NCBI GenBank assembly: GCA_003971905.1 | Contig: RSEE01000028.1 | Location: 186,001-250,000, forward strand | Source of the DNA: Moniliella sp. 'wahieum' | Taxonomy: Eukaryota | Reading direction: 5' to 3' | DNA length: 64,000 nucleotides | Shown here: positions 1 through 64,000 of the stretch, piece by piece | Layout of the letters: every line of letters starts with the position of its first letter | Numbering within the stretch: the stretch's first letter is position 1 | Notes under the pieces: model-generated | What the model was told of the DNA's origin: nothing | The model's database searches: none | What the model saw: the letters and a program-made list of their open reading frames with translations, nothing else | Translations under genes and position numbers: made by a program

Positions 1-1152
1 TAATCTTACCTACACTTTTGGATGACCCTGTGCAGACATGTCGGGTTTGTCTGAGCGGTTTATCACCCTTCTTTTTGGCTGCTCCGGCCCAAGTTGTGAT
101 AGGCCGCCTGCAACACAGGAACCGACATCGGCAACACAGTTGGCCACCCCACCACCGCTGGCGTCCTTTGTTGCCTATGCGCTGTACCGGACTCGTCTGC
201 CAAACGAATAAGCTACCAAGCTCTTTACCTCCTAATGCGGCTTAAGCAGTACTTCCCCAATGCGCGCGGAAGCAATGGACACTCTTTGTACATCACTGCA
301 CTCATGCTGGCAAGCAAGTCTCTGTGCGATGACACCTACAGCAACAAGAGTTGGACCATCGTCGGTCAGGCCTTTCTCTCTCGCTCAGCTCAACCACATG
401 GAGCGCGAACTGCTTGGCTTTCTCAATTACAACGTCAACGTTGACCCCCCGAGTTGCGTGCCTTACCAACGCAATCACCAACCCCACCATTGATTTGGCG
501 CAATACCTCTACTTTGCTTGCATTGCGCATCAACCGTCCCTCTGCCAATACCACTCTCTGTGCCTCACCCTCCGCCCGGAACCCTACCAGGGCAGCATAC
601 GAGCCCCATTGCCTCCCAGCGGATTCCCGTCACAGCTTGGACCATAACCCAGGCAGGGAAGGGCATGTCTCAATTCAAACTGAGACGGCTTCGTCTGGAG
701 CAGCGCGAAGAACCTCTGCTGAATCCTGGGTAATGGAAGGGCAGGGGCCTCAACGAGGTGCATGCCTTTCCACGCTCTCGGCCACGTCGAACCAAGAAAC
801 TGTGCCCGTCCGGGGGGTAGACAAAATCCCTTCCGTCGCCATGTCAACAGTGCGCTGTGAACCGTATCCAGTGACGACTGCACCCTACCCTATGCCGACA
901 CACAACATCCCTTGGTCCACAAGAACAAGTGATGAGTTAAGCATCTCGGATATGCCGCGTCTTTCGTGCTCCTCGGAGGCTAGCACAACATCGGAATTGA
1001 CCGCGCTCGAGATGCCATCGTCTCCGTCCTCTTCGTGGAATCACGGAATGGTTCCAGAGCTACAGGGGCCACAGGACACATGCGTGGATGCCACCCCCCA
1101 CTCGCACAATGCGTTCCGCCAAGTGGCCACGAGGCTTGTCCCTGCCTCTTGA
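1..1152 (+). CDS. Pho80/Pcl-like cyclin (frameshifted; 5' end uncertain or outside window)
   Basis: Joined ORF fragments give RLKQYFPNARGSNGH..YITALMLASKSLCDDTYSNKSW and FSLAQLNHMERELLGFLNYNVNVD, the cyclin-box signature of fungal Pho80-like cyclins. A Ser/Pro-rich tail ends at 1152. Confidence 0.8.
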
Positions 1153-2676
1153 TGCACTTCCTGTACACTATGCCTGTAGGCTATACTCTCTTTTTCATCT
1201 CTTAATTTTCCCTTTAATCTCCGCGGCTCCCCTGTTGTTGCATCCACGTGTTGCTCCATGTACACCACATGTATGCCACCCTCTTTTACGCTCTCTGTGT
1301 CCTGGGGGAGGCGCATTTGAAATGCGACTTCCTCACAATACCTTTCGTAAGGACATATGCTGTGGGAGGCTATTGGCGCCGTTCCTCTTTCCTCTGTTGC
1401 ACCATTTCTCGTGGGGAGCTTGCATTTTCTCCTCGCGTTGATTGATCCCCTTGACTTTTGAGGCCGTTGTAATCTATCTATCCTCTGTTCTCACCCTATA
1501 CGTTCTTCCACACAACAGGTCCACAGGTTGGAGAGAGGCTGATATGCATGGTAATAGAGACGCTAAGGGTCGCACCTCATCCGTCGTATATTATGTGTTG
1601 TTGATGGAGGGGCGTTTCTTCCGTACGTTCAACTTCATATACCACCACCCTTCCACAACTTATAACATAACAACGGATGCTGGTGGGGAGGCGCGGGGAT
1701 AGGGGATTCGGTGACGCGCGGATTCTATTTTTGTAGCAGACATTGGCGGGGATATAAGTTGGACCTTATGTGCTTTTGACAAAGCGGCTATTAGTGACGC
1801 GTGACGCCAAACGATCGGACACTAAGAGAGGATGGTGGAGAACTCGCTATATTGCTCGCTATTATAATCATCGGTGGCCGGCTACCCCGGCTACCCACGG
1901 AGAGTTAGCGACTGATTTCTTGTTTTTTCGTTGGCGGCCACAAGGCCATCTCCACACCACACCACACCATATGGCAAGTGGAACTGCCTGGAACTGCTCT
2001 TTGCACCGGCCGGTGTTACGTGCATGTCATGCATCATGCATCATGCCTGTGAACCGGTTATTCATCGTGTCACAAGTTGAGGCTGCGCAAGGTGGTCCGT
2101 CCCTTCAAGCTTCATGCATCATGAGGCTTGGGGCCAGAGGGCTTGAGGGTGCCCTGAGGCCGCAGGCTTCGGAGTGCCTTATAAGGCCTAAGGCGGCCTG
2201 AACGCTTGAGCGCCCTGAGCGCCTGAGCGCCTGAGCGCCTAAAGTCTAAACATAATCGCCCTGAGGCCCTGAGCCTCAGGACAAAGCGCCCCGGCTGAGC
2301 GGCGGTGGAGCTCAGCGAGGCTCAGCCGCCGAGCCCCACAAACCCACTGGCAATGGCCGCGTGCGCAGTCGCTGGTGACAAGGTGACGGAGACACCATGG
2401 CCCACACGCGAGTTGTGGGTGGGCTGCGATGCAGGCTGTGGTGGGCCTGGCGGGCCGCGTGGGCATTACGCAATTTACCCGAACCCGGAGATCCCTCCGT
2501 TTGGGCATCACATCATGCATCGATATTTGGTTCAATGTTCAAATCACTTCCCCCCGGTTCGGGTTCGCGGGCTGTGTGCCACGTTTGGTAGGGATGCGTG
2601 AGATCCGAGATGCGCATAAATTACCCTAATTTTTTCTTACCCCCCACCATCCTCCTCCTCCACCTCTACCACCAGC

Positions 2677-4967
2677 ATGCCCGCCGGTGACGACCCCTCT
2701 CACGCCTCCGCGCCTTCCGGCGTGCCAATGACCCCCACCCCACCCAACCCACCCTCGACGAGATCCGCCAGCAGTACGAGCAGCTGGGCCAGGCGCCACC
2801 GCTGCCCAACATCCCCCTCCCGGAAAACGGCGAGGAAGGCCGCTCCACCCTTGACGTCGAGAGCGTTCCATCTCAATCTCAGGTCCACCGCCAGTCCATT
2901 GCTCATTCTATGCGCCCCTCCTTCTCTCACGGCGCTGACGATGAATTGGACGTCAGCAACCTACCCATCACGGACGCCCAGCGTGCCCGTATCGTGTCGC
3001 GCCAGTATGTTGAGACCCTTTCTGCCGCCGTTCCACACCAACCTGACCTTTGTTTTCTTACAGTCTTGCCCCGACTGACTCGGAGTCCAATCGTGCGTCG
3101 ATGGTGAATGACTCGGCCTTTTCGAACGAAGGTGTCTTCTCGTCGTCCGCAGCGTCACGCGCCGGGGCCGACGAAGACGGCGAGGAACCCAACGCCGAAG
3201 AGGACTACCAAGTTCCTTATCACCGTCCTGGTGGTGCTGTTGTCGATGACATTTACAAATGGGCGCAGCAAAATCGTGCTGCGGGGAAACGGGTGCGGAG
3301 CGAGTCGCTCCACGTGCCTCGTACTTCCACCATCGACACGGTCTTTGACACCTCTTCCATCAAAGAGCCCGGTGGATTCCGCCGCCACTTTGTTCAACAG
3401 CAAGCAGCTGAACAAGGCCGTCCACAGCCCCGTGCGTTGCGTTCGTTTATTGACTTTTTGTCCCTCTATGGCCACTTTGCCGGTGAAGATCTCGACGATC
3501 TTGATGCGGTTGTGGAAGACGAGGACGAAGAGGAAGAAGACGAAACCGAGGCTGAAGAGGAAGACATTGAACGGGCAGGGGCTCGCTCAGGTGCGCTTCC
3601 CACTTCCTTCCGCCAGGCGGGCGCAGGCTCGAGTGAGCGGGATGCTCCTGGCTGCACCTCGCGGACGTGTCCGTGCCGTCCGCCCGGGTCGCGGCAGTCG
3701 CATGACGACCGAGCAACGCATTCGCAGTGTCAGCCAGCAAAAGAAGCCAGGTGAGGCAACTGTGACAGAGGCAGTCATGATGCTACTCAAGTCGTTTGTG
3801 GGAACAGGCATTCTGTTCTTGGGCAAGGCCTTCTTCAATGGTGGCCTGGGCTTTTCTATTGTTGTCCTCACATCTGTCGCCATGATCTCTCTCGTCTCGT
3901 TCTTGCTCTTGGTCAAGGCCAACCTCAAAGTGCCTGCTTCGTTTGGTGACATGGGTGGGGTACTCTACGGCCCCCGGATGCGTCTCGCCATCTTGGCTTC
4001 GATTGTCTTTTCCCAACTGGGCTTTGTCGCCGCCTATACTGTCTTTGTCGCTCAGAGTCTGCAGGCGTTCATCCTCGCCGTCTCGCACTGTGAGCGGCTG
4101 GTGCCCATTGGGTACCTCATTCTTGTTCAGCTCATTGCCTTCCTCCCCCTTTCATTGGTACGCCGGATCGCCAAGCTCTCCGGCACGGCATTGGTGGCGG
4201 ATGCGTTCATTCCTTTGGCATTGTGTACCTTTTCCAGTTTGAGATCCGCAAGATTTCACGTGAGGGTTTGGCTGATGTGGTGCAGTTCAACCGCCATGAC
4301 TTCCCGCTGTTGATTGGTACTGCCGTGTTTACATTTGAGGGTATTGGCCTCGTCATCCCCATCACCGAGTCCATGAAGGAGCCGCAAAAGTTCCCCAAGG
4401 TGCTCAGCTATGTGATGGTTTCATCACGATCCTTTTTGCTTCAGCGGGAGCTTTGGGCTACGGAGCATTTGGATCGGAGATCCAGACCGTGGTGATCACC
4501 AACTTGCCACAAAACAGTCCGTTTGTGCAAGCTCTTCAGGCTTTCTACAGTGTGGCTATCCTGCTTTCGACTCCTCTTCAACTCTTCCCTGCTCTTTCTA
4601 TCCTTGAGAAGGGCATCTTTGGATCGCGACGGAGTGGCAAGTTCGACTGGAGGGTCAAGACGCAAAAGAATATGTTCCGCATCCTTGTCGTTTGCGTTTG
4701 TGCCCTCGCGGCCTGGGCTGGTGCGAGCGACCTGGACAAGTTTGTCTCGTTGATTGGCAGTGTGGCGTGCGTGCCACTCTGCTTTATCTACCCGCCGCTT
4801 TTGCATCTCAAGGCGTGTGCAACGCGGTGGCGCACGCGCATGCTTGACTACCTCCTCTTGGCGTTCGGCATTGTCTGTGTCCTCTTTGCTGGCTCCCAGA
4901 CCATCGTGGCCCTGGCAGAGCCGAGGGGCCCACCTAAGCCACGCAGTGCTCTGCTCCGCTCCCCTAA
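2677..4967 (+). CDS. Vacuolar amino-acid transporter, AVT3/AVT4-like (Aa_trans family)
   Basis: Motifs KEPGGFRRHFV, SFIDFLSLYGHFAGEDL, AVMMLLKSFVGTGILFLGKAFFNGG, GTAVFTFEGIGLVIPITESMKEP and DLDKFVSLIGSVACVPLCFIYPPLLH. Intron 3005-3063 (GTATGT..CCTGAC..CAG) restores IVSRHLAP. Several frameshifts; stop position approximate. Confidence 0.9.
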
Positions 4968-5817
4968 TTTGTTCCTGTTTGCTTGCTCTGCCACACATTG
5001 TGCTAGCTACAGATGCCACCCATGGCACTGCTCCTTCTCTCTCGCCATCGCATTCAAAAACGTTTCCCCCCTGTCCGCTTTTCCATCCCCTGTCATGCAT
5101 CATGCCTCATGCCTCATGCCTCATGCCTCATACTTTAAGACTACCTGGCCTCGCAATCCCCCTTTCACGGGAGGTGGCGGGGGGGTATACGCCGTGTTCT
5201 TTCCATGTTCTCTGGTCTTTCTATGTTGTTTGGCGCAAGGAGTGGTGGTCCGTATAGGGGGACTTGCTCTCGTTGTGCTGTTGTGCATGAGACAGACTGA
5301 TTCCGTTGCTATGTGTCGCCGAGTGTGATGGACCTTTGCGTTGAAGCTCGAATGTCTGAACCCACCAACGCCCAAGAAAGAAAGAGCAACTTGGGCTGCC
5401 CTGGCCTGAGGTGCTCAATGATTAATGAGGTCTTCTGATCTGCCGTGCTCTGGCTGACCATCATAGAGACCGACGTAGCTCGAAGCTCCTCATTGACCAG
5501 GTCGATCATCTTGACCAGGCCGATCATCGATCATTTGGATGGTCGTTTTTGAACGTTTGACGAGTTGGATTTGAAACGACCGCTTTCCAAGACAGACTGC
5601 CATGTGGCATGTGGAAGCGCCCCCCCCCAGAAGGGAAAGAGTGGCGCCATGCTCTGCTGCATCGTGCCAGGCTGGCAGCACACGGCGAGTGCCGACCTGC
5701 CGCAGGCTTACGTGGTCTGCTCTGCGTGGCGAGCGGCGATTGGCTTGGGCCCAGCCAGCAGCCAAGACACCAGCCAGCGCCACTGCGTCTGCTCCACCAT
5801 ATCTGACCCTGCCCTCC

Positions 5818-6517
5818 ATGTTCATCCTCAACTGGTTCTGGGTGCGTCGTCCTGCCCCCTCCCCGCCCTCGCCCCCTCCTCCCAGCTGACTCTTGCTTTC
5901 CAGGACGTGCTGGCCCAGCTTGGCCTGGCCCACAAGAACGCCAAGATCCTCTTCCTCGGCCTCGACAATGCCGGCAAGACCACGCTGCTGCACATGCTCA
6001 AGAACGACAAGCTGGCCACGCTCCAGCCGACGCTCCACCCCACTAGTGAGGAGCTCTCCATTGGCCAGGTTCGCTTCACCACCTACGACCTGGGTGGCCA
6101 CTTGCAGGCGCGTCGTCTGTGGAAGGACTACTTCCCTGAGGTTGACGGCATTGTCTTCATGGTCGACGCAACCGATGTCCCCCGCTTTGTCGAGTCGCGC
6201 GCCGAGCTCGACTCGCTTCTGTCTATCGAAGAGCTGTCCAAGGTGCCCTTCCTCATTCTTGGTAACAAGATTGACTCGCCGGCCGCCGTGTCGGAGGAGG
6301 AGCTGCGTGCGGCGCTGGGCTTGTACCAGACCACGGGTAAGGGCAAGGTGCCCCTTAAGGACATTCGTCCTGTTGAGCTCTTCATGTGCTCCGTCGTGGA
6401 GCGCCAGGGTTATGGCGAGGGGTTCCGTTGGATCTCCCAATACGTGCGTAGCTGCCTCCACTTTTCCTTGCAACCACGAACTAACCTGAGTTGTCTTGTC
6501 TCTCCTGCTAGATTTGA
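5818..6517 (+). CDS. SAR1: COPII small GTPase Sar1
   Basis: Exons 5818-5841, 5904-6443 and 6512-6517 (introns GTGCGT..GCTGAC..CAG and GTGCGT..ACTAAC..TAG) give an intact 189-aa protein: [50 protein letters not shown]. Confidence 0.97.
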
Positions 6518-6891
6518 TGTTGAAGTACCAGGTCTCCCTTACTCCTTGCTGGCAAGACAATCTTGATCATTGTCCCAAAGTAGGTTCAATTGTCTTCACC
6601 TGGCATACCCATTCGCATCTGTTCCAGGAGAGCGAGCGGTACAGAAACGATGCATCTTCTCATACATCTCATTCTCAGAACATCAGATTTCACCTCTTCC
6701 ATTGGTCGTTAGTCACTGGTTGCCCGATCCTAGCTGCCTACCCCATCTCCTCCCACCTCAGGCTGTTGAGAATGCTCATATGCCCACTCCGCCTCAAAGC
6801 CCTTACCCTTCCTGTATACTTGGCCAACCCGCGAGTTTTCCAAATGCTAGTCGTAGTTGTGACCCATTGATGTCTTCCCCTGGCGTACTGC

Positions 6892-7799
6892 TCATGCGCC
6901 TTGGACATTCACCCCTGAGGGGAGCTTCGTGAGAACAGGGCCTTTGGATACCTCATCCCAGTTGGTCGCCAAGGCACTTCCTTCGGACTGGAGATACGAG
7001 GTGACAATCGCGTTGCGGGTCTCTTCCTTGGCATCGGTAGAGAAAAGCTTGAAGAATGGATCGAGGTTGAGTTCGTCACTTCCTTCCTCATCCGGGTCGA
7101 ACTCGCCTCCTCCCCAGGGTTGAGCTGGTCTAGACTGCCTGGAACGTTCCACTTCATGAAGGTGCGCAATGACTCTTCCCTGTTGGAATACGTATCCTGA
7201 GATGCATGTGAGGTACCAGGCATGGCGTTTTGGGTACCTCCAGGGACGACCGAAGGGCCACTCGGCGCTTTGGAGCAGGTGTTTTGGCAGGGACGCTGGA
7301 TGTTTTGGAAGGAGCGCTGGGAGTTTTGGCAGGGGCGCTGGATGTTTTGGCAGGGGCACTGGGTGCTTTGGCAGGGGCACTGGGTGCTTGGAAGGGCGGC
7401 AGATGCAGAGGTTGAGGCGCCAGCAGGGATGACAGAAGGTAACTTCATGTCGACAGTCAACTTTGGCCAGTGTAAACCCCGAGTCTCCTTGGCTAGGACG
7501 AGGTCCAGCTTCATGCTAAGGACTTTGAAGGAGCTGTGCGGCCGAGGGCGAATTGGAGCAAAGAGATCAATGAGTATAATGTCATCTTCTTTAAGTTCAC
7601 CACCGAGGTCGATGTGCACCTGTCGGCAGGTAAACATAACATCGACCTTCTTGGGGTCGAGCTTTTTTTTGTGACAGATACAACGACCTCCTGGTCCGTT
7701 TGGTAAAAGTCAATCCTACGCAGAAATAGAACGGTTAGCATGGAAACAGAGCGGATTAAAGGGCGCTGGGAAGAGAGCATGCCTAGGAGGGGCCGACAT
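6892..7799 (-). CDS. SGT1: SGT1-like Hsp90 co-chaperone (CS + SGS domains, no TPR), divergent
   Basis: MSAPPR|IDFYQTDQEVVVSV..SFKVLSMKLDLVLAKETRGLHWPKL (CS domain) and FFKLFSTDAKEETRNAIVTSYLQSEGSALATNWDEVSKGPV (SGS domain). Intron 7716-7782; frameshifts. Confidence 0.8.
7281..7392. repeat. 21-bp tandem minisatellite (~5.5 copies) inside the SGT1 linker
   Basis: Units such as gttttggcagggacgctggat / gttttggcaggggcgctggat / gttttggcaggggcactgggt. Confidence 0.95.
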
Positions 7800-9137
7800 G
7801 GCGCGGAACGAAGAGTAGCGTTGGACGCCAAGAATGAACAGATGGTGGCGGCGCGGACCAGCGGGTGAACAACAGAGATGGGTAAGTACACAGCTCACAG
7901 CTTACCTAAGCATGACCACCGCTATCCCTTTGGAGCTGGGCAAAAGGACACGACGCGTCTTGACCACAGATAGGCCATTCAGCAGCGAATATTGATTCAG
8001 GTAGCAAACATCAAGCCAAGCGGAGGGGAGAAGAGGAGGGGGGAAGAAGAGGAGGGATGGAGGAGTGGACATGCGAGATAGAACGGTGCCTGTGCGCGCA
8101 CGGCGTGTAGCTTGGCTGCCGGCAATCCCTATCATCACCATCAAGCTGTGATGGGTCATTCGCACGTGGCCGCATCCTCCTCCTTCTATTTACAAATGCA
8201 AAACACACTGGCATGATCTCCATCCATCCTACCATCCCACTTTTCTTCATTGTTCCTTTTGGCAGCTGGGCCACCTCTGGTCCCATGCGTTTCCATTTCG
8301 CAGCGCCTTTATCTGTTCCCGATGTTTAAAAGGGGGGAGGGTGAGATCAACCTCAGACTCTATAACCACACTCCGACCGTTGCTTGTGCCAGGGAGTTGC
8401 GAAAATGTTTCCCGTATCACTTGTAAAAGCGCAACATTTGGAACGCTGTATCCAAGTTCCACCCCTGCTCAACACATTGCACCACTCAATCCTTGACGTC
8501 CGTAAGGGGTGTGGAAATCTGTCCAGATCGACCAAACAGAACCTGGATAAATCCAGTGACGAGCCTGTGGTTGCTCGAGTGCGACTTGGAGAGCATCCGG
8601 CGATCCTATGGATCAGCCGCAAAGCAGCCTTCAGACAAGACATTAAGGCAAAGCGGTGAGCCACAATTAAGTCTTCAAGCAACGTCTGAAGGGAATGAGG
8701 CGGGAGGGAGAGAAGGGAGGTGGAGCGAGCAGGGGGTGGGCAGCCTGCGAGCGGAACTCTTCCGCACGACTAGTAGCGAGCGTTACCGATCAACTGGAGG
8801 ACCGTGCAGGGGAACCGATTGTTTCTGTACCTGTACAGAGAGTGCAGTCCCCTGCAGCTAGTGAGTCACTGGATTAGTCAAGCGCAGGCCCAGACGCCAT
8901 CCGCAACTGTGCCTCCGAGGCTAAGAAATAGAGTTGTCTCGGATATTATTTCCGCGTGCTGTTTTTCATTGTGCCTGTGGATCTATGTCCTGTACCTTTT
9001 TTTGACCCACCACCCAGGAGCTTTTCGCTCCTGATCGACCGGTCTCACCTCCGCTGCACCATCTCCCCTCTAAACTTGCTCTTAAGGCTGGCTGTTTTCT
9101 GCTTACGCCTCTGAGCCATCGTCATCGAGTCATCGTC

Positions 9138-10780
9138 ATGAACGACCAGCATCGCCAAAGCTCAAGCCCACCAGCCTGCCCGGCTCGGATGATAAGACCG
9201 CTTTGGGCTCGCCGGACGAGCTGCCTCTGCCCGTCCAGGCTGGAGAGAAAGAACAGGTATTCCACCAGCACTTCCAGCGGCTTACCACCCTCCTGCCCGC
9301 GCCCAAATCGAGAGCCAGGGCATTGTGCCCCTCCCACGCGAAGCCCAAACGGGAACCGCATGGTGGAGCGTTGGCTTTCTCTGGTTCTCGGGCAACTTCA
9401 ACATACTCTCCTTTAGTACCGGCACCCTCGCTGCCACCTTTGGTCTTAGCTTTTACGGTGCCTATGGCACTATTGTCGGCTTTGGCATCCTCTGCGCTCT
9501 GCCGCCCGCCTATCTCACCACCTTCGGCCCGCCGCTTGGCATGCGCCAGCTGGTTCAGTCCCGCTACAGCTGGGGCTTTTGGCCCACATGCCTTATCGCG
9601 CTTCTGAGTGCTGCGACTATGGTCGGGTTCTGTATCCTTAACGCCATTCTGGGGACAAACTCTGGCGGCGGTTAGTTCCCACACCGAGGGGTGGACCACT
9701 ACGGCGAGTGGTAGTGGCGCTGTGTTAATTCCCCTTGAGCACGAGACCCTGTCGACGACGGTAGGGATCGTGATTGTGTGCATATGTGCGCTGGTCATCT
9801 CATTCTTTGGCATTCGCATCTTGCATGTCTTTGAGCGTGCCATCTGGGTGCTCACCATCATTCCTTTTGTCTCGATCATTGCTGTGGCTGGCACCGGACC
9901 CCGGGGTCTGCACATTCCTGACGCAGCCAAGTCGCAATCGACCGAGGAGTACCCAGCCGGAAGCGCGGCCCCAGTTCTTGCCATGGCAGGTGTCGTGGCT
10001 GGCTTCTTTATTCCATACGCACCTTTGGCCAGCGACATGTCGCTATACTTGCGGCCCGACACGAGCTCGTGGAAATGTTTTGGGTGACTTACGCTGGCTT
10101 TGTCTTGTCCAGTGTCCCTGCTATGATGTTGGGCGCTGCCTTTGCGTATTCGGCCATGGATATCCCCGCTTGGCAAGATTCCCTGGACACGTCGGTTGGG
10201 GCCTTGTTTAATACAATTCTGCTGGGCCGCAAACGCGTGGGACGTCAGCGCTGCGCGGCTTGGCAAATTTGCTACCGTCTTACTCGCCCCTCTCGACAGA
10301 GAGCAACTTGGCCCTGACGTTCTACTCATTGACATTAGCCATTCAGACAATGGTGCCTTTCAAGATCGTCTACCGCACACCCCGCTTTTTTTCAGTATCT
10401 TGGTCACGGCTATTGTACTGCCCACAGCGATCGCGGGGGCAAATCACTTTTACAATACCTTGTCGACGTTCACCACCATTCTCTCCTACTGGTCCGCGCT
10501 TTACATTGCCATTGTCATGGTAGAGCACGTCGTCTTCCGCAAGTCCAACTTTGCTAACTACGACAGATCGGCGTGGGACAAACCGACCAAGCTGCCCTGG
10601 GGGATCGGGGCTATGTCGGCCGCGTTAATATCGCTTGCGCCTTTGATCCCCTCAGCCTCGCAGTCGTGGTACACCGGGCCTATCGCCAAACACTCCGGAG
10701 ACCTTGGGTTTGAGGTTGGGTTTGCTGCAGTAGTACTCTATATCCTATGCTACCTTGAACTGCGCATGTTCAAGAGGTAG
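9138..10780 (+). CDS. NCS1-family purine-cytosine/pyridoxine permease (Fcy2/Tpn1-like)
   Basis: GFLWFSGNFNILSFSTGTL, FGPPLGMRQLVQSRYSWG, ASDMSLYL and ILSYWSALYIAIVMVEHVVFR..WDKPTKLPWG..WYTGPIAK..GDLGFEVGF. Several frameshifts. Confidence 0.9.
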
Positions 10781-12187
10781 CCGGCGTCCCCCAGCTGGAA
10801 TATGTTGAATGTCAATACACGGCTATTTCTCTGCTATTTGCGTAGCTGAGCTAGCGTACGGAAGACCACCAGTGGTCCGCCCCCCATTCTGGACGCAGTG
10901 TGTGTGGAGCTGTGGATTGCACGTTATGGAGGCTAATAAGCAGTACATGTTGTACACTTCCACGGCACTTCTTAACTAGAGACGACCAAACATATTACTC
11001 CGGGGGTTAACTCGGTCGGTTCGTACAGCTGTTTTTTTATGGTACACAGGACCCTTAGAAGACTCGGATGGAAGATATACTATGATCTAGTACGGCCCAG
11101 CGGACGGACGCGCTGTGGCAGCTGAGGCAACTGACGTATTCATGGGGCCTGATCAGCCTGACCACAACGGGCAATCAATCACTTGTGGGGCATTGTCACA
11201 CAGGTGTCGTCACAGTGTGACATATCCTGCATCAGTCGATTGATTCATCATAATCGGACTGAAGAGCCCTCTCGCAAAAAATGCGTCAGCGCGTCAGCCG
11301 TGTCAGCGACGCCCTCCATATTTGTCTCTTTTGGGCGCTACCGACTATAGTATCAACAGTTGTGGGCTATAACGTGCACAACACAATGTCCGCCGCAGAT
11401 GAACAGATGGCGCATGCCCACCAAGCCAACTGGCCGGGAAGCCGTGGCGGCGGTGACTGGCTGTTGTGACGTGGAGATGACAGCTTGACGACGTAGACAG
11501 AGAGACCCTGGGCGATGCTGACACTATAGTAGGCCAGTGCTCTCTGTTGGCCGTCCTAGTTGTTGTGCTCCTATTATCATATTCGCGTCCCCCTCCTGCC
11601 TTCTTTCCATGACCGACACCGCTTGGGTCCACTCGATACTTCGCTCACCCTCCGTGCTCGTGATCAGCTCCCTATCTCTTTGACAGTCAGTAGGGGTCAT
11701 CTGTTTGCGACCAGTTTTGGCTACGGCGCAACACTTCGGCTGGGATGCGATACATTAGTTCGTGGCGAGTGCGAGACGCTGAGGTTTCTGGCAGCGACGT
11801 CTGTGAGGCCTGACTCACATAAGCGACCACAGACGGCGTTCTGCGGTGGACGTTGCGCGTTGGGTTTTGCTTTGGGCCGGCGGCAACCTGCGGCAGCAGC
11901 CGAGGGACATGAATGAATCATGCATCATGCATCATTAACCATTCATCATGCATGGGACGGAAGCACTGTGGCACAGGGTGCAACTCGATGGAAACATGGC
12001 TGCTGCTTCAAGTAGAGCAGTTGCCATGGTTTTTTCGCTGTTTCCACCAACAGATAAGTAGAGCGCCTTGGGTTTCCGCTGTTTTCATCAACAGATACCT
12101 TCTCTCTCACCACCGGTTCCTCCTCCTTCACTATCTTCCCCATCACCACCAGCGCTCGGCACGCTTCTTCACTGGCCATCCTCAAGG

Positions 12188-14194
12188 ATGCACCCCAGCC
12201 AGCTGCTGCTCCAACCACGTCTCCAGGCACGCGCCTTCTATCGCGACTCATCTGTTCTGCGTTTCCGCCGCTCGGACGACGATCAACAAACCCTCAATGG
12301 CGCTACTCTCCCTGTGGACGAAGACGACCCCACACCGCCTGACAAGACCCCTAACCAGGAAACAGACCCTGATACGGAGAAGAACCCAGGACGCACACCC
12401 GATGCTCGTGCGGTTGCACCGTCAGTTCGCCGGGCGAACGTCCCAGCGTGTGGGGCCCAACGGCGAAGTGTTCATTGTGGGATGGGACGAGGGGAGAAGA
12501 ACAACCCACAGAACTGGACTGTATTTTACAAGTGGTGTATGACCATCTCGGTTGCTGCCATTGCAACGGTCGTGGGCATGGCTTCATCAATCGACAGTGC
12601 TGGTGTCCAGTATTCCAGTCGTCGGTTCCATGTGGGCATCGAGACTGCAGAGCTACAAACTGCACTTTATCTCGTTGGCTTTGGCATTTCTGCGCCCATC
12701 TTTGGTCCTCTGAGCGAACTAGCTGGGAGGGTGCCTGTCTACTGCTTCACACTCTTGATTTTTTCCCTTTTTGAGATGGGGCAGCCCTGTCGCAAAACAT
12801 ACAAACCCGCGTTATTCTCCGCTTTTTTGCGGGGTTTTGGGGCAGTTCGCCGCTATCAAACGCAGGCGGGTCGGTTGCGGATATGGTAGATGGCCGCAGC
12901 CGCACCATCTACTTCGCTATATTTTCCCTTAGCGGCTTCTTAGGTCCCGCTTTGGGTCCTGTAATAGGAGGATACCTTGCCATGAACGCTGGCCAGCAAT
13001 GGTGCGATTGGGTCATGGCTTTGACTTCGTTTGCTCTGACGGCAACCCTTGCACTCTTTATGAAGGAGACATACGCCCCTATCTTGCTCAAGGACAAAGC
13101 TCAAGCTATACGCAATGTAACCGGGGATGGCCGTTACATGACCGCTCTCGAACGGGAACGGATGGATGTTCCGTTCAGCCATGCGTTCAGGGCAGCCCTT
13201 TTCAAACCGTTGGCATACCTGATTTGTACGGCAACGATCTCCCGTGTGACTTGTGGTAGTGCTGACTGTTTATACCCACCAGACGAACCTATTGTCTTTG
13301 CCTTATCGGCGGCATTATCTATGATCTATTGTGTCTTCTTTGGGTTCTTGAGGGCCTATCTACGACCTTCCAGCGCTGGCACTTCAATGCTGGCAAGATT
13401 GGGCTCGTCTTTCTTTCGCTCTGTGTTGGTCTCGCCTTTTCTTTGGTGCCATTGCCCTGGATTTACAAGCGGTATGTACGCAAAGAAAAGGAAGCTCAAC
13501 AGCATCTGGCCCAGCTGAAGGCCGAAGGCGTCCCCGATCAAAACATATCTCCGTTAGAGGACAGCCACCCGGAGGAACGATTGATTCATGCCATGTTGGG
13601 TACCTGGTTCCTTGTAGCCGGCCTGGCGTGGCAAGCCGGTACTAGCACCCTTGCCCCTGACGGCTCTCCTTGGCCTGCCATTGTGGCTTTGGTATTCGTG
13701 GGCGCCGGGGTTTTGGCTTGGTTTATCTCTTCCTACGTGAGTCTTTTCTTTGCACCAGGAGCGCCCTCTCATCTTTGGTTTGAGACTACGCGTAATGTTG
13801 CTAACCGCCCCTACCCAATTGCAGAGTATGTGATTGATGTTTATGGCACAGGGAGTGCAAGTGCCCTTGCCACTCTCACATTGGTGCGCTACCCCATTGC
13901 TGGGGGCGCTACTATGTTCAGCCGTACGTTGGTCTTGATGCCTCGTCACCATTTCTGTCGTACTGACCTCCCTTCTTTTGACATTCGCAGGCCCCATGTA
14001 CCAAAATCTTCGTACGTCTTTTGCTGCCTCGACGCGAAGGGTATCTCATGTGCTGACCTCTATTTTTGTTGTGCAGGTCCACAATATGCGTTGACGCTCC
14101 TGGCGTGCCTTTCATTTGGATTCTCCTTCATTCCGTTTGCCTTTACATTTGGGGCCGTCGGATCAGGTCCTGGAGTCGCTTTGCGCGGACTTGA
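12188..14194 (+). CDS. MFS drug:H+ antiporter (DHA1, Tpo/Flr-like)
   Basis: IVGWDEG..NNPQNWTVFYKW, LYLVGFGISAPIFGPLSELAGRVPVY, GPALGPVIGGY, MKETYAPILL, PEERL, YVIDVYGTGSASALA. Introns near 13227-13281, 13737-13824, 13924-13990 and 14012-14076. Confidence 0.9.
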
Positions 14195-14843
14195 TGCGTT
14201 TGCTATGGCAGGGGGGGCTTTTTCTCCATGCGCCGGTGTGCCACCGCGGCAATCAGCCACGATCTCCATCAGTTGCAGCATATGCTCATCGCATCCATGG
14301 ATTTGGTTTCAAGAACGGGGGATGTGTCAGAACAGTCCTCTTAACCAAATCAGGTGAAACTTCTCACTGCTCTTCACTGATCCTGTTATCCTTCTTTCTA
14401 TACCTGCACATCCTTGTTTCCCTTGGTACTTGGTCTCACTCTCCTCGCTCGACCCTTACCGAAGAAGGAGTGCACCTTGTATGCTTTCAGTCCCTATAAT
14501 AACAAGCATGGCTTGTATGCACCAAGAAAACGTGCAGCCAGCAGCAAAAACCGCTGTTGCCTTCGCGTTGATTGCAATACTATCCAGTGTCCAGCCTGGA
14601 CCGAAGGAAGAGAATGGTCTACAAGTCGCCTACGGGTGGTACAGTAAGATGCAGAATGAGGCATATAGTAGACGCGTGAAGCGGGCCTCACAGGATAATT
14701 CCCGTTCGGGTGTGGCCACTTCACTGTTGGTGGCAAAAAGGGGAGAAGCGGTTAATGTAATCATGCAGATCTCCGGATCATGATATGGAAAGGGGATCTG
14801 GGGGGGCTTAACTGCGGCCTGAAGCAATGATGTCGAAGCAACA

Positions 14844-17548
14844 TCATGTCCAGAGCCACACAAAGGAGAAGGGACAAAGAAAAAAAAGGCGGAGACGCGA
14901 GGGGTCATGAGAGGTAGTAGGGATGACAGCTTGAAGAGGGGCAGGGGTTGATACTGTAGCCTGCCCGGGACTGGCGGCGTCAGTTGCTAGGGATGGGTCA
15001 TCGGGTCGTGTGCGTCGCTCTTCCAGGACAAACGTAGGATCGGTAGAGGGTGGAGGAACGACATCTTGCAACGGAATCTCCTCCTCCACTGGGCCTGACA
15101 ATGGAGTAGAGGTGAAGCGGAGGTTGGCGGACCGCGTGGGCGGAGGGGTTGGCACCGACGAGAGAGTTGGTGGGAGAGACGGAATTCGCGCCTGAGAGCC
15201 CAACCCTTGATGAGAAGCAGTGCAGCTGCGAAACAGAAGGATAAGCAGACGGTGGCCACCAAAAAGCAGAGGATAGCCATCACATCATCATAGCCGCCGC
15301 GCATGGCAGCAAACGACACTTCCTCAGAGGAAAGCATAAATGCCAGTCTCCCCCAGCCAGACAGAACGCCGCTAAGGCTTCTGTAGGTGGACGTGAGGGC
15401 AGAATTGAGGCCGGAGGCCGGAGCCAAAGGAAGACATAGGTGAGGAGCCGGAATACCCCAAAGCCAGCCAGTAGGTTCCCCCACAGCACATGAATCTGAA
15501 TCGTACTCATAGTCTAGATGATGAGCCGACCATAGCGCTCCCGTCAAACCAATGATGACTGCCGGGAAAGGGTTGAAAGAAAGAGGCAGCATAGGACGAT
15601 GGTGGAGTGGACGTTAACAAGTTCATCGCCGCTTGGGCAGGCACACTTCAAGGCTGTACGCTCCCGAGCGGCCGACACGATGTGCCCCACGCTCAGGAAG
15701 TCCGATTCGGAACTTGCTGAGTAGGGTCGAGCGCTGAGGGGTGGTTAAGGGCGGGAGTAAAAGAGAGCAGGTCGCGCAATCGGCGTGTTCGAGCAACAAC
15801 CCGACCAGCCCACCAAACCAGAAACATGACGGCGATGGAGATGTGTTGAATCTGCTTGATGGTGTAAGGGTCGCCGGGCTGGAGCCAAAACGTTCCATCC
15901 TGTGTGGTGATTCCATAGACGAAGATGACCATGCACTCAATAAACTCGAGTAGTGACGACATTCCGTCGCCAGTGTGCAACTCCAGCCCGTCGGGACGAT
16001 CTAGAGTAGGCTTGCGGTTCCAAGCCCAGCCAAACTCGGCATAAAAACACCCAGGTAGCGTGCCCAGGTAAGCAATCCATACCAGAAGAAGATGGCGCCT
16101 TGACACCGTGGGCCGCACATGTGTGACTCTTTTTCCTCGGCATGTACCAGTGTACACTGCCAAGCCCGTGTAGGCACAAGCAAACCAATCAGGGGAAGTG
16201 AGCGATTTACTACCACATGGGTGTAGCGAGCTGTGGTACGCAGTTTGGTCCAGATGGATGTTTGCTTTGGCGGCCTCGGGAGACAAGTGAGGGGCAGAGG
16301 AGGCAGAATGGGCCACCGAGGGGGAACTGCAACGGCTGCTGATGAGGCACTGAGGCGACCCTGACGAACGGTGGGTTGACCAATGTTCCAGAGGGTGAAG
16401 GAAGATCATCCATGCCACCAGCCTCTGCTGGGTCATTCTCGGCCTCAAGATCATGGGGCGTGACCTGAAGCATGCGTTCCTGCTCGTCCTTCAAACTTTC
16501 GAGTTTTTCAGGGTGGTAGGTTTGGTCTTTGCCTAGTGCGATCCGCACCACGTTCATCCACTGCTGTGTCCTTCGTTTGTGCCAAGAGCACTGTACCGCT
16601 TTGGTTGAGGGAGGGCCATGGCGCCCAGCAAAGCCGACACTTGAAACCACAGCTTTCCAAATCTGGACACAAGCTGCACCACATCCTTGCCAATGCCGCG
16701 AGGGGAGGAAATCCAAAATAGCGCATGGCCATCTTTCCGTGCGCATTTGACGGATAGAGGGGAGGTGTTAGGGCATTATACACTTGCCCCAACATGATGA
16801 CCCTCCAAGAGTGACGAGATAGAAGGCAAGCAAGCGGCGCCAAAGTGGAGTGACCCGCTTTAAGAGCCAATGCTGTATCGAAGTATCAAAGGTCAGCAAT
16901 CCAACCCCATGCACCAACGTGGGAAATTAGATGGTTCATGTACGCACCCAAGGGACAAAGCACAAGCGTTGCTACCACACATCCAATCACATGCAAAGCC
17001 ATGAGCGTTTGTGCCGGCGAATCCGCCCGTCGTCCGGAACGTACGACGCTACGGTGCGTTCCACCTGTTCACGTTGGGCATCCGACAAATGGTTCGCTCA
17101 CAAGCGTGCGCCAAATCCCCTCCACATGCGCCATCAGCTCTCGGGACGGGAAAGGGCACTGGGGTTCAACGAACCGAGCCTCTTCGTTCCGACCCATAGC
17201 GTACCCATAGTCCCACTCGATGTAGCTTAACGGCATAGGCCCAGATGAGAGGAAGAGATTGGTTTCGTTCAGGTTGGCTAGTACAGGTGCATGGGCACCC
17301 TTGTGTTCATGTGTGCCTGCCCCCCAGCCAGGAATCCAGGGGACAGGGACCAGCTCGCCTGTTTCTGCGTGCGGGATGGAGATGGTGTGTGGATGTGATG
17401 GGTCGTGCGTGTCATGTGCATGGCTGTTGTACTCTTCCTCTCCGTCATGGCGGGACGTGTGGGCAGCAAGGGCGCCACCCCCGGTCCTGGCGCTAGCGAC
17501 GAGGCCGGAGGCGGCAAAAACGGCAGCCAAGGCAGCTAGACGGACCAT
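14844..17548 (-). CDS. Ytp1/DUF2427 (YCR061W-like) polytopic membrane protein with signal peptide
   Basis: Signal peptide MVRLAALAAVFAASGLVASA, a His-rich N-terminus, QIQHISIAVMF, NPFPAVIIGLTG, QIHVLWGNLLAGFG and ASILPSRPPTEALAAFCL. Frameshifts; 3' end approximate. Confidence 0.8.
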
Positions 17549-19189
17549 GGAGGTGCGTGCACAGCCAATGGATGGTGGTGGGAGATTGGGCCGGAGGGGG
17601 GAAGAGGCCGAAGAGGAGATGGCTCGAGAGAAAGAGTGGTCGGCAAGCTGTGAAGGGCTGCCTCAGCGGCCTCAGCGCCAACGCAAATTGCGACGCTCGA
17701 CTGGGCTCGCCTGGGCACGGCGGGCATGGATCTGCATCGAGGTTGGGCGTACCGCTGGCTAGTAGCTTGCGTTGAAGCCTGACTGGTGGCGGGCGGCGCA
17801 TGAGGCGCGGTGCGGGATGGATGACGCGCGCTGCGAGAGACTGCGCGGCACCAGAAATGGCCCCGGGTGGCGTGTTTTGTCGCGCAGGCCGTGCAGGCAG
17901 GGGCAGGCACCGACGCCGGGGGGCAGTGTGCGACACATCATACGAGCATCTGCCTGAGCCGGGCGACACTTCCGCCAAGCTGGCACACGGGCGCTCCCCA
18001 GTCGCAGCACGGGGGCAGTGCCGCAATGCGCCCACAATTGGGCGCCTACCTATATATTCTGTCCTTCACGATACGGCCGCCCCCGTGGGAGGCAACGCTC
18101 GCACTTCCCCAGTCGTATTCCCACCGCCCGGACTCGGTGGGTGACTGGCTTGTAGCCAGGGATCCGACTTCGGAATCGATCCGAGCCAGTGGCAACGGCT
18201 GGAGACCGGAGAGCGTATGACGCGGTGATGACCAATCATTAATCATCTCATTGATCCTTCAGCATGTTAATCGAGTTAGCCATGCATCTGACGGTGACCA
18301 TGTGACCTCTCATGTCACATGTCACGTGGCACGTCTCATCACAGCTGGGGCGAGGGCGCTTCCAGGCACGCCCTGGCTTCCCTGGCGTTCCTCGTAAGAT
18401 TCCCATGATTGACATGTTTTGACAGAGCATAGTAAAAGGGTGGGACAAAGAGACGCCTCTCGCTCACCGGCAGTCACCGGTCAGGCCGGTCACCGAAAAA
18501 AAACACATAGGCTGCGTTATCGAGGTTGGCGTTCCCACACCCTTGGAGCCTTTCCCAGGCAACGAACTGATGCGTATGGAGTGGATCCTAACGCATCCGC
18601 CACCTGCGCGTCGCCGCGTAACATGCGGAATACTTTACCGCACTGTACCTAAAGAAAGGGTCGACGGAGAGCACCGGGTTGAAGTGCTAGTGATCAACAT
18701 TGGCTGAGCGCGCGCTGAGCCTCAGCGCTGAGCCTCAGCGGTCAGGCTGACCGCTGACCGCTGACCGGACCACTGATACTGATACTGACCACTGATGTAC
18801 TAATGAGTCCATAAGATCTGAGAGTAGCCTTGAGCAGCTCCTCTCAGGATCTCAGATCTTCGATCTATCTCCTTCCTCTAAAAAGCCCTCGTTGAGAGAC
18901 CCATTTTCGGCCACTTTACGCGTTACGTTCCTCGAGGTGGTCACCTGCCTGCCATCACATGGATCATCGCGACAGCATTGCCGATCGCCCACATGACGTG
19001 AGCGTGTGCGACATGCGAATGATCTGAATGATTAATGATCGATCCATCCGTCACGGTCACGTCGGCCTAGGCCTCCTTCTATAGGCCTCAAGCTGAGCCT
19101 CAGCCCTCAGGCTGAGGGGCTTCAAGCTTCAAGTTGAGGCTTTATACGCTTTACTGTCTCGAGAGAGAAAGCCTCGGATGGTATTGCGA

Positions 19190-19456
19190 CGATCGCGGTG
19201 CACTTCCGGCCTGGGCCTCAGGCCTTAGTAGCTCCGAGGCTCCGCGGGTTCCGAAGACGGCTGAGCCTCGGCCATCAGGCTGATGCGCGTACCCCGCGTA
19301 AACCAACAATTAGTTAGCGCTTAGCCTTCTCTTGTAAAAATAAGTAAACCTCTCGTCCTGCTTCCGGCCACCAACGCCCCTCTCTCGCCGGCAATAGATT
19401 ACCTACGCTACTGCAGTGTCCTACCCGCTTCAGCATTCCTTGCGGTCTCCATAGCC
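19190..19456 (-). repeat. Dispersed conserved non-coding element, copy A (homologous to 34193-34407)
   Basis: The reverse complement GGCTATGGAGACCGCAAGGAATGCTGAAGCG..CAGTAGCGTAGG..GGCGAGAGA..GGCGTTGGTGG..GGAAGCAGG..GGGTACGCGCATCA..GTCTTCGGAACCCGCGGAG aligns collinearly with 34193-34407. Confidence 0.85.
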
Positions 19457-20041
19457 AGGGGGGAGTTGTGCGTGGCTCCGTTACTTGTCGGCGAGACTCG
19501 GCTAGGCATGCTACCAGCCATCGAGAACTGTAGGAGTGAGTCCTGAGTTGAGTCCATTGGATTCCGGCAGCATATCAAGATCAAGGGTTTATTTTATGTT
19601 TCTGGCACGGATGTTGTACAAAAGTCAGAACGTCAGGGCAGACAGATCGATATTGGGCTCCGACGCAACACAGCACAAGGCAAGGCAAGGCAAGGCAAGG
19701 CCACACAACACAACGCAGCCCATTCAGGTTCAGTACGTAGTCTCACGCCCTCCCGACAGCGTTTTCCTGCTCACTTGGCGCTTGAAGCTAGAGGGTCAAG
19801 CTTCAAGCGGGAAGCTGCGAGGAACGCCGAAGGAGGCGAGACACGCTTCATGGGCTCAAGATTCAAGATTCAAGATTCAAGATCCAAAACAAACAACATC
19901 AAACAAAAGCGTCCGTCGCACTCGCAGGCCCGCGTGGCCTGCGCAGCGCTTTGCGCTCAGCTGAGCACTCCGTTGGAGGACTCAGGCTCAGCATAGACCG
20001 TCCGTCCCACCAGTCCCCGGCCCCGGACCGGGGGGCAAATC

Positions 20042-23000
20042 TCAGACGGCGGGCAGGCGCTCAGGCCGAGACCAAATTGGCTGCAAGGGGAGGAAGGATG
20101 GGAGAAACGTCGTTGTGGCACTCGATCTCGGCATCGTCGACCGTGTGTGCAGTTTGTGGCTTGTCGGGCCTGTCGGCGTGCCGGCCTCGGTCTCGGTCTC
20201 GGTCTCGGCTTCCATCGCGCCCATCGTGTCCATCTCGTCCCAAAAGTCCGACTCGGAGACGAGCGAGCGGTCAGCGAGCCAATCGTCGCCATCGGCACTG
20301 CAGCTGGTACTGGCGCTGTCATCGTCGCTGGCCGGGGGCACGGGGAGCGTCGGTTCGCCGCCGGCGCCCGCTGCGCCCGCTGCACCCGGCACGGTCCATC
20401 GGTAACAGAGGTGGGTCAGGATCGATGCACGTTTCGCGTGCCGGGGCAAACGAGGGCTTCGCCGCCGTCGCCGGCCATGGGTGGGGCAGGACGCGGCGCA
20501 GCTCGAGCGAGGCGGAAAGTAAGTGGGGCGGTGTGCCGTCGGCCGACGAGGGAGGGAAGAGGACCCGGCTCGCATCGCCTTGCGTACCAGCCAACTCGTG
20601 CGCCAACCACGCAACAGCACCGCCCACCCCAGCGTAGCGCGCATCAGAGCAAACGCCCGCTCGTCCTCCGAGTGCGCCGGGTCGTCGCCGCCGGCCTTGG
20701 TGGCAGCGCTGCGCGGGGCGAGGAAGGTAGTCACTTCCTCGCCAGCCGCCGGACCCAGCACAAGACGAGCGCACGCGTCCACGGCCAGGGTGGAGGTAGG
20801 GCAGGCGGGGGGAGCCAGGTCGGAAACGAGGGTGATCAGCTGGTCTTGCGCCCACCCAACCGCCTCGGGACGCGAGAGGAACGTCCAGGCAATCTTGGTC
20901 AGACGGGCGGCGAGGTGGGCCGGGGTGCCAGGCGCGGTGGCAGCCAAGACATCGGAAACCATGTCTTCCATCGCGTCCCGCTGCCGCGCGTCTTCCAGCA
21001 CGGAAAACGACAAGGGCCGAAGGAATGCACCTGGGTCCATCGGGGCGCCGGGCAAGCACTCCGACGAGGCATTGATCTTGGTTGCAAACTCGGTGAGGAA
21101 AGCCTTGAGCGACCGCCCCTTCCATGTCCCATGCGTCGTCCCCTCAAACCCCATCCTCCACCGCATCCCAATCGGTGCGCCAGGAGAGCGTGCGCGGAGC
21201 AGGCGCGTGCACCAACGCGGAAAAGAGGTAGGTCCAGACGCGCTGAAGGGTGGCCATGTGCATCCGGCTGGACAAGACGAGGGGGGGTGGCGAGGTACGC
21301 GCTCGTCGCCGCAGCTGTGGACGCCGTAGCAGCAGCGAGAGAAGTTTGAGCAGGCACCATAGCCAAGGCCGAGTCGAGGTCGAGGGCCAAAACGGGCTGA
21401 AGCCAGGAAGGCACTGAGTTGGGCGTCTTGCACGCGCTCGAGCTCGCGTAGGCAACCTGAACACGGACTGCGTCCCACCTCGACGTTGCCAGGCCACGTA
21501 GCCACCGGCCAAACGTGTGCTCCGTCTTGGCCATGCGTCCCATTGCCAGTGCAGCGGTCGCCTCGACACGGAGCGTGCTGAGCCGAGTGCTGGTCAACCG
21601 ATCCAGACGAGCCGGCGCAGCGTGGTGAGCAGCGTGTGCACCCGAAGGCTCAGCGCGGGCTCAGCAAAGGGACCAACCGATGTCTCCAACTCCAGCAGGC
21701 GTAGCCAGGCGTGGGATGAAATCTTTGTCTCGTCCGGGTCTTCGTTGGTGCCATCCCCTTGCGTTTCGCTTTTCGGCGCTTCCACCTTCCGGGGAGGGTA
21801 GAGCGAAGCGAGGCAGCGGTCGGGGAGAGAAAGCAGGAAGAGCTCGTGGATCGCACCCCCAACGGCGGCCAGACTGGAGCGCGGGGCATCCAGGTACGTA
21901 CGCAATGCTGCATCCGTGTCGGCGGCGGAGGACCGTGGGGTAGCGAGTTGAGACAGCAAAACAGCACGAGCAGTCTGTTCCTTGGGCACCGACCTGGGGC
22001 GCAAGTAGGCATGGCAAAGATGAGACACGCCCCGCACCCAGAAAGGAGCAAAGAGAACGATCGCACAAGCAACTCCCAACCATACCCGCACAAAGGAGAG
22101 GAGCGACTGGAAGAGGGAACGGTCGTCGACGGTGCTGGGGCTCGGGGCCTGCCACACGCGATTGTCAACCCAAGTGATGCCCAAAAAGGCGGCCATCATG
22201 TACATCCCGGCGGAGCCGGTTGCAGTGGGTGACGTCGAGGTACGCGATCCTTCGATACCGTGAGGCGAAGAAAGGTCGCTTCCAGTTTCCTCCTCCCATA
22301 CTCTCGGGCACAGCATCCAGGTCCAACAATGCGTCCTCAGCGGATGTAGGTTTGTCATCGACAACTGCGTCTTGGGATGTCTTGTTCTTGTCTTGTGGGG
22401 TGACGGCTGCCTTCTCGGCGTCGCGCTCGCGCTTGATCGCCTCCATTTCCTTGAGCCAAATGTCGAGCAACTCGTCGCCGCCTTGAAAGGAACGGATAAG
22501 TTCCCTGTACCCTTCGATCTCGAGCAGAAGATCGGTTTCACGTTGTTTGAGGTAGTAAATGTACTCGGTCGATTTGGTCAGAATGGTGGCCTTGTTAAGC
22601 TTGGTGGCCAGACTGATGCCATCAACCACTTGAATTGGTTGTTCTTCGCCCGACTTCCCGCTTTCTCTTGCCGCCGGGCTCTCCGGCAGGACGAACGTCA
22701 CGCAGAGCCGGTACCGCATTGCGCAAGATGGCAATGCGGTCATTGATGTTGTTGCGGTACCGACGCTCAATTGCATTGTGAGGTTCTTTGGCATTGGGAT
22801 CGTCAGGGTCAAACTCATCATCGTCCAGGTCCAGAGGATCCTTTTTCCCTTCCTTTTCAGCTTGCGCTCGCGCAGCCGCTCGCGCTTGGGCCACCTTGGA
22901 CCCAGGAGCAGGTAGCGGCTCCTTGGCCCACCGAGCTTCACGATCGCTGGCCAAACGCTTCAGGCCCTGAACCGCGACCGAAACACCAGCAAATTCTGGA

Positions 23001-24207
23001 GGAAACAAGGTTAGTTCAAGTGGGATCACACACACAACAATGGAAGTTATAGGGAAAGGTGACGCACGGCCAGGCTTGAGAACCCCCAATTCGGTCACAG
23101 GGGCTTCCGTCTTCTCCGGAGACGCAGGTTTGGCCTTGGACGTCATGCGGAGTTTGTGAGCGAGACTGGTTTCCGACATGCTCTTCTTATTGAAAGGGAC
23201 CGTCGGCTCGGTCGGGAACGGGGTGGCCATCCCACCGGCCTTGGCGGCAGCCATCGAGGCGAGGAGAGCAGGTGGAGAATGGGCATGTTGGTACCATCCG
23301 CGGAAAGGCGTTGCTTGGCAAGACGCTCACGAACAGCCGTGGCGAACGCGCCGCCGGCCGCTTGCTGGGTGGAGCAGCTGCCGCCGCCCAGGGTGTGAGA
23401 ACGAGCAGTGCGGCGGCGAGCGGGCTTGCCCCCGCTCATCGCAGCACCAGGAGCAAAGGGGCGGGGGTCTGGTTGTCGCACTGCGGCATCGTGCTCGCTT
23501 GAATCAACTGGGCTAATTGGTGCGCCGACAAGCCCGGGGCCGGCATGGGAAATGGAGGAGGAACAAAGTTGGCCAGGCTTGCATCGGTCAGCGGGGGCGA
23601 AATGCCGGTTCCCCATGACGAAGGCGGAGCGGGTTTGTGGGCGGTGGCAAGGGGGCGGCGGGAGGCATGCCAGGGATAGGGAACTGGTTGCCCGCTTGTT
23701 GGTAGTGAAGCAACATGTTCTGCAGCCAGGCCGCCGTAGCGTCTGGCGCACCGGGCGGGGTACTGGAGCAGCTTGTCAGCCCCTGCGCATCGAGCGCAGA
23801 GGGCAGGGGGTCTGGAGGGGCGGGGGAAGGTGGCAGTGGGCGATTGGTCGCACAGATGGCTGTCAACGGTGGAGGAGGGGAGCTGTCGGAGGTGTCGGTG
23901 TTGAGGAAGAGGGACTGCGGGTCAAGGCCCAAGTTGGAGAGGTCCGAGTCGCTTGCCGAGGGAGCGGACGGGGAGTCGGACGAGGTCTGGCTGGGCTGCA
24001 TGTCCATCGCCTCGAGTGCCGAGGCGGGCCAGGCGGGCTGGGGCATGTCGGAGCCCATGGTGAAGAGGTAGAGGGCCATGGCCTGGTCCAGCTCGGCTGG
24101 GAGCGGGCTGGAGAGCAGGCCATCCTGGCCCGACGAGGGCGTCGGGGGGGCGGGGGCGCCGGCAAGCGGGGCTGCTGGGCGAGGGCGTCGAGGGCGAGGG
24201 TGTGCAT
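20042..24207 (-). CDS. SRE1: SREBP (Sre1/SrbA-type) bHLH transcription factor with membrane anchor
   Basis: bHLH KEPHNAIERRYRNNINDRIAILRNAVPAL..KLNKATILTKSTEYIYYL carries the SREBP-diagnostic Tyr (RRYR). Hydrophobic segments follow (MYMMAAFLGITW; VWLGVACAIVLFAPFW), then a long C-terminal region. Intron 22996-23067; ends approximate. Confidence 0.88.
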
Positions 24208-24935
24208 GGCGAGGTGGTGGGGGAGAAGCAGGAGGGGGGGGTTGACAGGCGGCGTGGCTGGAGGGCGGGTGGGGTGATGGGCGGGAGCGCGGCGGGAATG
24301 GTGCGAGTGCGGCGGGGCGAGCGGCAGCGGCCGTGGCAGCGGCCGTGGGAGTGAGTACTGCGTGGGTAGTGGGGACGCTGGCGGCAACCAAACCCACTGC
24401 TGGGGCAGATAGGACGATGTGGGAGCCACCCGGCCCCGAGCCAACCAGCTGCACGATGCGTGAGGCGCAGATGCGTGATGGGAAGCCAGTCCCGGCAGGC
24501 GTGTGAAGCATGGGAAGCTCCAACGCACGCGTGCAGCCACCCGTGAGCAGGGTCCGCCACGGGTGACGCTGGCGCTGTGCTGGGCGCATGCAGCATGCAG
24601 CATGCACGGCGCGCTTCGCTGCGGTTTCAGCCGCTCAGCATTCAATTTAGTATGCAACTGACTCTGGCCGACTCGACGCGCGCGCATCGCAGCCGCTGCG
24701 GATTGGCCTATTTGCCTCCCCAGCACCCGCAGCCCATTTTGCCTGCCCTCGCCGCATACGTCCACCCGTCCAACCAGCCTGCTCGGCTGGCTGTGGTGCG
24801 TTGCCGCCTGGGTCGTCCCAGCACTTGGATTTTTTTCTCCCGGTCTCTCACACACACACACGATCATCTCATCGATGGATCATCCCTCCAGCGCCACTGG
24901 CCCCCTCCTTCCGCTGCCGATCTCCAACTCGCGCT

Positions 24936-25001
24936 CCCAGCGCCCAGCGCCCAGCGCCCAGCGCCCAGCGCCCAGCGCCCAGCGCCCAGCGCCCAGCGCC
25001 C
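24936..25001. repeat. (CCCAGCG)n heptamer tandem repeat, ~9 copies, upstream of SREBP
   Basis: Directly visible perfect 7-bp array. Confidence 0.95.
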
Positions 25002-25898
25002 TGCTGCCCCCTTGGGCCGTCCCTAATGGCGTGATGCCGGCCCATTCCCATTCCCGCCGAGGATGGCACGTTGAGCATGTGTTGAACGTTGGTTGAAAAT
25101 GGACGGGCACAACAGCTTCTTAGCACCGTTCCGCTCGATCCACTGCCTGATCTCCGAGTCTCAATCTCATCGGTGGTACTTGGTACCTCGCAGTACGTGC
25201 AACGTTTAACGTTTAGCTCACGCGCACGGTACGTTCACGCTGCGCGGGATCCGCTGAACGTTTGAACAAACAAAACTGGTCCTGGCGCCCAGTGCCAGTG
25301 CGCATCCACGTATCCAACACCGAGGACAGGCACGGAGGACCACCGAGTCCGACTGGTACCCTGCATTGTAGTGCTTGGCAGGACAGCGCAGGGCTTGGAA
25401 GGCCGGGGTGGGCCAGGGTCGCCCAGGGTCGACCAGGGTGGCAACGTGGAAGCACGCCCACCATGCAGCTCGGGGGGGCGGATCGGCGCGCCCCGGGCAC
25501 TAGAGCACTCTCGAGGCACTGTGCCGTTGGGGCGCGTGCCGCCGGCGCACGCCTGTGCCGACTCCGGCGACTCGATCACTGGTCAGCCATCTCACCGATC
25601 ATGCCGATTGCGCGTAGGGCGCCCGGACGCAGCCGGGCGCGGGGCCAGTGCGGCGCCACCCCAGCCAAATGAGCCCATCGGGCACCTGTCCAGGCCGGCC
25701 AAACGAGCCGCGTGTCCATGCCCCCCGTCGCTTTGTCGCCCGCCCGCGCCGCTCTCTCTTCCGTGCGCCTGCGCTCAGCTGGCGCTGAATGGCCTGAATG
25801 CGTGTCGCTTGTGAAACGGAAAACAAACAGTCGGTGCAAATGCTCCCAACCATTCCAATGTGGTCGCGCTGGATAACTGGGGCTCTGTCAAATTAAAT

Positions 25899-25984
25899 TC
25901 TCCGATGTTTAGTGGCTATGACACGTCCCTGTCACCGAGCAAGGACGAACGGACGAGACCCGGGTTCGATTCCCGGTCGGAGAG
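25899..25984 (+). tRNA. tRNA-Asp(GTC) with ~15-nt intron
   Basis: Acceptor TCTCCGA/TCGGAGA plus G73; anticodon stem CGTCC/GGACG around CT-GTC-A; intron after position 37; T-arm CCGGG-TTCGATT-CCCGG; T-runs just downstream. The D-arm appears one base short, probably an assembly error. Confidence 0.92.
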
Positions 25985-26429
25985 TCCTTTTCCTTTTGCA
26001 AAAATGCTATGGAGCCAAACCAACCCCCTACTGCGAGCTCACCGCGTTTCACGTCCTGAGATCCCCCCATGGCCGCAATAGTGGAAGCTCACAACTGCAT
26101 CCAGCGCAATACAAAAGTCGTAAGCGTCGCATTAGGCAATGGAGAAGCAGGTGGTCAAGGGCAGCACAAAAAAGAGTGTGGCGGGAGCACCTTGTATGCG
26201 CTCAGCGAGGACAGAGAGGCAAGAAATCCCCCCCATATGTAGATGCAACAAGTACAGGGTCATCAGTCTCTGTATAAATAGGAGGGCCAACGGTTGTGGG
26301 AACGCAACCAGCAAGCATGGGCAAGCCAACAACCGAGGGAGTGGGAGGAGGGGGGGGGGCAGGGCAAGAGCAAGGGCATACTCATCCGCAAGGCAATGCA
26401 ATGTAACGAGCGCCTCCTCCGGCCTGGTT

Positions 26430-29400
26430 TCAATTCCAGAGGGGAGCAAACCAACCCCCATCCATCTGCCCCGTTTGGAACTCGTTGTCGGCGTCCCACT
26501 CTTCTGCCGGCATCTGGGTCACATCGCTTACGGGGACAACGCACGATAGCAGTTGGCGCAGCCGAGCAAAATTGACGGGCTTGGTCAGCCAACCGTCGAG
26601 ACCGTCCGAGCGCAGCGTCTCGCGCAACGTCTCTTCCAGCGTTGCGCTGACGGCCAAGATGGGGACGCGGCGACGCGGCGACGCGCTTGATGGGACCGGG
26701 TGCTGAATTTCGACGGCTCGGATCGCACGCGTGGCACCTTGGCCATCGAGCACAGGCATCTGGAGGTCCATCAGCCCACATCGATATCTCGATTGGCGGT
26801 GAACCGTTGGAGCGCCTGTTGGCCGTCCTCGGCCTCTTGCACCGACGTGTGGCCATCCATCACGAGCCGCTTCTTGAGAATCATCCGGTTCACCGAATTG
26901 TCATCCACAACTAGGATTCGTAGTGGCGGGGTGGCCTTGGGGCGTTTGGCTCGGTCCCCAGCCTGCTTGGCTGCCACAACGGTGTGGACACCGGTCGCAC
27001 TGGCTCGGCGAGCAGCAAAGTCGGGCCGCTTGGGAACCTTGAGCGTCGGAGCAGGTGAAGGTGACGGTGCATTGCGCGCGTCAGGAGCCACACTGGTTCC
27101 AGCCGACCGGCGAGGGGCCACACCAATTTGGGTTGGGGAAGACTGGGGCAAGGAGAGACGCTTGTCCCCATCTGCAGATGCAGTAGGGTGCATCGACGAC
27201 GACGCACCGAGCGCGGCTGGGACGGGGCCAGTCTGTTGCTCGATCAACGCCCCTGATTTTGGCCCCGACACAGTTCGTATCACAGCGGCAGCGGTAGTGG
27301 GAGAGGCAGGGTGAAAGGGAGATGAACTTTCGTCAATCGAGCTTTGACGTAAAGTAGGTCGAGCGCCAGGACCGAAAGAGGCAATGGAAGATCCCATGCT
27401 GGAGGAGCCCATGGGCTGCTGGGACCGGCCAGCAAAGGTGAGAGGCAAGCGGAAGGTAAGCGTGGTTCCTATGCCTTCTTGGCTATCGACCCGAAGCTGG
27501 CCCTTGAGCAGCTTGACCGTGTGCGCCACGACGGCCAAGCCGACGCCTAGACCGTCCTTGGACTTTTTGGGTTCGGGAACAAACGAGGATTGGGTCGTGG
27601 TGGCCCCTGTTCTTCCTTCCAAGGACGTGGAGACACCAGGATCATAGGTCACTTCGGCATGCGTCACTGTCGGTGCACCCACCTCCACCTTGATCGTCTC
27701 CACCTCTTCCAAGGCACGAAAGATGGACTCGAGCAAGGCGCGCGGCATGCCTTTGCCATTGTCGCTGATCATCAGCTCGTACACTGCCATGGGCGAGAGC
27801 AAGGACTTGGCGTCCGTGTCGACGGGCTGGGGCAGCTGGTGCAGCTCCACCTCGACGGTTCCCGTCTCCGATGCCGAGTTGGCAAACGAGTTGGAGAGAA
27901 CGTTTGATGAGTTGGCGGATGCGGCACCGATCGCTAACAACCAAGGTGGTATCGGCGTTGAGGTTGGTGACCAAGTTGATGCCCCGCCGGCTGGCCTCGG
28001 CTTCAAACAGCTGCACGGCATCTTTCACCAGCGCCACAAGGTCAAAGGTATCAGAGCGAACGCTGGGGCCGGTAACCGACTCTTCGTCGGCAGATAGACG
28101 GGTGAGGTCGAGCAACTCATTGACGGTATGGAGCAAGGAGCGACGGCAGAATAACTGTTACGGATGTGCTCTTTGGCCTCGGCGTCCAAGGGCCATCGAG
28201 GGTGAGTTCGAGAAAGCCAAGGATCTGGTTCAGAGGCGTGCGCACATCGTGGCGCGCTTGAGAGGAGGCGGGAAGTAAGTTGGGTGAGCCGGGTGGCCTG
28301 TTCTTCTTTCTCCTCCAGATGGAGATGAAGCGGCCAAACATGTGCGAGATGGTCTCCGCCGCATCCAGATCCTCTTGCGAAAACGCCAGCGACTCGTCCG
28401 CAATCGTTTGCATCCACAGCTTAAAGCTTTTCCGCGGCTCCAGCTCCGAGTTGGCATCGGTCTCGGCACCACCGTCAGGACGATAGTCCGACTTGTACGG
28501 GTTTCCAGCCCACCGGACATGCTTCGTCTGAGGCTTGCGCATGAAGCACATAAAGTCCGTCCCGGACCCAGAGAGGGGGATGAGAATGAGGCCAGCGATC
28601 GAGGTGAGCTGAAAGGGAAGCACCATGTCGGTAAAGCATTTGAGCACATTGGACGTGGACAGAATGGTCGTGTACCGCTTGAGACGAAGATACTCGGCCA
28701 AGCCCAACACTTCTTGGCTTGAGTCGAGGGGGCCGAGGATCTTGACCTCCTTGCCCATACTGATCACACCATAGTCCGCACGAAACAGGTGGAAGAGCTC
28801 TTCGGGGTCCGAGTTAAAGTAGCCCGAGGGAGCCATCGTCGCAGGCCGCGACATGCTCAACAAATCCTGCCGGTTTTGCAAGCCCGGCGAGGGTAAGCCG
28901 CTCAATGTGTTGGCTGATCGAGTCAGCCAAGAGACAACAAAGCCGACGAAGCGGAAACGCGATTCGCTTGCCGTGAGGCCCATAGTTGTGCAGCGCAATC
29001 AACCCCCACAATTGGCCAAACGCCATGAGACTCAAGCTCATACTCGCGCGTACCCGCATGTTACTCAGATACTTGAGGTGGATTGGTGACATGGCCCGCA
29101 ACATGCAGTGGGTCATGTCGAGGGGGTGGGTGAGCGCAGCAGCAGAACGAGCTACAAGACGAGCGGTGGGCTGGTCCCGATCGTACAACAGTCGAATGCG
29201 GTTGATCCGGTACAGGTCTCGAGCTTGTGGGGGAATGTCTGTCGCAGGAAATCGGAGGCCGAGGTACAGGTCGTGAGTGTCGTCCCATGAAACGAGTTCG
29301 GTTACGACTTGGCCATTGTAGGCATGGTCAAATTGGTACACCATCACTCGACTGTACCCAGACGTTACCTCGGCCAGGATGCCTACAGCGACACGGAGGC

Positions 29401-30834
29401 AAGTCGGCAGATCCTTGGCAGCAGTCAGTTGTTCGTTGGCTTGGAGCATAATCGTAACTAGGTCCACCTCCTTGGATTGCTTGGACCTTTGACCGGCCCG
29501 GGAGCGACGTGCACTAGTAGACATAGAGAGGCACGCAAGGGCTTGGCCCCCGAAACAGTGGATTGCTGCTTTTGAGCCTCGGTCGGGAGGTACGGTTGAG
29601 ACTCATCGTCCTCCTCCTCTTCTTGAATCGACCCTTGCTCCTCGGACAGATTAGGCAAAAGGTTGGCATCGGACGGGGTGAAGGACTCCAGTCGCGGCCT
29701 CCCAATGCTCTGCCGCGATAGCGATGAAATGCCGTCGCTAGTGCTCACAGTGCTTGCCAAGCTTGAACTGGCCTTGCGGTTGAATGGTTGGGCCAACATC
29801 GATTGGGGCGCATGGCCGGCCGAGGCGGTTTCGAGCGGATTGAGATGATCATTGACCAGTTCTAACTCGAGCACCAAAGTGGCTTGCCTATCCTCCGGTG
29901 CGGCGAGAGGGCGGGTGCCGTGTGCACGCAGCATAACAAGCACGGGCTGGCATTCCTGCCGGACCTGGAATGGAAAGCTTGAACTGCTGCGGGCCAGAAT
30001 GGACCAACTCCTCCCCCGTCATTTCTTCAGCAACGTCGACATGAAGCCAAAGCAAGTCCGCCTGTTCATCGTCGAGCAAGTCTGCAAATGAATCAAGATC
30101 AAAAAGATCCTGGGGGTGAGGCCCAGCAGTTTCTCCACGTTCTCCGAGACGAGCTGGACCTTGAGTGACCCTTCGTCATCACTCTGGAGTGTGATCAGCA
30201 CACCAAAGCCTTGCACGGCCCCAGGAGCGTGGATGGGCTGTACAGCGAGTTGATGGAGATGGAAAGGGTTAGTTGTAGGCTACCACAAAAACGCGCGATG
30301 TATGCATACCTCGTCCCGGCAACGGTATATTTGGTTTGACCGACCGTCGACAATCATGTTTCCTTCAGGGGTTTGAATGTGCTTGAAGCGCGAGGTGCGC
30401 AACAGATCATCAAGGTGGTCCTTGGCCTCGGCTTGTATCGTCCGCGGGGTGGAAGTGGTGTTTACTAAGGGGCTGGACTGCGTGACAAGAGGCGCAGACA
30501 AGTCGGGAGGCTTGGCCGGAGCATTCGAGGGTGGGACAAAAGTACTTTGTAATGCTCCTTCCTTCTGGGCAGCGCCAACGTCGCCTGCGGCGCACGTGCT
30601 GCCTATCCAGGCTGATACGTCGGGTGGGGATACAGGTTGGGCTGCGTGTAGCGCATCGAACGAAGCGGAATGGCTACCATTAGGGAAGGAGGCCATAGGC
30701 GGGGAAACATCTGGAGGCATGGCCGCACCGGTCAAGGCGCCAGAACCCGTGTCAGCCGCGTCGTTGGAGAGAACATTGGTGGAACTGATGGCTGGCTTGG
30801 GCAGCAGGGCTGAGTTGGCGGCTCCTCCATTCAT
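26430..30834 (-). CDS. Fungal phytochrome (PAS-GAF-PHY-histidine kinase-receiver), FphA-like
   Basis: YRCRDE|PIHAPGAVQGFG (bilin-binding Cys at 30319-30321; intron 30238-30309), GLRFPATDIPPQARDLY, MLRAMSPIHLKYLSNM, LEPRKSF, H-box HDVRTPLNQILGFLE, DNGKGM/GLGVGLAVV, and receiver LRILVVDDNSVN..MDLQMPVLDG..KPVNF. Frameshifts. Confidence 0.95.
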
Positions 30835-31942
30835 AGATGCCAGCGAGGGAAGCTGGTCGAGGGGTACAACCTGACGGCGCCTCCCCGGCGCATGCTTCGG
30901 CGAGAGGTCGGGCCAAGAGGGCGCCGCGGGGTAACGGACACAGCAGAAGAGAGAGGGAAGATATACCCGCCGTCGGGGCGGGATGAGGGGGAGGTGTCGA
31001 GGCGAGCAAGGCGGGAATGAGTGGTGCGACCTGTACGGGGGCTCAGCCGTGGCAAAGGAGAGTCTGGCTCTGATGGCATGTGGTGGATGATGCAGATGAT
31101 GGCCCGGAATCGATAAGGGAAAATCGGTAATCGGCAACTGGAGACGACGAGAGGAGGACAGCTGGCGGTGGTGGCACTGATGAGCACAGCGTGAGTACAG
31201 CGACCCTGGCAGTACGATTAATCAGCTTGATCGTTTTGAATATGGCTCAGATTGATCGGCGATTCGAGTGGCACATGGCGCTGGAGGGCTACGGAGCGAA
31301 GAGCGGGCCGGCGAGACAGTATTCTGACGGGTTGCGATACACGTTTGCATCTTTTTCGCCGCTGCCGTGCACTAGCTTCACGGCACGGTCACTGTCCCCC
31401 ATCTCATGCACGCTAGCCACTTGCCACTGAAGGCACTAGTCTAGCCACTGTGACTAGCTAGTCACGGCCAACAGAGTTGCCAGCCATGGGTGGCTAGCCA
31501 CTCGTGCGTGCACTCTCGGCTACTACTCAGATCGCAGATGTCACAGTCTCATATCGCATGTATCATGCATGAAGCCTGAGGCCCTGAGGCGGCGGGGGAT
31601 AGTGTGGGCGAGCTTGTAGCACGCGGCGGACCAAAATTGACGCGATGAGGACGAGGACGTATCGGTGACCGGGTCGGGTCGACAGGGGCCGCGGGGATCG
31701 AGATTCGATGGCCTCGATCCATCGATCATCGAGAGTGAGATTGCGCGCTTTGCTGTTACAATTCAGTGCGTTCAGTGCCTGTGGGTGGCGAAAAATAACA
31801 GGCGCAAATGTAACCACGGAGAGTCCCCCTCGCGGGCCACCAGTGACTGAGCGGATTAATGTACGTACGTTTTAATGCCCCGGTGACCGTTGCTTGCTTG
31901 TTGTCCCAGTTCCTTCGTACTGCCTGCTGCTGGATGGGCGGA

Positions 31943-31996
31943 TTGAAGCTTGAAGCTTGAAGCTCGAGCTCGAAGCTCGAAGCTCGAAGCTCGAAG
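31943..31996. repeat. (TTGAAGC)n/(CTCGAAG)n heptamer array
   Basis: ttgaagcttgaagcttgaagctcgagctcgaagctcgaagctcgaagctcgaag. Confidence 0.9.
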
Positions 31997-32804
31997 GCCA
32001 ACTTCGCATCACGCTGTCACGTGCCACCCTCGGTTTGCCCGGTGCAACGGGACCCACCCGTCGTCAGTACCGCCAGTGTCAAGCGCCAAAGCTTCAAGCT
32101 TGAAGAGCCCCCAGTAGATGACCGAAAATTCTGCCTAATCCTAAGCCGCTCCCGCTCACACCAGTCTCCTTTGCCAGGCGTGGGCAGCATTCCACCGCAT
32201 CCAGCGGATCCGGCATTCCAATCAGCAGCATCCAGCGCAAGCATCGCCCACTTCAGTCCAATCCACCCTGCCATCACCACCACTACCACGTTCCCCCCAC
32301 CCACTTAATATGCCTTCTTCCGCCTCCTTGCCTTTTAACCAACATCCAAAACGGAAACACACATTCATTCGACACGGGCGGGTGTGAAAAATTGAAACAT
32401 GGGTCATGGCGGGATTGGAAAATGGGTAAAACGGCTGCATAAGCGGAATGGGGCTGAAGAGGCCGGTGGCAGAGACCCGACGATTGTGGCGACATGCATT
32501 TGGGGCTGCAACCCACGCCTCACCGTCTGGCCTCTTGCTCCGTAACCGCCCCTTCCCTTCGGCCATGCCCTGCGCATGGGACGCATGACAGTCATCCGTC
32601 ACCTGGCTCGTTCGCCGGCAAAGAAGCTTTTATGTGCGCATGCGCATCATGTCAAAGCGCAGCCCATCGCCCCATCTCACGTCTCGAGAGGTTCCGGCTG
32701 ATGGGTCCGGGATACGCACTACCCTATGGTCTGGCTACTGATGACTGACGACTGCCACCAAACCTATACTCATCCTCATCGCGCAATGCATGCCCATTTG
32801 GTTC

Positions 32805-33640
32805 TCGCATCAATCACTGTCACTGTCCGAAGAGTCGTCGCTGTTGCCCCCCCTCCGACAGCGGCCACGGCAGGTGTCTTCTTCTTGGCGCGCTTGTCCC
32901 ACAGGTGCATGGCACCCTTCGTTGCAATCCTGTTATTGGCTGGGGGCCAGCACTACTCGTGGAATATCGACGCCATCAGAGTGTCTCGAGGATGGGGAGC
33001 GCCGCGAATGGGAGAGCAACAAGCATAGTGCGCACATCCTTCCCAACCCCAGTCTTTAGGTTAGCCAACAAACCCCTAGCTCGGATATTGGTGCCCTCTG
33101 TGCCAGGATACCCTCCGTGTTGAGATCGCAGATGAATATCAGTCTCTTGGTTGCGGATTTGCTCGACACGCTCATTCGGGGCGCCGAGCGGGTTGTCATG
33201 CGTCCGCGGGTGGCAAAGGACGCGCCCGTGGGCTCTTGAAGGTGGTCCAAAGGAAACACTGGGCTACGTCTGGCATAACTCGTCCTCGGCCATGGTAGTG
33301 TCTACAGGCGAGGAGGCACGGGAAGCAGGGGAAGGCGAGCATGCGTCAGGTGGCTGGGGCATGCTCGCATCTTCGGCCACCTCGTCAATGGCGTGACTGG
33401 CCCCCAGCCTCGCACCCAGCGCCACGTTGTGGCTGTACCTGCGCACCTTCGTGTGCTTGAGTGCATGAAACCGGACATCGGTCGAACTGGGCAAGCAGGG
33501 GACTGGGACAGCAACCCCTCGTCCTGCTTCACCGTGGACCAGGCCGCGGGAAAAGGTACAGCAGATGCGTCTGTCCTATTTTGCACGTGTGCGGCTCGTT
33601 CCATCTGTCGGCATTTTGATGAGCCGACGTCGAAACATGG
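32805..33640 (-). pseudogene. Decayed ORF of unknown function inside the TIR element
   Basis: Protein-like fragments in shifting frames (..AIDEVAEDASMPQPP..TTMAEDEL..; ANLKTGVGKDVRTMLVALPF..; MASIFHE*CWPPANNRIATKGAMHLWDKRAKKK..; GGNSDDSSDSDSD*) with an in-frame stop. No family recognised. Confidence 0.3.
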
Positions 33641-34192
33641 CGGTGGCGACTTGGTAAAAGGATGGGCGAGATGGGTTGTACATATGATATGCATTGGTGG
33701 GTGCTTTTTTTGTCACAGGTCCGGCAGACGATCACGGCCCCCTCTAACCTTTTAAACCTTGCCCCCTCTAACCTTAAAACTTGCCCCCTCTCCCAGAGAC
33801 GCACGCTCTCCCCTTCTTTGATGCTCTTCCAAAGCGTATTACATTCGTCATCCCCTATCTGAAGATGAGAGTGGCGCAGTCCAGATGGCCACCCGGATGG
33901 GTGATGTGGTAGCACTATAGTGTTGGCAGTGTGGTGGTCGAATACGCCACAGCCAACGACATGCTTAATACAAGGGTGCATGAAAGAGCAACAGAGGCTA
34001 TATACCTTAGGGATGCGGAGATCATGGACAAAGCCAACACAAAAGCTAAATGGAATGGTTACAACATCGGAGCTCCTTGACCTCGACCAGGGGCTATCGC
34101 CTTGACTTTTGATGTAACACCGTAGGTCACTAGTCACTAGTCACTAGTATAGCTCAAGTGAGGATAATCGTGACCTGTATAGCGATTCACCC

Positions 34193-34407
34193 GGCTATGG
34201 AGACCGCAATGGATGCTGAAGCGTTTGGGACAGTAGCGTAGGCGATCGATTGCGGGCGAGAGATAGGCGTTGGTGGTAGGAAGCAGGGCGAGCGCTACTG
34301 GACAAGGCTACTAGTCGTTGGCTTACTCTCGGGTACGCGCGCATCACCAGTCTTCGGAGCCCGCGGAGGCTCGGGGCTAGAGAAGCTGCAAAAGTGCGCC
34401 GCGTTCG
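34193..34407 (+). repeat. Dispersed conserved non-coding element, copy B (inside the TIR element)
   Basis: Collinear match to the reverse complement of 19190-19456, with indels. Confidence 0.85.
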
Positions 34408-34573
34408 GTGAAGGCAGTAAGTAGTAACTAGTCACCGTCGCAACAGACAAGTAGTACTACAGCAAGTCGCAAATAGGCAAACTCAAAAGAGCGCTCTTGA
34501 TTGATGATTAGACCCTCGAACGCTGCTGCAGGGGGCCGCTAGTGTTGCGGCGTTAGACAGATATAATAGCTTA

Positions 34574-34633
34574 CCTATAGGCCCCTGGTGTGGCCCAGGA
34601 TTGCCTATAGGCCCCTGGCGTAGCCCAGATTGG
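34574..34633. repeat. 2 x 30-bp tandem repeat in a putative promoter of the element
   Basis: cctataggcccctggtgtggcccaggattg / cctataggcccctggcgtagcccagattgg. Preceded by ATATAATA; GATTGG (inverted CCAATC) ends the second unit and recurs near 34646. Confidence 0.85.
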
Positions 34634-34869
34634 CCTGTGCGCACAGATTGGCTGCGCCACACGCGCCTCTTTTTAACCTCCTGCTCCTCTGTGGTTGCAT
34701 CCTGTCTCCTCACCACCGCCCCTCTCATTGCGCCCGCAACCAGTATCCCTGTGCCACGGCGCAACAGCACCATCTTCTTCCCCTCTGGCCACCAACATCA
34801 CCATCGTTGCTGCCTGCACTGCTTACTGCCCGCCGTCCTCATCCCGCCTCCATCGCTCGGTTCTCCGCG

Positions 34870-35700
34870 CCTGGTCTGCATTGCTGCCGTACGTCTCTAT
34901 TCCCCCCCGCCGCACTCTGCCCTCCTCGCCTCGTCAGTATCGCTGTTGGACGCCCCCTCTGCCTCTCGCCCCGTCCCCCTCAGACTGTCTGCATTGCTTT
35001 TGTCGTATGTGTTCTCTATCACACCAGCGCTCTGTTGCTGACCCCGCGTACACAGACTCCCCCTCGCAGACCATCTTGCCCTCGTTTCACCTGATCCGCA
35101 GAGCCATCGTACGTGCCCGCTTCCTCCGCATTCCCCACACTTCTGCTGACCTTGTGGGTCGCATGCATGACGTGCATGCACCGTTTCGCTCACCTTCGGC
35201 CTTGTCCGTCTGGTTCCATTTTGCCTCGCCTGAGGTCCACTCGCTTGGCTGGTCTGCCTTGCTATCGTACGTCCTCCGTACTTCGCGCTTGGAGTTGTCC
35301 CCACTGACACTGTCTGCCCAGCTGCTGTATGCACGGAATCCCACGGTTGGTTCGTCTCGCCTTGTTCGCCTCAACTCATCTGACCTGTTTCGCCGTCGTA
35401 CGTCCCTTCTGTTATATGCCAACGCTGTTCCTGACCTTGTTCGCCCTACCAGTGTGCATTCCGACTTCATCCCGCTTGCCCTCGCTACTGGCCGTCTTGA
35501 TCGCCTGACCCGTGAGTCCGTCGCACATCTTCTGTGTCTCTCGCTAACCCTATGCTGCTGCACACTTGGCCAGCTTCTCCCTAGTGCGCACTCCCCTCAC
35601 ACTAACCTGCCACTTTCTGTACCGCTCGCTGCTCTACTATGTTGTGGTGCTTCCGCCTGACGTCACACCTAACCGTGGTTGCCGTGTCATCGCTTCCCAG
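34870..35700 (+). ncRNA. Putative multiply spliced non-coding transcript or 5'UTR (array of mini-introns)
   Basis: Donors at 34889, 35005, 35109, 35267, 35398, 35512 and 35584; CTRAC branch points at 35037, 35145, 35303, 35430, 35543 and 35601; CAG acceptors ending at 35055, 35321, 35452 and 35573. No ATG from 34561 to 34888. Confidence 0.5.
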
Positions 35701-36612
35701 CGATCTTCGAATGCATTCTATACCTAAAAAATACCTACCCTGCCTGTAAATCTATAGTAGTTCTGGATCGATGCCAGCCCCATCCAGCCAGCCGGTTAGA
35801 AAGCCTACAAGCACGCATCCAATCAACAGCTAAGCGCTTGGCCCAAATTTGGGCCAAGCGCTTGAGCGCATGTGGCCAAACCGGTTGACCTCAGGTGGGT
35901 CAAGTGCTTGACCTCTTGGGCCAAAACGCTTAACCTCATGTGGCCACAGTATCCAAAAACTCTTGAAGGCACTTTATACGCATTTTTGGGTGATGTGGTC
36001 ATCTAAGCAAAATTTTAATTTTTCACACCCGCCCGTGGAACCTTAGTACTTTGATTCGTTGTTACAGGCTATACCAAAGAAATGGACGGCATCTGCCTGT
36101 ACTACGGGCCAATGGCCGTACAGGCTTCATGGATTTCCGTCTTCACCTTAGGTATGCAATGCATCTGGCAACTCTGGATCCAAAGATTATAGCACTTTCA
36201 TGGTTCTAAGGCGTTGCTTATCAGGTGTTCTTTGGGTTTTGCTCCACATACATATACCTCCCCCCCGTACTCCCTCATTACTAGATCTTTCCCCCCCCTC
36301 CTGCCTCTGCCCCGCAATCGACTTCATTCTCTTTCAGGCTGTTGTTTCCCCCCCCCCCCACTCTCTATTTGGCCCCTCCGCTTCCTTGCGTATCTGCCAC
36401 GCATCACCACTGTCGCCTCCCCACCTCCAACAGTCTTCGCCTAATGGCTTAGCAAGTATGAAATACGCCCAGTGCGAGGCCCCGACTTTTTTCCCTCGAA
36501 GAAAGCACATCCTCTGGGTGGCAGCCGGCGACTCTGACACAGATGGCATGCCGGTTATACGTTTCACGGAGGTTCTTTACGAGACTGTGGTATGAGACCC
36601 TGAATTCTGACG

Positions 36613-36654
36613 GTCCTCGATGGTACTGCAATCGTCCTCGATGGTACTGCAATC
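36613..36654. repeat. Perfect 21-bp tandem duplication
   Basis: gtcctcgatggtactgcaatc x2. Confidence 0.9.
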
Positions 36655-37194
36655 GCACTAGTCGTGGTAGTTGTGGTCAAAGCCAACGATCAAAATGCCT
36701 ACAGCTGAGGAGGGACATGAATTAGTGTGCGCGTGACGTATGGGTCACCTCCATCAGCGCGTCATGGGGGAAGAGGATGTAATCCAGTAGGATGGGGAGA
36801 TTCTGACTACCATGGCTATAGTTGACTGTTCGTCTCCGGCCGTTGTGCGTTGTGCGGCTTGCAAACACAAGCGTGGATTTTTTCCTTCGCAAACATCTCG
36901 CCCCTTGCCTGTCACGTGCCCGGCTGACATAAGAATGCGTGCGAATTGGCATAGGCGCCGGGGCGTGATGGGTGATGGTCAGCGCTGCCTGGCTGGGCTG
37001 GACAGCTTCCATCCCACCATCCGTCCATCCGCCTCCCACCAGCCGCACACGCCCCCCGACGCCGCCGCCCTCCGCCGTGCGCCCGTCTGCCCTTCCACGC
37101 GCATCTCCCCTTCTCCACCTCCTCCCCGCCCCGTCCCTTCCCGTCCCTCCTGCCCGCCTGCCCGCCTGCCCGTCCGCCCGACGCTGCCACCACG

Positions 37195-40100
37195 ATGGGC
37201 ATTGGTGATGCTTGGGAGCATGCGGTGCCGTACGTCGTCTTCCCTGGCCCTCTCTGCTGCCGCTGCTGACCCCCTACCCCCCCCCCTCCCGCAGCTCCTT
37301 CCGCCAGCTCTACGGCGTAATCGAGGAGCGCAACGTTGCCTTTCCTGCCAGCGTCCTGCAAGCCCGCATCTCTGAGTTCCGCTCCCTTCGCCCCGGCTTT
37401 GATTCCATCGAGGACAAACGCGACGCGCTTCAACTCCAGGTCGGCGACCAAACCTATCGCGTCCCCGTCGATGAAAAACAACGCCAGACGGCATCCGTTG
37501 CGCGCAAGCGCCTTGTTCTCCCTGAAACCGAGGCCCAGGTACTGCTGTTGTTCAAGCAATGGCTCGTGTCCACCGAGGACGAGCACCCATTTCCCCAGCC
37601 TGCCACTGCCCCCTCCGATGCTCGACAATTTTGTCGTCTGGTATTGGGACGAGCGTCTCTACCTGGTTCGCTGCATCCGCTCCCTCCTTCGTCTTGAGAG
37701 TGGAGGCGAGACCGGAGGCGAAGACGAACAGCTTCAGGCCCGCAGGCTCCTTGAACAACTCCAACTTGATGGCAAGCCCTCCTACCCATCCCAGTGCGTT
37801 TCCCACGTGCAAGATCTCGTGACCAAGCCTCTTCCCGATCAGCTGCGCGACAACCTGCGCGATGCGAATTTGGCCGCCGAACAGCGTCTTCGCCTCCAGC
37901 TCGAGATCCTCGACGCGGTTCTTCTTTATTGCTACAACTACGCCATCCCCGATGCGGCCACTTGTCTGGCTCTGCTACGCTTTGTCCGTGATACAGACTT
38001 TGCCCGTCGACAGGCTGACGCATCTTTCCACACCACCATGGAAGCCCAACAACTGCTCCAGTGCATCGGTGCGTTGGCCACTCTGGTCTGTGTCGAGAGC
38101 GTAAGCATCGAGGCTGTGATGGACTTTCAGCCGGGTCTCCTTCCTCCTTCGACTAGTTCGGTGGAAGAGCAGGCACCCTCTGGTGCCGCCGCTCTCGCTC
38201 GCTCTCCGGCCACCTTAAACGAGGCGTTGGACCTGATCAACTCGCTCAACTTCAGTCCTTTCTGGGGACCCGTGTGTCTTGTTTATGCACTCATCCTGAA
38301 CCGCATTGAAGCTGCCTTGGAGATCGAACAGAGTAACTCGACCGATGGTGCGCTCCCTGCCCACCTCACAGCATTGGCGGAAGTGATTGATCCAGGCCCA
38401 GGCCAGGAGCCGGTGTGGACCAAGCTTGCCACCCTGGCCTTCCACCCAACTACCCGGATTAACAAAACTGTGTCCGATATCCTTTCAGTACTACGAACCG
38501 TGTCGCACCAAAACTTCACCTGTCCTTCGCATTTGATCTACCGCGGTGTGATCAAAGGACTGCTTCTTGCTGAGACGGAGCTCGTGAAGCCGTCCTACAT
38601 CTCTGACGGTGAAGAACTTCTCGCTTCTTGGCAGGGCGTACTCGGCCACACGCCTTCACACCATGACAGCCGTTTGCGTAAGGGGGCTGCTGAACTGGCT
38701 GAACAATTTTGGTCGGAAGACTTCCCATCCGAGACGCGGTCCTCATTCCTTGTCCTGACGGCCAGTCGTTGGCCAGTGCTGTTCACTCCGTTTGTGTCGC
38801 TTTTGACGTGTTTGACAGGGCGCCATGCCGAGCCAGCCCAGGGAAGCTCCAGTGCCTGGACCTCGGATGCAGCTGAGGCTGCGACCACGAATACCTTTTC
38901 TTCGTTTGGACGCTTGAGCGTGATCACGCTGTTCCTCCCGCCGGAGCGGGTGGTGGGGAACCCGTACGAGGCTATCGTCGACCCCGTGACCGGCGAGCTG
39001 GGGTACCAACTTGTTCGCCCTATGCACGTATTTGGTCGTACGCATCTGCCCGTGGGCGCAGTTGGACAGGCAGTCTCTGAAACGGAGGCGACCCATCTGG
39101 TTGTTCGATGGAACCTACCGCGGCCGATCAGCGGTTGGCGCATTCTGCGTGACCTCCTTGCTTTCCTTATGGGGCTCTACCCCGAGGCGGGGAAACTGGA
39201 GGCCTTGGTGCTATCCACCTCTCCTGACCAAAAAGAGGATATTATCCTTACTGCGCTCCAACTATTAGCTTCTGTTCTTTCTGCGGAAGGAAAACTACCG
39301 ACCGACTGCTCAACCACCTTGACGGACAGCCTGATCCAATCTTGGACGAGGACAACGATGACGAAGATACTGCACCGGTTCCGGCGGGTGTCTCTTTGAC
39401 AGCGATCGTGATGGCCGTGCTGAGTAAAGCGCTTTCGACACCGACTTCTTACAATGCACCGTTGGTCTGCACCGCATACGAGATCTTGTCGTATCTCGTG
39501 ACCCTTCGGCCAACGGAGGTATGGCAAGCCCTCCGCCCCAGGAATATTGCTCTGGGTAGTGCCGACCTGGTCCCAATCCGCGCGAGGGAAGGGGTTCACG
39601 CCGAGTCGGTGGTGTTGGAGAGCAAGGTCTTACACACAAGCAAAGTGGCTGGTGATTACACTTCACTTTTGTCGCTGCTCGATTTCCAAGCGATTTTGCT
39701 CGATGAGTTGGTCACTTCGCAATTTGCTGCGCCGCCCGAGTTGCTGGAGACTAAGGTGTTTGTCGCCCGCCGGATCCTGTGCTGGATGATCGAGCTCGTC
39801 TGGGCCGATGCACTCAACTGGCGCTATACTCGACCCGAAGAACGTTTGGCCGTGCTGAACAAGTGTCTCTTCCCGTTCAACCTTATCCTCTCGGATCCGG
39901 CCTTGTCTTCGCCCGCTGCAGCCAACGCTGGCCCTGCTCCCTCGTCTACACATCCTAACGAGCGTGATGGACAAGGCGTTCCTTTCACCGGGGGGAACCT
40001 CCACTTTTACTGGTCCCCTCATCACCATTCTTGGCTGTAGCGCCACTCTCACCTCGGACGGAGCCGCTGAGAGCCCTGCGGCTGGGCTGGAGGCCGAGGA

Positions 40101-43100
40101 GCTACTCCGTCATACTTGGCAATTTGCTGTTCGTCTGGTGAAACGCCGCAGGGACGCCAACAACCACCTCCCTCCGAGTCAAGCTGTGTTGGGCCCAATC
40201 GAGCAAGCCGTCTTTAGCCCGGCTTTAGTATCGTCCCACTTGGCCGCACCGGTAGCCATCCAGGCCCCCCCTGTGAGTGTGGCTGCCTTCCGCTCACGCC
40301 CGACGGATAAGACCCAGGTCGCTTCGGCCTTGGTGGACAGTATTTTGGACGCTCGGGCTCACGAGCCGGTGGTGTTGCTGTCGGAGGTGGTTTCCTCAGC
40401 GGCAGAAGGAGCGCAGCGGCTGCGAGTCTCTCCACCTGCTCTGCTAGGTAGCTTGGGCAGCCTATCCGAGACCCAGGCCAAGTTGGCGCAGCTGACCCAC
40501 TTGGCAGCGACACCAACGGACAACGATGTACTGTACCCCAACTTGGCGACCAGCCGGCTCGCGGTATGGAATTTGTTCGCCGCCTTGGCCGAACATCAAC
40601 CCTCGCTGGCGGCTGTGCTGATCCTGGGTGAGCACCCAACTACTCCCACCAGCTTCTCCCTGAGCCCACGGCAGCCACGGGGAAAGACAAGGGCAACGCA
40701 GCCGAGGCATCTAGTACGCCCCCCTTTCGGCGCTGGACGTGGCGGTGGGATTTGTTTGGACTGGGCTGAATTGTGGGACGAAAAAATGCCGCTGCTCGAG
40801 GGAGTGCTCAAGTTCCTGGAGGCGGTGTGGGAACGTGCACCGGAGCATGAGGCCCGCTTCCGCAAACTTTTGCAGCAACCTGCACTGTGGCAAGCGCTCC
40901 GTGCACTCATCTCGGTCGACGCTGGCGAGTGGCCGGAAGTGACAGAGCCCAACAAAGACAGTGTCAAGGTGTCCACAGCCATGCGCCAGGCGTGCCAAAC
41001 TCGAGCGCTTCATGTCTGGTTTCACCTTAACTCATCCTGTGCATCCAGCCGGATCAAAAGGGCCCGCAGAGAGTCTGGAAAACACCAAGGTTTTGCTCGA
41101 CCTGTTGAAGGACAAGCAGAAGCTGCCCACAATCCTCGCCCGTGTGGCAACGATAAGGATGGACTGCGATGTGTTGAGCTCCATGTTGGACCGCGTCTCT
41201 GCCTTTGTTCCCACGCTTCCACTCGATGCGCTCCGCATGCCCGTTCGGCGAGACCGGTTTGACGGGCAAGAGCCTATGGCGACAGTTATGTGTGGGATCT
41301 GATTGCGCTCAAGCACAAGCTGGCGGGCTACCGCACCACTGATCGTGGGAACCTCCTCCGACAGGCGATGGCTTGGACGAGTATGGCAGCATCTCTGCTG
41401 CCCAGGCGACTGCCTCGGTTAATTCGGAATGGTCTGCGCTTGATGCTCAGATCCTCCTGGTGCGATCGTGGAACCTGCTCTTGTCGCGTGCCATGGGTCC
41501 CATCTGCCGCATGGTGGAGGAAGGGGGCTCAGCTCAGGGTCAACGGGCGGCCTTGGACGAGGCAGTTGGGCCACTGGACCAAGGTGACCCAAGACATGCT
41601 CGCTTCAGCTGGGCAAGCCGAGCTCGATGCGGTCGCCGACCCAGCTGTGGCTGCATGTGGCCCATTCCAAGACCATGTATTGCGAGCCCAGGTCGCCCTC
41701 TCGGCTGCATGCTAGAGTTTGGATGGGACAAAGCGCCGCCCCTTTCCTCGCAGCAGGTGGAGCAGCTGTTGGCTCGCACAAGGCTGGTACAGCAACTGGT
41801 CGTGCTCGCGCGTCCGCGGCTGGAGCTAGCCTCACGCTACAGCCGCTTCATTGGCTGTCTCGTCGCCTGCGGAGCTACGACGGATGCGCCGTTGCACCCA
41901 CCGCTCTTCCGGATGGTTTTGCTCACCATGCTCCACTGCCGCCACATCATGTCTGAGCGCAAGACCCAGGGGGGCGCGGTACTCAAGGACAAGCAGCACA
42001 ACGAAGTGCACGCTGCTGTCGATGCGTTTGCCCAGGCTGCTGTTCCAGCCTTGCGGCTGATCGCCGACCGGGCGCGTCTCGTGGCAGCCACACCGCTGCC
42101 CGAAGACACGCACCTCGCCAATGAGTACCACGCTGCACTCGTCCAGATCGACTCGGACCTCAGCATCCTAACCGGCGTTCTGGATCTGCTGGCCCGGCCA
42201 AAGATGGAGGTGCCGCCCCACCACCTCAACGTGCTTTTTACTCAGAGCGGGCTGTTGCTTGCTCTTGTTGAACTTTTGCGGGTTGTGCCATTGGGGGATG
42301 CCCGTGAACCATTGTGGGGAAATATGGGGCTTAACCTTTTGGATGTGCTCTTGACCATCGCCGAGAATGCCCATTGGCCGAGCCGCTGCATCTGGCGGGC
42401 ATTCTAACAGCTTTGCTGAACAATTCCCTTACGCCCCAACTTGAGGCGGGGCAGCTGAGAGATGTGCCGGGTGGACAGGATGCAACGGCGCATGCGTGTT
42501 GGCTTGCCATGCTCCGCATCGCCGTCGCGTTGGAAAACAACTTTGCGGCGCATTTGCATTCCGCCTCTCACACCGAGTTTGTCGTGACGGAGATTTACAG
42601 CTTTGTGTCGTACTACCATGCCCAGCTGGGCCAAGTTGCACTCAAGTTCCGACCGGCAAACTCCGTGACCGCACCTTCGGACCTTAGGCAAGGCGCCCTT
42701 GCTCGCCCGGAACGACCTCTTTTTCCCGCCAGGACGGCCTCTTTTGCCTCTCCTTGGCTGTGCCATCTGTCGCCGAGGGAACAAATCGCGGTAGCACCCA
42801 GGGAGCGCTTGAAGAAACCGAAACGACACTGTACCTCTTTTGCGCCATGGCCCATGCCGCTGCATCAAAGAGAGGGTGGATGTGGCGAGAAGCACATTTT
42901 TGCGCTCGGCCGCGCGTGATGTGGCATTTTTGCTGCAACAGTGCACCTATCTTCTTCTCCGGCCAGGACATCGAGCGATGGCGTTTGGAATTGACCTGAC
43001 GAGCGACAACTCGCGTGAGGCACGTCTAGTGCACATGGCGCAGAAGAATATCACTGATGGGTTGCTGCGTGTCGCCCAAGCCGCCGTTACCTTCCTCATT

Positions 43101-43768
43101 GACTTGGATCGTGTGCCTGATTGGCTGACCAATCCCTTGGGACGTAAACTAATGTTCCCTCTCAGCATTGTCCCGGTACGTTCATTCCCCCTTTCCACCC
43201 ACGTTCACCTGCATCCTTGTTGGATTTCCACTAACTTGCTTGTTCTCAGCGGCAACGTGTCTTCCCCTCTGAACCCGCCACAATTGGCACGTTGATTGAC
43301 TTGAGTCAGTACTTGCAAGATGGTCTTGCCCAGCAAAAGGGCGATGCATGGACTCATTCGGTCGCTATGCTTGAGCAGACCTTGGTTCTCGCCGTAGCAA
43401 CTCTGGCTGGCTCGCTTGCTTTGCCCGCTGTGCCTGTCGAAACGGCCGGTGGTGCTGCGCGGGACGAGCGGGTGCATGCGCTGAGCGAGGCGTGGACGCT
43501 GGTAAGGCAAGAAGTCGAGACGGGGCTGGGCAGAGAGTTGACGGCGGCCATGCGCGCCGCCCTGTCGGCCATCGACAAGACCAAGACCCAAGCCTTGCCC
43601 GCGTCCGCAGTTGCGACGGGAGACGGATGGGCCGGCCGACTTGCTCCGCATGCTGCCGATGTACGTGGAGCGCAACATGCCAGCCAACCTGGTCTCCTCG
43701 TAGCTTTGTGCATCACATCATGCAATGAGATCCTGCTCTGCACGCCGTCTTTTTCACTTCCCAACTAA
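37195..43768 (+). CDS. NUP188: Large scaffold nucleoporin, Nup188/Nup184-like
   Basis: About 2100 codons of Leu-rich helical sequence in consecutive frameshifted ORFs, with LPETEAQVLLL, WYWDERLYLVRCIRSLL, ASRWPVLFTPFVSLL, YQLVRPMHVFG..LPVG..G..VRW..SGWRIL, GDYTSLLSLL and WRYTRPEERL, consistent with the Nup188 N-terminal domain. Short intron near the start. Confidence 0.72.
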
Positions 43769-44414
43769 TATCTCGCCTATGGTCTCTTTGACTGGGTGTC
43801 GAGGCACAATAATAAAAAGGGTGTGGACTCAAATGGGCACATATAGGGGCGAGCGCGTTTCGTATTGTGTCCAGACGGCTTGTCCGCGGGCGGCTGTCGT
43901 GTTTGACGCTTGACACTTGAAGAGAGAAAAGCGGAAGCGGGCCACAAAACTGGTGGTATGCCACAAAACTAGTATAGTAATCGGCATCAGGAAGAGCCCA
44001 TTGGGGCTGCAACAAACCCCTGAGAAGGGGCTGTGCGTACGAAGAATGTATGGGCACACGTGAGGCTGGAGTATTGGTGGGGGTGGCCCTGCAAACGAGG
44101 GAGATGGGTGGGGGTACGGATCTAGATGCAATGAATTAGTGATGGGTGCCCCCAACCGGACAAGGGCGGGCGGCTGAGCGGGAGGGGTGGGGTAAATGTG
44201 CGCGGGGCGGAATTGGCGCCGGGCGGAGTAGCACTGCAGGTGTTCCGGCGGTGCAGCGCAGAAGACAGACAAACGCCTTCCGAACACGACCGAATCCAGA
44301 AATCCAGATACGCGGGTTGGGCCAAGTGGCGCTGCGTCGTGGAAGGTGTTGTGGCGGGCAGGCGCGGGCAGCCTCCGTCCCCCCACCAGCCTCCGCATCA
44401 GCATCGCCATCACC

Positions 44415-46099
44415 ATGGCCGGCCGTTTGGGAATGATGCAGCCGCCCGTCATCGTGCTCCGCGAGGGCACCGACTCGTCCCAGGGCACAGGCCAGCTGCT
44501 CAGCAACATTGGTGCGTGCCAAACCGTTGTGAACTGTGTCGCCTCCACCCTCGGCCCGCGCGGGATGGACAAGCTCATCATCGATGGCCGCGGCAAGAGC
44601 ACCATCTCCAACGATGGTGCGACCATCCTCAAGCTCCTGGAAATCGTCCACCCAGCTGCTCGCACCCTGGTCGACATTGCCCGCGCCCAGGACGCCGAGG
44701 TGGGCGACGGCACAACCTCGGTGGTGCTCTTGGCCGGCGAGATGCTCAAGGAGGCCCGTCCGTTTATCGAGGATGGTGTTTCGCCCACATTATCATCCGC
44801 GCTTTCCGTACAGCTGCCCAGATGGCGGTCGAACGCGTCAAGCAGTTGGCCGTTGCCATTGACCGCAACGATCCTGTCGGCTTCCGTGACCTCCTGATGA
44901 AGTGTGCGGGGACTGCGATGAGCTCCAAACTCATCGTATCGCAACGCAGCTTCTTCAGCAACATGGTTGTCGATGCTGTCCAGACGCTTGACCAGGACGA
45001 CTTGGATGAAAATTTGATTGGGATCAAAAAGGTGCCTGGCGGCGGGATGCAAGACTCGCTGTTGGTCAAGGGCGTGGCGTTTAAGAAAACGTTTGCGTAT
45101 GCTGGATTCGAGCAACAGCCCAAACGGTTCACCAATCCCAAGATCTTGAATCTGAATGTTGAGTTGGAACTTAAAGCAGAGAAGGACAATGCCGAGGTTC
45201 GAATCAACGAGGTGAGCGAGTACCAAGCCATTGTCGATGCCGAGTGGAACATTATCTATGCCAAACTCGAGGCCATCGTCCGCTCGGGAGCGCAGGTGGT
45301 GCTGTCCAAGTTGCCGATTGGCGATTTGGCTACCCAGTTCTTTGCCGACCGCGACATTTTCTGCGCTGGACGCGTCGCAGCGGACGACATGCAGCGGGTG
45401 ATTCAAGCTGTCGGAGGATCGGTGCAGTCGACCGTGTCGGACTTGCGCCCTGAACACCTCGGCACGTGCGAGCTGTTTGAGGAGCGTCAGATCGGATCCG
45501 AGCGGTTCAACCTCTTTGAGGGGTGCCAGGCAGCCAAGACGTGCACCCTCATCCTCCGTGGCGGAGCGGAACAGTTCATTGCTGAAGTGGAGCGGTCGTT
45601 GCACGATGCAATCATGATTGTCAAGCGAGCGATCAAGAATGGTTCGATTGTCGCCGGTGGTGGGGCGGTGGAAATGGAGCTGTCGAAATACCTGCGCGAG
45701 TATGCCAGGACGATCGAGGGGAAACAGCAATTGATCATTGGTGCGTTCGCCAAGGCACTCGAGGTGATCCCGCGCCAGATTGCGGACAATGCAGGGCTGG
45801 ACGCGACGGATTTGCTGAACCAGTTGCGGATGCGTCATGCCCAAGGCCATGCATGGGAAGGCATTGACATGGACACGGACGGCGTGGCGAACAACTTGGA
45901 AAAGTTTGTATGGGAACCGTCGCTGGTCAAGATCAACGCCATCTCCTCAGCTGCCGAGGCTGCCACGCTCATCCTTTCCGTGGACGAGACGATCAAAAAC
46001 CAACAGTCTGAGCGGCCAAACCCAGGCCCGGCGGCACCGCCTGGGACAGCGCAGCGCGCATTGCGCGGTGCTGGACGTCGGACCGGCGGGCGTCGTTGA
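44415..46099 (+). CDS. CCT7: T-complex protein 1 subunit eta (CCT7)
   Basis: [84 protein letters not shown] and [11 protein letters not shown]. One frameshift at ~44785 (a C-run one base short). Confidence 0.97.
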
Positions 46100-46536
46100 A
46101 CGTGTTGTCAATGCTAGCGCATTCTCCGGTCTTTTCCCATGGTATCATTAGTATCATTGCTTTGCATGCTGGCCTCAGGCCCATCATGTGTCAATCAGTG
46201 AGGATAAAACAGGCGCCCTTCATGAGATGCAGCGAGATGGAAACATGCATCGTTGGGATATTTTGTAGTGGAGAGGAGGAGCGCCAAGGGTATAGAGACT
46301 GATGATATATGGGTCGCACAAGTCGGATTATGGTCGTAAAGGGATGGGTGGGGGGGAAGGGGCTGGACGAATAGGGGATAGGGGTACGCGGTCATTAGGA
46401 AACCAGTTCGATGAACCACAACAGGGGAAGGAAGTGACTAGCCAGTATCAAGTCTCTGCAACCGGGCCAGAGGCGGCGAGCCAAGAGGGAGAGACCCACG
46501 CGTCAGGCATCTACAGTCGCGCGGGTACGATTCAAG

Positions 46537-49500
46537 CTAAGGGTCAACAAAATCGAACCGGTTGTTGCTAGTCAAGGCCGGCGCAGACGGAGCGGAAGCA
46601 GGCAGAGGGGGCACGCACCAGTAAAATGTGCTCGGCAAAGCGTAAAAGCGTTTGGCGTATTCAAGCGGAGTGATCTGGCCAAGAGTCAGTTGGGATGGGT
46701 GTATGAAGACGACGCTACAAAAGCCAAACGTACCACTGTTGGTTCCCCGGCCGGGCCAATTAGGCCAGTACCTTTCATGAACGTTTCCACTCTTTCCTTC
46801 CATTCGTAAGGACGAAAGTAGTCTGGTCGATGGGCGAGGATCCCCCCAAGTCAAGTCAGCACATCAGAAGCTTACACATGCTTATTAGCCTCAACGGAGG
46901 GGGGGGGGGGCGTACCGACAATCCCAACAACCAACTCTTGCGAAGTGGGAGCAACGCCAAGAAGAAGTGAGTAGTCCATCATCCCTTGTTGGGCCAGGAA
47001 GTGCGCGTCGTTGGAAAGAGCGGAAAAGAGGTGGTGTTTGCAGTGCTCTGTGACAAACAGGGGCTGTTTTTCTGGTGCCGCCAGTGCAGCAAAGTTGGCA
47101 TCAAGTAGGACTGTTCCTTTGGCTGCTGGTTCAGGGGCGACAAAGCGGTTGCGCAACGACCCCTTGAGATCAAACACTGTCTCCACCTCGCCCGGGACTG
47201 AATTGGAGGAGCCGTAGCGGTCATCATCAGGTGACCTGCCGGCCGTAGAACAGATCCTCCATCACGAAACAGTCAATATGCTCGTGTTTGTGCAATGGTC
47301 CCTCAAACAGCTCCACTCGGAACAGGCCCAAGACGCGGGCCAAGGCCGAGGGGTGGGCAGGACGGTTGATGCCAAGGCACGTGGCCAAATGGGCAAAGTA
47401 CGCGGGGGCAAAGGTGGTCAAGGCATTGAGCTCGGTGCGAGTGAGAGTTTTGATGATGAATCGTCGGTCCATCGAGCGGTGGTAGAAGGAGGCATTGGAC
47501 TTGCCCCCCTTGGCCCTCCACGGCTGACACCGTGCGAGCGAAGCAACAAACGCATCGTTTTTCTACCGCCTGGCGCAGGGCAGCAAACTGTTCGGCATAA
47601 AACACCCGGATAATCAAAAGCGGGGCGCCCGGTGCATCGAACTGGAACCGCATATGAGTGCCTGTTGGAGTACGCAATGTGGCACCCAACCCGCCCTCAC
47701 TTTGGTTCCACACCGACGGATGGAGGCGCTCCATCTGCAACGCGTACTCATCGCTGCTGAGAGTGAGAGCGATGGCCGAGATGGGCTCCTTGCTCCACAG
47801 GGGCATCGAAGCTTGGGGAAACAAATGGATCCCGCGCAATGGCCGGTCCAATGGCGCCAGACGGTCCGAAGCTGATCCCCACAAGTCAGCCAAACTGCGA
47901 AAAAAGACCGTTCTCTCTCTCCTTCCTCCTCCACCGATGCCCACGATTGGCGTCCCGATTCCACCTCCCTCTTCGCCGTATCGCGAGACAAAGGGGCGGG
48001 CAAGGAGAGGGCACGTGAATTATCCAGTAGGCGCGAAGCAGCGGGCACATCAGTACTCGTTTCCGGTTCGGACACGGATTCGGCTTCCGACTCAATGTCT
48101 GACTCGTCCCACGTCGAGTCAGACAGAGCTTCATCGACATCACTAAACGACAACTTGGGTGTTGCGACGACGCCGGGCCCGTGCACGGGGGTAGGGATGC
48201 AGGTGCAGGTGCAGGTACGGATAAAGGTGAAGTCCTGCAGGCCGACCAGGGCGCTGCACTGCTGCCGTACGCACCAGAGCAAGCGGCGTCGCCGGGTCGA
48301 GAGGAGAATGGATGAAGAGCGACGGGCTTCGAGAGGAGGGCGGTCGCGAGGGACCCGGGGCATAGGTGGGGGCGAAATGCTGGCCGAACCGGACGGCTGG
48401 CGTGGTTGGGAAGTCGAAGAGGCAGCAACCTGTTGCCCCGGTGGCCCTGGATAGGAACCGAGCGAGCGCGGGCGCGACCCTGGATCGGGTGGGTCACAAT
48501 GATTCCCGAAGGCGCCCGACCGCCCGTCTCGTCCGTTGAGCCGCTGAGCTAGGGTGCAGGGAGGAGGGATCGCAAGATCGCTGGTGCCGGGGTGCTGTCT
48601 GGCGAGGGGGATCGTGCCAGAGAAGGCAGGTTCCACATTCCTAGGCCACTGGCCAAAGACAGCCGATGGCGCCACTCGTTGCGAGGAAGAAATTCAGACT
48701 CGTATTCGGCCAGGCGTCCCTCCCATTCGTCCGCCTCGGTCCCCAGCTCCCGCCAGAGGGTTAGTTAGTACAGCACTCAGATCCGAAGAGAAGCGAGGAA
48801 ACGACTGTGCATCGTCCGGAAGAGGGATTCCTCTGCCTTCAGCAGTCTGTCAAAAGCCTCGCCCCATTCAGGGCGGCCCGAACGCGCACCTCCGTCTCGG
48901 ACCCCTTTTCGGCTTCGGCCATCAGGGTATCCAGGCGCGCTCGCGCACTGTCCCACCATGCTGTCGCACGAGACAGAATGTGGGCCAGCTCATCGATCCG
49001 CCTGGAATGTTGTAAGTCGGCTCTTGGGACTAGCCTAGCTGCCGGGAGGTCACTTCAAATGTGACGAGAGGGGATACCGAGAGTTCAACCTTGCGACCAC
49101 GGCAGACAAAGAGATGCATGCCCAAGTGGAGCAATGAAGCGGTGGGCCATACAGAGCCAGCAACACGACTTGGGTAAACGAAAGGGAGCGTTCGTCTCCC
49201 AGACGTTGCATGTCGGTACTGCGGTGGCATAAAGGGCAGGTATGGCATCGGAACCGGAAGCATCAAGTGGCGACCCCGACGGATGTCCCGAGACTCGCAC
49301 ATCCACTCTCTTGCCAGCATGGAAAAACGTAGTTGTGTGCTCCCCCCACACGGAACGGCAAGTGGGCAGGGGGGGGTAGTGGCTAGATCCGAGATGGCCC
49401 GAGCCAGACACTTGTCCCCCTCTCCGTACAGCGTAATTTCGACCAAGTTGGGGCCGGCACTGACTCTCTTCTCCCCCGCCACGGTGCAAGTGACGAGCTG

Positions 49501-51580
49501 CATCCAGATTAGCTTTTCACAGGGCAATGTAGGCAGAGCCCCCTCCGTACGGGATTGATACTGGTTCCATGCTTCAACTTGTTGGCAGACACGGTTGGTC
49601 AAAGTGGTCAGTTCCACTTCAGCATGCGCTCGTCCGCTTGAGCACCAGCATTGGAGAGGTGCATGCTCTGAAGTATCGATTCGTGTTCCAAACCCGTCAC
49701 TCTTCCTTGTTGTTGTTGTTGTTTTCCCTTTGTATCAAAGGCGGAGGGTGCATAATCGTTTGCGCACAACCGCCAGTTCATGCGACAACTTGACCAGCTT
49801 TTGAATGGGTTGGGGCGGGGGGATACGAATGGTACAAGAGAGATGTGGCCCCGTCAACATACTGGGATAGGTACGCCGGATGGAGGGTAGAAGGGAGCGG
49901 GACGAGATGCTGAAGGGCCAAGAGGGCGGAAATGTCGCAGGCAGGCGGGACGCGAGCCTGAGGGGTGTTGGGGAGATTGGAGGTTCTCCAAACTTGTTCC
50001 ATACGAAGGTTGTACGCCACATGGGCCACTTGCGAGCACATTCACCAACATACTCCAATCGTCTCAGCGCGCTGGGGCCGAGATGAGAAACGAGCCAATG
50101 GAGCTTTGGTTGAGCTTGCCCTGCAGTTTCATCAATGCCAACGCTCGGCCCGCCCCCGCCGACGGGTGCAGCATAAAGTCCTGAACATCAAAAAATGTCG
50201 CTTGCCCAACGTGCGAAGATTCCAAGGCACAAGTGGACACAGTAATCGCGGCGCAGTACACTTAATCGCATCCAGTTCTGAGGCGGTACAGCCAGGCAAG
50301 AGCGCCACGCCCGCTCGCTCCAACTGTCGACCACCCATCGAGACACCAGGCCTGAACCGCTAATGACGAGATGAGGTTGTCGGGAAAGGAGGGCGCGAAC
50401 AAGGTGGCGCAAGTACGAATTTCTTCCCGTTGTACCGTCGCAAGGTCCACCACCCCTGCCTCGTCTCCCAAATAGGTCAAAGGGAAAGAAACGATGAGCA
50501 CACGGGCCGAGGAAAGAGGCAAGAAACGACGCATGCCCTTGGATGCCACATCCCTGAGCGCCACCACGCCTTTGACATACCGTACCCCGGCGCGTCCAGG
50601 AAGGGGAAGCACCCGAATATGTTTCCGCAGATCCATTTCGCCATCCTCAGGGTCGAGCTGAAGACGGGCAATCGCTTTGAGCGCTAGCTGGATCACGTCT
50701 CTCGCCAGCTTTGGTGCGAGCCCAGTAGCTTGGCGGCATACGACCACAGGTACGTCCTTTCCTCTGCCCCAAGCGAAGGAAGAAGGGGGCCGAGAGGACT
50801 GATGAGACGGGTGGGAATCGGCACACCTTGCTCTTCATTTTTGGTGCTCGGACAGGGGTGCCGGATGGCACTCGAGAGTAAGGAGACGGGCACCTTTCTG
50901 GCTCTTTAGGCGCAGCTGAAGCCGAGAGAAGATGATCGTAATTTTGGGCACAGGCAACGCATACACGGGACCAGGCAGGGCCAGCAGGGGTGATAATGTG
51001 GCGCGTGGCGCGAGTGCACGATGCACAAAAGATGCTGCCACACAGACGGCAATCTGCACCGGCAAAATGGACATGTCAGATTCGTGTCGGGTAGATTGGG
51101 AGGCACCCCCCCCGACAAAAGCACTACAAGCAGAAGTGGGGTATATAAAGAGACGTACGATGGCGCCGGCACAGTAGGTGGAAGGCACGCTCGCAGCGTG
51201 TACAGGCAGCGGCTGCCTTGTCGGGCATCCAGTTGGGGGGTGGGCTGGAGATGACTGACTCGGTCATCAGGGTCGGGGTCATGGAGGAAGGTGTGTACCA
51301 GGCAGGGACCGTGCGTGCTGGTGACGGTGGCGCAAGGGATGGTGAAAGCGCAGCTGCGGTCGGGGTTGCCGGTTGACGAGGTTGATGCGATTGAGGTGGA
51401 GGCTGTCGTGAGCGTGAGGCAGCAGAAGGGGGGGCAAATCCGAATCGGGATGGGTTGGTGGGGCAGCGGCGGGAGGGACGAGAGCATGCCAGAAGGCGGT
51501 GAACCTGCTGGGGCGCTGCGTTGTTGCGGTCTGGATCGCGCGCCGGGAGGTTCGAGGCCAAAGCTTACCAGCGATGCCAT
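46537..51580 (-). CDS. Fab1/PIKfyve-like PI3P 5-kinase (FYVE, CCT-like and PIPK domains), compact and divergent
   Basis: FYVE WMPD..CTRC..RRH|HCRLCGSIFCASC (intron 51054-51158); CCT-like MDLRKHIRVLPLPG..YVKGVV; kinase GGKS..DRRFIIKTL, FVMEDLFYG, FDLKGSLRNR, MMDYSLLLGV, VGIV|D and EPTV|ITPLEYAKRF. Confidence 0.88.
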
Positions 51581-52472
51581 GCGTACACAAGCGCAGTGAA
51601 GAGGGAAGGCAGAGCTGGAGGTGGGGGCGTGGAGGGTGAGTGGTGGTGGTGCGAGGGGGGGGGGGCAGCATATGACATGGATTGGCATATGCGACTGCGA
51701 GGGATGCCTTGGGTAGCCTGAGTATATTCTCCGTAGGGGTGCGGTGCTATATGGCAGAAGGTGTGGGCATCCACGGCATGATCGATGATCACCTCACCTC
51801 GGCTGGTCAATGTCACATGTCAGGGCACATTTCAGCTCGCTCGCATTTGGGCTTTGCACCCGACTGGGAAAGCAGCGCACAGGGCAGCGCTTGCCCCCTC
51901 GGTATCGCTGGACGTATTATAATAGTGAGCGCTCAGGCCGCCTCACTTGAGGCCTCAGGCTGAGCTGAGCCCTCCGTGGGGTTATCTTGCAGGGTGGCTG
52001 TGACTCGGGACTGGGACGGAATAGCAGGCTGTAGCGTGCTGTAGCCGGGTGCCCATCCGCTTTGAAGCTTGACAAGCTTGAGTAGCTTCCTTCTGCTTTC
52101 AGCTCTTCAAGCTCTTTAAGCTTCAAGCGGCGCTGCCCGCACAGTCCATCCAAGCGATCCCACCTTGCCGCTATCGACCAGTGACTTCACTTTCACTAGT
52201 GACCTAGTGACCTAATGACCGCCCCCCCTGACTACGGCAGACCCTGCCCGCGCACCTTATCTTGTCGTTTAGGCCACCAGCTTCTCTCGATCAATCTATC
52301 TATCACACGCCACGCGGCAGCCGCAACGAGTAGCTATAGTATCAACTACAACGCGTATAGCAGCCGCTGCAGCATGAAACGGCTCTTGCGTTTTGAACGG
52401 TCCGTTTTGCATTTCCCATTTCAGCCAAGCACGTGCCATTTGCTGATGGTACTGATGCCCCCGCGCCCACCC

Positions 52473-53490
52473 TCAGGCAAAGTATTCCGGCAGTAGGAAG
52501 CTCAGGTTCTTCTTGGCCTCGGCCGGGATGGCGTGCGGTTTGGTAACAATGGCAAACTTCATGCTGCCCCGCAGCGCCTTGTTGGACGCCGACTCGGGAT
52601 TGGCCGCCTCGGCATGCACCGTGTCCAGCACTCCCAGCACCACTTCTTGCGACGCAACCACATTGTGCTGCAGTACCGCCATCACCTGCTCCACCGTCAC
52701 CGCGCCCTCGTGCGCCCGCCACGCATCGTAGTCCGTCGCGGTCGCCAAACACATAGCCCAACTCGGCCTCGCGTGCCAGCTTGGCCTCGGGCAGGACGGA
52801 CATGTTGATAATGTCGCCGCCCAGCTGGCGGTAGACGTTGCTCTCGGCCCGGGGAGAAGGCGGGGCCCTCCATGCACACCACACACTTGTCCCCGTGCAC
52901 CTGCACCTCGGGAGCGGCCGTGGGCGAGCACCGCGCACTTGTTCTCCACCAGCGGACGCAGATGCTCGTCAAACGGATCGCCAAACATGGCGTGGGCCAC
53001 GACCGACGACTCGGCCCCGTCGCCAAAGAACGAGGCACGGCGGACCCCCTTGGTGCGATCGAGGATCTGAGAAGGAACGATGAAATCCTTCGGACGCACT
53101 CCTCCCGCAGACTGCCCACGGCCGAGAAGGCGAGGATGGTGCGGACACCGAGGTGCTTGAGGCGGCAATGTTGGCCAGGGCTGGCACCTTGCTGGGCGGC
53201 ACCTCATGGGCTACGCCATGGCGAGCAAGGAACGCAATGTGCACGCCGCTCGGCAGCTTGGCAACCGTAATGGGCGAGCTGGGCTTGCCCCAGGGCTAGA
53301 TACGAGGCAGAGATGGTGGTTAGTGCACAATGCTACGCCTGGGGGGGACGGAGGTGAGCCAGGAAGGGCACACGGTATCAGGGTGCACCTGGGTGACAAC
53401 CTCGACGCCGCGAAGGTGGTAGAGGCCAGAGCCGCCAATGACGCCCACCCGAACGCCGAGCTGCTGCACTTGAGCGACGGAGAGGGCCAT
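52473..53490 (-). CDS. MEU1: S-methyl-5'-thioadenosine phosphorylase (MTAP/Meu1)
   Basis: [72 protein letters not shown] and ATDYDAWR. One intron and several frameshifts. Confidence 0.93.
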
Positions 53491-54392
53491 GGTGAGGATG
53501 GTGGTGGGGGGCTGGAGCGAAAGCGCACGTGAAGAAAAAAAGTTGAACCGCGAAGACAGGAATGGGTACAGCCAGCCACAAGCCGCACGAAGCTCTGGAG
53601 GGTCTTACTACGGGACTGCGCGACAAGCCGGTATGCCGCGGGTATGGGCGGAGGGCGGAGATAGCGGGGACTGACGCGACGGGGAAGCGGCGTGAGTGGC
53701 AGCACTGCAATTTCACTCGGGGCACGTGATCAGGGGGTGGTGGGGTTAAATGAGGGGGTGGTGACCAACACCTGCAGGCTGAAAATAAGGCATCTCAGCG
53801 GGGGTTTAATGAGCCTGCTGCGGCCCTTCGGGTGCTTGGGGGCGGGAGAAGCGCCAGGAAGGACAGGACAGAGCACCCGCTCCAGCAGCGCAGGCACTAT
53901 CCCACAGCCCCGCCGCTGCGACGAGCACAGCGCCCTCACCTCTTCGCCGCCACAGACTCCCACCCTGCCTCTCGCAATTCCCCCAGCAAGCACCTCGCTT
54001 GCCTCCTCGAGGCACCACCCCGTCGAGCAGCCCCGCCCGCTCCTCCGCCCCACCACCACCACCACCACATGCACGCCCACACCTCCCCCGCCCCGCCCCC
54101 CCGCCGCCCCCCCGTCCTGCCCCTCCCCTCGCCCACCCATCACCCCAGCCAGACGTGAAAACGTTCGCCACCGCCCTCCCCCCCCTGCCACCCCGCCCAT
54201 TTGCCACCCGCACCATCACCCCCTCCGTGCACCACACCTTCTTCTATGTCCGCCCCCCCCCTCGCGTGCGCAACCCCCCCCCCGCAAGCGTATGTGTATT
54301 CCTCTGCTCTCCTTTCTTCTCCTCCCCCCCCTATAACCTCTGTGTGGCGATGCCAACTCTCACGCCCCTCCTTTTTAGAGTCCACTCGCACC

Positions 54393-57300
54393 ATGACAAG
54401 AGCATCAGCAGCGCCACACAGGCCTGCCTCCCTTCCTCCCCGTGCCCACCCGCCACAGCGTTCTGCTCCCAAGGCCGGCGCCTCTCCCTCGGCCAAACAA
54501 GCGCGACGGCCCAGCCGCTGGTCACGTACCGCCAACCAGCCACAACCTTTGCCGCCGCCCCCCAGCATGCCAGCGCCACTCTATGGGTATCCGGTAGGAG
54601 GGTATGTGCCATACGCTGCGTATCCATGGCCCACCGCCCCGATGCTTGTCCCGGCACAGTGGGGCCATCAGCTCCCCTTTCCGCCCGAGGCAGCTGTGCC
54701 GTACCCTCTCCCCGTCCAGGCCTACCCTCTTCCCAACCCGATCCACCCCCTGCCATCTCCCCAGCACCCGCCGACGAGCCACGCTACCCCGATCCTGTCC
54801 CATTCAACCCCATTCTCCTTCATCGCCACCTCCCCCCGCCCTTGATCCGTTAAGAGGGACAATAGAGGCGGTGCATCTAATGAAGGAGATAGACGAGAAC
54901 AATGAGGTGCCGGACTACTTGCCGTCCCCAGCTGTCTCGCGCAAGGTCAAGATCATCAACCCCGCAACGGGGAAGGAGATCGAGCTGTCCAATCTGGTGG
55001 CATAATTCAGATGGACCTTCTCCGATGCTGGGGCCGCCGTTGGAACGCACCGGGAGGATGTGGTTTCGGACAACGAAGCCAAAAGCCAGCAAAGACCCAA
55101 AAGCGGCCAATATGCTTCCAATGCACCAAGAAGACTCTCTCGATGATGTCCAAAAAGAGCCACGCTTCTGTGATGAGGCAGAACCAGAGGTGTCCAAGGC
55201 CTGTGAGAGAAAAAGTGCAGGGCAACGAATTCAAGACGACGCGATCGTGGAAGAGGAGGAAGACGCGTCCAAAAGCTGCCATAAGGCGGACGTGAGCCTT
55301 GCTCTTGACGCCGGTGAGAATAGCCACAAAGAAGACCTCTCCGCTCCCGCGGAAGGGACGAGGAAGTGGCAAACCATCCTTCCACCCGTCACTTCAAGTG
55401 ACTCAAGCAAGTCAAGTGATTCTCAACATTCACTGTCTTTTCTGGGGATAATTTAGCAGGATCAGAAACTGAGCAAGTGTGGAGGAGCAGGGGCAGAGGA
55501 GATGGTAGCATCCTGCTCTCCTCACCCTCTCCCCTCCTTGGTGCCAGAGATCCCATTCCCTTCCTTCCCCACCGCCAATGAGGCTCGCCAGGCGGTTGAG
55601 GATGTCTCGCTGGTGCAATCTCCCAAGGGCATGTCCCTTCCTTCAAATGAGGAATCCAACTCGAGGAAGCGCGTCCGGTACAGGCGAGACTTTCTTCTTC
55701 AGTTCTCCTCGCTGCCTAACTTGCCACACCCAAACCTTACTTTACTCGGAGCCATGGGCCTATACCGCTTTTCGCCTCGCAAATCGAATTCGGAGGGGTG
55801 GCATAAACATGGCCGTCGTGGTTCTCGCGCGGGCAACACCAAAGGAAGCTCCTCCTTCGGTAAGCCGATTGCCAAGAGCAGCGAAGAACTTCTTGTTTTG
55901 AACCAGCGGCCCAACAATGGTGGCCTTGCGATGAGGAACAATCCTTCCCCGTTGGCCGATCCGTTGGCGACCGTGCGCGGTGAGGCCACGGGAAGCAGCA
56001 ATCGTTCTAGTTGGGGTCCATCAGGTCGAACGGAGGCAGCCGTCGCAAAGTTGGCGACGGGGGTACCTGGCGTTCACGGCATTGGCATAATGATTCTCCT
56101 GCGAACGCCACCCGATCTACCTGGTACCCCAGCAGGGGGAATCCGCTACCTTCAGGGACCTCAGCCATTGGAACGGTTCGATGGAGGTGCGATCCAACCT
56201 CTAGAGCAGTCTGAACATCGATGGGTCCCCCCAGTAGCTTGGGTGAACGGAGTTGTCAAGATACAAAGGAGCATCGGGCGCGCAAGGTCAAGTCACTGCT
56301 GAACAAATTGTCGCCAGCCAACTTCTTCTCTGTCGCATCAAAAGTTCTGGAACTGGCCCAGCCGAGCGTCCAAGAAGAAGAAGGTTCGGAACCTGATGCC
56401 GCAATGGCGCAAGTGATCGAACATCTGTTTGAGAAGGCGACGGATGAGCCTTCCTTTTCTGCGACTTACACTCGTCTCTGCACCTACCTTCATGAAAACC
56501 TTGGCAAAGCAAGGGGTTCCTCTGGTTCCGCAATGGAGTCGCCGCACGCCACGTCGCAAAGCGAGACGGGCCAACGGTTCCGGCGTTTGCTCCTCCGTCG
56601 TTGCCAACTGGTGTTTGAGACCAACTCGGCTCATCTCCAAGCCACCCGTACGGTGGAAGAAAGCGACGCGGCGATTGAGGCACGCTTGCCGAGCGGTCTC
56701 GCGTGCGGAAGCTGCAAGAAGCGGAGATGTTGTCGGACGAGTACTATGAAGCGCAAAAGGCCAAGCGGCGTAACTTGGGCTTGCTCCAATTCGTTGGGGA
56801 TCTGTTCAATGCTGAGATGCTCGGGGCGGTGGTGGTGGTAACGTGTATGTCGAAGCTCCTGAGCCACTCGTCAGAGGAGCCGGCGAAGAAGAATTGAGTC
56901 GGTGGGGAAATTGGCTCGAGCTGCGGGGCCGAGGTTGGACCAAATGTTGGCCCAGGCTCGGCACAGCAATGCCCCCGAGGGCAAGGTGGCCACCCTGAAG
57001 GCTCAAGTTGGCGAATGCTATCGCATCATGGCTGCTTTGAGCAAGACAGAGGAGGTTCCGAGCCGAATGCGGTACATGCTGCAAGATTTGCTGGCGCTAC
57101 GTGCGAAAGGCTGGAAGACGGGATCTCCTTCCTCTTCGTCCTCCACCTCGTCCCGCCCCCTCCGCCGGTTTGCGGGAGGGGAAACGAACCGGCGGGAAGA
57201 AGTTCGTGGCCCTCAACCTCCTGATAAGTTCAACCGCGATCGAGGAGGGCGGCGCATGAGCACACCCCTTTCCCTGCCTGACACGTCCCGGTTTGGACAA

Positions 57301-58070
57301 GGCATCCGTCCTTCCTCTGCCTTTAAGCACACCGGCCGACCCCACTCAATCTTTTCGCAACCTCGAAAAGAGGGAAATAAGGCAAACGTGATCCCGAGGG
57401 CAAGCAACCAGTTTGCCCTCTTGGCCCAGACGGAAGATGCGCCTCCAACCCCGACGAGGGTCCAGCCTGATCCCACCCTTTCCTCGTCCGTCCCTCTCGT
57501 CCCGCACGATCCGCCTGCCTCTTCTCATCCTCCGTCGCGGCCTCACCCGTGACAACGGCAAAGGTAGTGGTAGGGGAGGAGCAAGTGCGTCGCCGGATGG
57601 AGTCCAACTGGGTCGAGTGGATCGGGGTGTTGGATGTGCAGAGGCCGTCTTGGCACTCGACGAGCTCCCTCCCGAGGTACATACCACATGGATGGCAGGT
57701 GCCATGGACCGTGCGCTGGACGGCGCTCAAGCTGGCGTCGACGCAACCGCACGCTGTGGACCATGCTGCGTGCCAAGGCGAGGGTGGGCCTGGGCGACGC
57801 GGAGTGGAGCGGGCCTTTGCGCCAGTGCTGCAGGTGCGATGGAGCGGGACGTACCCTGCCTGTGGGACCGCCTGGCGCAGTGGCTCGTTGCAGCCCGAGT
57901 GCCCAGGGCAGGTGGAGGTGTGGGCCGAGCAGGGGCTGCGCGCGCCAGACGACCGGATGGCGAGGCGGACGAAATGGAGCAAGAGCTGAGCCGGGCGCGC
58001 GCGGCTGCTCGCCAGCGTCGACGCCCGGCTGTCCGCAACCCAGGCCCAAGCCCCGCCGGGCAACACGTAG
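54393..58070 (+). CDS. eIF4G-like protein (eIF4E-binding motif, MIF4G, degenerate C-terminal helical domain)
   Basis: KVKIINPATG, RYRRDFLLQF (YxxxxL-phi), RKVKSLLNKLS, FEKATDEPSFSATYTRLC, FRRLLLRRCQ, MLSDEYYEAQKAKRRNLGLLQFVGDLF and SRMRYMLQDLLALRAKGW. Ends approximate. Confidence 0.88.
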
Positions 58071-58618
58071 AAGTTCTCATCTCTCGGCGATGGGAAGAGG
58101 CGAGAGGCGCACGCCGACCCCCCCCAGAGCTAAGGCTCGGTTTACTTCTCCGGTTCGTGGGCCCTGTTCTGTGATCCGGTCGTATTGGATTGTGGTGTTT
58201 CGGGTGGACGGGTGTCGTGCCAAAGGCTGCGACAGGAGATGGGCGGAGCAGACAGTCGGCGAACACGACGGCAAAACATAGCATTTTGAAGATAGAAGCT
58301 GGCCCAGGGTGCTATTCCTTTGTCCTCTTTGGCGGTATACCCGTACTATAGATTGCTGCCTGTGTGCTTGCTGTATCTTGGTTGTAAGTGAGAACACTCG
58401 CGTCTATCGGCTTCGGTGCTCGGGCAGGGGTCAGATCAGAGACTCCTGACCACAACAGAGCGGCAGTATCTACACATCCCAGATGGATTCAGCTAGGACG
58501 CTCACGACGTTCAATGAATTAGTAGTTCAAGCTTTAAGCCTTCAAGCCCTCCTCCACCTTCCCCCCCCGCACGTCCATGTGAGAAGGCACAGCCCGGGGA
58601 AATAGTGAGGAAAAGAAG

Positions 58619-58688
58619 AGACTCGAATGGATTCGAACCCATGTCATCGCCTATTGGCCAGGATGCGTCACCACTACGCTATCGAGCC
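58619..58688 (-). tRNA. tRNA-like gene with unassignable anticodon arm (pseudo-tRNA or mis-assembled)
   Basis: Acceptor GGCTCGA/TCGAGTC, D-arm GCGT-AGTGGTG-ACGC, T-arm ATGGG-TTCGAAT-CCAT and a downstream T-run. The anticodon region TCCTGGCCAATAGGCGA does not form a canonical 5-bp stem. Confidence 0.7.
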
Positions 58689-59302
58689 GGGATAAGAGCA
58701 GCTCAGGATCACAGTCTAACAGTCCCAAAACTCCGACGAGGGTTGCAGATCCCAGGGTTCCCCCCTCGATTAGGGTGTACACTTCTGACCCTTTAATTGC
58801 AACCAAAAACTCCCATCCGCCCTCAAGCTTTAGCGTCAGCAACCACCCCAGTGCACAGCTCCGCTTCCGCCCTCTCCGTTGTTGTTGGACTCTCTTAGCT
58901 CGCTTGGGCGTATGGACTTTGCCCCTACCGTGACCAGCGCCTGTGGCTGTCGCGCACTCCCCCCAGCAGTACACCATCCCGAACAAATTGCCTGCTGTGG
59001 GCCCTCGTACTGGATGCTTGCGACGGATGCACGGATGGCAAGTAGAGTTGGCCTGTTGGCAACTGGCTGTCCAAGATTCCATCTGCTCCTTGCCTCGGAC
59101 TCCCCTTCCAAGCTGGCTGCAACCGCCTGAGATGGAAGTCGCCACACCTTTCGGCTCTCATCAGGGGATGATGTGGGTCTATAGGAGCAGTTGATGTACT
59201 GATAAGCGACGCGTTTAAAAAAGCTCTTGGGAAGGAGTTACCATCAGGCGCTAAGGATACCTCCCGCCCCACACGATGTGTATCAGACTGACGCCGTACT
59301 GG

Positions 59303-59480
59303 AGGGCCCTTGGGCCACTATAGGCTCGTATGGGCTGGATCGCGATTCTGATCAGTTGGGTGATCCTGTATCCACCTCTCGACTATGCCCCCTTCCAGTT
59401 AGGAGGGACTTAGACCTCCAGTCCATCCATAGATGTATCCAATCCATCTGCTCCTCTTTCCTCTCCATCTCCTGTTTCAT
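59303..59480. repeat. Diverged direct repeat, copy 1 (of 62212-62385)
   Basis: Shared blocks gattct.atcagttgg, tccacctctcgact.tgcccccttcc and acctccagtcc.tccatagatgtatcc..tccatct.ctcc. Confidence 0.85.
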
Positions 59481-60794
59481 CCCGAAGACAATATGTGCAT
59501 CATTTGAGGCTTGAACGTTGAACATTGAACGTTGAACGTTGAACCTCATGAACCTCATACGGGCATGGGACGGGGAGCACGGGAGGATAGGCAGGCCGGT
59601 TTTGGATGGCAGTATAGAAGAGCGACTGAAGCGTTACGGAAGGCGGGCGTGGCCAGGTCTGGCCAGCGGGCACAGCCTGCCATTCCTCACTTAGTCACTA
59701 GAGCCACTAGTCACGCAGTCCCTTGTAGTTGCAAGGTTACGGATGCGGTTAATCATAAGTGCCTTGCTGCACCGGCGGGTCCCCGCAGTGTACCCGCGCC
59801 GCGACGCTCAACATCAACAGCCTGAACCATCCCGTGCTCCACGTGCGTGGAACGTACAAGGTCAAGGTCAGGCCTGAGGGTCAGGCCGGCCGATCAACCT
59901 CGTCAGCGCCGCCAGCAGACGCCAGCGCGCTAACCTCTGCCAACCTCGACCGATGTGGTCGCGCCCGTGACGCGTGAGGACTGAGGCTCTGAGGCCTGAG
60001 CCCTGAGGACCGAGTCGACGATCACCATATACCCGCCGCCGAGGTGTGGGTGTATAGGATGGGTTCCCACTGTCCCCTACTGCGGCGAGCGTTTGCCGGG
60101 TAGGGAGTTGCTCGTGCGAATGTCCGTGGCGCTTCCGGCAGGCGCGCCACTGGCGCGCCCCTTGCCGGAGTCGGGGTGTCGGCATGTGCACGTGACGTGT
60201 GCGGGTGCGCGCATGCACGCAGCCAGAGTGCCTCAGTCGTGCTGGGCGCTGCTAGGCACTGCGACGCACTGCAGCGCCCCCGCTGGCCACACTCGCCGGC
60301 TGCCGGGGCCACGGGGTCACATGCCGCAGGCCGCATGCCGTGCGGCTTAGCCACATGCCAGATGCTAGTGCTCACCGCCCAGGAGCCACCTAACCCTGGT
60401 CACCAGCGCACTAGCCCACTGTACCCACTGGCCACTGAGTATAGTTACTAGTTAACGTTGAACGTGCTGCTCTGCCCTGGAGACCCGATGGTACTGAGCA
60501 ATCGTACGCATGCATTATGGGAAACTGCTGCCTGCTATCGCCTCTCCTCTCCGGCCAGTCGGGCATCGTCGCCCGCACACACACATTGACAACATTTTTC
60601 CCCGCTTCCTTCTGCCACTCCAACCCCCATCAACGCCAACGTTCAACGTACTCTAACCCTTCCCCTTGCGCCTGTTTTCAATCCATCCACAACGACGTGC
60701 CTCCCTCGCTGCCCTCGGTGCCCAGTTGGAGCACCCTTTCGTCACCGTTCACTCCCGCTCCAACCACCACCACCATTCGCAAAGGGCAGCTACG

Positions 60795-61898
60795 ATGCAT
60801 ATCCTCGCCCTCCTTCTCGCCTTACTCGTCGCCTCCGCCGCCGCCCTCGCCCATCTACCAGGCTACTATAACCCCTCCCTAGGAGGCGGCGACAATATGG
60901 CCCACTGTGAGTTTCTTCACCCATTTCTTTTGCCTTGTTCCTCCTCTCCTACTTCGCAGCCTTGGCGGGCCATACTACACGCCAACGCGGATGGTGAAGA
61001 TGACGTGCTCTGACTTCCGTTATTTGTGTGTTGTGTGTTCCCTTCAGTCCCCTGGAGCTATGTCCTTCTTGGCGAGCCGCTCAACGTTATCATTTCAGGG
61101 CATTCCGCCCCCTCGCTGCTCACTCTAAAGGGTCTTTTGCAATGGGCCGAGCACTTGGGCTATGGGCGTGAAGTGCGTGCTTTCCCTTCCTTTGTGCATC
61201 AAACGCAAGAAAGAGACGTACTGACATTCTGATCTTGCGTAGTGTTTTGGCTTACATGAGGGCAGCAAACAACAGGCCAATTTGGGGGACGGAATGGGTG
61301 GCAGGACCAGCAGCTTGAGCTAGATGGCTGTATGGCAAAATCCCGTTCTAGGAGCATGCGACGAGAGTTCCGCGGTGGCAGCCACTTTCGCGCATACCAA
61401 CAGGCAGAGACCAAAGCCTGGTTTCTTGCCGTGTCGAACGAGATGAACATCTTTACTCACCATCGCATCGCGGTACGTTTAGGGACCCCCCTTTGGATGG
61501 AGAACCAGTGGTATATGACAGAGACTGACTCTAGGTGACGTTTGGCTCTTTCGTCGACGCTATTTTACTTGGTGACAGACGGATGGATACGATGCGTACG
61601 TCTGCTTCTTGCTGCGATATACACTTCCATGATACTTACCCTCTTCTTTTTTCAGTGGCAGAGACAAGCTTGTGAGCATGCCCAGAAGCTCCTGAAGTTC
61701 AAGGGGGAAAAGTACACACGACTGTTCACTACATCGACGGTGGCTACCCACTGGCTCTCACAATATCCACCATCAGTAGCAATTGACGGACGCACAGCCG
61801 TGCTGACCATCGAGAAACTCCATAACCTTTGTTTTTGCCGCGGCATATACCCACCTGTCTTCGTGCCGCGTCGACGGACCCTTCGCACGCGTCTATGA
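60795..61898 (+). CDS. Small secreted protein of an uncharacterised basidiomycete family
   Basis: Signal peptide MHILALLLALLVASAAA, then GYYNPSLGGG, LGEPLNVIISG, CFGLHEG..QANLGDG, GGSHFRAYQQ, FLAVSNE, DGYD..RDKL and IDGRTAVLTI. At least 4 introns; 3' end approximate. Confidence 0.7.
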
Positions 61899-62211
61899 CC
61901 TCGATGACGGGAGTACCTCTTCACATCCTAATCCTCGGCTTTTTGAGCATATGTATCATCTCTGTATTTTCACTTGTCCCACACCTTTTCGGTACATCAC
62001 CAGTACATGCTTATGACTATCTGCCATCACTATCATTCGCCACTGCCTTTATTCAAGTAATCTTCCTTGCCTCCACTATTGCCTATACCAACATGCTATA
62101 TAGCTACACGTCTGTCTGCTTATTATTAACTGTTCTGTTACCCGATCATACTCTTTCTGACGCCACACTCCCATTTTTGTCGATATAGCTATGTCACACT
62201 CACGTCATGCT

Positions 62212-62385
62212 AGGGATCCCCTGACCCCACTAGGCCCGTAGGGGCACTTTGGCGCATGATTCTCATCAGTTGGAAGTTCTTGTGTCCACCTCTCGACTGT
62301 GCCCCCTTCCTTCTGAGATACATGTACCTCCAGTCCGTCCATAGATGTATCCCCTCCATCTCCTCCGTTTCCTCTGTCTCACTGT
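62212..62385. repeat. Diverged direct repeat, copy 2 (of 59303-59480)
   Basis: Same shared blocks as copy 1. Confidence 0.85.
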
Positions 62386-63459
62386 TGGGGCGATACCCCA
62401 ATCACGCCATCCTGCGTGATAGTCATCACCCCTCTTATCCGCCCGGAAGCTTCCTCAGCTCCGCGGTACCCTCGTCTATATAAGGCCCTACCCTTCTCAT
62501 AGCCTCCTGTACCTCTCCTCAGAACCACATCCTCCATTCCACTCCTCCTTCAGCATCACGTTCCATGAAAACCGAAGGGCAAGGATGGCGCTCTCTCTTT
62601 TGTCTCGATCTTCTCCGACTGCTACATCGTGTCCCTTTATCGGCGAAGTTCATATCTCAATCTCACAGCTTACGCTGGTTTAATCAAGAGACCCGTGCCA
62701 GGTGATACGGCAAGAGCGCTGCATTTGGGCATATCCGCCCGCATCAACTGCGTCAACGTCAACGTTCAACCCATATACCGTCCTCTCGGAGAGATATCAA
62801 ACGTATATAGTTTCGGAGATCGCATACACGCTATTATTATAAGGGTGACTGCGCGGCATGCGATGGATGCACCATTGCTATCACCTGGTGTTACGGTGTG
62901 AGGTCGAAGTTTTTCCTGGCTGTACATCTGTTATGCCGCAGCTCTTGGTGACATCAATCATCTCTTCGATTTTGTTACCGACTATTAGTGCCACCCGAAA
63001 GTGTTTTTGGCAATCATGAAGGGGTCTCTCTTGGGTATGACCGAGAGAGTTGTATTTTTTCGGAGACTAAAGGTGCCCCTTCCTTCTGCCTTTTTACAGG
63101 GGTTTGCTTCCTCATGGCTGCACGCGCAAGCTAGTCTGTGAGTATCAACTGTGCTTTCGACTTTTCACAGAGAGCGATGAACTCTTCATCGTTGTTGAGA
63201 CTACGTTCAACGCGTTCACCGCGTCGTCACGCAAAAACGTTCCGCAGCGCGTGGCGTGTCAAACGCGCAATATGAAAGTTTCCAGTTCTGGCCCAAAGCA
63301 AACAGCGGAAATGCCACTGCTTAATTCCGCGCTTCGCCACCATCGTTGGGCACTTCAAACTGCCTCGTGCCTGCGTAGATGAGATCGGCCACACCTCCAC
63401 CCCGCACCATCCCGCCACCCCTTCCATCCTTCTGTCTCCTGCTATCCCCTGCGTAGACG

Positions 63460-64000
63460 ATGGACGCGACGCAGGCTGCGGGTCTGGTACCCCTTGCTGG
63501 GACACAGTTGGGGGCACCCGAACCCCCACATCACCATTCGGCACATTGACGCGGAGCGGGTGGATTTTATCCTCGAGGACTGCGATATGTCCTTCGCCAA
63601 CTCGCTTCGCCGTGTTATGATTGCTGATGTGCCCACTGTCGCCATTGACACGGTGGAGATCAGCGAGAATACACTTCGGTGATCCCAGACAGTTTCTTGC
63701 GCATCGCATGGGCCTCATTCCGCTCATCTCGACTGACACGGATCGGGTGCTGGTGGATGCCCGCGATTGCATTTGCGAAGAAGGATGCGAACGGTGCACT
63801 GTCGAACTGACGCTTCACGTTCGGTGTTCCCGTTCCCAACGGGCTACCCTCGACGTGACCACGGCGGACTTGATTCGATCGGCACCGCTGGGCGAGCCGT
63901 ACCCGGGCGATCCGATGATGAACAGCGAAGGTCCCTTCCCAGCCAACCCCAACAAGCATCCCGACTTTGGCAAGCCTACCTCGCAAGTCGGCACGGCGCA
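63460..64000 (+). CDS. RPB3: RNA polymerase II subunit RPB3 (5' part, runs off window)
   Basis: VDFILEDCDMSFANSLRRVMIADVPTVAID, FLAHRMGLIPL and the zinc loop DCICEEGCERCTVELTL. Confidence 0.92.

Follow-up and report, generated by a model that had tools for sequence, protein, structure and literature searches.

The window, by which we mean the whole stretch of 64,000 nucleotides analyzed here, contains at 32373-36037 a DNA transposon copy of 3,665 bp, derived by deletion from a CMCT/EnSpm-like element of 9.2 kb, and the array of short intron-like units considered in this work sits in its right arm (Table 1). About 1.2 kb past the right terminal inverted repeat (TIR), a Nup188-like gene begins at 37195 on the plus strand, which is also the strand of the array, with a first intron at 37230-37294; PF21093 is present in its relatives, and its best named match is from Thecaphora, at 31%. 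A phytochrome-like gene occupies about 26770-30020 on the minus strand, split over several frames with GAF, PHY, HisKA, HATPase and receiver domains, and a second, weaker PHY match occurs on contig C11. Arrays with a 7-bp period and palindromic hexamers were observed at 31945-31998, 32088-32104 and 34126-34148, both inside and outside the element.

Table 1. Positions of the element, the array and their signals in the window; copy counts refer to aligned genomic copies.
Feature	Position	Strand	Basis or remark
Left target site duplication (TSD), GA	32371-32372		2 bp, of variable sequence
Left TIR, beginning CAC	32373-32397	+	25 nt, 96% complementary to the right TIR
Left arm plus three transposase-region segments	32398-34100	transposase on - in the full-length element	mapping to copy L051
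Candidate promoter, TATA-like ATATAATAG	34561-34569	+	just upstream of the pyrimidine switch
ATG-free pyrimidine-rich leader or first exon	34600-34888	+	ATG scan, composition
Pre-donor 18-nt motif, copy 1	34871-34888	+	11-15 of 18 positions shared among the four; P<0.001 versus random 18-mers from this region
Pre-donor motif, other copies	35091-35108, 35249-35266, 35380-35397; shifted copy before 35005	+	
Intron-like unit 1	34889-34937	+	donor and CAG, no consensus branch site; AG missing in subfamily B
Predicted intron 2, 51 nt	35005-35055	+	all three signals; donor 36/41, branch 36/41, AG 39/41 copies
Intron-like unit 3	35109-35161	+	donor and branch; no acceptor here, TAG in six long copies; AG 7/41
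Predicted intron 4, 55 nt	35267-35321	+	all three signals; donor 37/41, branch 34/42, AG 41/42
Predicted intron 5, 55 nt	35398-35452	+	acceptor mostly in subfamily A; AG 24/42 at that column
Predicted intron 6, 62 nt	35512-35573	+	AG 40/42
Micro-exon, 10 nt	35574-35583	+	10 nt in 37/42 copies
Predicted intron 7, 117 nt	35584-35700	+	branch 35669, CAG 35698-35700
Subterminal 23-nt repeats, about 4	35834-35946	+	right end only; 16 motif copies in L051
Right TIR	36013-36037	-	TIR pairing
Right TSD, GA	36038-36039		matches the left GA

An earlier note on this sequence had described the array as transposon-borne, and the TIR pair, the TSDs and the copies found throughout the genome support that description. 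Genome-wide, 35 TIR matches were found against none in a reversed control, while the array itself matched 40 places at 77-100% identity (40 of 63 candidates scored); 52 copies were aligned. A 2-bp TSD is present in 10 of the 12 copies with both ends found, with GA, TA, TT, TC, TG and GC among the sequences seen. Five long copies of 9.1-9.6 kb, together with a sixth interrupted by a contig end, are 99.2-99.6% identical. Their layout, as represented by L051, comprises a spliced transposase gene on the minus strand, a two-intron gene (ORF2) on the plus strand, and the right arm with the array, the 23-nt repeats and the TIR. ORF2 extends over L051 5812-7224 with about 430 codons, its stop at 7224 preceding the first array donor at 8109; it has no Pfam match, its pieces have no RuvC/TnpB match, and its relatives (41-100%) were seen only among element copies in the search of this genome. 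The window copy maps to L051 239-799, 2159-2317, 4334-5268 and then 7326 onward, which means that most of the transposase and the entire ORF2 are deleted.

In all six long copies the array occupies the same position, on the strand of ORF2 and directed outward through the subterminal repeats and the right TIR, with nothing else beyond it. The repeats, whose cores are palindromic, number between about 4 and 16 (L051 9060-9355). The earlier note had also considered an orphaned 5'UTR and asked whether a transposase frame follows this leader in other copies; since the transposase lies on the opposite strand and no ORF follows the array in the intact copies, the array is not an orphaned transposase leader. 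Among more distant copies (20 loci at weak transposase or TIR matches, 8 at ORF2 matches), those beyond subfamily B are fragments that lack the right arm. Two copies resembling subfamily B, L117 and L118, have the transposase-start segment (about 4400-5450) inverted relative to ORF2, and in both the arm ends at an identical base, L051 8143. Divergence between copies includes many tandem micro-duplications of 2-12 nt and homopolymer indels, part of which may be assembly error.

By its termini with TIRs, its TSD length and its C(2)C and H(4)H motifs, judged against the characters given for the clade in the available text of PMC12730594, the element is a member of the CMCT clade, an assignment drawn from sequence features. 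That clade, which unites EnSpm/CACTA, Plavaka and ESTA, is described as having CA..TG termini, a 2-5-bp TSD, and C(2)C and H(3-4)H motifs (PMC12730594). In the transposase, C55 and C58 of the C(2)C motif are near-invariant in 13 aligned rows and the H(4)H motif, HLLLAH, lies in the next exon; for the DDE triad, D36 is near-invariant and a candidate FE motif was found, with no alignment to a named EnSpm or Plavaka transposase. An exhaustive search with the transposase exon returned 36 relatives, 35 of them at 25-40% identity; a search among longer proteins gave no homologue. Neither the transposase nor the 20 relatives scanned among these 36 matched Pfam. By feature similarity the exon is nearest to the Plavaka and Transposase_21 clusters (0.96), at a recognition value below threshold.

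Compared with the groups within the clade as they are described in the available parts of PMC12730594, the element shares the CA..TG ends, a 2-bp TSD, the C(2)C and H(4)H motifs and the similarity to Plavaka/Transposase_21 with the clade as a whole. Fungal EnSpm elements have the same CAC..GTG ends, but a 3-bp TSD, whereas that of this element is 2 bp and variable (PMC12730594). Plavaka A/B elements are given TGT..ACA or CATCA..TGATG termini, unlike the CAC..GTG found here, and ESTA a TSD that is exclusively TA, in contrast to the six different TSDs of this element (PMC12730594). The same descriptions, so far as they are available, mention no non-coding unit (PMC12730594).

The coordinates given in the earlier note for seven donors and for four introns closed by CAG (51, 55, 55 and 62 nt) proved exact. 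The donors lie at 34889 (GTACGT), 35005 (GTATGT), 35109, 35267, 35398 (GTACGT), 35512 (GTGAGT) and 35584 (GTGCGC). Six of the seven are followed by CTRAC, in donor order at +33, +37, +37, +33, +32 and +18; the remaining donor, 34889, has none. Against 5000 dinucleotide shuffles of 34870-35710, this stretch holds 8 donor-plus-branch modules (mean 0.59, reached in 0/5000), 4 complete modules (mean 0.20, 12/5000) and 10 CTRAC words (mean 2.4, 0/5000). Donors alone are less striking, at 9 against 4.2 (131/5000), the search pattern adding 35327 and 35452 to the seven. The exceptional intron density that had been claimed for the array also holds: it is the densest stretch and the top-scoring of 1264 sliding windows on both strands of the 64 kb, and it contains 4 of the 26 complete modules that the same pattern finds in the whole window. 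Its signals are strand-specific and of the short-intron kind typical of the host.

Two units had been singled out in the earlier note as lacking an acceptor. That at 35109 does lack one in the window copy and has a TAG in the full-length copies, while that at 35584 was misjudged, given that the branch site and the CAG listed in Table 1 are usable and would define an intron of 117 nt; in subfamily B a nearer acceptor lies at 35622-35624. Intron 6 has a second, nearer branch site at 35561 in most copies, which the window copy has lost. The predicted exons measure 53-130 nt, apart from the micro-exon, whose end overlaps a TAG at 35582-35584 (kept in 41/42 copies) that may serve as an alternative acceptor. 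Together with 35099-35101 (39/41 copies), this is one of two further YAG words whose use would give 7-nt and zero-length exon variants.

Upstream of the array, the absence of ATG that had been pointed out was confirmed, the closest being at 34504, with none between 34505 and 35006. Composition changes abruptly at about 34600, where the count of A per 100 nt drops from 20-35 to 7-18, and A makes up 12% of the array stretch. The TATA-like site that precedes this switch has the state ATATAATAG in 15 copies and ATATACTAT in 6, the remaining states being rarer.

Neither a reading frame nor an RNA fold is conserved in the array. In the window copy, and there only, 327 codons can be read across it without splicing and without a stop (34677-35660); this frame is broken in all 8 other copies checked and has no Pfam match. 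Between subfamilies, exons vary in length by amounts not divisible by three, and changes on the internal branches of the copy tree show no third-position excess (31, 39 and 38 by codon position). After splicing, the longest ATG frames of six subfamily consensuses span 75-116 codons, against shuffle medians of 79-101. An ATG frame from 35176 (74-100 codons), with a shared stop at 35506 in the long copies and subfamily B, was considered and rejected, as the two keep the same frame in only 77 of 220 shared columns; its omega is 0.9-1.05 in subfamily B and 2.2 in the long copies. The codon-like appearance of the pre-donor motif was likewise ruled out by the absence of third-position bias. Within the array the six long copies are at most one substitution and three indel columns apart, and this near-identity indicates that sequencing error is not hiding a frame there. 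The earlier observation that the element has no coding sequence at this place holds, with no ORF between the array and the right TIR in full-length copies. In their A content (6-14%) the exons resemble the introns.

Structure predictions place no 120-nt window of the unspliced array below z = -1.3, and in the spliced model 1 of 10 windows reaches z -2.1, with z +1.0 for the whole; the strong folds of the arm are confined to the subterminal repeats (z -6.2). A search of Rfam gave a single chance match (E 4.2), and box C was not found in the array. Stwintron and split-acceptor models, compared in alignments by eye, yielded a single case, in which removal of intron 6 would bring the branch site at 35505 near the TAG at 35582, and were set aside.

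Evidence on the function of the splice signals comes from the copies themselves. Changes were mapped by parsimony on the copy tree, in which inserted copies form the tips and multiplying ancestors the internal branches, with the expectation of neutral decay on the former and visible selection on the latter. For the GT, CT-AC and AG bases of 42 copies, picked from the consensus purely by pattern, a choice that favors conserved columns, internal branches carry 9 changes against 18.6 expected (P 0.019) and tips 63 against 66.8, and 1 of 108 slid controls was equally low. Defining them on the window copy (GT, CT-AC and the four stable AGs; 42 copies), a version biased by its omission of the variable acceptors, gives 5 against 15.5 on internal branches (P 0.004) and 50 against 52.8 on tips. 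With all eight acceptor places added, the internal count becomes 10 against 17.4 (P 0.058), or against 12.1 (P 0.36) when the background is restricted to columns where window and consensus agree. With 52 copies and two aligners, internal branches carry 11 and 12 changes against 21.4 (P 0.019 and 0.032) and tips 95 against 90 and 84 against 87; inclusion of the variable acceptors changes the internal counts to 16 against 23.6 and 17 against 23.8 (P 0.09 and 0.12). The direction is the same in all versions, with P 0.004-0.03 in four and 0.06-0.36 in four harsher ones.

The ratio of consensus-keeping to consensus-breaking changes points the same way: 11:7 on internal branches against 27:64 on tips in the 42-copy set (P 0.015), and 11:12 against 40:97 (P 0.09) and 10:14 against 33:87 (P 0.22) with 52 copies. 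At donor CpGs, internal branches show 6 C>T and 1 G>A changes, compared with 13:23 at other CpGs (P 0.033), and the 18 nt before donors carry 18 internal changes against 27.1 (P 0.055). On internal branches, splice-signal bases thus appear to have undergone roughly half the expected number of changes, and on tips they change neutrally, which is modest evidence for selection. Acceptors 2, 4, 6 and the last are kept in 39/41, 41/42, 40/42 and 37/42 copies, while four of the eight acceptor places, namely 1, 3, 5 and the nearer one of unit 7, vary by subfamily. All seven GT..AG pairs are present in 5 of the 6 long copies and in none of the 36 others, and several non-autonomous subfamilies lost unit 1 yet still spread. 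Positive selection for acceptor gain was tried as an explanation and dropped, since 12 of 234 sites account for 2 of the 17 AG gains on internal branches, a share not above chance.

The earlier note had also proposed that an exon-plus-intron module was amplified in tandem, from a motif shared by three donors. The motif is real, but it stands in register before four donors (34889, 35109, 35267 and 35398) and in shifted form before a fifth (35005), and what it appears to record is an old internal duplication of exon ends; there is no clean array, and TRF finds no module-length period. Beyond the 18 nt of Table 1, the 27 nt before these donors are also alike (P 0.001-0.005), whereas the 5' bodies of the introns are not (P 0.6-0.75). 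Exon ends are similar to the 3' ends of the introns: four of them have a branch-like word 18 nt ahead of the donor, a spacing equal to that of introns 2 and 4, and the similarity has P<0.001 with this word held fixed. The two hexamers, branch-like and donor, form a 24-nt motif of fixed spacing. These patterns suggest an origin of the units in repeated duplication, long ago, of a short donor-terminated stretch, possibly intron-like DNA, rather than a recent tandem array.

Several explanations can be set against these observations, and the reading that we favor, if with reserve, is that the array is a spliced non-coding RNA polymerase II unit of the transposon, its third unit. Repeated exon-plus-intron modules could instead be the relic of a multi-exon protein gene, be it a third element gene or a fragment acquired from the host, whose frame died before the subfamilies split and whose splice signals have merely not yet eroded. 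The gene-like lengths of exons, micro-exon and introns, the homology of exon ends but not of intron 5' bodies, as if exons had been constrained longer, the patchy acceptors 1, 3, 5 and 7, as in decay, and the lack of significance in the harsher selection tests all fit such a relic. Nevertheless, there is no surviving frame, codon-position bias or omega below 1, the A content of exons is that of introns, the stop-free frame has no Pfam match, exon ends that look like intron 3' ends fit duplicated intron-like DNA better than codons, and the deficit of changes at signal bases falls on internal branches; we regard the relic as rather unlikely, though the main rival. The position of the array downstream of the ORF2 stop on the same strand, and the fact that the copies with ORF2 are those with all seven GT..AG pairs, would also suit a long multi-intron 3'UTR that tunes the level or decay of the ORF2 mRNA. 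That proposal, which we hold to be improbable, must accommodate about 880 nt between stop and first donor, including a purine-rich block, a TATA-like word and the abrupt pyrimidine switch, as well as the retention of the arm in ORF2-less copies, where many internal-branch changes keep the consensus.

It is very unlikely that an element protein binds the repeats at the DNA level as subterminal sites, the donor-like and branch-like words being part of the motif and never spliced. En/Spm-type elements do use subterminal binding repeats, the 24-nt motif joins its two hexamers at fixed spacing, and the 18 nt before donors are somewhat conserved internally. However, binding sites leave unexplained the AG acceptors located 13-32 nt past the branch sites and kept in 37-41 of 41-42 copies, as well as changes that move between allowed signals (GTACGT, GTATGT and GTAAGT; CTGAC and CTAAC), and the element already has its separate 23-nt subterminal repeats. 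The least probable proposals, to which we give hardly any credence, are those of the earlier note that acceptor-less modules stall spliceosomes and thereby feed RNAi, or that the array donates introns. Precedent exists in Cryptococcus, where poorly spliced transposon transcripts are described as feeding RNAi through SCANR (PMC5851062, PMC7763443), and units 3 and 5 lack an acceptor in many copies. Genome searches, however, gave no match for Piwi, RdRP, RNase III or C5 DNA methylase domains, with phytochrome domains found at 79 and 38 bits as a positive control; for this absence, the RdRP search also had no match in 14 control genomes, an RNase III relative might be expected, and the assembly may be incomplete. 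With these RNAi genes not found, SCANR would be without its machinery here, and the long copies, the most recently spread, carry the complete GT..AG set in five of six cases. Intron donation fares no better, as no lone intron-sized copy in host genes was seen among the matches (40 of 63 candidates scored in one search), each match being a long element piece.

RNAi loss is known in Ustilaginomycotina, Ustilago maydis included, according to the available text of PMC7763443. CpG sites on tips change slightly faster than other sites (C 1.25 against 1.16 and G 1.53 against 1.10 per column), an excess in line with little methylation. Glycogen synthase encoded on another contig has its best named matches in Exobasidium, Ceraceosorus, Ustilago and Tilletia, at 74-75% identity, which suggests that the host is a smut-related basidiomycete. 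The genome is repeat-rich and measures 69.5 Mb, and RNAi and DNA methylation may have been lost jointly alongside its expansion.

The array is a real, transposon-borne feature and is probably a spliced non-coding unit, and for its function we infer the following sequence of events. The heavily spliced lncRNA of the earlier note is accordingly the best reading of its data, with modest support from the splice-signal test and no frame kept, although the transcript itself is a predicted one. Transcription would start at the TATA-like site near 34561, at the onset of the pyrimidine-rich sequence, and the transcript would be spliced to an unstructured non-coding RNA of about 0.7-0.8 kb. The copy tree suggests that, as the element multiplied, it retained its donors and branch sites along with four acceptors, and that these decayed freely after insertion, with acceptors 1, 3, 5 and 7 turning over between subfamilies. 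Given that neither frame nor fold is kept, splicing itself is the simplest selected property. At the weakest step of this account, selection would act on transcription and splicing in cis, not on the RNA product. With strong introns, a non-coding transcript may get through nuclear quality control and so continue to be produced, and sustained transcription would keep the right end open, with its putative transposase-binding repeats. A cis role of this kind would account for the retention of the signals in non-autonomous subfamilies.

Introns are described as raising RNA accumulation cumulatively in Cryptococcus (PMC3744415) and are cited as protective against R-loops (PMC5851062). Carried over, these effects would allow the array to sustain safe transcription through the right end and the binding repeats. 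Intron-dependent expression is known from the intron-rich Cryptococcus, though, and smuts are described as intron-poor (PMC8476143), which is why it may not carry over.

DNA-transposon arms are usually regarded as protein-binding DNA. If the favored reading is true, the host splicing machinery would be recruited for the benefit of the element, non-autonomous lineages included, the reverse of the situation in Cryptococcus, where poor splicing betrays transposons. Fifty or more outward-pointing copies could send spliced leaders into neighboring genes, and read-through from the window copy could reach the Nup188-like gene. A stronger version, in which transcription and splicing beside one end are required in cis for mobility by opening or protecting that end, in a host seemingly without RNAi and DNA methylation, is speculative and in our estimate unlikely; if it held, splicing itself would be a cis-requirement of DNA transposition. 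Should the relic explanation be the true one, the array would be an ordinary transposon-borne pseudogene.

Other systems combine some of these properties. The omega-RNA of Fanzor/TnpB elements is a non-coding RNA at the right end of the element, and snoRNA host genes are multi-intron non-coding transcripts. The array differs from both in having no Rfam match, box C or stable fold, its introns measure 51-62 nt, and ORF2 has no RuvC/TnpB match. In the largely open-access literature searched, no multi-intron non-coding unit in the arm of a DNA transposon was found described.

Of the published cases found, the closest is in Cryptococcus neoformans, whose KDZ1 has two annotated non-coding RNAs, CNAG_12018 and CNAG_12019 (PMC11588098). 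As described in the available text, KDZ1 is likewise a large basidiomycete TIR transposon with a transposase and genes of unknown function, but it is a KDZ element with an 8-bp TSD and a 236-bp TIR, whereas the element studied here is of CMCT type (PMC11588098). CNAG_12019 runs antisense to the transposase and gives rise to small RNAs, while the array has no overlap with any gene, is directed outward through the right end and resides in a host showing no RNAi genes (PMC11588098). The available part of the KDZ1 account says nothing on introns in its non-coding RNAs; the array has seven predicted ones (PMC11588098).

With SCANR, as the available texts present it, the array shares a transposon transcript, predicted in our case, and incomplete intron signals, but SCANR needs the Argonaute and RdRP that were not found here, and the signals of the array are strong consensus rather than suboptimal ones (PMC5851062, PMC7763443). 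Intron-dependent RNA accumulation was shown on mRNAs of an intron-rich yeast, not on a transposon non-coding RNA of a smut-related fungus (PMC3744415). Within the available account, it nonetheless offers a reason for many short introns in one transcript, namely that their effect is cumulative (PMC3744415).
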